Source: Eledone cirrhosa (Eukaryota). Taken from it: a stretch of 64,000 bases of DNA. The stretch covers positions 194,990,001 through 195,054,000 of the forward strand of contig OZ024742.1 of assembly GCA_964016885.1 (NCBI GenBank). The letters run 5' to 3'. Position numbers and translations under genes: made by a program. The stretch's first letter is position 1; each line of letters opens with the position of its first letter. Positions 1 to 64,000 of the stretch are shown one piece after another. The notes beneath the pieces are model-generated. The model ran no database searches, was not told the origin of the DNA, and saw only the letters and a list, made by a program, of their open reading frames with translations.

Positions 1-2415
1 AGAGATGGGTAAGTTTTCTAGGCAGCTGACGGAATATATTTTTTACCTATTAACATACATGTTAAACTGACCAATTAAGAAACGAAACAATACCGAAATG
101 TATTCTTCCACAACATAAACGAATAATTATACTTTTTCGGGGAAGAATCTTTACACATTTCAAGCGTTTGGTTAAATGCCAACTCAAGCAAAGATGTTTC
201 TTAAACGAAAACGAAACCCTAAGAGAGGTTTCTGTATTCATTTGTATTTTCAGGAATTTTGGGAGAACAGACATAGGGAACTTTCTTTGCGCAGAGTAAA
301 ACTTCAGCCAATATCCACTTTATTTTGCTCTTACAAACTCTATTGGAACGTATGTAGAATATTCAATCTGCGTGTTATCAAATTCTTCGGATATTCGCCT
401 CTCTTATCTCTATATAAACTGTATTCTATTAAATGATTGCTTCTTCTATATTTCCTGCGTGTGATAAAGCACGAAACATTGAATAATAGAAGGTCTTTCT
501 TATCTCCAAGTAAAAATACAGCATAATTTCTTTCTGTAAGGTAAATTCACACGTACACACACACACGAACACACACGAACACAAACGTATACACGCACAA
601 ACGTACACACACACACAAACACACGCACACAAACACACACACATATTTTCCATATTAACAATAAGCCATTCTCGAGACATGATAAAAGAATGGTATGTTT
701 TCAGCATAGAACATAAGTGTTTCGTTGAAATGTTCGACCCTCATTAAATTCACACAACGTTTATTCTAAAACGGGAAGTCATTATATAATATATCCATGA
801 AGAAGCAAAGGTCACGCTTAATAAAACAATGTGACTATAAAATGTATGCTGGAATATTCTTAGACAGTTATTCTTAATCTTATATATTTTCTTAACTTGA
901 AAATGTATCCGTCTACCATAATTTTCGGTCGTTATACTCATTGATGGCTTGCGTTGTAAATTCAGATTCGTGCTTTACCACAAAAGCAACATACACATAT
1001 TGCCAAGTCCATTAAGCCCTTTTGTACACCACCATCTCAATTCATCCCCAGTTTTGTGCTACAAACTGAATAGTTTAATGTGTTTATGTTTAACTAAAAA
1101 CATTCTGGTTTCTAATGTTGGCACAAAGCTAGAACTTTCTTGACTGGTTCTTCATTTTATCAACCTCGAAAGGATGAAGGACAAAACTGACCTCGATGTA
1201 TTAGGACTTAGAATTTTAAGAGCCGAAAAAATGCTTCAAATTTTTTCTTCAGACTATCTAATAATTCTGCCAATCTACTGACATACACAAGCTTAATAAT
1301 TATTTTGAGCATTAACTCAAAGCCAGCAATTTTGATGAAAGAGAACGTCGGTTATATCGATTATATCGATCCCTGTACATAATTACAGTATTTTAATTTA
1401 TCGATCTCCGAAAGCATTAAACGCAGTGTAGACTTCAGCCGGATTTGAACTCAGAATGCTATAAGCTAGAATAAATACCGTAAATCATTTTATCCGACGC
1501 TCAACTGATACTGCTAATCTACTGCCCTTCAAATGATTTCTTATTTAGTCACAATGCCAGCAAATTTAGGGGTACTGGTTGATTAAATCAACTCCAGTAC
1601 TTGACTGTTGCGTTATTTTATCAATTCCAGAAGTATGAAACAAGGTTAATCTAGGTAGGATTGGAACTCAGAATATAAAGAACCAGAATAAATACCGCAA
1701 AACATTTTATCCGAATCTCTATCAACTTTGCCGGTCGTTAATAAGGCGTACGTTAGTTAAATAATCAAATACAACCAAATTCTTGATTACATTCAAAACT
1801 ACTTGGAAATCATAGGCAGTGTCTTTTGTTATAAATGTCATAATAAAAGGGTTAAATATGATTGAATTCTTCTCCAGAAACCTACATTTTTACTTTATTA
1901 TTGGCATGGTATATCATTGTATCTTTCTGTTTTGTTTGGTTTTTTTTAAATGTACTTTTGAATTAATTGTATGTATGCATGTATGTATCTATGTATGTAT
2001 ATGTGTGTGTGTGTGACTGAGAATTGGATCAATGTAAACCTCACATACGTATATAAATAAACACACACACGCAAAACACGCATTTCAAACATATCTATAT
2101 ATATATATATATACATACATATGTTTGTGTGCGCGTGTGTGTGCGTGTGTATGTGTGTGTGTGTGTAACTATGGAACCAGCATAAATATTGGCAAGGCCA
2201 TCAAAGTAAGTTCTACTAATGATATAAACAGTTGTTTTAATTTCTTTTTGTTTTCGTTGCAAGAGTAATGTTAATAGGAGAGAAGAGTCCTGATAAAATG
2301 TCTGAGGTTTAAACATCGGAGAAAACATTGCGTTGTATAGCATGAGGTTTTAGTGTGAAAGCAATGTTAATTGAAGCACCATAAAGAATGTATATATAAT
2401 CAGTTTGATTTTTAC

Positions 2416-2567
2416 CTTTACAGCTGTTAAGTTCCTTAGGCGAATCACCAATTGTATTTTGTTGGTTGACGTGTTTACTTTAATGTCAATTAATTGTTGT
2501 TTTTCTTCTGTGTTGGTCTCGTTGAATGATACTATAAAACCAACATCTCCACTTTGGTAGTTTCCTG
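2416..2567 (-). CDS. Probable coding exon 7 (TGNYQSGDVGFIVSFNETNTEEKQQLIDIKVNTSTNKIQLVIRLRNLTAVK)
   Basis: atttacag acceptor, open frame in phase 1 matching the exon 6 donor, AAG|GTAAAA donor; no domain recognised. Confidence 0.55.
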
Positions 2568-3729
2568 CTGTAAATATTGATATGTAGACACAAGGTCAAA
2601 CTTTTGTTTGGGAAGAAGGTTAGTCAATATAAATCTTCCAAGTAGGTTTTTATCTTAATTATTGAGTCCTCCCGTATCCTAGATCGAAATTAACTGCTGT
2701 CTTTTCCACCGAATCGGAACGAAGGCACCACGGCGAAGGAAGTACCTCCTATGAGATTCTCATAATAAGTATAAATGCATATACTAACCTAATCATACAT
2801 CATTCTATGAATGTATTTTTCTATTTATTTCCGTGTTTCTGTTTATTTCCGCCTATACCTAAATAGCAGTACTCTAACAAATAAATCTCCTCCCACGGTG
2901 AATAGATACATGCTGTGTGTGCGTATGTGTGTGTATACACATAAATGTGTGAGGCCTCGTGACTTACTGGTTAAGGTGTTCAGCTCACAACCGTATGGTC
3001 AAGAGGTTGTGTTGTGTTGTTGAACTAGACACTTTATTTCACATTGATCCCGTCCACTCAGCTGGCAAAAAAAAGGATTTTAACTGTGATTCAAATGGCC
3101 AGCCCTGTCACACATTGCAATACAAGAAAAGTAATGTTAATATAAAGAATGATGTGTTCATGTGCGGAGAGGCTACAAAATAGCTCATAAAATAGGATCA
3201 GGAGCATTAAAAACGGAGAAAGAAGTTGCTATTGGCAGCTGAGAGGAATCGAACCCCATATCATGGTTTAGAGAACCAAGTCAGTATCTGAGTGATATGG
3301 AGTTAGATTTCTCCAAATCGGCCAATAGCAACTTTTATCGAGTCCTCGCGCTATTTTATAAGCTATTTTATATGACCTGAGCGCATGAACACATCATTCT
3401 TTATATTAACTTTATCTTCTCAGCGCTTCGTAAAAGTACGAGATATCGGCTACGTATACACAATGAAAGTAATATTTATCATGAAAAAATATTGTTGCTA
3501 AGAGGTTTGGGCTTCAGATTATATATCGCAGATGACATTCAACAATCAACAATATGTGTTTGTTTGTGCTAAGAAAAGATATAAAACTCATTGGTTTTGT
3601 TGCGTAATGCATATTTTATTACTGCGAAGTCAACTGTAATAAAGATTTACAACACAAGCACAAAGCCAGCAATTTCTGGGAAGAATGTACTATAAATTAC
3701 ACCAAGTAGATACCACATCAACATGTTAC

Positions 3730-3773
<44 letters not shown>

Positions 3774-3856
3774 GTACAATGTTGATGTGGTACCTACTTG
3801 GTGTAATTTCTAGGACATTCTTCAGTACTATACGAACAAGCCAGACAACAACACGA

Positions 3857-4520
3857 CAGTAACATAGACAACATAGAAATTAGAATAATATCTAAACATA
3901 GAAATGACCCAGCAGATAGGCAAATCAGAGAGGCCAGTGAAATAGAACTTAGAAGGCCAAGGCTAAACAGAAAAAATGAATGGAATAACAACAACACCCA
4001 AACAAACAACACTGACCTATGAGAAGTATAAATAAATAAATAAATAGATAAATAAATAAATAAATACATACACAAGCACAATAACAACAAACACATATAA
4101 ACACACACTAGTAAAGATAGAATACATTAACCAATACACAGTCACCCAATCACGAACAGACATCAAACAAAACACTATACACAAACGCATGCGCAAAGAA
4201 GACAAAATAAAATAAACAAATAAATAAATATATAAACAGACTAAATAAAGATGGCGTAGAAAATACAATGCAACGGGAGGAAACAATAGCACCACTGACG
4301 ATGTTTCAGATGTGCAACGAAAGAACTTTGATAAACTATATATATGTGTTTGTGTCTATATTGTATCTTGTTTTTTACCGTTGGTCAGTCAATGGCAACA
4401 TTGAGGACCGAATAAATTAGATTACCGATATAAAAGACACAGAAGCCAAAAGCGAAAACCAACCAAACAGTGAGTGTGTTCTGTTATTAATTCTGGCAAT
4501 ATTAAACAAATATGACCCTA
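3857..4520 (+). repeat. Dispersed repeat, direct copy at about 7965-8630; contains a degenerate hammerhead core
   Basis: Long shared blocks (gtaacatagacaacatagaaattag...; cactgacgatgtt.cagatgtgcaacgaaaga; ...aaccaaacagtgagtgtg). Confidence 0.8.
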
Positions 4521-5167
4521 TTACACAATAATCAAACTTATGTTCAAATCATTTTATTGCTGACAATCATTTCTTCCAAACTTTGGTTTGGAGTCATCGG
4601 AGCACTAGCAATGTAGTGAACCTCCTATTCAACTGAACAATCATATAGATACAGAGTGGAGTGGATGCGACATATATTACAAGAGAATTGTACAATAATA
4701 GATATTAAAAAGCACAGAGTGGAATGCATGCGACAGATATCACAAGGGAATATTATAATAATTAAAGAGGCATTAAGGAGAAAAGTTACTCGTAAAATGA
4801 GGACACAGGCAGTACATTTGCAAGTGTGTAGTGAGTGCAATTGCGTTAGGCATATATAAAACTCAAACACATTTGCCTGCTTGATATGCTTGTAAACCTA
4901 TGTTATTTTATGTGATACCTTTGCCATACAGTAATTATATATGCCTAGTACCATTGCTTGTCTCCTTCCTAACGCATTTGCACTCTCTACACGCTTGATT
5001 GTTTCATATGTTTATTTATATGTTAATCAATTTCTAGTTGTTATAAAATGCTCGGACCTATTCATTAGAATCTTGGAGCTTATTTTACGGGTGATATGGC
5101 GCATGCCTTTCTGGCATGACACCCATAATTTTGATTTAGATTAAACTCACTTTGATTTATCTTAATT

Positions 5168-5258
<91 letters not shown>

Positions 5259-5563
5259 TACATATATATATAAGCAGAAGGGAAATTCAATTTGTTCGTA
5301 ATTCAACAAATATAAATGTTTATAACTGATTCAGAGCACTCGACAGTTTTCTGGAGTAAATATTCAATGATATTAAATAAATGGGAACTATATTTATAAA
5401 ACCATATTTATTCTATTATATATATTTCAAGGGTACCAAAAAACTTTGGTACGCTTTCATCAGATAAAATACAAAGTGTGTTTTATAAATTTTATCCAAG
5501 GTATACTTCAACTGATAAGGTATGTTCCTTGGCTATGTCAAAATTTATAAAACACATTTTATA

Positions 5564-5622
5564 TTTTATCTGATGAAAGCGTACCAAAGTTTTTTGGAAC
5601 CCTTGAAATATATATAATAGAA
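5564..5622 (+). ncRNA. Hammerhead motif in a PLE pseudo-LTR-type fold-back repeat (mirror copy about 5411-5470 on -; relatives at 60017-60072 +, 60306-60372 -, about 47600-47660 -)
   Basis: UUUUAU-CUGAUGA-long stem II-GAAA-UAUAUA-UA^AUAGAA; the 60306-60372 copy has a perfect 8-bp stem I. Confidence 0.75.
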
Positions 5623-5668
5623 TAAATATGGTTTTATAAATATAGTTTCTATTTATTAGATATCATTG

Positions 5669-5766
<98 letters not shown>

Positions 5767-7039
5767 CCAGGGAGTGTAACGTGAAGTTACTGTAGATTCA
5801 CCCAGGTGAGCACTCGATGTTTAGGTTCACGTCAGTGGCGAGGTGTAGAGCTAGATAGTGTGTATTATTATTATTAAGCCAAGGGTGGTGGATTGGCAGT
5901 ATCGGTAGACGGTCGGACGCCATGCTTTGACGCATAGAGTTACGGCCCTTGCCATTCTGAGTTCAAATCCCGCCGGAATTAACTTTGCCTTTCATCCTTA
6001 CGGGGTCGATAAAATAAAGTACGAGTAATGCACTGGGTAATTGCTGGCCTTGTGGCAAAAGTAGAAACAATTATTATTATTAAGCATTGTGCCAAAAGTA
6101 GAAACCATTATTATTATTAAAATGATTATTATATATATATATATATTTAATATAGAACTAGCTTCTACAGGACTAGAACTGTTTCATTTAGAGAAAATCA
6201 TCAGGAAAGGCTTTCCTTATGATTTCCTTCGAATGAAACAGTTCTAGTCCTGTAGAAGCCATTTCTGTATTAAATATTTATACTCTGCTATGTATTGATA
6301 ACTTGAGTACGTTACTTACCGTGGTAACCCCCGATTGAACCCGGGATAAACATATATATATATATAAGCAAAGGGATAGTTAATTTGTTGGTAATTCAAC
6401 AAATATATATATTTATAACTTATTCGAAGCACTCGACATATTTTCTGGAGTATAATATGAATAATATTAATAAATGGAAACTATATTTATAAAACTATAT
6501 TTATTCTATTATATATATTTCAAGGGTACCAAAGATTTGGTACCCTTGAAATATATATAATAGAATAAATATGGTTTTATAAATATAGTTTCCATTTATT
6601 AATATCATTGATATATATATATATATGAGTCCGGAGTCGATCGGGCGTAACCACAGTATGTAAGGAGTGTATCCAACAAATTTAATAGGGAAATAGTATC
6701 TAAAGGACTTCATTCGAAGGAAATCAGAAATAATTATTTCATTTGAATGAAACAGTTCTAGTTTTACCGAAGCCATTTCTATATTATATGTGTTGTATAT
6801 ATGTATATATATGTATATATATCTCCAAAATGTCTAACTGAATAGGGACGTGTTATTTTCCCCGTTCTTTCCTCTTCTTACTCTTTATATTTCTATTTAT
6901 CTTTTATTTGTTATTCTATCTTCTGATGAAGGACTAATGTCCAAAACGTTAAGACCCTTTTCCTGTTATTTCAAGCGTTAAACTAATATATCTCTTCAAT
7001 GTACTGTGCCATTTGTTTTGTTATTTTAAAAATATATTT

Positions 7040-7570
7040 TTAATATAATTTTTTGTTCACGGCATTGGTGTTTGTATTTATATTTAAATAATTTTTAGAA
7101 TCTAGTTTATTTATGTTAGTCTTATTTTTACCCGGTTTATAATTCAAATTAGTATTATCCAAATATTCAATATTATTTTTATAACCTGCCTTACGTAGCG
7201 CCTCATTATAGTATCCTGCTTCTTCATCAAAAATGGATTTATTACCGGATATTCTAGTTATGCGTTTCTGGACACTATTGACTATTGCATTTTTCACGGA
7301 TTTAGGGTGATTAGAGTAATAGCTAATGTAATTTAAGTTTCCATTGGGCTTATGGAAAGGGTAATAAAATCCTGAGTTTAAGTTAAGGGTGACGTCAAGG
7401 AAATTAACTATTTTAGTACTACTTTCAACTTCTAATTTCTTTCTTCTTAAAGAATTCAATTATAGTGTTCTTAACCCTATTTAGTTCTATATGCTATGCT
7501 TGATAAAAGTAAATAAAATATCGTCCCTATATAAACCACCGGTAATCTCCGGCATTTTTCTGTATTTACC
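7040..7570 (-). mobile_element. Penelope-like RT fragment (Naiad-like)
   Basis: GGLYRDD, then VNFLDVTLNL...YYPFHKPN...YIS..SNHP, homologous to the other PLEs in this window. Confidence 0.8.
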
Positions 7571-7647
7571 CTATTTAGGATAAAAATACCCAGAAGATCG
7601 GTATCCTGCGCTAGTCCGATGATCCCATGGTAATGTCAAAATGTATG

Positions 7648-7861
<214 letters not shown>

Positions 7862-8907
7862 ATATATATATATATACATAAATTCATTGGATTCTCTAAT
7901 TGCATTTTATATATATATATATATATATATATTATTTATTAGTTTTGCGATTTATTAGTTTTGCGGTAACATAGACAACATAGAAATTAGAATAATATCT
8001 AAACATAGGAATGACAATCAGAGAGGCCAGTGAAATAGAAATTAAAAGACCAAAGCTAAACAGAAAGAATGAGTGGAACAACAACAACACCCAAACAAAC
8101 AACACTGACCTAAGAGAAGTATAAGTAAATTAAATAAAATAAAATAAGATAAATAAATACATACACAAGCACATAAACACACACTAGTCACCCAGCAGAC
8201 ACAACACTATACACACTAGTCACACATCACACATAACACTATACACACACGCAAACGCATGCGCAAAGAAGACAAAATAAAATAAGATAAACAAACAAGC
8301 AAATAAATAAATAAATATATAGACAGACTGAACAAAAAAAAAATGGCGTAGACATACAACACAACAGGAGGAACAATGAATATAACACCACTGACGATGT
8401 TGCAGATGTGCAACGAAAGATTTATGTAAATTATGTAAACTATATATATATGTGTTTGTCTATATTGTATCTGTATTATTTTTGACCGCCGGTCAGTCAA
8501 TGGCAACATTGAGGACCGAGTAAGTTAGATCGCAGATATATATATATAAAAGACAGCGAGAAGCGAAAACCAACCAAACAGTGAGTGTGTTCTGTTATTA
8601 ATTCTGGCAATATTACGCAAATATGACCCTCCCCAAATATAACAATATATATATATATATATATAATAAAGATGAAATAGAAGATGGTTATAAGAGTTAC
8701 ATATATTTTCTTATAACCAGCTTTTATTTCATCTTTATTATATATACTCCAGTTCTACCAACTGTCAAGTGCTACTTATCTGATATATACATAGTTTTAT
8801 TTTTCTACAATATTACTCACCTTCTATATATATATATATAGGAGGTGAGTGATATTGTAGAACAATAAAACTATGCATATATCAGATAAGTAGCACTTGA
8901 TATATAT

Positions 8908-9028
<121 letters not shown>

Positions 9029-9029
9029 A

Positions 9030-9080
<51 letters not shown>

Positions 9081-9085
9081 TATAT

Positions 9086-11572
9086 AAACAATTAAGTTAA
9101 AAATGTACATCTACATATGCATACTGAAATACTAGTGTGTATATGAATACACACACGTATACATATGTAGGTGTACCAAGTCTTTCACTGGATGCTTTAC
9201 TGTGAGCAGCCCAGCTATTCTGTATGTAAACACACAGACAAACCGGTTTTTAGAGTCATACTGGTTTTCGGGGGAACACCTTCCCTCTATTCTCCAGAAA
9301 GCCAGACAAGGAATATTGAACTAGTTTCGTTGTTGTTACAACTCATCAGCAATATTTACCTATCTACCGGCGCTTCTGGAGAATTGTAAAAGCACATATC
9401 GTTATATGCTTTTTCTATGAAAATTAGTAGTGGGCAGACTAATTTGCATAGAGTGTGAGTACGCACCGGTTCAGCGGAGACGATAAAAACAAATAACGAA
9501 ACGAAATTAAATTTCGTTTCGTTTGTAACTCACTTTTGTATGACTGAAGCTTAAACAATTAAGTTAAAAATGTACATCTACATATGCATACTGAAATACT
9601 AGTGTGTATATGAATACACACACGTATACATATGTAGGTGTACCAAGTCTTTCACTGGATGCTTTACTGTGAGCAGCCCAGCTATTCTGTATGTAAACAC
9701 ACAGACAAACCGGTTTTTAGAGTCATACTGGTTTTCGGGGGAACACCTTCCCTCTATTCTCCAGAAAGCCAGACAAGGGATATTGAACTAGTTTCGTTGT
9801 TGTTACAACTCATCAGCAATATTTACCTATCTACCGGCGCTTCTGGAGAATTGTAAAAGCACATATCGTTATATGCTTTTTCTATGAAAATTAGTAGTGG
9901 GCAGACTAATTTGCATAGAGTGTGAGTACGCACCGGTTCAGCGGAGACGATAAAAACAAATAACGAAACGAAATTAAATTTCGTTTCGTTTGTAACTCAC
10001 TTTTGTATGACTGACGCTTAAACAATTAAGTTAAAAATGTACATCTACATATGCATACTGAAATACTAGTGTGTATATGAATACACACACGTATACATAT
10101 GTAGGTGTACCAAGTCTTTCACTGGATGCTTTACTGTGAGCAGCCCAGCTATTCTGTATGTAAACACACAGACAAACCGGTTTTTAGAGTCATACTGGTT
10201 TTCGGGGGAACACCTTCCCTCTATTCTCCAGAAAGCCAGACAAGGAATATTGAACTAGTTTCGTTGTTGTTACAACTCATCAGCAATATTTACCTATCTA
10301 CCGGCGCTTCTGGAGAATTGTAAAAGCACATATCGTTATATGCTTTTTCTATGAAAATTAGTAGTGGGCAGACTAATTTGCATAGAGTGTGAGTACGCAC
10401 CGGTTCAGCGGAGACGATAAAAACAAATAACGAAACGAAATTAAATTTCGTTTCGTTTGTAACTCACTTTTGTATGACTGACGCTTAAACAATTAAGTTA
10501 AAAATGTACATCTACATATGCATACTGAAATACTAGTGTGTATATGAATACACACACGTATACATATGTAGGTGTACCAAGTCTTTCACTGGATGCTTTA
10601 CTGTGAGCAGTAAATTTGTTTTTATCGTTATTTGTTTTTATCGTCTCCGCTGAACCGGTGCGTACTCACACTCTATGCAAATTAGTCTGCCCACTACTAA
10701 TTTTCATAGAAAAAGCATATAACGATATGTGCTTTTACAATTCTCCAGAAGCGCCGGTAGATAGGTAAATATTGCTGATGAGTTGTAACAACAACGAAAC
10801 TAGTTCAATATTCCTTGTCTGGCTTTCTGGAGAATAGAGGGAAGGTGTTCCCCCGAAAACCAGTATGACTCTAAAAACCGGTTTGTCTGTGTGTTTACAT
10901 ACAGAATAGCTGGGCTGCTCACAGTAAAGCATCCAGTGAAAGACTTGGTACACCTACATATGTATACGTGTGTGTATTCATATGCACACTAGTATTTCAG
11001 TATGCATATGTAGATGTACATTTTTAACTTAATTGTTTAAGCGTCAGTCATACAAAAGTGAGTTACAAACGAAACGAAATTTAATTTCGTTTCGTTATTT
11101 GTTTTTATCGTCTCCGCTGAACCGGTGCGTACTCACACTCTATGCAAATTAGTCTGCCCACTACTAATTTTCATAGAAAAAGCATATAACGATATGTGCT
11201 TTTACAATTCTCCAGAAGCGCCGGTAGATAGGTAAATATTGCTGATGAGTTGTAACAACAACGAAACTAGTTCAATATTCCTTGTCTGGCTTTCTGGAGA
11301 ATAGAGGGAAGGTGTTCCCCCGAAAACCAGTATGACTCTAAAAACCGGTTTGTCTGTGTGTTTACATACAGAATAGCTGGGCTGCTCACAGTAAAGCATC
11401 CAGTGAAAGACTTGGTACACCTACATATGTATACGTGTGTGTATTCATATACACACTAGTATTTCAGTATGCATATGTAGATGTACATTTTTAACTTAAC
11501 TGTTTAAGCGTCAGTCATACAAAAGTGAGTTACAAACGAAACGAAATTTAATTTCGTTTCGTTATTTGTTTT
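9086..11572. repeat. Tandem array of a 467-bp hammerhead-containing unit (retrozyme-like array A): about 3.3 units, then about 2 inverted units, flanked by (TA)n
   Basis: Near-identical ORFs recur at 9171/9638/10105 (+) and 10953/11420 (-), period 467; orientation switch at about 10610-10630. Confidence 0.95.
9312..9356 (-). ncRNA. Type I hammerhead ribozyme, array A (also 9779-9823 and 10246-10290 on -, 10768-10812 and 11235-11279 on +)
   Basis: AAUAUUG-CUGAUGA-GUUGU(AACA)ACAAC-GAAA-CUAG-UU^CAAUAUU: 7-bp stem I, 5-bp stem II, palindromic ACUAGU stem III, GUU cleavage triplet. Confidence 0.9.
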
Positions 11573-12024
<452 letters not shown>

Positions 12025-13241
12025 TTTAGGAATAACCAAAGAATGTTTAGAAATACACTGTTTTATTTGCTAACAGTGTTTCATCCATACTCTATGGCAG
12101 GAATCATCAGAACCTATAAACAAAAATATATCAAAGGTTGCAGGCTCCATCGCACTCAGTCACCAGAACAAGGATAAAGGTCAAGTAGGGCGGTCCCAAG
12201 GCCAGCGCTATATAGAGAAACACACAATACATGACGCATATAATGTCATAAAAAATTACATCAAAAGTTTATCACATAAATGGTGCAATAGATCATAAGG
12301 AGGTTGAGAGAGGATAGCAAGAAATGAGTGAGGGTGTTACTCAGCATGATAAAAAAAAAACAAAAAAAAACAAAGCATAGACAAATCAATTCTCAAGCAG
12401 TGCAAATACAGGATGTACAGACAGAGTATGAAAGCTTGCAAGCATGAATCAGTGAAAAGAAAAGTTGGTTAGCTGTGGTGCAGCTGTACATGTAGGATTT
12501 CTATAGGAAGGATAGTGCACTCCAGTTATACCGCCCTGTAACAGGTCGATTTCTCCATATCATACCAACACCCTCCATCCATTGGTTCAGTTCCAAGCGT
12601 TAGGCGATATAATACTATGTTTCCAAAACATATACCCAGAGGATTTCTCCACATAGGGAGTCTGCAATAAACACCTTAAATCTAAAATAAAGAAAAGTAC
12701 AATGAGGTGAAGTAAAGTAGAGTACATGTACTGCCGGCACTCCAGTGAAGAAAGTGAAAATAAGACAGGTCCGCAATATCTGCTATCTCCCAAAGTCCTC
12801 ACGTTCGGTCACGCAACCCAAAGTCCCAAGTGAAATACACTGTATGGCCGAGTCGGCATCGAACTAAAGTGCCATACCATATGCAAACATACCACAGTAA
12901 ATAATATTCGTGATGGCTAGTCAGTCGCGTAGACAGAAAGCGTATATAGAAAACTCCGCTTACGGAATTACCTATGGCAGAGTGAAGGAAAAGCAGTTAT
13001 GGTTACATTAATAAGCAGGCTTATTAGAGCGAGTGTAAATTTCTGTTATGTGCAAGTACTGTAGAATATATAGTAAACTCACGGCTAAAACTGTTAATGA
13101 CAACTATGTTGTTTACATGTCCGCCACGTGATTTTCGTGTGTTTCTCTATATAGCGCTGGCCTTGGGACCCGCCTACTTGTCCCTTATTCTTGTTCTGGT
13201 GACTGAATTCGATGGAGCCTGCAACCTTTGAAATATTTTTG

Positions 13242-13299
13242 TTTATAAGCTCTGATGATTCCAGCCATAGGGTATGGATGAAACACTGTTAGCGAATAA
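13242..13299 (+). ncRNA. Hammerhead motif in the right arm of the 12020-13343 inverted repeat (mirror about 12065-12120 on -; relative at 15668-15726 +)
   Basis: GCU-CUGAUGA-UUCCAGCC(AUAG)GGUAUGGAU-GAAA-CACUG-UU^AGC; 15668 copy: GCU-CUGACGA-AUCCUACG(GUUA)CGUAAGGAA-GAAA-CAUUG-UA^AGC. Confidence 0.7.
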
Positions 13300-13448
13300 A
13301 ACAATGTATTTCTAAGCACTCTTTGGATATTGCTAAACTTATAACGGCTCTGTAGTATACTAGTTATCCTTCATTGAGCTAAAACCACGCTGTCATACCA
13401 AGGGCAATATATCTGCGTGTTTGTGCACATTAATATACTTCTCAACGA

Positions 13449-13526
<78 letters not shown>

Positions 13527-13599
13527 TCGTTGAGAAGTATATTGATGTGATTCTTGAGAGCAAAGGCAAATCTAGAGAAAGTATATATATCATCATGAA

Positions 13600-13683
<84 letters not shown>

Positions 13684-14520
13684 CATGATGATATATATAC
13701 TTTCTCTACTCTAGATTTGCCTCTGCTCTCAAGAATCTATTTTTTTATATTTTATCATGTTCATATTTTCACTTTTCACGTGATATATCTGTTCATCTAA
13801 ATACGAATCATCAGATGTTACATTGTTATTAAACGAACTTCAGTCGACAACTTAAAAAAAACCTTACGTTTTATTACATAGAAGCAGAAATGGTTTGTGT
13901 GCCTGTTAGTACAAAAATAGTTAAAACAGAATATTAAGAGATTTGCTAAAGCTATTAATTATGTCTTAGACCCCGTACTGCTGAGCTCCTCCACAAGATC
14001 GGAGCGTCGGCGGCCCGTCTGAGGAGGGAGCCCCACGAGGTTGGGTGGCTGTTGCAGTGGGTGTCACTGGCCATCTTCCAGGGGAATGCTTTTTCCCTCT
14101 TGTCCGTGTTGCGCAGCACACCTGCCCCCGTGCCCTAGGCCCAAAGCCCAATCACCCTCCCCATCACCCCTCCCCTCTCTTCTTCGACACCAGACTCTTT
14201 CCCTCCTCCCTTTCCCGTTCTTTTTCTTCTTTTTTTCTCTCTTTTTTTTCTATACTTCCCTATTCTTACTTTCCTTTTGTTTCCCCTTTCTTTTTCTTAC
14301 TAAATAAGATTTGTTTTTTTTTTGCTTTTGAATAAATAGATATTAACTTGACAAATGATTCTGATGCAAAATTATGTAGGAAGATTTATATTTAAATAGT
14401 AACCTTTTGTCATGCGTGGTTTTGATTCATAAAACCAGAAATGGTTTTGAGGTGGTTTGATATCAAAAAGGTGGATAAGATGAATAACAAAATATGTTCA
14501 GTTTGAAATAATTTTCTTAC

Positions 14521-14706
14521 TTTGAATGTTTTTATGTTTAACTTCTTTCTCAACAGTATATGACAAGTTAAAGCCTCGATAGGTTCGATCACCAGGTATG
14601 TGATCCGAAGTGAAATGAAGCCATAGTGATGTTGCGTTCATAGACAATACCTGTAATTTTCCTGTGCCGGTGAATTTTTTGAAGTTCTCTTCAAATGCTT
14701 TTCTAC
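14521..14706 (-). CDS. Coding exon 6: second half of CUB domain 3 (GRKAFEENFKKFTGTGKLQVLSMNATSLWLHFTSDHIPGDRTYRGFNLSYTVEKEVKHKNIQ)
   Basis: tattgtag acceptor (phase 1), LWLHFTSD...RGFNLSY motif, A|GTAAGA donor at 14521/14520 (otherwise read-through to a stop at 14498). Confidence 0.85.
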
Positions 14707-15761
14707 CTACAATATAAAAGAGATGTATAATTCGCAACACATAATAATGTATAATTCACAACACATAATAATACACATACACACACACACACACACACAT
14801 ATATAGTGAACTAGGAATATTGGATCCTCCGTCAATGTCTGGGTGAGCAAAAATAGATTTCTATCTGCATTGGAATTTACGAACTTGTGCATCTGCTGTG
14901 GTGTCAAAAACAAACGCACATGACCGCACAGATAAACAATGGACTATGCCACGTGACTTGAACCTGTAAGTGAATTGAAGGTTCTGTAACTCTGATATAC
15001 AGATTATTTATTATTAAGATGTATAAACTTGACATAACTATTATCATCTTATATTCTCTCAACTAATCACATTTGATCATATTTCTCTATCCCGTTTTCT
15101 CCCCCCATAATTATAATATTTTTATTTTTATTTGAAAAAATCGTTTTTTTTACATTGTGTTTTCCCCTCCAAATACTCGCATATATTTCTTTATATATTC
15201 TCTATATATTTGTTTACATATATATTTTTTATCTTTATTCTTATTTTCACTTTTATCCTCCTTTATATTTTACCTTATTCTTACTTTTATACCTTATTAT
15301 AGTGTAATCTTCCCCATGACTTATTATACATTATTAATTATAGATTATTATTATTACTCTTTTTCTATTTCTAATTACGTCATGTACTTTCTCCTCCGTT
15401 ATATATATATATATATATTGTATGCCCTTTGTGTTTATGTAGCCTCTGCACACCCTCTGAACCATACTATCGACGCCACCCCATCTATGGTTCAGCTAAC
15501 CACTCGACTCCCGGGAATGAATATGACCGCACCTAGTAAACAAGGACCCACACCCCACCCTCCCGCACCAAAATTAGACTTATCGTCCCCTACTTTTGCT
15601 CTTTACTCTCGTTACACTTTGTTCTTGAATGTTTGGTTGGTAGAGTCCATAACACCAATCAAACCCCTTTTATAGCTCTGACGAATCCTACGGTTACGTA
15701 AGGAAGAAACATTGTAAGCCAATAAAAATCTTTTGATGTTGTAGACGCTCTTGTGTTCTTT

Positions 15762-15804
<43 letters not shown>

Positions 15805-15895
15805 GTATGTAAAAGGTAAACAGAAATAACAATACAATCGTTTCAGTATATAGAAGGAATATATTAGTTTAACGCTTGAAATAGCAGGAAGAGGC

Positions 15896-15931
15896 TCTTA
15901 ACGTTTCAGAAGCTAATCCTTCATCAGAAGA
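15896..15931 (-). ncRNA. Minimal hammerhead motif (degenerate family copies near 6920-6952 + and 54753-54790 -)
   Basis: UCUU-CUGAUGA-AGGA(UUAGC)UUCU-GAAA-CG-UU^AAGA; ACGU palindromic stem III. Confidence 0.6.
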
Positions 15932-16074
15932 AAGAATGTGAAATTACAAAATTTAAAGGGACGTGCAGGGCGGAATCAGAAAAAAATATGTCTAGAGAAA
16001 AATAACATGTTGCCATCCCTTGAAAAACTGTTGATTCTGGTGTTTTGTGTACGATATACTTTTATAGAAAAGTG

Positions 16075-16281
16075 GATGATGAAGTGTGACGAAGGGGTGT
16101 TGAAAGGTTTGAACGCTGCTACAGAGGCCTGGTTGAAGGCCCAACCTTCCGAGTTCTTTGTACAGGGCCTAGACAAACTGAAGGACCGCTGCAATACATG
16201 TGTGAATCAGAGAGAGCAATATGTTGAATAAAATCACAATTAACTGACCCTCCTAGATTTCTTTTTACACAATGCCAGGAA

Positions 16282-16285
<4 letters not shown>
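16075..16285 (+). mobile_element. Mariner transposase C-terminal remnant ending at (TA)n
   Basis: AWLKAQPSEFFVQGLDKLKDRCNTCVNQREQYVE* matches the mariner F..G..KL..RW..C....G.YVE terminus. Confidence 0.75.
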
Positions 16286-16334
<49 letters not shown>

Positions 16335-16337
<3 letters not shown>

Positions 16338-16891
16338 TGCAGGGCGATAAAAATAGACGGTACACGGAGCAGGCAGACCCAGAAAAACCTAGGACGACTT
16401 GATAAATTCCGACCTCACACACTTACACCTCTCCAAGACAATGTCACTGGACCGAGATCTTTGGCGCTACACAGTAATACAGAAGACCCGCCTTGCCTAA
16501 GTACAAAGCGAAACCTACAGTCAGTAGGCATCTCTAACAAAAATACACCTATTCCCACCACCCCACCCCATCCACACCACCTCTTTCGATGTAAAGTTAT
16601 GTTGGTACCACAACATCCAGTCCGAAATAAATGAGGTTGTGTAGGTGTCACGACAAAACACACAGTCCACGCTGTAACGTGGCCGTGTAGGTAACACGGT
16701 AAAAACCTCCCAGTCCACACTGTAAACGGGGTTGGTGTTAGGAAGGGCATCCAGCCGTAGAAAACCCGCCAGACAGTCCTATACGAACAAGACAACCAAT
16801 CTTGCCTCAAGTGGGAAAATTCCCGTCCAAACCCATGCAAGCGTGGAAGATGGACGTTAAACGATGATGATGATGATGAAGATGATGGTGA

Positions 16892-16893
<2 letters not shown>
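16335..16893 (+). mobile_element. 3' end of an RTE-like LINE with (GAT)n tail
   Basis: Hand translation GRPRKT*DDLINSDL...MSLDRDLWR is typical of an RTE C-terminus; 3' UTR ends in gatgatgat. Confidence 0.7.
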
Positions 16894-16952
<59 letters not shown>

Positions 16953-17064
16953 GCCATTCTTTCAAGTGTGAAATCAACATGACTTTGTATTTTTGTATCC
17001 CTGTGATTTTTTGGGCGTTTTGTTTAAGTAATATTTTACGGATTAATTCGATATTATAAGAGAT

Positions 17065-17252
17065 AATTGTTTCTACTTTAGGCACAAGGCCAGCAATTAC
17101 CCAGTGCATTACTGGTACTTTATTTTATCGACCCCGTAAGGATGAAAGGCAAAGTCAACCTCGGCGGGATTTGAACTCAGATTGTAAAGGGACGTAACTA
17201 TGCTGGAAAGCATGGCGTCCGACCCTCTACCGATACTGCCAATCTACCGCCC
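17065..17252 (-). mobile_element. Full-length SINE with target-site duplication gatattataagagataat
   Basis: Same family; TSD at about 17050-17067 and 17253-17270. Further copies at about 5883-6080 (+), 36805-36987 (-), 40975-41068 (+, partial), 46285-46727 (-, cluster), 57955-58153 (-); older copies at 1100-1740 (-). Confidence 0.88.
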
Positions 17253-17532
17253 GATATTATAAGAGATAATGCCAGTTGAAACAATTATTTGTGTATTATA
17301 TAACTTCTCAAACCGGCCGCCAATGACATGCTCAATAATAACGGCTAAATTCTGAAATTAGAGCAAACTCTATTTGATACAGCCGTGAAAAGACAATACC
17401 CAAACCAAATTAACAAGAGTGACTAAGAAATTGACCATTGAAACGTTAAAAGACTTACCCAGCTGACGTGGTTTCAACTCTGCCAATACTATTAATTGCT
17501 ACTTAGTAGTTAAACATGATGTAACTTATGAA

Positions 17533-17582
<50 letters not shown>

Positions 17583-18462
17583 AGTGCATTTGTCTTATAT
17601 AACATGTAACCATTTGTAAGTTCAGATTTTGTAATTATCGTGTCGCATCCATCACCCCCACCAACAGACACATAGCCATACATCCCTCATCTCAGTACCA
17701 TTGTGTTCTATCTGTCCTCTCTGTCAGTTTTTACCTTGTAAACCAACTGTAAATATAATGTCGAACATATCACCCCATCGCCACCACCACCACCATACAC
17801 ATTGCTATACGTCCACCATCCCTCATTCACAACCTTGTTTTCCCCGTGTTCCCTATGTCACTTTTTAACCTGCAATCCATCGTAAAATTCGATCCTGTAA
17901 ATATTTTGTCGCACACACCACCACCAGGCACATCTCCATATATATACATATGTGTATGTATACTAGGTATTTGTCAGTCTAAGTGTGTCTATGTATGTAT
18001 CTCCTTATTGAATCTGACACCAACAACACATCCATCACACCACCATAAACACCATTACCACAAACAACAACACCTCACCCATACCACACATAAAAATCAA
18101 CCTCAACTACATGCAAATCTGTCTACCGACAACCAGCACCCCCGCTTCACCGCCCAATTCAGCCTAAGACAGTCACCATCGTCTTATCACCACACCCAGC
18201 CCCCACATGCACTACAGGCAAACACATCCCTATGAACTAATCCACCAATCAAAACAAACTTTATTGACCAACATATGAACTTATGACTTTATCATACAGT
18301 TTGTATTCCTTCTCTACTAGCATTTCAAGGGGTCCGTCGAGCCGCAGATTACAGAGTCGGGTAAGATCCATACAGATCGAACCTTGAGCTGATCAGTGGA
18401 GAAAGGCGCGTCACCAACCAATAAATGTAATGAAGGAGTAACCAATCGTCCTTGTTATCTTT

Positions 18463-18513
<51 letters not shown>

Positions 18514-18517
<4 letters not shown>

Positions 18518-21500
18518 AAACATTCCCGAAAAATCATTTTTTAGACCAAGGCTACAGGACTCACGACACCCGGTAGCATAAACCGATTTTGAAAAACCGA
18601 AAATAATTAACATTTCAAATACAAACCTCTCAGCCCAACAAGTAAAAATTCTCTCCAAAGGTCTGAAATTCACACCAACACCACAATACCCTAACCCCAA
18701 CGAGATAAATGACGATATCTCACACTTCTGTAGAAAATTACGTCTCACAGAGGAATTCTTTGACAAGGAGAATAACGACGAATCAATTGTACGGAATAAA
18801 AGCAGCTACAACCCAACAAAAGGTAGAAACAGAGTTCTGGACAAATTTTGTGACCACATAGCTACCTTCCCATACCATGAACTACCGCAACCTAAACCCA
18901 AACCCAACACGAGTCGAAGGGAATGGGAGATTATCCATGAACTAAAAAACAATACGGACATTATAATTAAGGAAGCGGACAATGGAAGTACTGTTGTCAT
19001 TATGGAGGCTGAAAAATATTAAAATTCTATGTTCTCTCTCTTACAAAATACCAATTACTATGAAAGAGTAAAAAACTACTAGCAATCAAAAATAATGACC
19101 AAATTAAACACACTGATTTATCGATACCAAGAAGACCTAACTAAAAAGGAACGCGATTATTTAACAAATTTTGAATACAAAACCAGCAACCTTTACGGAC
19201 TTCCGAAGATCCACAAGTGTAAAATAATCAACGATGCCTGTAAACAATCCACCTCAGCCTGCGTGAACACACAATACCCCACAGACCTTAAATTAAGACC
19301 AATTGTAGCGGGCCCACAATGTGAAACACACAGATTGAGCAACTTTATAGACATACTACTTAAACCAATACTGAAACACATACCAAGCCTTGTAAGAGAC
19401 GATCTGAACCTCTTAAACCACCTCCCCAAACATGTCAACAACGACACTATTATTGTGTCTTTCGATGTAGTGAATCTCTACACAACGATCCCACACCAAT
19501 ACGGACTAGAAGCAATAGGATTCTGGCTAGAGAAATATCCCAATGAGATACCTGACAGAATAGAAAAAAGCTTCATCACCGAGGGATTAAAATTCATCCT
19601 ACAGAACAACTTTTTTGATTTCGATGGCAATACTTACAAGCAAATATCGGGGACTGCGATGGGTACAAAAGCCAACTTATGCCAACTTAGTCATGGCATA
19701 CTTAGAAGTCCAGATATATGAACAGTCCAAATCAAAATACGGATTGAACTTCCACAAATATTTATCAGAGAATTGGAAACGCTACTTGGATGATTGCCTC
19801 ATTCTTTGGTCCCACACACTCGACCAACTGAAGGATTTCAAAAACTTAATAAACGGCATCAATAACCACTTCCAATTCACAATGGAATACAGCCAAGATC
19901 AACTCCCATTTCAGGACATCTTAATCTTAAAAAAAGACACAAATATCGAAACTGACATACACTACAAACCAACAGACTCCAAACAATATCTGCTATTCAC
20001 CTCCAACCATCCAAAGCACACGAAGACGAACATTCCTTTTAACCTAGCAAGAAGAATTTGCACAATTGTCTCCAATTATGAAACGCGAAATAAAAGACTT
20101 CAAGAATTAAAGGAAATTCTACTCGAGAGAGAGTACCCACTATTACTAATAAATAATGAAATAGAAAGGGCTAAAGCAATAGGCATTGATGAATTACGGA
20201 AACAGAAACAAATTCAAGGTACGTCCAATATTCTATCATATATCTCAACACACAACCCAAGAAATGCGGAAGCTTACAACACTATTCACAATAACATCCC
20301 ACTACTAAAACAAAACCCAAGAATGAAAAAAGCCCTTGAAACACACAAAATAATCAAAAGCAAAAGACAACCAAAATCACTGAAAACATTACTCACCAAT
20401 GCCAAATTACCTACCACAAACCCACAACCAAGTATCAAAAAATGTGGTCGCTCTAATTGTGGAACCTGCACTCACCTCATTGAAGGCAACACGTATACAT
20501 TTAAATCAGGACAAAATTTTACTGTAAAAAATCACTTCACTTGCTCATCAAAAAATCTAGTTTATGCCATTAAATGTAAAGGATGCAATGAAGAGTATAT
20601 AGGACAAACTAAACTCACACTCAGAAACAGAATGACAGTTCATCGCCAACAATTACGAGATCCAACCACGAGACAGATACCACTAAGTGCACATCTAGAC
20701 ATTTGTGCAAGTAATAAGACACCCAAATTCCAAGTCTTCCCATTTTACCTTTGCGCTAACAATACAACAGAACAAATGCGAATAAATAAGGAAAATATGT
20801 TTATTCAAAAATATAGACCAACATTAAATAAGGTTTAATATACATTATGTCAACACCACAATATGACATACACACATAACACCTTCTACTTTAGAAAATA
20901 AAAACCCGAAACTAAATAAACTTTAACATACGTTTGCACTGGCAATACAACAGCAAACACGAAAAAGTAAGGAAAATATGTTCATTCAAAAATATTCCTA
21001 CTAAAGGAATCACTTTCCTACACACACACATACACACACACACAATATATATATATATTCTCTTCATCTTAATATGCTAACCATACTCCCACACACATAA
21101 CACCCATACACACACATAACAACCCCCACACCCACAACGTCCTCCCCATTTCTACTAATAGAACCACTTTCCTACACACATATATATACACACACAAAAT
21201 ATATATTCTCTCCATCTTAACATACACGCACACACACACATAACACCCATATACACACACACACAACTCCCTCCCCCATTTCTACTAATAGAATCATCTT
21301 CCAATACACACATACACACACACACATACACACACACAAGCACACAAATAAACATACATATCTTCACTTCAATAGAAAATCTTAACTCTGACACCCCAGC
21401 GAACTAACCATATTCACTGAACCAGAACAATCCCTTTTCTCTTGACCACTATCTGTCCATTGTCATAACATTCGCTATAAAGAATAGTTTTCCAAATAAG

Positions 21501-22012
21501 GGCGCAAAAATGTAATGAAAACTTGTTCACGTGACAGCCATAATTCCATTTATAACCAACCCAAAAAAAGCCTTCGTGAGCCTCCTTTTTTCAAGTAAAA
21601 AGAAATTCAAACACTCATATATGAAAAAACAACCTGTGACAACCAACCCCCCCCCCCCCCTTATTTGAAGAACTATTGTAACGCGAACTGGCGCGAAATT
21701 TATTATAATTATTGACAAACCAATCAAATTACTTCTCGAAAAAGCTGGCATTTCGAGCCACTTTTTCCATATAAAACAAGTAACATTCAGAGACCAACCA
21801 GATGTGAGAAAAACCACAGAGCCTCCATCTCAACTCACCTTTTGAAAAGCAGAAGATCTGCGAAACCGGTAAAGGAACCAAATAAATATATATATTTTTT
21901 AAAAAAATAAGACTCCAGTTGCATTTTCGATTTCATCTCTTTTTCTTTATACTTTCACTCGTGTAGGACACCTTGGTTATTTTTCATTTTGTAAAAAAAA
22001 CTTCACTTTCTA
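18514..22012 (+). mobile_element. Penelope-like retroelement (RT + GIY-YIG) with stops/frameshift, 3' UTR and pseudo-LTR
   Basis: LSKGLKFTPTP, IIKEADNG, YGLPKIHK, RPIV, SFDVVNLYT, GTAMG, WKRYLDD; Cys linker CGRSNCGTC; endonuclease LVYAIKCKGCNEEYIGQT; frameshift near 19670; (TA)n on both sides. Confidence 0.92.
21838..21875 (+). ncRNA. Minimal hammerhead with U3-A8 variant core in the PLE 3' end
   Basis: CCUU-UUGAAAA-GCAGA(AGA)UCUGC-GAAA-CCGG-UA^AAGG. Confidence 0.7.
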
Positions 22013-22019
22013 ATATATA

Positions 22020-22615
22020 TGGTGGCTGCCAACTCGTTTTCGAGTACGGCCACTACTTTATATCCATGTAGAAGAACCCCTACCGATGCGCTGAACGAAT
22101 GTGACATTTTAGTCCAGCCAGCAACTTGAAAACTCTGGTACAAAGACTACACTTGTGACCATTATTGACACATAGTGCAGGGCCCATGGTACCATGTGAT
22201 GACAAGTGCAGAGAGATCTCCAGATATAAAGCAATGCCTGTGCTGTGAAGCTTTTATAGTGAGCAAAGGCACTGCACAAAGCCAGTCCCACTCTCTTAAC
22301 CAAGATGATATTTACCAAAAAGAAGAACAAGTCAACATCATTGGATACCATCAGGGTTGCAGATGTTATATCAGAGTTTTCCTTCTCCTAGAATTCTGCC
22401 TTGACAAAGGCTAAGGGGTCATCTCTCCCGGTGATTTTGGATGGCTATTGACTCTTAAGAGCTCCCTTGCCCTTTGACAGGTTTTGTTTTTAGTCCTGCA
22501 GGATGTCCAAAGTCACCCTCCTCACCAAGAAACCTTGGTGGGGTTGCCAGTTTAGTCGCCAACGACCCGACCATGAGACAGGTTGTACTGGGATACATGT
22601 TACCAGTAGCACATT
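22020..22615 (-). mobile_element. Probable LINE (RTE-like) 5' UTR remnant
   Basis: GC-richer block with ...ctttgtcaaggcagaattctaggagaaggaaaactctg..., recalled from RTE leaders; pattern recognition only. Confidence 0.35.
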
Positions 22616-22863
22616 ATATATATATATATATAATAAAACATTTCTATAGAATCACCAGATAAAATATATACCGTTTCCTCTCCCAATTAGCATAATTAAC
22701 CATATAAAAAATCAATTAGACCAAGCTATAAGAATAAAAGCTCCTATGAAGAAATCTCCGACAAATAACCCAAAGCAGCCCTTCGCGGCGTGTTTTATGA
22801 TATATGGCTCTGATTATTTAATTTATTAACTCTTCATTGAGCCACAAAGTGACCCGTTGCAAA

Positions 22864-22944
<81 letters not shown>

Positions 22945-23593
22945 CCTTTATATGTAATAATCTCCCGTTAGGTTGAGATACAATTTTGGCTGTATTGGGC
23001 TGCGCTTTCTAGCAAAAAGCCTACTAGCCGTAAGCAACTAATCACATCCTTTCTAACTTGACCGCTGCCACGTCACGATTCTTAGCCATTTTTGAATGTA
23101 TTCTTGGCGCGATCACTTTGGAAAATTAATTGTTTAAATTTGAGCTAACTCCTGAAGAGTCCGGTGCTCTAGATTTCCAATGTTATCGGATATCTTAAAA
23201 TGCGGACGAAACCATGGCAGAGGTAACTAAATATGTTCACGTTCCTTCTAGTTTATTTTACACCTAATTCTGTTTAGTTGACTGTATATCTGGTCGATTT
23301 ATACACGCTGTCGAAATACTCGATAAATACTCTGTCGCAACCGCCCCGAAGGACTGCTTTCGGTTATTTGTCGGAGATTTCTTCATAGGAGCTTTTATTC
23401 TTATAGCTTGGTCTAATTGATTTTTTATATGGTTAATTATGCTAACTGGGAGAGGAAACGGTATATATTTTATCTGGTGATTCTATATACATGTTTTATG
23501 ATATATGGCTCTGATCATTTAATTGATTAAATCTTCATTGAGCTCAAAGTGACCCGTTGCAAAACACATATATATATATATATATATGTAAAC

Positions 23594-23631
<38 letters not shown>

Positions 23632-23669
23632 TATTGCAAAATCACTAATTTACAGGTAGCGCATATTTT

Positions 23670-23850
23670 CTTTTTCGCTCACTTATTCCTGTGAGGGTTG
23701 TGGGAGAAGAGTCCTCAGACATACCTCCCGGATTTTCCAGCCAGTAGCAAATATCTCCAAATGATACAGCAGGATACTCAAGCGAGACTAACCAAATTTA
23801 TGGATGTTATCCAACTATGTTGCACCGGGTTTACCTGTGGTTCTCCTGTT
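23670..23850 (-). mobile_element. Old RTE-like LINE 3' remnant
   Basis: GKPGAT*LDNIHKFG*SRLSI...LRTLLPQPSQE resembles the RTE GRPR.RW.D.I...W.RLGI...LLPPQP end. Confidence 0.5.
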
Positions 23851-24416
23851 CTCCTGCTGTTTGACATTTCTCATAAATTCTGCCTTTGTTCAATCTTCCA
23901 TTCAATAATGAGGTATCTTCGAATATGTCCATAAACATTTCTTGTTCTTTATCAAGAAACTCATTCTATGTTATCATAAGTAACATAATCTCTTCACCTC
24001 ACACATTGCTAAGATTAGTTACTCATCTTATTTCATGTTATAATAGAAAAAAGCGTTCAGCCACACTAACCACAACAGAATCACACAAACACACATAGCA
24101 GCAATTTCCAAAACTCAGCCAAATGTCCTCTGGATGGATCCTTCCTCTGTAAGGCCGTGACTCACAGAACAACCACCATACTGTCTGAGAGATTGCTGAG
24201 GAAATATACAGACCTAACTTCCCATTAGTTCAAGAGTAGAGTTATCCAGCACGTACACTCATTTAGATGCCGAAACATGATAAACTCTATCACCCAGCAC
24301 CGTTTCATATGGAAAACCCGTGACATTTCTAGCATCAAATAAGCGTTCCTGACAGAGGACCCCCACGAAAGGGAAACTCTTAATCACTCACTAGAGATTA
24401 GGAAAGATATTCTCAC

Positions 24417-24605
24417 CTGGACCTATTAGTAAAAAATCATGTCCATCCTGTAAATCGATATCGTGTAGATTTAAAACAATATTGGATCCATTGAGAGTGT
24501 ATAGAACCCATTGGCATTCACTATTCAATGGGTACGTTTGGGGATAATTTTGTGATTGAATATATCCAGCAGAAATTCCAACATCGATTTCGAATGCACA
24601 TATTT
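24417..24605 (-). CDS. Coding exon 5: first half of CUB domain 3 (ICAFEIDVGISAGYIQSQNYPQTYPLNSECQWVLYTLNGSNIVLNLHDIDLQDGHDFLLIGP)
   Basis: Not in the ORF track; translated by hand. tttcatttag acceptor, G|GTGAGA donor, phase 1-1, G.I.S.NYP..YP....C.W motif. Confidence 0.9.
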
Positions 24606-25602
24606 CTAAATGAAATAAAATAAAACAAAGTCAAATAAATATAACATGTGATATGCCTGTTTAAAGGTATTTATATATGTATTATCCCCAAGGTACACCA
24701 CGGTGGAAACCCAAATCCAAATGGTTGTGAGCGAACCTTTTAACCATGCAATGGTGCTTTCTCACATGTCGGTCTAAGCATATTAACTGAAATAGCGTAA
24801 TACTGTAAAATTCAAGTAGATATTTTGCATACCGTGGTCCAGCACTTCTGGAGCCATGAAATAACTTGATAAGTCAGACATACATTACTAACATATAAAG
24901 CCCAGAGTTTGGGGGTGGTGTTTGTTATTAATAAAGACACCTAGTAATGTATGTCTGACTTATCAAGTTATTTCATATGTTATATGCATCTCATATATAT
25001 ATATATATATGAGATGCATATGTGTGTGTGTATACGCGTGCGCGCGTGTGTGTGTGTGTGTTTGTGCGTGTGCGTATGTTATATATTTGTTTCAAATAGA
25101 TTGAAACAAATATAATCACAGTCAAAGCTCTTTTTATTTCATAAAAAGCATTACAAAATATGTAATGGGAATTGTTTTGGGAAAGCCAAAGTGTTTTAGA
25201 GATGGAGTGAAACAGAAAGCAAAACAACAGTTGACACTTTTATCTCATATCTCGTGATATTTTAGGTTTTAAGATAAATTTTTCAAAAGCAACATCATGG
25301 TAAATTGTACATGCAAAACGAATTATAATTGATATGATTGCATTATGATCGTAGTTGAAAACGCTTCAAACAATACATTAAAGTTCGATGCCATCATATT
25401 AACACGCCACAGAGTGACTTGAAATGAACCTCCACCAGTTTTGACGACGAGTGTTCCAGTTTGTTGATAAACGGAGCAACCGGGTGGCGAAATTTATCTG
25501 CAAATAGCCGAGCATTCCACAGACACATGTACCTATAATTTTGTATACGAGTATATATATATGTGTGTGTGCGCGTATGTGTATGTATATATATATATAT
25601 AC

Positions 25603-27779
25603 AGGAAAATGTTTAACCCCGACGGCAGAGCTATTAATAAGGAAGCTAAATAATTAGCTAGTTTTTTTAAAATAGACAATAGAACAGAAAAACTTTCTAA
25701 ACGTAATGCCTATATCACCCTCAAAGATCGCAAACCTGATTTTATTAATCGTCCTAGTTGTAGATTAATCAACCCTGTTAAGACTGAAATCGGTCTTGCT
25801 AGCAAAAAAATATTAAATAATATAAACAAACATATTAGAAGTAAGTCTGAATTACTCCAATAGATAAATAGCTCTTCCGTAGTACATTGGTTTAATAATA
25901 TTTAAGATAAAAATAGTTCTAGATTCACCCAATTTGACATTGTAGACTTCTACCCGTCTATTACTGACCCTCTTTTAACGAAAGCCTTAAATTTCGCTAG
26001 AAAGTTATATCAATATTTCTGATATTGAAGAGAATGTCATTTTGCATGCTAGAAACACTTTACTATTTACTAATAATGACACTTGGGTAATAAAATCTAA
26101 CACAGAGAACACATTCGATGTCTCAATGGGTTCTTTTGACAGTGCTGACGTATGTGATTTAGTCGGCCTATTCCTCCTACACACACTTAAAGAGATATTC
26201 CCTAACGATACCTTTGGGCTTTATCGCGATGATGGTCTAATTCTTTCCCATACCACTATAAGCCATAACTTAGATAGATTCAGGAAAGACTTAATAAAAA
26301 CCTTCGCTAGTTTTAATCTTAAAATTACCATTGTCACTAACCTTTCTAATGTTAATTTTTTAGATATAAACCTAGATCTGCCTACTGCTTCTTATAAACC
26401 GTACCATAAACCTAATGAAAATTTAAAATATATAAATAAAGGCTCTTGCCATCCTCCTATAGTTTTTTAAAATCTTATCCCTAATATTAGCCGTAGGATC
26501 TCCACCCTCCCTTCCTCAGAAACTATTTTCAATAAGGCATCCCCTACTATAATAAAGCCCTTCAAAATAGCGGATTTAGCGAACCGATTAAGTACATACC
26601 CAACAATACTAACTCCTTTAAACGTAATAATAGGAAAAGAAAAAAAATCTGGTTACCCCCCCCCCCTACTTTTTAGCAGTTAAAACTAATGTAGGCAAAA
26701 CATTCCTAGAGCTCTTAGATAAACATTTCCCTAGAACACATAGATACTAGAAGATTTTCAATAGAAACTCTGTCAAGATCAGCTACTCCTGCGGTCCCGC
26801 TATTAAATCTTATATTCTCAATAAGAAAATACCCAGAAAACATCAACATTGCTCCTGTAGAGTCAAAAGTGAATGCCCATGACAAGGTAAATGCAACACC
26901 AAAGCCATTATATATGCAGCTAAAGTGACAACCACCAGGAACAACCTACCAGCCACCAGCGAACGATATGTGGGTATGGCACAAGACCAATTCAAAACGC
27001 GTTATTACTCATGTCGCATCTTTCCGACATCCTGAAAAAAGATTCACAACAGCTCTGGCTAGCAGCATATGGGATTTGAAAGACCAAGGTATCCAATATA
27101 AATTAGATTGGTCAATTTTGAACCAATCTAAAGAACATGCAAGAGGAACAAGAAGATGTGCACTCTGCATAAGAGAAAAATATTGGATTTTACAGAACCT
27201 TAAATCACCAAAAACCTGCCTAAATGCAAAAACAGAAATTTTCATCAGTTGCCCACACATGAAATCACACTTGCTTTCCAGCTCATATAAACTTAACTCA
27301 CTTTCAGATACTTATCCTCCATAAACTCTTGTTCTTCACTTTCCTTAAATTACCCTCTTTACAGACTTCTCATTCTGATTTACTTTTATTTTTATTTTTA
27401 ACTTTATTTTTACTTCACATCCACCAGTGACCCCCCACCCCCACCTGCTTTTTTATTCACTTACTTTATATCTTCACAATTTTACATATTTTACTTCCCC
27501 CTTTTCTTTCACTGCCTGATATCACATGTCACTTGCGTTTTCATCTCCAGATATATTCTGTTGTCCCTCAGCCGCTTTTAATTATGTTTACTTGTGTATA
27601 ATTTGTACTCATTTATTCATACGGCTGGTTTTATATTGTGTGTATGCGTGTAAGTGTGCACGTGTGTGTATACGTGTTTGTATACGAATGCATTCGTATG
27701 TGCGCGTGTATGTGTATATGTGTGTGTGTATGTGTATTTTTATATCTATGTTTTTTACATACTTATATATATGTGTGTG

Positions 27780-27876
<97 letters not shown>

Positions 27877-28844
27877 CTGTATATATATATATGTGTATAT
27901 ATATATATGTATATATATGGTCGCGTGCGTGCGTGTGATTAGATGTATATGTATGTATATATATGTGCTTCGTGTGTATATATGCGCGCTTTTGTATGTT
28001 TGTACGCATGTATGTGCTTTTTTCTGTACGTATTTATATATATATTTATATATATATATGTGTGTGTACGAACCTATGTATGTTTTCTATTTTTTTAGTG
28101 TTACTTTATAATTGATAACCCTCCCCCTTACTTTCTCTTTGATTTAATTTTTTTATTCTCATATATTTTTTCATTTTTTCATTTTCATATTTTATATATT
28201 TCATATATGTATCGACCTGACACTGCTTTGACTGATACACTCCCTTCCCTGTATATATCACTTGCATGTATGTGGTTGCGCGTGTGTGTGTGTTTATACG
28301 CGTGCTTTCATACTTGTATGTGTATATATTTCAATCCTTAGTAGCTGAGTCTGGATGTACGCTAACTCTATTATCTTACAATTTCTTTTTTCAACATATA
28401 TTATATACGTATTTGCGGTGACACATACACTGATATGCTTGCCCTCATGTATGTACTTACGCACACATTTTTTCACTATACACATGCATTTGTACATACA
28501 CACATATGTACATTTGTAGGTGCATATACACACATTTATACACATACCCTTATATTTCCTTATTTTATTTTTATATATCTCTTGCATTACTTTTATTTAT
28601 ATATTTTTTTGCCCGTTAAACATTTGCCTTTCCTGAGGAGATTTTTCAAATATTTCACTATGTTTTAAATTGCCTTGTCTGCCGAACGAATGAGGACGTT
28701 TCTTGTATTCGTCTTATTCGGGAAACCTCTGGTAATGAGGTAATTATATTGTATTGTTTATTATACATTAAATTTAGCTCTGTAACTTACATAGAGCACT
28801 CTTCACTCCTATGACTTTTTCAATTTTCAACGGAAACTTCAATA

Positions 28845-28847
<3 letters not shown>
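25603..28847 (+). mobile_element. Decayed, 5'-truncated Penelope-like element of the YRDD/CxC-finger (Naiad-like) type
   Basis: AYITLKD.KPDF, CRLINP, QFDIVDFYPSI, MGSFDSADVCDLVG, GLYRDDG, HCSCRVKSECP*QGKC..IIY, CALCIREK; several stops; hammerhead-like motif at the 3' end. Confidence 0.88.
28669..28744 (+). ncRNA. Hammerhead-like motif with CUGCCGA core at the PLE 3' end
   Basis: AUUGCCUUGU/AUGAGGUAAU stem I, 11-bp bulged stem II, GAAACC(UCU)GGUA; A6 replaced by C. Confidence 0.6.
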
Positions 28848-28895
<48 letters not shown>

Positions 28896-29281
28896 AAGGA
28901 AAAGTAATTGAAAATGCAACTGGAGTCTTTTAAGAATATTTATTTACTTTCTTTATTTTCCAAAAATACAATTGAGATGGAGGGTTTGTGTTTCTGTTAT
29001 AGTTTGTCTCGCAGATGCGGAACAAACCACAAGAGAAACACAAACCCTCTATCGCAATTTTACTTTTGAAAATCATAAGAACTCATAAGAACTGCGAAAC
29101 AAACCACAACAGAAACAAAAACCCTCCATCTCAATTTTACTTTTGAAAATCATAATAACTGTGAATCCGGTAAAGTAAATAAATAAATATTCTTAAAAGA
29201 CTCCAGTTGCATTTTCAGTTTCTTTTCCTTATACTTTCACCCGTGTGGGACACCTCTTTTTGACAAATGAAACATCATTTT

Positions 29282-29395
<114 letters not shown>

Positions 29396-30009
29396 CACAC
29401 ACACATATATAATATATGCGCACGCGCGTGTGTGTGTGTATCGTATAAGGTCAACAATGTAAAACAGTGATAATCAATCAAGAATGTCAATTACACAAAA
29501 TGTCATTTGGTTAAGGCTTGTATCAAAGGGAAAAAGAAGTGTTCTCAATGTATCGGATGTTAGTCTTTCGTCGGGAATTAAACGCGACTGTTATTGAAGT
29601 TAGGAAACGCAGAGGGAGTATGTATTTTTTTTATGTTCAAGGGTATTTTATCATGAGGGTGGGGTATGAACAAGAGTCATTGGGTATATATATGTCTATG
29701 TGTATGTAGTCGTGGTAGAAGAGCGTCCGGATCTGTCAGTTTGGCTTGTGTGTATATGTGTATATATGAGTGTATGTGTGTATGTGTGTATGTTTGTGTC
29801 ATGTTAATGTACATTGTGTAAGGGCATCTATCTGTTCAAGGTGTGTCTGCCTGCATGTGTGTGTCACGATACAACTGTGAGTATATATATATGTGCGTGC
29901 GTCAGGTTGTGTTTTTATTGAGGTGTGTGCGTGTGTCTTCGTGAATGTGTGTAAGAGAAACAATACTATAATACTATCGAAATAAAAAATAACGTAATTG
30001 GTGCCTTAC

Positions 30010-30277
30010 TTCTCTCAATGATTTTATAGTTAATACGAAACCCTGGCGCAGTTATGGTTTCATCACTCCGGAAGTCAATCCAAATAGCATTAGCTGGTAT
30101 TGTAGTATTTTGTGGAATATCAAGTAAACCGTATAACTTTAAGAGTTCTGAAGAAGAATTATCAGAAGAATCGAGACCAACACCGACGGTCAACTGGTCG
30201 TATATTTCTGTCTGGAATGCTGTAATTTCTAGCAGAATGACCGAGTTAGCAGGTGCAGCAATTACCCAAGAGCAAAA
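30010..30277 (-). CDS. Coding exon 4: remainder of CUB domain 2 (FCSWVIAAPANSVILLEITAFQTEIYDQLTVG...WIDFRSDETITAPGFRINYKIIER)
   Basis: ttttccag acceptor (phase 0), A|GTAAGG donor (phase 1), CxW and FxSD...GF CUB motifs. Confidence 0.9.
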
Positions 30278-31649
30278 CTGGAAAATAAATCAAAGTTTCA
30301 TTAATTTATACTAGCAGAGAAAACACCCTTCGGCTGGGTTTTTTCTGCTAGCATGTGTAGTGTGCATTTTGATATTATACGCAAATATACATGCATGTAG
30401 ATATGATACCTCAAATAAAATCATAATTGACAATATGCACAGGAATTGAAGAGAGACTGTGTTACACGCTCTTCTGTAATCAGTAAAGTAATCCATGATA
30501 CATTTCAAAAAGACGATATGATATATATACTGCATTATGGCAACACGAAAGAGGAGAAAATTAGCGACGGACATATAAACATTATATAACGTTGTAAATA
30601 TATGAACGTTTATATAAGCGATGTGATATAGCGTATGGTGAAGTGTTAGGATATAACGGACACTAATCGGAAGCGTTAACATTTGAAAATTTTAAAAGTG
30701 AATCTTAAAATAAGCAATATTATATATAAGAATATTTATGTTTAATCAAGAGCTACGAAATTTAGTAGATAAATTACATAATATTCATTCATGATTTATT
30801 CAAAGTAATCAAATTATTTTAATAACGCATTCAGAAAAAATATCTCTGACAGTCTCGCAGTCCTCCAATCATTATATATAAGATTATGTATTTTTTCATG
30901 TTCTGGATGGTTCTACACAACACCTATTTATAACAATTTTCTTTTGAGTGGTAGATTTCAAATATATTTCTCTCCCCTTGCAGATAATTATTTCAATAAT
31001 TACTGACAGCTGAATAATATAAACATTAAATATTAATAATAACAATGACAAATACTTCATTGGTCTTGATATATTACGGGTAAATAAGCCATTTTCAAAT
31101 GTGTTAAGAGATCACGAGAAAGATGCCGTTATTGCACATGTATTATGGTAGCTGACCTAAGGCTAAGCAACGCCTGTGTTACAGCAGCAATAAGCACTAG
31201 TATTATATAAATCGAAGCAATAATTTGATTCAGGGTTCTTCAAAGATACCACATTAATAATCCCGCAATAGATTTGAACATTAGACTTGTGACAGGAGAA
31301 GACTAATAACATATTGAATCGTTAAGTCTCACCTCCACATTCATTTCGAGTAAAGGGGAGTGCAGCTAGATAATCACACAGTGTAGTAGGCTTAGTGGTA
31401 AACAACCGAAACTCTAGAGAAACAAGACTCACTATTTAGCCTTAACAAAATGAATATTTAAACTCTAATTCGTAATTCAGTAGTCTTTTCCCTAAGCCGT
31501 CAACCACATACAAATATATATATATATATACATATATAAAGAATTAGTATATCTAACAACATATGCATACAGATGCATACCTATGTTAGCAAATATATAT
31601 GTTTTGTCTTAGTAACTTTGTGGTTCTATGCAAGGGGATGCAGAACAAT

Positions 31650-31752
31650 TATATGAAAGACGTAAATAAGAAAGTTATGAAAATTGACTTACTTACTAAA
31701 ATTTTAGTAAGTAAGTCAATTTTCATAACTTTCTTATTTACGTCTTTCATAT
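31650..31752. repeat. Perfect spacer-less palindrome of about 100 bp
   Basis: tatatgaaagacg...actaaaa|ttttagt...cgtctttcatata; the same peptide appears in ORFs on both strands. Confidence 0.92.
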
Positions 31753-32087
31753 ATACATATATATATATATATTTTTTTTTTTCTTTAGGTCGTTTTGGAA
31801 GCCTCAACAATGCAGACGGGTAATTCTCCGGGTAACAAGATCCGGTGGTGAAGAGAGAGATGTAAGTGAATGTAGAATGAGATGTATAGTGTGTAGAAGA
31901 ACGTGGCAAAGAGCGTAAAAAATAAAGAAATTAAAATAATAACACGAGATAGAGTTACCTTAGGAGAGATTTAATTGTCCCTATATAATTCGGATTCACA
32001 TCCATCAACTGGAGGTTTTTTTCCGGGGGGGGTGGGAAAAGTTATCTGTCGGATAGGTGCGAAACGTGTCCTCCGCTGTTCGTTGTT

Positions 32088-32122
<35 letters not shown>

Positions 32123-32265
32123 TGTATGTATGTATGTATGTATGGGAATTTCGTGTTTCTAAAGAAATACGGTACGTTTATAATAAACATTTACAAAGCC
32201 GTAGCTATGCAAAGATATCCACGGCTATTGCCGCCTGGTGGTATCCAGCAAAGACAAGGGCGACA

Positions 32266-32310
32266 ATCGTCGATGCGAATTTCGAACAAACTGGTCCTCA
32301 TCAGGACGAT
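32266..32310 (-). ncRNA. Hammerhead motif (second family copy at 49273-49316 +)
   Basis: AUCGUC-CUGAUGA-GGAC(CAGUUU)GUUC-GAAA-UUCGCA-UC^GACGAU, perfect 6-bp stem I; downstream sequence 32150-32210 is shared with 49370-49433. Confidence 0.8.
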
Positions 32311-32640
32311 CCCTCCCGTTCTTGCCACTGCTGGTAAATCGTTGAAACTACAGGGGGTCTGAAATCTGATGACCGTATTTTAATGTTTGTAATCTCTTCT
32401 CATCCATTCTATCTCTTCCTTCCTATCATCTCCTATTACATCGAACCGCTGATTTCTATCCTTCGAGGTAATGTTTCACCCAAGGCCACTTCGATGGTAT
32501 TTTGCCGTTTTAACAGCTTCCTTACGCCGAGTTTTTCCATTTTCCTACGAATTCTAATACACTCGCGTTTCAAAACCCGATTTTCGAGTTAATTTTGTTT
32601 ATATATTTATATATATATATATATATATATATAAACATAT

Positions 32641-32815
<175 letters not shown>

Positions 32816-33240
32816 TGTGGTTGTGTCTGTATATATGCACTTATATATGCTTGTGTATGAATGTGTATGTGAGTGCGCGGGTATGTATAATTTCTATTAT
32901 AATTTATGTAATGTCGTGATTTGCTTAAACAAGATTTTAGTAGTTTACGTTCAAGTTCTCTAAAATCCCTAAGTAAACGGAGTGACTTAGACAAATTTTA
33001 TTTGATTTATTTGACTAGCTTCGTGAAAGTATTTCTTCTGAAGCATTTTTATTGTTTTTACTGACAGTTTTCCATTAAGAAATTCCGAAAAGATTTGCTA
33101 AAAATCCACTGAGTATATTTAAACGTTTAAAAATAGAACCAAACAAAATATTCAAAATTGAATGATTTTACTGATAAAAAAATATTTGATTTTGTGAATT
33201 GATTTAAAATTCTATGTTTGTGTACAACGAATGAACTCAC

Positions 33241-33350
33241 CTCATTATTTGAGTAATGCCAAAGCGGATAACCAGGTGTTGACAAGCTACCTTCTGGTGC
33301 TGTCAACAATTCATGGCAGAATGGATTTGGTAGTAAATGAACGGACTCTT
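33241..33350 (-). CDS. Coding exon 3: N-terminal part of CUB domain 2 (ESVHLLPNPFCHELLTAPEGSLSTPGYPLWHYSNNE)
   Basis: ttatttgcag acceptor (phase 1), GAG|GTGAGT donor (phase 0), CUB motif C-x(3)-L-x(4)-G-x-L-S-T-P-G-Y-P. Confidence 0.88.
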
Positions 33351-34148
33351 CTGCAAATAATCATTAAGAAGAATGACTTTTATTTTATTGTTAGCTTCTC
33401 ATACATTTCAAATAATGGTATTTGAGTTGTTATTTTTTTTTTTTATAGACTTCTTAACCGAAGTCTAGCGTGTTGATTTTAATTCCTTATTTTGTACTGT
33501 TGGAAATCACACAGTATTTAATTATTTATTTATTTATTTATTCAATCTAAACGTCCGCATAGAGCCAGTAAGCCATGACAGACTAGGGGAAGTATCGAGT
33601 TCTTATTACAGTTGGTAATCAAAACGAATTAGTGAGACAAGTAATAACAAATTTTAAAAACTAAAAACTCAAATACAAAAAAGAAAAAGGTAAAAAACTA
33701 AATAACAAAAATAAAATTTCAAATATTAAAGACCAATGGGGAGGTAGTTATGCATACGAAAGAGAAAAGAGGAAACAAGGGAAGCTGTAAAACAGTTAGA
33801 AGTTTCTGTTGTTGAATCTTTTCGTAGCTTCCATGTACTCAAATATTTTGTTTATATTTGGTAGACCATTAATCAAATATTAAACTTTCAATCTTAGTAG
33901 TTTTTTAAAGATTGGTTTTAGTATGGCCTCTCTCTCAGATAGTGAAACAAATAGTGCTAAAGAGTTTCTGGAGAGTCACAACAAGAACATAGAAGTGAAT
34001 TTCTACGACCTGTTCTTGATAGAATGTAGTTCAAAGGTACTGTCTTTTTTTATATTTTCATTACTCAATGATCGATAAGTTTTGAATGTTGTCAAATCTG
34101 GTTGAGAAAGTCGGGGATTGATTTGTGAGTGTATTTCTAGATTTAACT

Positions 34149-34202
<54 letters not shown>

Positions 34203-34356
34203 CAAAGAGGGTGTGGTAAGATGCCAGGTGGACTATAATGCACCAGAGTACTCGATACTTAGGGTAGCAGAGTGGTGGGTAATATGAAAAGATCCAAACA
34301 AAAGTACACTTACAAATGCAGACTCACACACACAGATACACACGCACACACACACG

Positions 34357-34387
<31 letters not shown>

Positions 34388-34413
34388 GCGCGCGCGCACA
34401 CACGCACACACAC

Positions 34414-34445
<32 letters not shown>

Positions 34446-34700
34446 GCGCGCACGCATCTCTCTCTATATATAAATATATATAAATATATATGAAAAGATT
34501 CAAGGCCCCGATGGCTGACCTCCGCCCGTTTCGACAGCTAGATCCGAACAGTTCGGTGTGTGTGTGTGTGTGTGTGGACTTTTACTTTTGTATTTTCTTA
34601 GATCCCTTGTAGGAAATCATGTGTTGAAACAGATATCTTTGCACCTTGGGGAATGTTAATACTACTAATTAAAACCACGCACACCAATTGAGTTACATTT

Positions 34701-35627
34701 TGGCAGTATCGGTAGAGGGTCGGACGCCATGCTTTGCAGCAAAGAGTTACGGCCCTTTACGATCTGAGTTCAAATCCCGTCGAGGTTAACTTTGCCTTTC
34801 ATCCTTACGGGGTCGATAAAATAAAGTACCAGTAATACACTGGGATAATTGCTGGCCTTGTGCCTAAAGTAGAAACAATTATTAGTTAGAAGGTTGACTT
34901 TGCCTTTCATCCTTACGGGGTCGATAAAATAAAGTACCAGTAATGCACTGGGTAATTGCTGGCCTTGTGCCTAAAGTAGAAACAATTATTTGTTAGGTAA
35001 CTGGGGCGGTGGATTGGCAGTATCGGTAGAGGGTCGGACGCCATACTTTGACGTATAGAGTTACGGCCCTTGCCATTCTGAGTTCAAATCCCGCCGAGGT
35101 TCACTTTGCCTTTCATCCTTACGGGATCGATAAAATAAAGTACCAGTAATGCACTGGTAAATTGCTGGCCTTGTGCCAAACGTAGAAACAATTATTAGTT
35201 AGGTAACTAAGGCGGTGAATTGGTGGTATCGGTAGAGAGTCGGATGCCATTATTTGCATCATCTAAGTTCATATCCCTCCGAGCTTGACTTTGCCTTTCA
35301 TCCTTACGGGGTCAATAAAATAAAGTACCAGTCACGCACTGGAGTCGATTTAATCGACTTTCCCCTCCTCCAAAATTGCTGGCCTTGTGCCTATATAAGA
35401 AACCATTATCAGTTAGGTAAAGGGTGGTGGATTGGCAGTATTGGTAGAGGGTCGGACGCCATGCTTTGACGTATAGAGTTACGGCCCTTGCCATTCTGAG
35501 TTCAAATCCCACCGAGGTCAACTTTGTCTTTCATCCTTACGGGGTCGATAAAATAAAGTACCAGTAATGTACTGGGTAATCGCTGGCCTTGTGCCAAAAA
35601 GTAAAAAGAATTATTAGTTAGGTAACT
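34701..35627 (+). mobile_element. Head-to-tail cluster of about five tRNA-derived SINE copies (Nin/Deu-like core)
   Basis: A-box-like TGGCAGTATCGG, B-box GAGTTCAAATCC, core GCCTTTCATCCTTACGGGGTCGATAAAATAAAGTACCAG, (TTA)n tail. Confidence 0.85.
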
Positions 35628-35799
35628 AATCCATTCTTCGGTCAGTTTTTTGACTGAATGGTTAATTGTCATCTTTTATTGTGAAAGCCTTTCGTCACAC
35701 ATTATGTGACCTTTTCAATGACTATTCTTCCTCTTCTTTGTCTCTTCTTTTTTTTGATTGTTTTGTTCTATTTTCTTCATCTTGTCTTAATGATGATGA

Positions 35800-35861
<62 letters not shown>

Positions 35862-36607
35862 TTAAGTTTAGTGGTTCACCATTTATATAATAGTAGGAAA
35901 GCACTTGACGTTTCGCAACTCAACCATCTTTGATGTTGAATCCTGTTGTTGGTGCAGGAACGGGGTTAAATATTATAGAGTAAAATGACAGGAGGCCGGA
36001 CAGGTTAAATTCCTTGAAATTTTTATTTCTGCAAACTCTACGTACATTTATGTGGCCAGGTTACGTAGAAACCTGCTGACATCATCAGGTGTATATTGCA
36101 TAATAGTTATATACCAAAGGAATGATGGTAAACCCCTTTTAAGAGGCTTTAAGGAGGAAAAAAACAGAGAAGAAACAAATGTGTTTTTTGTTTTGGACTC
36201 GAAGGAGACAATGTGCTTCTCCAGTTAGTCTGTTCTATATCTCATGCGAGTAAGTACAGGTACATCGATTTCCTTCGCTGACGATCTTTGATTGACAATT
36301 GAACTGCACTAAATATTGGGGAAACATATTTCAAAAGCTATAGAGGAATACTAGACCAGCAGTGGCCCGTTGGGTCGTGTTCCCTTAAAAATATTTTTTT
36401 TAAATCTTGTTCACTTAAAAATAATTTTTAAATAATTAAAATATATAGACATGTATATAATGTAAAATGAAATCGGAAGGGCCATATATATATATATATA
36501 TATATATATCTGGGTGTGTGGGTGTGTGGGGTGTGGGTGTGTGGGGTGTGGGTGTGTACATATATATGTGTGTGTATATATATATATATGTGTGTGTGTT
36601 GTGTATA

Positions 36608-36650
<43 letters not shown>

Positions 36651-39600
36651 GATATACACACACATATATATATATATATATACATATTCATTAGTTAAGC
36701 AAAACAAGACCACAAATTTCACAAGGAAGACATTATTAAAAGATTATCAACATAATTTAGTTTGATGTAAGGAATGTAGAGAATAATAATAATAATATTA
36801 ATAATAATTGTTTCTACTTTTGGCACAAGGCCAGCAATAATCCCAGTGCATCACTGGTACTTTATTTTATCAACCCCGTAAGGATGAAAGGTAAAGTCAA
36901 CCTCGGCGGGATTTGAACTCAGATCGTAAAGGGACGTAACTATGCTGGAAAGCATGGCGTCCGACCCTCTACTGATACTGCCAATCCAATATAATGTTCC
37001 ATATATTGGTTTTTTACTATGGTGTCATGGTTGCATCAGTTGTCAGCCATAATCAAACAGTATTCATCTGTCGAGGCTGCATTGTGTGAGATCTACCTAT
37101 GGGTAACAAGATGGCTGCCAAAGGACATATTTACCTTACTAATTAGAGGGTGGTTTCAGGGGAAGTAACTCCTCGAGAGATTAGAAATTTTTTAACTTTT
37201 TAATTGAGAGACAATGTAACTTATAATTATCTAAGTTGTTCATAGCAATTTAACTTATTAGCTACAAGTAAACATGGGGCTAGATGACTATGTTGGGTCA
37301 AATATTCTATTGGCCAAGGAATTAGCCCTTCGATGTTGACAGCTAATAGTTAGCTCCGTTCTATCGTTAATCGGTAGAGGTCGTGATAGAGTTATGTAAT
37401 ATGCTTCTGTAATACAGAGATCACAAGATTTTCTTCGTCCATTGAAGGGTTGGGCGCTAGCCACGATATCCCATTTTTGTTAGTGTTGAACGTTGTTTAA
37501 TTTAAGGTTTTTAATTAGCCTAGCTAGCGATGTCGAACATCTGTTGCTAGGGTCTCTGAAGGAAAAAGAGTGCGCGTTATAGCGTACCTTAAAAGGGTTA
37601 GAGGTAGACCCGATATAAGAGCTGGTATTCGAAGCAGTTTTAACCGTGCACCTATAGACTATGTTGGGGGTCAGGCAGTGTCCATTTAATGGGCATGCAT
37701 TGGGGTAACGGCAGTTGCAGTTGCTTCTGCGGTTAGTGAGAGTAGGGGAGTTTAACCTAAGCGGTAGGTCCGTGCTGGAAGGATTAGATGGGGTAGGTGT
37801 GCTACTAGAGTAATTATTGGTGTAGTGGCGTGGTGTATTTGATAAGGGTGGAGGTACTGCGGTGTGGGAGTTATACTGTCTTAGCTTATGATGGTTATTG
37901 AATGTGATGTGGCTAGCTAGGTTAGGTGTTGTGGAGAATGAGATTTTAATGTTATTTTTATTAAAGAGTTTGTAATATCTATGGTTGGGGTGTAAATGTT
38001 TAGATAGGATAGAGAAGAAGCGTTTGGGGATATTAGTGGCTAGATTAGATGAGAATGGGGGGTTAAGCCAGGTGATATTTCTAGGTCTATTCCTTCTAGG
38101 GGTTCTAGTGGAGTTGGTAGGGGCCTTCCTAGGGTTGTTATTACCTGGGGATTTGTTATTTGTCATCCCATTTCTCATTACTATTCTAGGGTTGATTTTT
38201 AGTTTGCTACTTGGAGTGGGGAGCAGGCCGCTGCCACCATTAAAGTTCCCTTTATAGGTGCTGTTACTGCCAAAATTCCGGCGAATCTGGCTATATGCTA
38301 AGGTATTTCTAGTTCTAATGTTAAGTTTATTATGGTGAATTGCTGTGTTATGGCATTTAGGTATGTAATAAATTGATTGTTCATAACCAGATTCAGAAAG
38401 AGCCTTATTATAATATTGTGCATGGTTTATAAATATCTGCTCATTTGCTGATAGCATTGAGATCCTATACGAGATAGATTTGATTACTACTCTGATGACT
38501 ACCGGTGGGTGGTTAGAGTGTGGGCTAATATATGTGAGTATTTCACCTGGTTTATGGTAAGGGTAATATAGGTTATTGTTGAGATCCAGGGTGACGTGTG
38601 GATGGATTTGCATCTGGATAGATTTACCCACCCTTATGTACCAACAACCCCAAGGTTCTCTCTCAAGTATCATAAGCCAAACTTTATAGAGAACCCATCT
38701 ATTAGACTTATAAGCCCAACCACATCTGACCTGGGCCGCATCAGTAAGAACATCCTTGATAGGATAATCCCTGGGCTACGGGATGATACGACCTACAAGT
38801 TGTAGTCCAACACCGGCCAAGTCATTAGATGGTTCTCCGATCTAAGGTCCAAGCAATCTATGCGGTTCATCCAATTTGACATAGACAGCTATTACGCGTC
38901 AATAACCACGGAACTGCTCAACAAAGCATTAACCCTAGCCAGCACCAACTCAGACATAACCAATAATGAGATTAACATCATACTTATGGCTAGGCAGACT
39001 ATCATTGAATTCAACGGAGCACTCTGGACTAGAAAAGATAGAACAGACAACTTTGACATTACGATGGGCTCAAGTGACTCCGCGCAAATCACCGATTTAG
39101 TTGGCATTTACCTATTACATAACATCAGAGCCGAAATCCAACCCTTGCAAGGCGGAATATACAGTGACGACGCCTATTTGCAGTCCACAATTGCACTAAT
39201 CGGGGAATCGATTTGCTAAAAAAAACAATTACATAGATTCTTTAAAAATAACGGTCTCTCTATCACCATCGAGCCGAACCATAAAGTAGTAAACTTCCTA
39301 GACGTCACCCTGGATCTCAACAATAACCTATATTACCCTTACCATAAACCAGGTGAAATACTCACATATATTAGCCCACACTCTAACCACCCACCGGCAG
39401 TCATCAGAGCAGTAATCAAATCTATCTCGTATAGGATCTCAATGCTATCAGCAAATGAGCAGATATTTATAAACCATGCACAATATTATAATAAGGCTCT
39501 TTCTGAATCTGGTTATGAACAATCAATTTATTACATACCTAAATGTCATAACACAGGAATTCACCATAATAAACTTAACACTAGAACTAGAAATACCTTA

Positions 39601-41072
39601 GAATATAGCCAGATTCGCCGGAATTTAGCAGTAACACTACCTATACAGTGAACTTTAATGGTGGCAGCGGCCTGCTCCCCACTCCGAGTAGCAAACTAAA
39701 AATCAACCCTAGAATAAGAATGAGAAATGGGATGACAAATCCCCAGGTAATAACAACTCTAGGAAGGCCCCTACCAACTCCACTAGAACCCCTAGAAGGA
39801 ATAGACCTAGAAATATCACCTGGCTTAACCCCCCATTCTCATCTAATCTAACCACTAATATCCCCAAACGCTTCTTCTCTATCCTACCTAAACCCCCCCC
39901 CCCCCCACCATAGATATTAAAAACTCTTTAATAAAAATAACATTAAAACCTCATTCTCCACAACACCTAACCTAACTAGCCACATCGCATTCAGTAACCA
40001 TCATAAGCTAAGACAGTATAACTCCCACACCGCGGTACCACCACCCCTATCAAATACACCACGCCACTACACCAATAATTACTCTAGTAGCACACCTACC
40101 CCATCTAATCCTTCTAGCACGGACCTACCGCTTAGGTTAAACTACCCTACTTTCACTAACCGCAGAAGCAACTGCAACTGCCGTTACCCCAATGCATGCC
40201 CATTAAATGGACACTGCCTGACACCCAACATAGTCTATAGGTGCACGGTTAAAACTGCTTCGCATACCAACTCTTATATCGGGTCTACCTCTAACCCTTT
40301 TAAGGTACGCTATAACGCGCACTCTTTTTCCTTCAGAGACCCTAGTAACAGATGTTCGACATCGCTAGCTAGGCTAATTAAAAACCTTAAATTAAACAAC
40401 GTTCAACACTAACAAAAATGGGATATCGTGGCTAGCGCCCAACCGTTCAATGGATGAAGAAAATCTTGTGATCTCTGTAGTACAGAAGCATATTACATAA
40501 CTCTATCACGACCTCTACCGATTAACGATAGAACAGAGCTAACTATTAGCTGTCAACATCGAAAGGCTAATTCCTTCGCCGCCTATAGAATATTTGACCC
40601 AACTTAGTCATCTAGCCCCATGTTTACTTGTAGCTAATAAGTTAAATTGCTATGAACAACTTAGATAATTATAAGTTACCACCCCTACATTGTCTCTCAA
40701 TTAAATTTTTTTTTAATTAGTACTTAACTATAAACAGCCACAATTTCTAACCTCTCGAGGAGTTACTTCCCCTGAAACCACCCTCTAATTAGTAAGGTAA
40801 ATATGTCCTTTGGCAGCCATCTTGTTACCCATAGGTAGATCTCACACAATGCAGCCTCGACAGATGAATACTGCTTGATATGGCTGACAACTGATGTAAC
40901 CATGACACCATAGTAAAAAACCAATATATGGAACATTATATTATGTAACATTCTCTCATTATTTTAATTTATATAACTTTGCCTTTCATCCTTACGGGGT
41001 CGATAAAATAAGTACCAGTAATGCACTGGGTAATTGCTGGCCTTGTTCCTAACGTAGAAACAATTATTTTAA

Positions 41073-41192
41073 GTTCTGATGAGCCGCTCTGTGTTTTAAA
41101 TATGTTAATTATTTTCAACTGAACCAGATCAATTATGATATATAGTCATCTGATCCAGAAATATTATATGGAGTAGCGAAACAATTGTAAAC
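41073..41192 (+). ncRNA. Hammerhead with long stem II insertion in the 3' end of the PLE
   Basis: GUU-CUGAUGA-GCCGCUC...GAGUAGC-GAAA-CAAUUG-UA^AAC; palindromic ACAAUUGU stem III; stem I only 3 bp. Confidence 0.6.
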
Positions 41193-41276
41193 GGACATTA
41201 TTATTATTAATATTATTATTATTATTCTCTACATTCCTTACATCAAACTAAAATATGTTGACAATCTTTTAATAAT

Positions 41277-41462
41277 TGTTTCTACTTTAGGCACAAGGCC
41301 AGCAATAACCCAGTGCATTACTGGTACTTTATTTTATCGACCCCGTAAGGATGAAAGGCAAAGTCAACCTCGGCGGGATTTGAACTCAGATCGTAAAGGG
41401 ACGTAACTATGCTGGAAAGCATGGCGTCCGACCCTCTACCGATACTGCCAATCCACCGCCAA
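41277..41462 (-). mobile_element. Full-length SINE with about 17-bp target-site duplication, inserted into the PLE 3' end
   Basis: tgacaatcttttaataa at 41260-41276 and 41463-41479. Confidence 0.88.
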
Positions 41463-41746
41463 TGACAATCTTTTAATAATGTCAATCTTTTAATAATTTC
41501 TTCCTTGTGAAATGTGTGGTCTTGTTTTGCTTAACTAATGAATATTTCCAGCTCTGCGCACCTAACTTCTGCATGAACCCAGCCACCTAGCTGCTTTCTA
41601 CTGCATATTGCACATTGAGCACATGCCTTTACGCTTTGGCTTCTAACTAATTCACCAATCTCTCCTCTCATATCTCTCCTCTCTCTTTAAGATTGGCTAC
41701 TCTTGAACTGTGTATATATATACATATATATATATACAACAACAAC

Positions 41747-41875
<129 letters not shown>

Positions 41876-42386
41876 CTTCTCTGAGTCCTTCTCTCTCTCT
41901 CTATTTATGAAGGTACCCGGAAAACCCCGTATCTCAGGAACCCATGCTCCGATTTACGCGAAATTTGTTTTATTCCTTTTGTATTCCCATTTCAGAGACA
42001 ACTTCCTTTCAAAGTATTTTCCCATTATGAGCCGGTTTGGCTGCATTACATTTCAGACAAGCTCACAATCACAGAGTTTTAGTAGTATATAGATGTACGA
42101 AGGAATATATATAATTTTTGCCCGGTATCCATATTCTTTGGTTAAATTATAATGTTACCTCGCGGAGCTATCTCTTCTTACATTCTCTACAGGTTATCTC
42201 CTGTTAAAGTATGATATGTTATTTTATATATGAATGTCATTCGGTGTAAATGTGTGTATATATGTAAATCAATATTTTATAATAAATGCTGGGATTTAAT
42301 CCTTGGAATCTTTCTTTGAGATTCTCTTTCTTTGAGGTGATAGGGCTTATGTTTCAGATATCCTCAAACATCAATAATTTTTAATG

Positions 42387-42429
<43 letters not shown>

Positions 42430-42518
42430 CTACACAACTTCACCTGTATCTATATCAATGGAAAGACGAGAAAAGTACAAAAGTTATAGCAAAGAAGACA
42501 CTAATCCTAACGACTTAC

Positions 42519-44042
42519 CTTGCTGAGTCTGTTCAAAACGTACGTAAAATCCTCTTCCATGTCCTTTGCTATCAGAGCGGAAAATAAACTTCAAATGGTC
42601 GGTGCCGAGGACCATGGGTGGTGGTAATTTCCTACCGGTGTAACGACGAAAGAAGCGTCCTTTGCTGCCATCAAAGAATGCGATCTCTAGAACATCTTTG
42701 TTAAATTCTAAATCTAAATCTTCAAACGTCACTTTGATACGATAACCAGGAGGAATCTGTACGTCCCACTGACAATGTTCGGAACTAGCATACGCATAAG
42801 GATAGCCTCGGTTGACAATCACCCCGTCGTTTGTCATTAATTTCATACTACATGAAGTTTGAGAATGATTTATAAAAATACCGAAATTATTGTCATTGTA
42901 AACGAATCGTGTCGTTTCTTTATGTGTGCTATCTTCAGCCATTTTCTTCGAGGACATATTATTTTCTGTTGTATTGTACGAAACATTACTATGTTTTAAA
43001 TTCCATATATTTGAAAGTGTTGGTGATACCATAGATATATTGACTTGACTAGATATATTAGTATTATTAAAATAGGTAAAGCTGTCGTTGCCATTAGGTT
43101 TCATCGAGTTTTTTAACAGCTTGGAGATCGTTGTTGCCGTTGGTGCTGTAGTAGAGGTGGTAGGCGTTGTTGATGTTGTAGTAGAGGTTGTGGATATTAC
43201 GGATGCTGTTGGTTTTGCAGTAGACGTTGTACGTGCTCTGGATGTTAACGATGATGATAATGATGATTGTGGTGGTGGTGATGGTGGTTGTGGTGGTGGT
43301 GGTGGTGATGATGATGATGATGATGATGATGATGAGGAGGAGGAGGAGGAGGAGGAGGAGGAGGAGGAGGAGGAGGAGGAGGAGACGGAGGTGGAGGGTG
43401 TTGATGATGATGATAATGATGATAAAGATGGTGACAATAATGATGATGGTGATGTTGATGATGCTAAAGATTGTATTGATGGTGATTGTATTGATGATGA
43501 TGATGATGATGATGAAGAAGAAGACGATAATGATGGTGATGGTGATGGGGATGATGGTGGTGACGTTAACGATGAAGATGATGATGATGAAGACGATAAT
43601 GATGGCGATGGTGATGCTGATGCTGATGATGGTGATGACGTTAACGATGAAGATGATGATGATGATGATGTCCACCAAGGTATCATTATCAATGACGATG
43701 AAACCAATGATGGCGATTGAGTACGTACGACGGCGGTAACGGGATAGAAAACGCTTCTTCTCGATTGTTCTGTCATTGCCAATCCTGTCCTTCTTGCTAA
43801 TAACGACGATGTTATTGTCATTGCTTTTGTTATTTCCATCGTTGCTGTTGTTGATATTGATATTGCTGCTCGTGGCCGTGGTGGTGGTAGAGGTTGTAGT
43901 TGCAGTGGTTGTAGTGGTAGCAGTGCTTGTAGCGGTGGTTTGACATCATTAGCAAACAAGCTATCCTGCGAGTTGTCATCATTCATCCTCAAATCGCTAC
44001 GAAACCATGCGGCAGATGAACTAAGATTTTTTGAGTAATTGC
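42519..44042 (-). CDS. Coding exon 2: Ser/Pro/Thr-rich low-complexity stalk plus complete CUB domain 1
   Basis: Acceptor ttctttctag|GC at 44043/44042; frame open for 1524 nt; CUB signature C...GYPYAY...CQWDVQIPPGYRIKVTFEDLDLE...D.LEI...FRSDSKGHGRGFYVRF; donor G|GTAAGT at 42519. Confidence 0.9.
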
Positions 44043-44057
44043 CTAGAAAGAATCACA

Positions 44058-46280
44058 GTAGTAATAATAATAATGCTTTCTTTATTAACCACAAGGGTTA
44101 ATACAAAGTATGACAGTACAGGACAATATAGGACAGTACAAATGGGTATTTCTGCGTGTAAAAAACAAAAACAGAGGATGTAACAAAAAAGAAACAAGGA
44201 ACAATTCCCCAATAGGGGAAGACTTCCGAGGGTCACTCGTGGAGAAAGCCCACTAAAAATGCCACGGTTACCCTGACCGCTAGGGCAAGCGCCCTCTTCC
44301 AGTTTTTCTCCTACGATGCTACAATCACAGGCTCAGCACACGCACACGGGCCGTTCTTGCCTCTCTCACCCACCTTTCAACAAACTGGCTGGCAGGCAGC
44401 ACTTCCCTCTCCATCCTGATTAAACCTTTTCAGATGAAAACTGAAAAAGTTAATGAGGGTGTCACCGAAGCGGAAAGTACCTGTCTTCAATTCTTTCAGA
44501 CCCATCCACCATACGACCTCTTTTACCATGGCCACCAGACAGATAAAAACTGCCTGCCCTTCCGGCGAAAGGAAGGCGGAAGGGCAATCCTCACGATAGA
44601 CTCAGCTGATAGTCAGATCCGTCATACATGCGAAAGCAGGTGTTCGACATAAACCCACAAGTCAGCAATGCTCGGACACTGGACGAGTGCATGGAAGACA
44701 GTTTCGGTTCCCTGAGCGCATCTCGGACAGGCCCGGCTGACGGCACTTCCATGCCTCTAGAGTTTATCCCGAACTGACAAAGCTCCTCGGGAGCACTGCC
44801 AAGCCAGGGATTTTTCGAAGTTGTCCATGGGTCCCGGTCCGAGAGTTCTCCTGAAGAGATTGGCTAGTTGATTTTTCGTTGACGCCCAGAGTCCCCCCAA
44901 GTACGTCGTCGCTCGTTCCCTCCACTAACACTCTATAGAACGCCAAGGTGGAGTTTCCGACGATCGCATTGCCCGATTGGTCGAGCGCTGTAAGCGCCTG
45001 AAGAAATTCCAGTCTACAAGCGCTCCCTCTCGGTCTTCTCTTGACCTAGGACTGCAGCTCCGTCAAGGAGACGAGCTGGGAAAACACGCGTCTAACAAAC
45101 GGCGACCACACCTAATAACCATCAAGAAAGAGGTGGAGATGCCGCTGCCCTAGCGCAGGTCTGCTCCCCATCAGCCACGGCATGCCCAGCCCTCCACGTA
45201 ACGGGTGTTTTACAGCAGATGGACCGCCTGACCATCGAAGTACGTCTCTTCCATAAAAAGCGAAAGACGAAACACTCCAGCGAGGTTTAGAACAAGGCAC
45301 GACGCTCAGTCGGTTGTAGGTGACAGTAGCGATGTACGCGTTCGCCACCTCCTCTCAACCTTTTGGGGATAACTTCCTCTCGGCCCATTTCTGGGTGAGA
45401 GGGGCCACCCTGCTCGTCACCTCGTTCCAGTTTGTGTCCGTCTAGAGGTCCGGACGGAACCAGACCCCTAGCAATTTAACCGATCAGTCCATCTAGCGCC
45501 CGACGACGCTGTTTGACAGCATGGACCTGCCTCTCTAGGTGGCGAACTGCAGCCCACCGACTTTTGCTGATTGATCATTGCTCCTGTCACCGCCTCGTTT
45601 TCTCTTAGTGTGTAGTGCTGATCGCCTTGATGCTTTTGGCGTTCGACACCACTACCGTGATGTCATCTGCATATGCTGACACGGTTCTTCCGCATCTCAG
45701 TTCGCGCGGGACCACCCTCAGCGTCTCCAGTTTGTGCAGTAATGGCTCGAGAGTCAATACGTACAAGAGGGACGAGAGGGGAAATATTTGGCGGACCGAG
45801 CGCATGATGTTTTACAGTTCCGAAAGGTGACCGTTCACTCTCACCACAGAGCAGATGTTGCTGTGCATGGCAGCGATCCAACCTCTGAAGAGGGGCCCAA
45901 AGCCAGCCGCCCTCAGGGCTGCCGCCAGATAACGATGGTTGACCCTATCGAAAACTTTCGACTGATCTAAATTGATCTAGGACCCACCGGTGTCAGGTTC
46001 CCTATCTACCCTCTCCACGATGTATCGCATGAGGTGGAGGTTCTCGTGGATGGATCTGTCTGGAAAGGCGCATGTCTGCGCCTCTGCCACCAGACAACCG
46101 ACGACAAACGCCAATCTCTTTGTTAGAACGTTGGCCAAAATCTTGAAATCTACGTTTCCAGAGTTATGGGCCTGAAATTACCTATATTGTCCCCCTTGAT
46201 CAGGTTCTTTCTCAGCAGCGCTACCGCTCCTCGGCTCACAGAGCTGGGAATTCTCCCGTTCTGCTGCCACTTGCAGTAAA
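44058..46280 (-). mobile_element. Decayed, 5'-truncated L1/Tx1-like LINE
   Basis: RP.TL.NVD.KILA, FDRV, LS.LLYVL.LEPL, SAYADDIT, CPRC...ET..H...C knuckle, AATAAA and (TTA)n tail; many stops and frameshifts. Confidence 0.8.
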
Positions 46281-47389
46281 AATAATTCTTTCTACTTTTG
46301 GCACAAGGCCAGAAATCACCCAGTACATTACTGGTACTTTATTTTATCGACTCCGTAAGGATGAAAGACAAAGTTAACCTCGGCGTTTTGATTTACACAC
46401 AAGGCCAGAGATTTTAGGGGAGGGGTAAACCGAGTTAACCTTGGTGGGATTTGAACTCAGACCATAAAGGGCCGTAACTCTTTACTGCAAAGCATGGCGT
46501 CCGACCCTCTACCGATACTGCCAAATGATAATAATAATAATAATAATAATAATTGTTTCTTCTTAGGTACAAGACCAGTAAATTACTGGTACTTTATTTT
46601 ATCGACCCCGTAAGGATGAAAGGCAAAGTTAACCTCGGCGGGATTTGAACTCAGACTGTAAAGGGACGTAACTATGCTAGAAAGCATGGCGTCCAACCCT
46701 CTACCGATACTGCCAATTCACCGCCCTTAATAATAATAATAATAATATATATAAATATATATATAAATATGTATATATATATATGTATACATATATATGT
46801 ATATATTTATTTTTGAGATTCGAAACCGATTCGGTAAAGGTAACTATAGTAAGTAAAGTCAATTTTTTAAAATTTATTTTGAAACTTTTTCATTATTTGC
46901 TAAACCCTGATTATATATGTTCTGGCTCGTTAATTTATTAACCTGCCATTGAACCACCTTGGCATATGGTTGGACAATACATGTGTCCCTTAGCGCTTTG
47001 TGCGTGTAAGAACACATATCCTATTATTACTATACTCCTCTATGTTGAGAAAAAATTTGGTCGTTCCTGCTGCTAGTGATAGTGGTGGCCGATTGACCTA
47101 CCTCCCTCTACTTCTATCTTTACTTTCGGCCCTTGAAAAAATTGATTCCACTTCATTTACTCTCATCTCGGGAACAGTTTTGGATAGCGCTAGTTCGTAA
47201 TTTAAATTCAATAATTTTATATTCTTCGAATGAAAAGAACCTTCTGACGAGAATCTTTCTTTGCAACGAAGGCCGTATGGTCTCCGTTTATTTTGAGATT
47301 CGAAACCGATTCGGTAAAGGTAACTATAGTAAGTAAAGTCAGTTTTTTTAAATTTATTTTGAAACTTTTTCTTTATTTGCTAAACCCTG

Positions 47390-47468
<79 letters not shown>

Positions 47469-48902
47469 ATACTTGGGGAGGGTCATATTTGTGTAATATT
47501 GCCAGAATTAATAACAGAACACACTCACTGTTTCGTTGGTTTATATATATATAAGATTAAAAGATGGTTAAAATAGTTCCATGTATTTCATTATGTTATG
47601 CGCATTTCAAAAATAAATATCATCATGGGATGATACTTGCGTACTCATCAGATAAAATAGGGAGACATGATATGATGTTTAAAAAACACTTGCGAGCAGT
47701 GAAGTGTTAAATCTACATATGAAAAATAAAATAAGATGGATATATGAGATTGGAAAAAAAGAAGGAAGGGGGAAGGAAAGTCCTTTCATATTACAATACA
47801 TAGAAACAAACTTAGACCCTAACTATTTCCTCTAAGTTCATAATTCATTTAATTTCTTCTTCATTCATTTATTCCGTGTGCTTACAAATGTTTCCACGAT
47901 GGTAATACAGCCTAGTTATGCTATGTGCAAATTTACAACTATTTGCAGAACTCAAATATCAAATGCTGTGACCACTGTATCATCAGAGCAAAATGGTTAA
48001 AATGTACAATGTAAATACCCTTAAGTGAGGTTATTAAAGTCCAACATTGTTTACCAATGCACGGTTGAATCGAACGACCAGAAATGGTATTACATCGGAT
48101 CTACCACCACCTCGTTTAAATCCGCTGGTAGCGTCATCGATTCTCAATCAAGCATCCTGATCACCGTTTTGTGACCACACTCGCCAACAAGACCTGACAA
48201 CTCCGTGAACGCAACCAACAGTTCACCTTAAAATGGGATATACTTTCCAGCGTAAGTGCATATCGGAGTGGATTGAAGTACTGTAGGTTGTGTAACCTTG
48301 AACTCTTTTACATATTAAAATCCAAAAATATACTACTTAACGATAGAATCGAACGATCATTATACTGCAACCACAAACTAAAATCTAAATTCTCTCACTA
48401 ACATAACATTCGAACCCGTAACTATAACATCGCTTTCTAGCTAACGACCTTCACTTCCCCCACACTACAAAACAATACCCTGCTTATCACTATAAATGGT
48501 AACTCAGTGCAATTCGCAGATTACTACTACAAACCCAAAGTTCACCCACCCCATAGACTTCGTCTGTCCCCTCTCTATCTCTCCCTCTATATCCATTCCA
48601 CTCTCTCTCTCTCTCGCCTTTGGCCTACCTCCCTCCCTCTCCACATCTATGAACCTGCCCTCTGGGGCAATAAATAATTCCAACCTTGACTATCAACGCA
48701 TCTCTCTAAAAGTAACCAGTATAATAAAACCCCTACCATAACATTTTGATTAAGATATCTACAAACCACTCTCTCCTATTTCTCCAACCCCTGCATATCT
48801 TTCTCTCTCTCTCCCTCTCCCCTACTTTTCTCTCTTCCTTTTCTACTCTATCTTCTCCAACAACCCCACTTAAGGGTATTTACATTGTACATTTTACCAT
48901 TC

Positions 48903-49014
48903 TGCTCTGAGGATACAGTGGTCACAGCATTGGATATTTGAGTTCTGCAAATAGTTGTAAATTTGCACATAGCATAACTAGGCTGTATTACCACCGTGGA
49001 AACATTTGTAAGCA
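48903..49014 (+). ncRNA. Hammerhead with about 85-nt branched stem II (mirror copy 47879-47990 on -)
   Basis: UGCU-CUGAGGA-UACAGUGGU...ACCACCGUG-GAAA-CAUUUG-UA^AGCA; the mirror copy has CUGAUGA. Confidence 0.7.
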
Positions 49015-49206
49015 CACGGAATAAATTACCTTTTTATGATATCTACCTGTTATTATTCATTCTTTATCTACACTCCGGAATACAGAAGGATCAGGAACTA
49101 AGTTTCTTCAACAATTCTTCCATAACTCGTTGAGTAACCCCTCACCGTACGTCAACCATATCCAGTGTAGTAATTAACCATTACCACATCTAGGATAATC
49201 CTATAC

Positions 49207-49245
<39 letters not shown>

Positions 49246-50084
49246 TACGTAGCAGTTGCAAGAGCGAGAGGGATTGTCCTGATGAGTACCAGTTCAGTTC
49301 GAAATGCATCGACGATTATCCCTCTTGCTTCTGCTGGACACCGTCAGGAGGCGGTGGCAGCAAGTGATTTTGCATAGCTACGTCTTTCTAAATGTTTAAT
49401 TATAAACCTACCGTATTTCTTTAGAAACACGAAAATCCATTACACACATATATATATATATAGGTTTATCCCGGGTTCAATCGGGGGTAACCACAGTAAG
49501 TAAGGTACTCAATACATAGCAGAGTATACATATTCAATATAGAATTGTCTTCTACAGGGCTAGAACTGATTCATTCGGGAGAAATCATCAGGAAGCCCTC
49601 ATGATATATATATACGTACATATAGAGAAGTACGCCAGTAGCCGAAGTGTATCATAACATATCTGTATGTATAAATCAGAGTGTGTAATCGAGACTGAAT
49701 CAACGTGTATAAATATATACATATATCTGATATGTAGGTATGTAAACATGTCAGAAAATACGACTTTCCCTGTAGATTGAAAAATGATAAACATCTTTAA
49801 TCAATTTTCATATCTAAATGGACCCTCATCAGAAGAAGTGTATATCATCCATTTCAGAAAAATACTAAGAGCTAATGGGTGTATAAACCCATCAAATATA
49901 TGGTCGACTAAATTTTTATACTGTTGTGCCCCATTATGGCCGCAGTATGATGATTGAATCCACTCCCAGTGGTTTAACCGCGCGGTACATGTATATACAT
50001 ACATACATACATACATACATACATACATACATACATACATACATACATACATACATACATACATACATACATACATACATACAT

Positions 50085-53000
50085 ACGAGGCTGAAATTCA
50101 TACATACATACAACGAGGCTGAAATTCATGACTCTACTGAAATTCATGACTCTACTGAACAAACAGAGCACCAAAAACTTGTGGGCACCCTACAAGTGAT
50201 ATGGAACGATATGTTTCAAGAGATACACAGCCTTAATGTGAGTGACAGACCATACAACACTAGAGTCAGTAAAGAACCCACTAAATTGGAATTGGAAGCG
50301 GTGAACGAAATAGCTGGCAATTATCTGAAGGCTATACGATCTAAAGGTGTAGAAACGACATTTGAAACGCTTAATGTTTTGTTATATGTTTCAGCTGTCA
50401 CATTGCTATCATATAACACACATCTAAAACCACGCAATCAAGATACAAACAGAAAGCCTGAACCAGCGTGGATGCGAAATTTAAAAACCAAAATTTTGTC
50501 CCTGAGACGAAGTATCTCACACATCGCAGTCGTTATGAAATGCAACATAGAGAGCAACTTCACACAACACCAGGAAGACCTAAAGAAAAAGTTAGAGAGA
50601 CGATTTGGAGATACAAAATTTAAAACTTTGAACTCCAAATTACACCAGTTGAAACAACAACTCACAGCTACAACAGAAAGACTAAAATATAAGTCAACAG
50701 CACATAAACGACATGTGCTAAATAGATTGTTTGCCAGAGATCCTAAATCAGTTTATCGCAGCTTCGGTGGCAAAAGCCCAATCCCTGTAAACGAGACCCC
50801 TTCAAAAGAACAGGTTGAGAGCTACTGGAGATCTGTATGGGAAACGGATGACGGATTCAACAGACAAGCTAATTGGCTAAAAGAACTGGAACAGGACTAC
50901 TGCCAACATGTCCAGACAAAACAATATGACATAGATGGGTCAATACTGGAAACAGCTCTACAGAAAATGTCGAATAGGAAATCACCAGGCCCAGACCTCA
51001 TTACAGGATACTGGTTGAAGAATTTCACTTTCTATCGGCAAGATCTCATACGGCTGTTTACAGAAACCATTAAGGGCACACAAGAACTGCCCAGATGGTT
51101 ATCAACTGCCACTACTCTCCTCATTCCCAAAAATAGCCAAACCACCCTTGCTAAAAATTACCGCCCAATTGCCTGCCAAAACATCATGTATAAATTATAT
51201 ACTGGGTGCCTTAACCTGTTCTTACAGGATCACTGTGCTACCAACAACATCATAACACCTGAGCAAGATGGTGGAAAGAGGGAGGTGTGGGGTTGCATAG
51301 ATCACCTACTAACTAACAAAATGATTCAGGAAAAAACAACAAAGAATCGCAGAAACATGACTGTCGTGTGGCTGGACAATCAAAAAGCATTTGATAGTGT
51401 ACCTCATGGGTGGATTATTAAGGCTTTACAGTTAGCTAAAGTCCCACAACCATTCGTAGCTGCTGTTGAACGCCTGACCAAGAACTGGTACACCAATTTG
51501 ATCCTTAGAGGTGAGAAGGAGCAAGTTAAGACTGATAAGATACATTACCAGAAGGGCATCTTTCAGGGTGATAGCTTGTCAGTGCTACTCTTCGTTCACT
51601 CACTGAATCCACTATCTTACCTACTCAGGAATCAAGGTGGACAAAGAAGTGGGCCCAGAAGTATCTCCCATCTTTTCTTTGTTGATGACCTGAAGTTGTA
51701 TGGGCCAAATATCAATGACATCAAGAAACAATTGGACCTCATTACACAATTTTCAACCGACATCAAAATGAAATTTGGTGAGTCCAAGTGTGCATATTTG
51801 GCAGTAAAACGTGGAAGAGTTGTGCCCTCCTCTAGAAATCTAGAGATGAACGGCCTGACAATACAACCTCTGCAGTCAGGTGACAACTACAAATATCTTG
51901 GACAGGATGAGAATGTCAGATATGATGGACCCATAAATAAGGAGAGAACCAGAACTGAATACCTCAGAAGAGTAAAGAAAATATGGTCATCAGAACTGTC
52001 AGCATACAACAAATACATTGCCCACAATACTTATGCTGTGCCAATTCTAACGCCAACATTTGGCCTGCTGAACTGGTCATTGCAAGAACTAAGTGAGATG
52101 GATGTTAGAACTCGAAAACTTCTCAGTGTTACTGGCAACTTTAACATCAATGGTGATGTGGATAGGCTATACTTCTCACGCAAGGAAGGTGGCCGGCGTC
52201 TAAAATCAATATTAACAACATATGAGACCCGGATAGTAACACTGAAGCAACACCTTCAACAAAGGAAAAAAGTTGGCAACCATCTTGCCCAGGTTTATGA
52301 GCATGAAAAAAGAAATATCATTAGAATAGCGACTGATCTGGAGGAGAGACATGGAATAAAGCCTGATATAAATCTCTCACCCAGAGAAATCGGAAGATCC
52401 TATTCAATGTTCAAACAAGATAAGAAAATTGACCAATTTACAGAAAAAGTTGTGCATGGATACTTGAGGCGTAAAACACAGACCATTGAGGGGATAAACC
52501 ACTCAAAAAGCCTGGCATGGAGTTCCGACAAGTTTATGACATCACACCTTGAGGGATATCTCTATGCAATACAGGAACAAGAACTTCCTACCAAATATCT
52601 GCTGCACAAAAGAGGAGGGCCAGCAGCTGACAATAAATGTAAGCTATGTAAAACAAAGATCGAGGATGTAAGCCACATTGTTGCCAGCTGCGAAAGAATG
52701 TCATCTCGCTACTACCTCCCCATGAGACACGATGGGATAGCTAGAACCATCTGGAACGCACTTCGGAAAACAAAATTAACAACAAACGAGGAAGAATATA
52801 TTGAGACAGATGGCACTAAGGAATACTGGTGGAACCTGAAAATAAAAACTGCCACCAAATTAAAGCACAACCGGCCTGATATTGTAGTTTGGGACCACAC
52901 ATTGAAAACGTGTTCTGTTGTGGAGATCAGCTGCCCACTTGATGTAAACGTTGTCAGAAAAATACAGGAGAAGGAGGACATCTACGGACCATTGATGAGG

Positions 53001-53303
53001 AGTTTACAAATCCAGTATCCAAGATACACCTTTAGCTTCATACCCATCATTATTGGTGCTACGGGTTATATACCAACCCGCTTGGACCAAAGTATGACTG
53101 AACTTGGATTTGCGGACAAAAAGCGCAGCTCCCTAATTCATAGTCTGCAAATAGCTGCGATAGCTGGCACCTTCAAAATTTGCAAAACATTCTTGCGATT
53201 CAAGGGATGACAATTTCTTTTCTTTTACAACCTTGCCACCAGGAAGGTGGCCGGTCAAAAAAATATACTCGAAATTAAGAGAAAGAGAAAACATACATAC
53301 ATA
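50085..53303 (+). mobile_element. Non-LTR retrotransposon with C-terminal restriction-like endonuclease (R4/Dong-like), single long ORF, probably 5'-truncated
   Basis: KSPGPD, LIPK, NYRPIAC, KAFDSV, GIFQGDSLS, LFFVDD; CKLC...HIVASC zinc knuckle; RHD; RPDIV...EISCP endonuclease; stop at 53210; (TACA)n at both ends. The first ~55 aa of the listed ORF are microsatellite read-through. Confidence 0.92.
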
Positions 53304-53651
53304 CTGTATGGCTGCCCCCTCATTATCAAGTATGGCTATTGCACGATATACCATTATTAATAATTATTAATTAATTCGATCGTGCAATGCTTGTGTGTGA
53401 AGATTTTTTTAAGTGAGGAAAGACTGTGCACTGAGCCAATACCCTCTCTGAGCGACAACAGCTATAACACGAAAAGAAGAAAAGATCAACATCACCCTCC
53501 TCACCAAGTAAACTTGGTGGGGGTTGCCCGTTTAGATGCGACATACATACATACATACATACATACATACATACATACATACATACATACATACATACAT
53601 ACATACATACATACATACATACATGCATGCATACATACATACATACATACA

Positions 53652-54178
53652 TAATGGAAGTTAGCTGCCTAGCAGATACCAATATAATATCAAAGATTAG
53701 CGAAAAGGAGAATATTTATGCAGAACTGATGAGAAATCTGCAGATACTCCACCCTGATTATACATTCAGATTTATGCCTGTGATTATTGGGGCACTGGGA
53801 TATGTTAGTAACTGCTTCAATACAAATGTTGAGAAGCTGGGCTTCATAGGAACAGAAACAACACAACTAGTTAGGAAATTACAAGTACAATCCATTAATG
53901 GAACAGTAAAAATATGTAAAACATTCCAAAAATGTTGCATCTAATAACTGCATATACACATGTACAGATACACAGCATATACACATGCACACATACAACT
54001 CAAAACATCCACATCCACATACAATAACACATGCATGCAGACATGCATACATATCTACCTAGTTGATGCTGTGTAAATTCCAATGAGAGAGTCTTGTAAC
54101 TATGTTATAAACCGACTCTCTCTATTGGTAAAAATTTGTGAAATTATAAAACCAGAAGAACATACATGCATACATATG
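53652..54178 (+). mobile_element. 3' fragment of a second, diverged R4/Dong-like LINE
   Basis: MEVSCLADTNIISKISEKENIYAELMRNLQILHPDYTFRFMPVIIGALG aligns with the C-terminus of the 1094-aa ORF; flanked by TACA repeats. Confidence 0.85.
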
Positions 54179-55040
54179 TTACAGTTTCCCTCGATCAAAT
54201 TTCACACGAAAAGCATTGATAAGTCCGAGGTTATAATAGAAAACTTAAGCTGAACTCGAAAACAATGTGGTGAGTGTATTCGGCTAACGATCGTAAGGAC
54301 GTGAGTTTGATTGCCTTGTTGCATGGTACCCTTGAGTAAGACACTTTATTTCGCGTTATTTGGATCTACTCAACTGGTACAAATTGGTTATTTGTAATAT
54401 ACTGGATAACACTGAATCTCTGTGAGGAGTTTCCATGTGTTTGGGAAATACTCAGCCACTTGTACATTAATATTGCGAACATGGAATTATGTTGTTCGAA
54501 CAATTAGAACACTCATCATCGAAACCAACGGAGGCGTAGCACACACACACACATATATATGTAAAACATATATAAATATATATATATATACAAATAATAT
54601 ATATATATATCCATACATACATATATATATATACATATATATGTGTGTGTGTGTGTGTGTGTATGTTTAAAAGGTAAACAGAAATAACAACATAATCGGT
54701 ATAGTATATGGAAGGGATATATTAGGTTAACACTTGATATAGCAGGAAGAGGGTCTTAACGTTTGGGACGCTAGTCCTTAATCAGAAGAAAGAATGAGTA
54801 ATAAGTTAGATTTCTGTTATAAAAAATACAGAATCGAAAACCAAACCAAACCAAACAGTGAGTGTGTTTTATTATTTCTGGCAATATTATAACAATATGA
54901 CCTTCCCCAAATAAAACAACATATATATAATGTTATTGTAGCCCCCTGTTCGTCTTGTTTATCTTCACATATATATACAAATGTATACATACGAGAATTA
55001 GTCAAAATGGCGAAATCTGAGCAAATAATACTTGGCTTAC

Positions 55041-55107
55041 CTGAATAAAATCCTTTCCCCACAATAGGAATTATTAGCATCAAAAATATATACAACACCT
55101 CAGTCAT
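55041..55107 (-). CDS. First coding exon of a secreted CUB-domain/mucin-like protein (signal-peptide-like MTEVLYIFLMLIIPIVGKGFYS)
   Basis: ATG at 55107, hydrophobic N-terminus, phase-1 donor G|GTAAGC at 55041/55040 matching the phase-1 acceptor of the next exon. Confidence 0.6.
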
Positions 55108-55232
55108 TATTATAGTGTTGTGGTGTGTTGTTTTTCTCGGGTATATCAGCAGAGCAAGGGTCTCTTTCGTGTATATATATTAAATAGTTCACATAGATAG
55201 ACAGCTAGATGGGTAAATAGATAGATAGATAA

Positions 55233-55320
<88 letters not shown>

Positions 55321-56918
55321 TCAGGCATATGCCAAACAGACTTAGAGATATAAATAAAGGGGTAGAAAGAGCAATATATTGGGAGAAAAAGAAAATAAGA
55401 GTTGATGGGACCAGCGAGAAAGGAATGCAAAAATGGGGTTTTAAGGACGGTTGAAAGACGAGAGTGGACGAGACTTAGGCTGTGTAAAGATCAACAAAAT
55501 TAAATAGATTCAGTAACACAGGTCGGTAGAACGGAGGAAATGGTCGTTGAGAAATACATTTGTACATAAAAACGTAGACATACACACACACACGCACGCA
55601 CGCACACACGCACACACACACACACACACACACGCACACACACACACACACACAAACACGCACACACGCACACACACACACACATGCACACACACACAAA
55701 CACGCACACACACACACACACACAAACACGCACACACGCACACACACACACATGCACACACACACACACAAACACGCACACACGCACACACGCACACACA
55801 CGCACACGCACACACACACACACACACGCACGCACGCACGCACGCACACGCACGCACGCACACGCACACGCACACACGCACGCACACACATGCACACACG
55901 CACACATGTCCACATGCACACACATGCACACACGTATGCACACACATATGCACACACACATACTCACACACTCACACACACACAAACACACATACTCACA
56001 CAGACAAACACACATACTCACACACACATACATACATATGCACGCACACAGATTTATATGCATACACATACACTTAAGCACATGGAGAATGAAGTGGTAA
56101 GGTGTAAGGTATGGCTTCGGGTCGGATCGATAAAATAAGTACCAGGCTCGAAAATAATTAAATACTTAAATGTGGAAGTGGGAGCATATGATCGAATAAA
56201 AACCCTTCAAGCAGGTGCCCCAGAATGGCCGCTTGCTAATGACTGAAAAAAAAAAGAATAAAATAAAGGAATCTAAAGATCATGCTTGCTTCCTTCCCTT
56301 TACTTTTTTATTTGTTTGAATCAACAACAGTTACGAGATCACTTCTGCCCTCCGAGTTTAAAATACCTTTAAGCCCAGTCACCTTTTATTTGAGTACTCC
56401 TCTCCTCCTTTGCCCTTCCTACACACGCCACCTCTTCCATATTGACAGAACGCCAATTGCACCTGCTTTTATTTTGTATCTTTTGCTATTGCTGTTGTTT
56501 TTCTAATCTTTCTTTCGTTTGAACTTACCTGGATGCCTCTCTACCTTAAAGGTATTTCCAAATAGATTTACATAGCTTCATGCTACTTCAAATAACGTTT
56601 AGCACAGCATTCTTACATTCCGTTTTAGCGATTCTTTTATTCTTATATTCTTTTACTGGCTTCGGGCATTTACTGGCTTCATCATCTAAAAGCCGGTTTT
56701 TCGTTGAATATATCGATGCCGGTGTTTTAAAGTTTGGTACTTATTCTATCAATGTTTACTTGTCGAACCTCTAGGTTAAAGACCATATAGTATATGGTCT
56801 TTGTGTATGGCATATACAAACCCCAGGAACGCACCTATATATAAAAACACATCAAGAACGAAATATACACCACTCCAACACACATACATACAGGCTTACT
56901 GACACAGACTTAAATATA

Positions 56919-56958
<40 letters not shown>

Positions 56959-58301
56959 CTCACCTCACACTCTCTGAAAGGACAATGCCTTTGAATTCTT
57001 GTAAATTCTTTTAAATTCATTTGAAACCTAATGTATCGACACACCCTTGTTTTCGTCTTTAGTGACACACACATCCACCCCGCCACCCAAAAGGAATGTT
57101 GTAAACTTAGATATATTATGAATGAATAAAAGAGCGGTTAAACAAGGTTTGAAAATAGGTCCATATTTTTCAAGATCTCGGGCGTCCTCAGATCCCATGT
57201 AGCTGACGTCCGCAAAATCCGAATTACAGCAGCCTGTCTGAGGAAGGAGCCCAGCGAGGTATGGTGGCTGTGGCAGCGTGTGACACTAGCCATTGTTCAC
57301 GGCAACGCCTTTGCCATATTGTCCACGAGCCGTAGCCGAAAAACCAATCTGACTTAAGTGTAAGGTCTGTCATCTTCTCCCCTTCCCCCTCTCTTTTGTT
57401 GCTTAATAATCCCTGCCCCTTTTCTCCTTTTCCTCTCATTTATAGTCTTTTGCAATGTTACTTTCTTTTTCTTTGATTAATTTCTATTGATTTGTTTCTT
57501 TTGAATATTTTATATTCATTATATACCTGCCAACCTCAAAAACCCCAAATGGGAGCACCATGAAAAAGAATATCCGAAAACGGGGTGTGTGTGTGGGGGT
57601 GGGGGGTTTACAAAATGAAAGCTATACCAATTTTCACAAGGGAAGACATCCCTCAACCACCCCAAAGTGTTTGGAAGATCTCCCCGTCCGACAGGAGAAT
57701 TGACAGGTCTGATATATATTACATAAATTGTGTTTATATGTACAATTTTGAATAAATAATAATTTTAATAAACTGATCCCGTGTAATTTGAATTTCACAT
57801 CTATTTCTAGCAATATATGTGATGATGTACAAGATCCCTAAATGGCACCCCTAGATTTGTCATTTTGGATCCATTATAGGGATGACCCAGCGGGACACTG
57901 AACTTTTTTGGTGGAACCATTTCTTATCAGAAATAAATATCCATAAAATATTGATTTCTACTATAGGCACGAAGCCAGTAATTTGGTGGGAGGGGAAAGT
58001 CGATTAAATCGCCCCCAGTACGTTACTGGTACTTTATTTTATCGACCCCGTAAGGATGAAAGTCAAAGTCAAAGTCAACCTCGGCGGGATTTGAATTAAG
58101 ACCGTAAAGGACAGTAACTGCAAAGCATATCCGACTCTCTACCAATACTGCCAAGAAAATATTACCCTAAAAACTTGCTTGTAGAAGTTTTTGATTTATA
58201 AAACTGTATCCATCATTCACAATCGAGTATGACTTGGTAGCATGCATATTGCTTTCGCTACGGGTTTAAGTTATCCATACAGTCGCTAGTGGACACAGAC
58301 A

Positions 58302-58351
<50 letters not shown>

Positions 58352-58845
58352 CTCTCTTTCTCTCTCGAGTGATAGAGGAATAAATAGATAGATGGATAAA
58401 TTGAGAGATGAAGAGAGAGAGAGCAAGAGAGAAAGAGTTAAGGAGAGTGAGACCGAGAGAGAGAGACCCTCCCAGAACATCTAAAATATGACACCTGGAA
58501 GGAGACAAGACTGCACCAGCACTGGGCTGGTCTTTTCTTTATAGACCCGTAACAAATATCCAACGCTTTAACGACTCTGCCATATTGTTCGCCTTTCTGA
58601 ATTATATATAACTAGCAGAAACACTACCTACTGGACGGTTTGGTGCTAATGTATGTAGGTGTATGTTTGCGCGTGTTTTGTAATACATCAAATTCTTACT
58701 GAATGAAAATATAAAGAGTTTTAAACATATACAACAAATATAATTAATTATTGTTTGGAACCTCACAAATTAACTTCACAAAAATATATGATCAAAGTGA
58801 GAGAAAAAGAAGAGCAAAGAAAAGAAAGAAAAGAAACAAACAAAC

Positions 58846-59172
58846 AAAAACAACCACCAAGTGCGACAATAAGCGGCACATCACAAGAGTCAACGGAAAA
58901 TTTTAGGCAATCCAACACGCTACTCGCAGCATTACTCTGGGTGATAGCGAGGTTAAGGTGCTGAAACAACGAGGCACTCTCACGGACATCACTCGACGCC
59001 GCGGTAATGTGAGCCGCCAACGATGAGGAGAACTATGTTGTCGGCGGTCCTGCTCCACCAAATGTTTCGAACGCCACAGGCTGGAAAAAATAGTTATTTG
59101 ACAGTTCCCTGTATTTTAAGATTTTATTCTGTTCGGCAACGGAAGCAGTGTCCCTCACCTTTACCACGGCAT
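58846..59172 (-). mobile_element. 3' fragment of a CRE-like (RLE) non-LTR retrotransposon
   Basis: AEQNKILKYRELSNNYFFQPVAFETFGG...RESASLFQHLNLAITQSNAASVL matches the K..KY...F.PvavET.G...Q.lslaiQ.gNAasil pattern. Confidence 0.7.
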
Positions 59173-59816
59173 CCATATATAAATGTATGAAAAAAGACAA
59201 AACAATATTTTTCACATGCAAATTACACGAACTCGGACGGCAATATTTCGACTCGCAGTGAATTAAATACAACGGTATTTACTCTCCACACAATGGTGAC
59301 CTACCAACTTAATTAACCATATATGGGATATGAACCAGTAATAATAATTTCTTTATCATTGGCCACAAGGGCCGATGAACCAGTAATAATGAAAGGCATG
59401 ATTCAAACAGCCCAGCGCAGCACCTTCAATTATATTCGAACACGCACCTATTTTCGAAAATAGGTGCGTGTTCGAATAAACAGTTTCAGTTCATTTATTT
59501 TAATACTCAAGTGTAATACTTCTATTTGCCGAAGCCAGAAAGCCAGATAGACTGGCACACTCACATAGAAATTCGTATCTATTAGTCTTTGTCTAAACAT
59601 TTTTATTTTTTTTATTATTTTATTGACTTAATCGGTCATATCGATCCCAATACTTACATATTCGAGCCTGGTAAATTTTTTTATCGGTCTCATTTTATCG
59701 CAGCGCTTCGTTATGTACGCCAGAAAGACACAAACGTAAGAACAGACTCAAACACACACACGCACACACAAAGGCACACACACATACACACAAACACATA
59801 TATATATACATACATT

Positions 59817-59866
<50 letters not shown>

Positions 59867-60575
59867 AAAAGAGTCAGGACCCCGACGGGTGAGCTCCGGC
59901 CATTTCGACAGTATTAATACTGCAGGCTTATATATATATAAAGTTTTCCTGGAAAAACTTGAACGGTTAAGATCTCCTTCCTGGATATATCAATATTTAT
60001 AAAACAAACTTTGTATTTTATCTGATGAGGACGTACCAAAGTTTTGGTGCCCTTGAAATATATATAATAGAATAAATATGGCTTTATAGTTTCCATTTAT
60101 TAATATCATTGATATTATACTTCAGAAAGCTGTCGAGTGCTTCGAAATAGTTATAAATATATATATTTAAAAGTTAAACAAGGGTCAATGAATACATCAA
60201 AGAATGAGTTTTACAATAGATTGGAAGCACTCAACAGTTTGGTTTTCCAGAGTTATTAATATTAATTCAAAATATTAGCAAAATAGATATTCTTGTGATC
60301 AAGTATATTTTATTATACATATTTCAGAGGTACTGAGTTAAGTTCAACAGTACGTCCTCATCAGATAAAATAAGATGATGCATGACATACCCTGACATAG
60401 TAGATGGTTAAGATGCAGTCATGGTAGTGAGTAATATACGACAAAACTCAATATGTATACCCTAATATTGAGAACATGAGAAAAATATATAATACATACA
60501 ATAGAGAGGGTGCGTGTAATACAGAAAAAAAATACATGGCATCAATAATATTTAATAAAAACACCATGTTATTTA

Positions 60576-60636
60576 TTCATTCTGACGACTAAAGACAGAC
60601 ATAACATCTGCCTTCAAGAAACCACTGGTAAATGAA
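60576..60636 (+). ncRNA. Solitary hammerhead motif
   Basis: UUCAUU-CUGACGA-stem II-GAAA-CC(ACU)GG-UA^AAUGAA. Confidence 0.75.
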
Positions 60637-61250
60637 ATAATTATCTTATGTTGTTTATTACATAACTAATTATATATATATATAAATACCCACTTCTGTA
60701 ATGAATGAGCATGGGATTTACATATATATATACATATAAAGAAAGAAACCGTATGTCTAGAAAACGGCAAGAGAAATTTGAAAATAAAATTAGATTGCGC
60801 CACATTATTATTAAACTATTTTGTTTATATATTTTTCACAAACCACTGCGACTGTACTCACTATATAACTATTATGTGTGCACTCTGAACATCGAAATGC
60901 AGTTTCACAAGTGCAAACTTATTATCTCATTGAATGACAGAACTATGGCCGGAAATCACAGAAATAGCATCAGTGACTTTCGTAAACTGTGTATGTATAT
61001 GTATATTAGTTAGTTCCTTTAATAATTTCCTGAAAACAATTTATTGATACCTACAACAAACAATATAACATTTCACTACTTATGATTTCAAGGGATATAA
61101 CTCTATATTAAATATAATAGTTACCTCCCGTGACAATGAGGGGAGATTACTCTAGATATATCGAATGTAAGATATATGTAGATATACCGAATGCAAAGTA
61201 TTTTAATATATTTCCATCAGTACCGATTGTGTTGTTATTTCTGCTTACCG

Positions 61251-64000
<2,750 letters not shown>

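Follow-up and report, generated by a model that had tools for sequence, protein, structure and literature searches.

Two tandem arrays in a 64-kb stretch of cephalopod DNA (the window) carry in each complete unit a hairpin with a perfect octamer in its 5' arm. We lean towards a dual-coded reading of this hairpin, in which it is a stem in the RNA and its 5' arm would double as a POU/Oct enhancer site for transcription of the array by RNA polymerase II. The reading is held jointly with the view that the unit is a non-autonomous, Penelope-dependent retrozyme, and the two together are given the same cautious preference. Retrozymes as a class, their link to Penelope-like elements (PLEs) and one hammerhead repeat with an snRNA-type promoter are already known. 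Neither a cephalopod retrozyme nor a promoter motif lying within a retrozyme stem was found described in the literature searched, which took in few subscription journals; the available text of PMC8557442 mentions both octopus and the hammerhead ribozyme.

Anatomy of the arrays

The features are listed in Table 1. The two arms of array A meet at a short duplication (10611-10624), and the right arm ends 68 nt past the 3' end of the left arm, as a tail of the Penelope type. In array B the 3' end, in RNA sense, lies at the apex of H9 as it does in array A, again adjoining a (TA)n tract (61252-61354). Hammerheads number 3 + 2 in the two arms of array A and six in array B. That of unit A is predicted to cut between 9319 and 9318 and scores 38.6 bits (E 3.5e-8) against the Rfam family Hammerhead_HH9, whose gathering score of 52 it does not reach. 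The hammerhead of unit B scores 18.5 bits (E 0.1) against the same family, also below the gathering score, and would be weak if taken alone. At gathering level nothing in the window matches Rfam, and miRNA-like Rfam matches on the AT-rich stem were discarded as matches of composition. The units hold no ORF of at least 120 aa except for frames that cross the (TA)n tracts. A family variant at 9319 changes the cleavage triplet from GUU to GUC; it is carried by 186 of 527 first-mate-plus reads of the RAD run and amounts to 2% of X1 depth.

Metazoan non-LTR retrozymes are described, in the available text of Cervera and de la Pena (2020; PMC7229834), as tandem non-coding units of low GC content, each with a type I hammerhead and with a highly self-paired predicted monomer. 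The present units share all of these traits: the type I hammerhead recurs in at least two consecutive units, the 466-467 bp are non-coding and lack features of the LTR type, and the monomer is highly self-paired. They are longer than the approximately 170-400 nt given there for metazoan retrozymes, among which the mollusc (mussel) units measure 350-390 bp. Circular RNA and cleavage have been demonstrated for those retrozymes; the hammerhead here is a predicted one. Neither a promoter nor a helix-level fold shared across subfamilies is described in the available text of that paper, and octopus does not appear in it.

The insertion anatomy is that of PLEs, for which partial tandems, an adjacent inverted 5'-truncated copy, a tail at one end and microsatellite targets are described in the accessible part of Craig et al. 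(2021; PMC8557442). Array A has the inverted 5'-truncated copy, the one-sided tail and the microsatellite target, and B shows one end only. The short palindromic helix III is a further likeness to PLEs and their pseudo-LTRs (pLTRs), as far as the consulted portions of the pLTR work go (Cervera and de la Pena 2014, PMC4209133; Li et al. 2026, bioRxiv 10.64898/2026.07.22.740005). The differences are the missing ORF, the tail of 68 nt compared with 30-40 bp, and the lack of a matching autonomous pLTR within the window. As tandem hammerhead units, (TA)n flanks and an inverted arm match both the PLE insertion anatomy and the description of retrozymes, the unit is, judged by its anatomy, a non-LTR retrozyme with a predicted hammerhead. 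Non-LTR retrozymes have been proposed to be non-autonomous derivatives of PLEs (Li et al. 2026, in the portion available).

Within the window no autonomous element sharing the sequence of the unit was found. The same genome does hold a PLE of the autonomous type, without a link in sequence to the unit: a broken, frameshifted PLE reading frame at 18582-20838 (+) encodes a reverse transcriptase (RT), a CxxxxCxxC motif and, at its C terminus, a GIY-YIG domain, and is preceded by (TA)n at 18467-18514. Its layout is Neptune/Nematis-like, and it is a candidate for the type of helper concerned. Pattern scans found no relatives of the unit in viral contigs, in metagenomes (hammerhead pattern) or in prokaryote genomes. 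A looser hairpin pattern hit at least 117 metagenome loci; a hammerhead lay downstream in 0 of 117, the one weak BLAST match (36 nt) covered the pattern itself, and the hits were dismissed as chance.

The inverted arm of array A both starts and stops in one U-rich single-stranded linker (10611-10630, 11562-11574) beside the conserved TTTATCGT, possibly a site of priming or of template jumping. The copies of array B (61354-64000) fall into types with a partial three-unit period, in which copy 2 equals 5, 3 equals 6 and 4 is intermediate; this suggests a multimeric template or a later duplication.

Table 1. Positions of the arrays, hammerheads, hairpins and conserved blocks in the window
Feature	Position	Strand	Remarks
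(TA)n tract left of array A	8900..9086	.	insertion target, inferred
Array A, left arm	9085..10610	-	3.3 units of 467 bp; RNA-sense 3' end is the apex of helix H9, adjoining (TA)n
Array A, inverted right arm	10625..11574	+	2 units + 16 nt
(TA)n tract right of array A	11576..12022	.	
Array B	61353..64000	-	at least 5.7 units of 466 bp; continues past the end of the window
Extended type I hammerhead, unit A	9296..9367	-	CUGAUGA 9349-9343, GAAA, short palindromic stem III
Hammerhead, unit B	61583..61645	-	predicted cut between 61601 and 61600
Octamer hairpin (helix H13), unit A	9415..9451	-	13-nt arms, 11-nt spacer, one C.U mismatch (9446/9420)
Perfect octamer ATGCAAAT, in the 5' arm of the hairpin	9442..9449	-	candidate POU/Oct DNA site; identical in B; function inferred
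ATGAAAAT, which on the hammerhead strand is the hairpin's 3' arm	9417..9424	+	partner of the octamer arm
Further unit A hairpins, left arm (core arms)	9883-9917, 10350-10384	-	
Further unit A hairpins, inverted right arm (core arms)	10674-10708, 11141-11175	+	
Octamer hairpin, unit B	61685..61720	-	arms 61685-61695 and 61710-61720, 14-nt spacer
Further unit B hairpins	at 62151, 62617, 63083, 63549	-	
ACC(A)GTATG-N3/4-TAAA block	9247..9265 (A), 61533-61550 (B)	-	sole PSE-like lead; position fits, score no better than chance
TTTATCGT	9480..9487	-	8 nt, unchanged between A and B; in the linker preceding helix H12, close to the two ends of the inverted arm
TGTTTACA	9225..9232	-	unchanged between A and B; forms the apex of helix H6, with a UUUA loop

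A common RNA fold

For the comparison of helices, units A and B were opened at the hammerhead site and folded in circular form; both show the same order of about 14 helices on the hammerhead strand. Their sequences are about 67% identical over 436 aligned columns, a figure inflated by the optimisation of gaps. Folding compared with shuffles gives z -9.8 for A and z -6.9 for B. In nine helices other than the octamer stem, aligned by hand from the folds, 33 of 51 pairs are identical and a further 16 have changed on both sides and still pair. A covariance model made from a 152-nt domain of A detects B on the same strand with an E of about 1e-6.

Variants were collected from four of 24 candidate public runs, mapped on one unit, with runs of small share left out: contigs and a RAD run under the best-matching organism label, and two runs under other labels, which also contain pieces covering the hairpin and one tandem junction. 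The summed contig depth in X1 is very high, a figure not equal to copy number. There are 81 variable places in total, and the analysis rests on 40 of these. In the minus-strand fold 23 of the 40 fall at paired sites: at 18 a single change leaves the pair intact (G.U type), three are compensated and two break it. Pairing is therefore kept at 21 of 23 sites on the hammerhead strand, compared with 11 of 23 on the other strand, where 12 break. In a strict test limited to confident pairs, pairing survives 11 of 13 transitions (null 0.53, p 0.018); the two transversions at such pairs compensate each other in stem II of the hammerhead. Where copies of B differ at paired positions, pairing is kept in all four cases. 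The helices shared by A and B, the covariation and the strand-specific pairing of variants thus support selection on the RNA fold of the hammerhead strand.

The octamer hairpin

In unit A the inverted repeat at 9415-9451 reads CTATGAAAATTAG-N11-CTAATTTGCATAG, as the initial annotation described it, with the octamer ATTTGCAT at 9442-9449. As helix H13 it has a mean pair probability of 0.98 and z -5.0 on the minus strand. The arms in unit B are present where they had been placed (61686-61720), except that the hairpin begins one base earlier than was claimed; the octamer of B is at 61712-61719. The perfect octamer and the single mismatch were said to be retained in both units and indeed are, the C.U mismatch being the same in A and B. 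The loops have the letters CTGC-CA in common, and the spacing of the half-sites differs, at 17 bp in A and 18 bp in B. All 10 complete copies, five in each array, have the hairpin. Ten of the 14 octamers in the window lie inside these hairpins; the other four, near the 6.2 expected by chance, are never within a hairpin of this kind. On the hammerhead strand the 3' end of the octamer is 123 nt (A) or 111 nt (B) upstream of the predicted cut, in agreement with the earlier estimate of about 110-125 nt. Seventeen other CTGANGA sites in the window, some of them unconfirmed as hammerheads, have no octamer-like site within 260 nt upstream.

The octamer arm sits in one stem of the common fold, so ATGAAAAT is most simply its pairing partner. 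A protein-binding RNA hairpin had been offered by the initial annotation as a fallback, and the hairpin part of it is supported: the hairpin is one stem of a fold spanning A and B, and both variants listed for the stem, which change A-U to G.U in the octamer arm, keep the pairing. The variant at 9443 breaks the octamer and keeps a G.U pair; it makes up about 1.1% of X1 depth and occurs in one X8 contig. Its share is taken from X1, the figure from the RAD run being inflated by library cuts at AATT sites. RAD read ends at 9425, 9441 and 9508-9510 also fall at AATT sites and are library cuts rather than RNA ends.

Conservation of the stem

The comparison of conservation rests on two independent full-length units. 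The longest run identical in A and B is the octamer arm, at 12 nt, compared with 9 nt for the hammerhead boxes. All 11 positions of the octamer stem are identical, against 33 of 51 in the other helices (Fisher p 0.015, uncorrected); the stem was picked post hoc, and allowing for ten helices raises p to about 0.15. A perfect octamer turned up in 92 of 3000 dinucleotide shuffles of unit A and in 201 of 3000 of unit B. Of the 460 8-mers in A, 16 recur unchanged at the aligned place in B, and nine of these are within the hairpin. The joint chance of a perfect octamer in a block identical in A and B is roughly 0.03 x 0.035 = 0.001. In a consensus of loose ends (176 RAD reads with their anchor at 9459) the octamer is kept and its flanks differ, which suggests a third subfamily in which the octamer has been retained.

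The stem could be an ordinary A/U-rich one that has stayed unchanged between A and B by happenstance. An alignment permutation gives two identical runs of at least 11 with P = 0.11, so the arms as runs alone are not significant; nor is the lack of common variants in the 37-nt hairpin (0 of 26 listed, 2.1 expected, P 0.12), and helix H10 is likewise fully identical, in 5 of 5 pairs. The contrast of the stem with the other helices, the likely third subfamily that retains the octamer despite its changed flanks and the coincidence of the conserved block with a perfect octamer all speak against happenstance, which we consider improbable.

A stronger competitor, possible though well short of preferred, would confine the site to RNA: a hairpin with a C.U mismatch recognised by the Penelope protein, a ligase or a host RNP protein, in which the octamer would be coincidental. 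Conservation is equally strong in the 3' arm, in the mismatch and in the octamer, which an octamer acting in DNA does not by itself account for, and closing the mismatch would gain 6.7 kcal/mol. The shared letters of the loop, the stem variants that keep pairing even where one breaks the octamer, and the variable half-site spacing agree with a role in RNA. A further point against the dual-coded reading is that H5, H10, TGTTTACA and TTTATCGT are also nearly or fully identical without any octamer. This explanation nevertheless needs a perfect octamer to have arisen by chance in the most conserved block, at the joint chance just given, and none of the curated Rfam families matches the hairpin.

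The converse, a dyad acting in DNA as two inverted POU-type sites or as a cruciform and without a role in RNA, is very improbable. The inverted repeat is present in the DNA, and one published paper contains ATGAAAAT alongside Oct-1 and the octamer. Variants are, however, tolerated as G.U on one strand only, which is a signature of RNA, and the spacing differs from A to B. The known dimer sites of POU proteins are far more compact. A POU dimer site was rated low.

On the dual-coded reading, the letters of the stem are held more tightly than pairing requires, and the likeliest cause is a second use of the 5' arm, as a DNA site; this DNA role is the plausible and preferred reason for the extra conservation of sequence.

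Is there an snRNA-type promoter?

It had been proposed that each unit may carry its own promoter, possibly of the snRNA type. The part of this claim that stands is a plausible DNA role for the octamer; the snRNA-type part is unsupported, no PSE above chance having been found with two vertebrate consensus motifs. The best scores were reached by 178, 168, 187 and 45 of 200 shuffles, to be read with the caution that the host is a mollusc and its own PSE may differ from these motifs. No description of a molluscan PSE was found in the literature searched.

The complete form of such a promoter, as in newt satellite 2, would be a special case of the dual-coded reading and is rather doubtful. The octamer would be the DSE, a PSE would lie about 160-180 nt downstream, and SNAPc would recruit Pol II to a start in the next unit, about 50-130 nt past the cut on its 3' side. 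The accessible text of PMC9652321 places the DSE at -250 to -170 and the PSE at -70 to -40 relative to the start. What matters for a DSE is its distance from the start, which lies 170-250 bp downstream of it and so in the next unit, and not how far the octamer is from the cleavage site. By sequence only, a perfect octamer of the DSE kind is present, and the ACC(A)GTATG block, 176 nt (A) or 161 nt (B) downstream of the octamer of the previous unit, fits the DSE/PSE spacing. The left arm has its 5' end (10610, position 110 of the monomer) inside the start zone predicted from that spacing, but the 5' end of the right arm (position 287) falls outside it, and one match in the zone has a chance of about 17%. 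The block also overlaps the 5' arm of helix H5, and in unit A an extra base is inserted inside its CC-GT core; such a core is read by SNAPc in human U6 (PMC9652321, in the part available), the register being our own reading. An OCT-like element and a PSE motif have been predicted, by likeness of sequence, in a flatworm U6 promoter (PMC5460494). Compared with the vertebrate snRNA promoters covered by the available portions of PMC9652321, PMC3958870 and PMC2235858, the units have the perfect octamer and a weakly PSE-like block at a fitting distance; they differ in that the promoter would sit inside a repeat and in the chance level of the PSE match.

An internal Pol III promoter, as in the schistosome-type satellite, is unlikely. 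No A or B box is common to units A and B when scanned with consensus motifs, and each unit has four runs of T4-5, which together point to Pol II.

Animal retrozymes are reported to be strongly transcribed. In newt satellite 2, Coats, Zhang and Epstein reportedly showed in 1994 that an octamer plus a PSE is functional. The available text of PMC2220036 assigns newt satellite II an internal snRNA promoter and cites internal promoters for only two animal retrozymes, those of newt and schistosome. Like the present arrays, newt satellite 2 is a hammerhead tandem repeat for which an internal Pol II promoter is proposed, with an octamer inside the unit. The arrays differ in their mollusc host, in the placing of the octamer in a conserved RNA stem and in having no PSE above chance. 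In PLEs the start site and an internal promoter lie in the pLTR, according to the parts of the PLE literature at hand.

Proposed mechanism

Under the dual-coded reading, tandem copies would be transcribed on the hammerhead strand, with the octamer arm serving as DNA, a POU/Oct enhancer site that would help RNA polymerase II to start within the array, in the next unit. The transcript would be cut into 467-nt monomers by the hammerhead, acting, to judge from its anatomy, as a dimer, and the monomers would probably be circularised. Each monomer would take up the conserved branched fold, for which the covariation and the variants provide support, and the inverted ATGAAAAT would exist mainly for pairing with the octamer arm. 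To judge from the inverted arm, the tail and the target, a Penelope-like reverse transcriptase/GIY-YIG protein would then insert the copies into (TA)n.

The surrounding DNA

The window is AT-rich animal DNA, rich in microsatellites and pieces of retroelements. Putative further hammerhead-like cores belong to several other repeat families (4295, 5463, 5570, 8391, 12110, 13252, 15678, 15927, 32304, 49279, 60022 and 60364). Some form inverted pairs, and 5357-5676 is a palindrome with one core on each strand; these putatively resemble the PLE pseudo-LTR remnants that have been described. RT-like and PLE-like fragments occur at 7040-7459, 25991-27324 and 37480-40412, and an inverted pair (36988-38597 and 39302-40942) is 94% identical. 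An open frame of 1107 codons at 49887-53210 (+) with RVT_1 and zf-RVT domains is a non-LTR retrotransposon. A frame rich in Ser, Thr and Pro at 42484-44052 (-) ends in a CUB domain and has its best match in an Octopus sinensis protein, at 75% identity over 128 aa (two matches among 51 candidates), so the host is probably an octopod. A dispersed repeat of about 190 bp and SINE-like size is present in many copies of 80-98% identity (5883-6076, 17063-17252, 34700-35616, 36802-36988, 41270-41460, 46540-46743 and 58014-58154).

Significance

In the PLE literature examined, no definition was found of the RNA features that Penelope enzymes recognise. The present family of retrozymes offers a mapped fold and shared insertion ends, and in its octamer stem the roles in DNA and in RNA are separable by compensated mutations. 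The boldest reading is an octopod retrozyme with its own snRNA-type promoter, in which an octamer and a PSE peculiar to the lineage would be encoded within the stems of the conserved fold of about 14 helices. A POU factor would read the hairpin as DNA, and the machinery of retrotransposition would read it as RNA. We think this unlikely, but were it true, the solution of newt satellite 2 would have been reached in a mollusc as well, which would suggest that hammerhead repeats repeatedly borrow the transcription machinery of snRNA genes.
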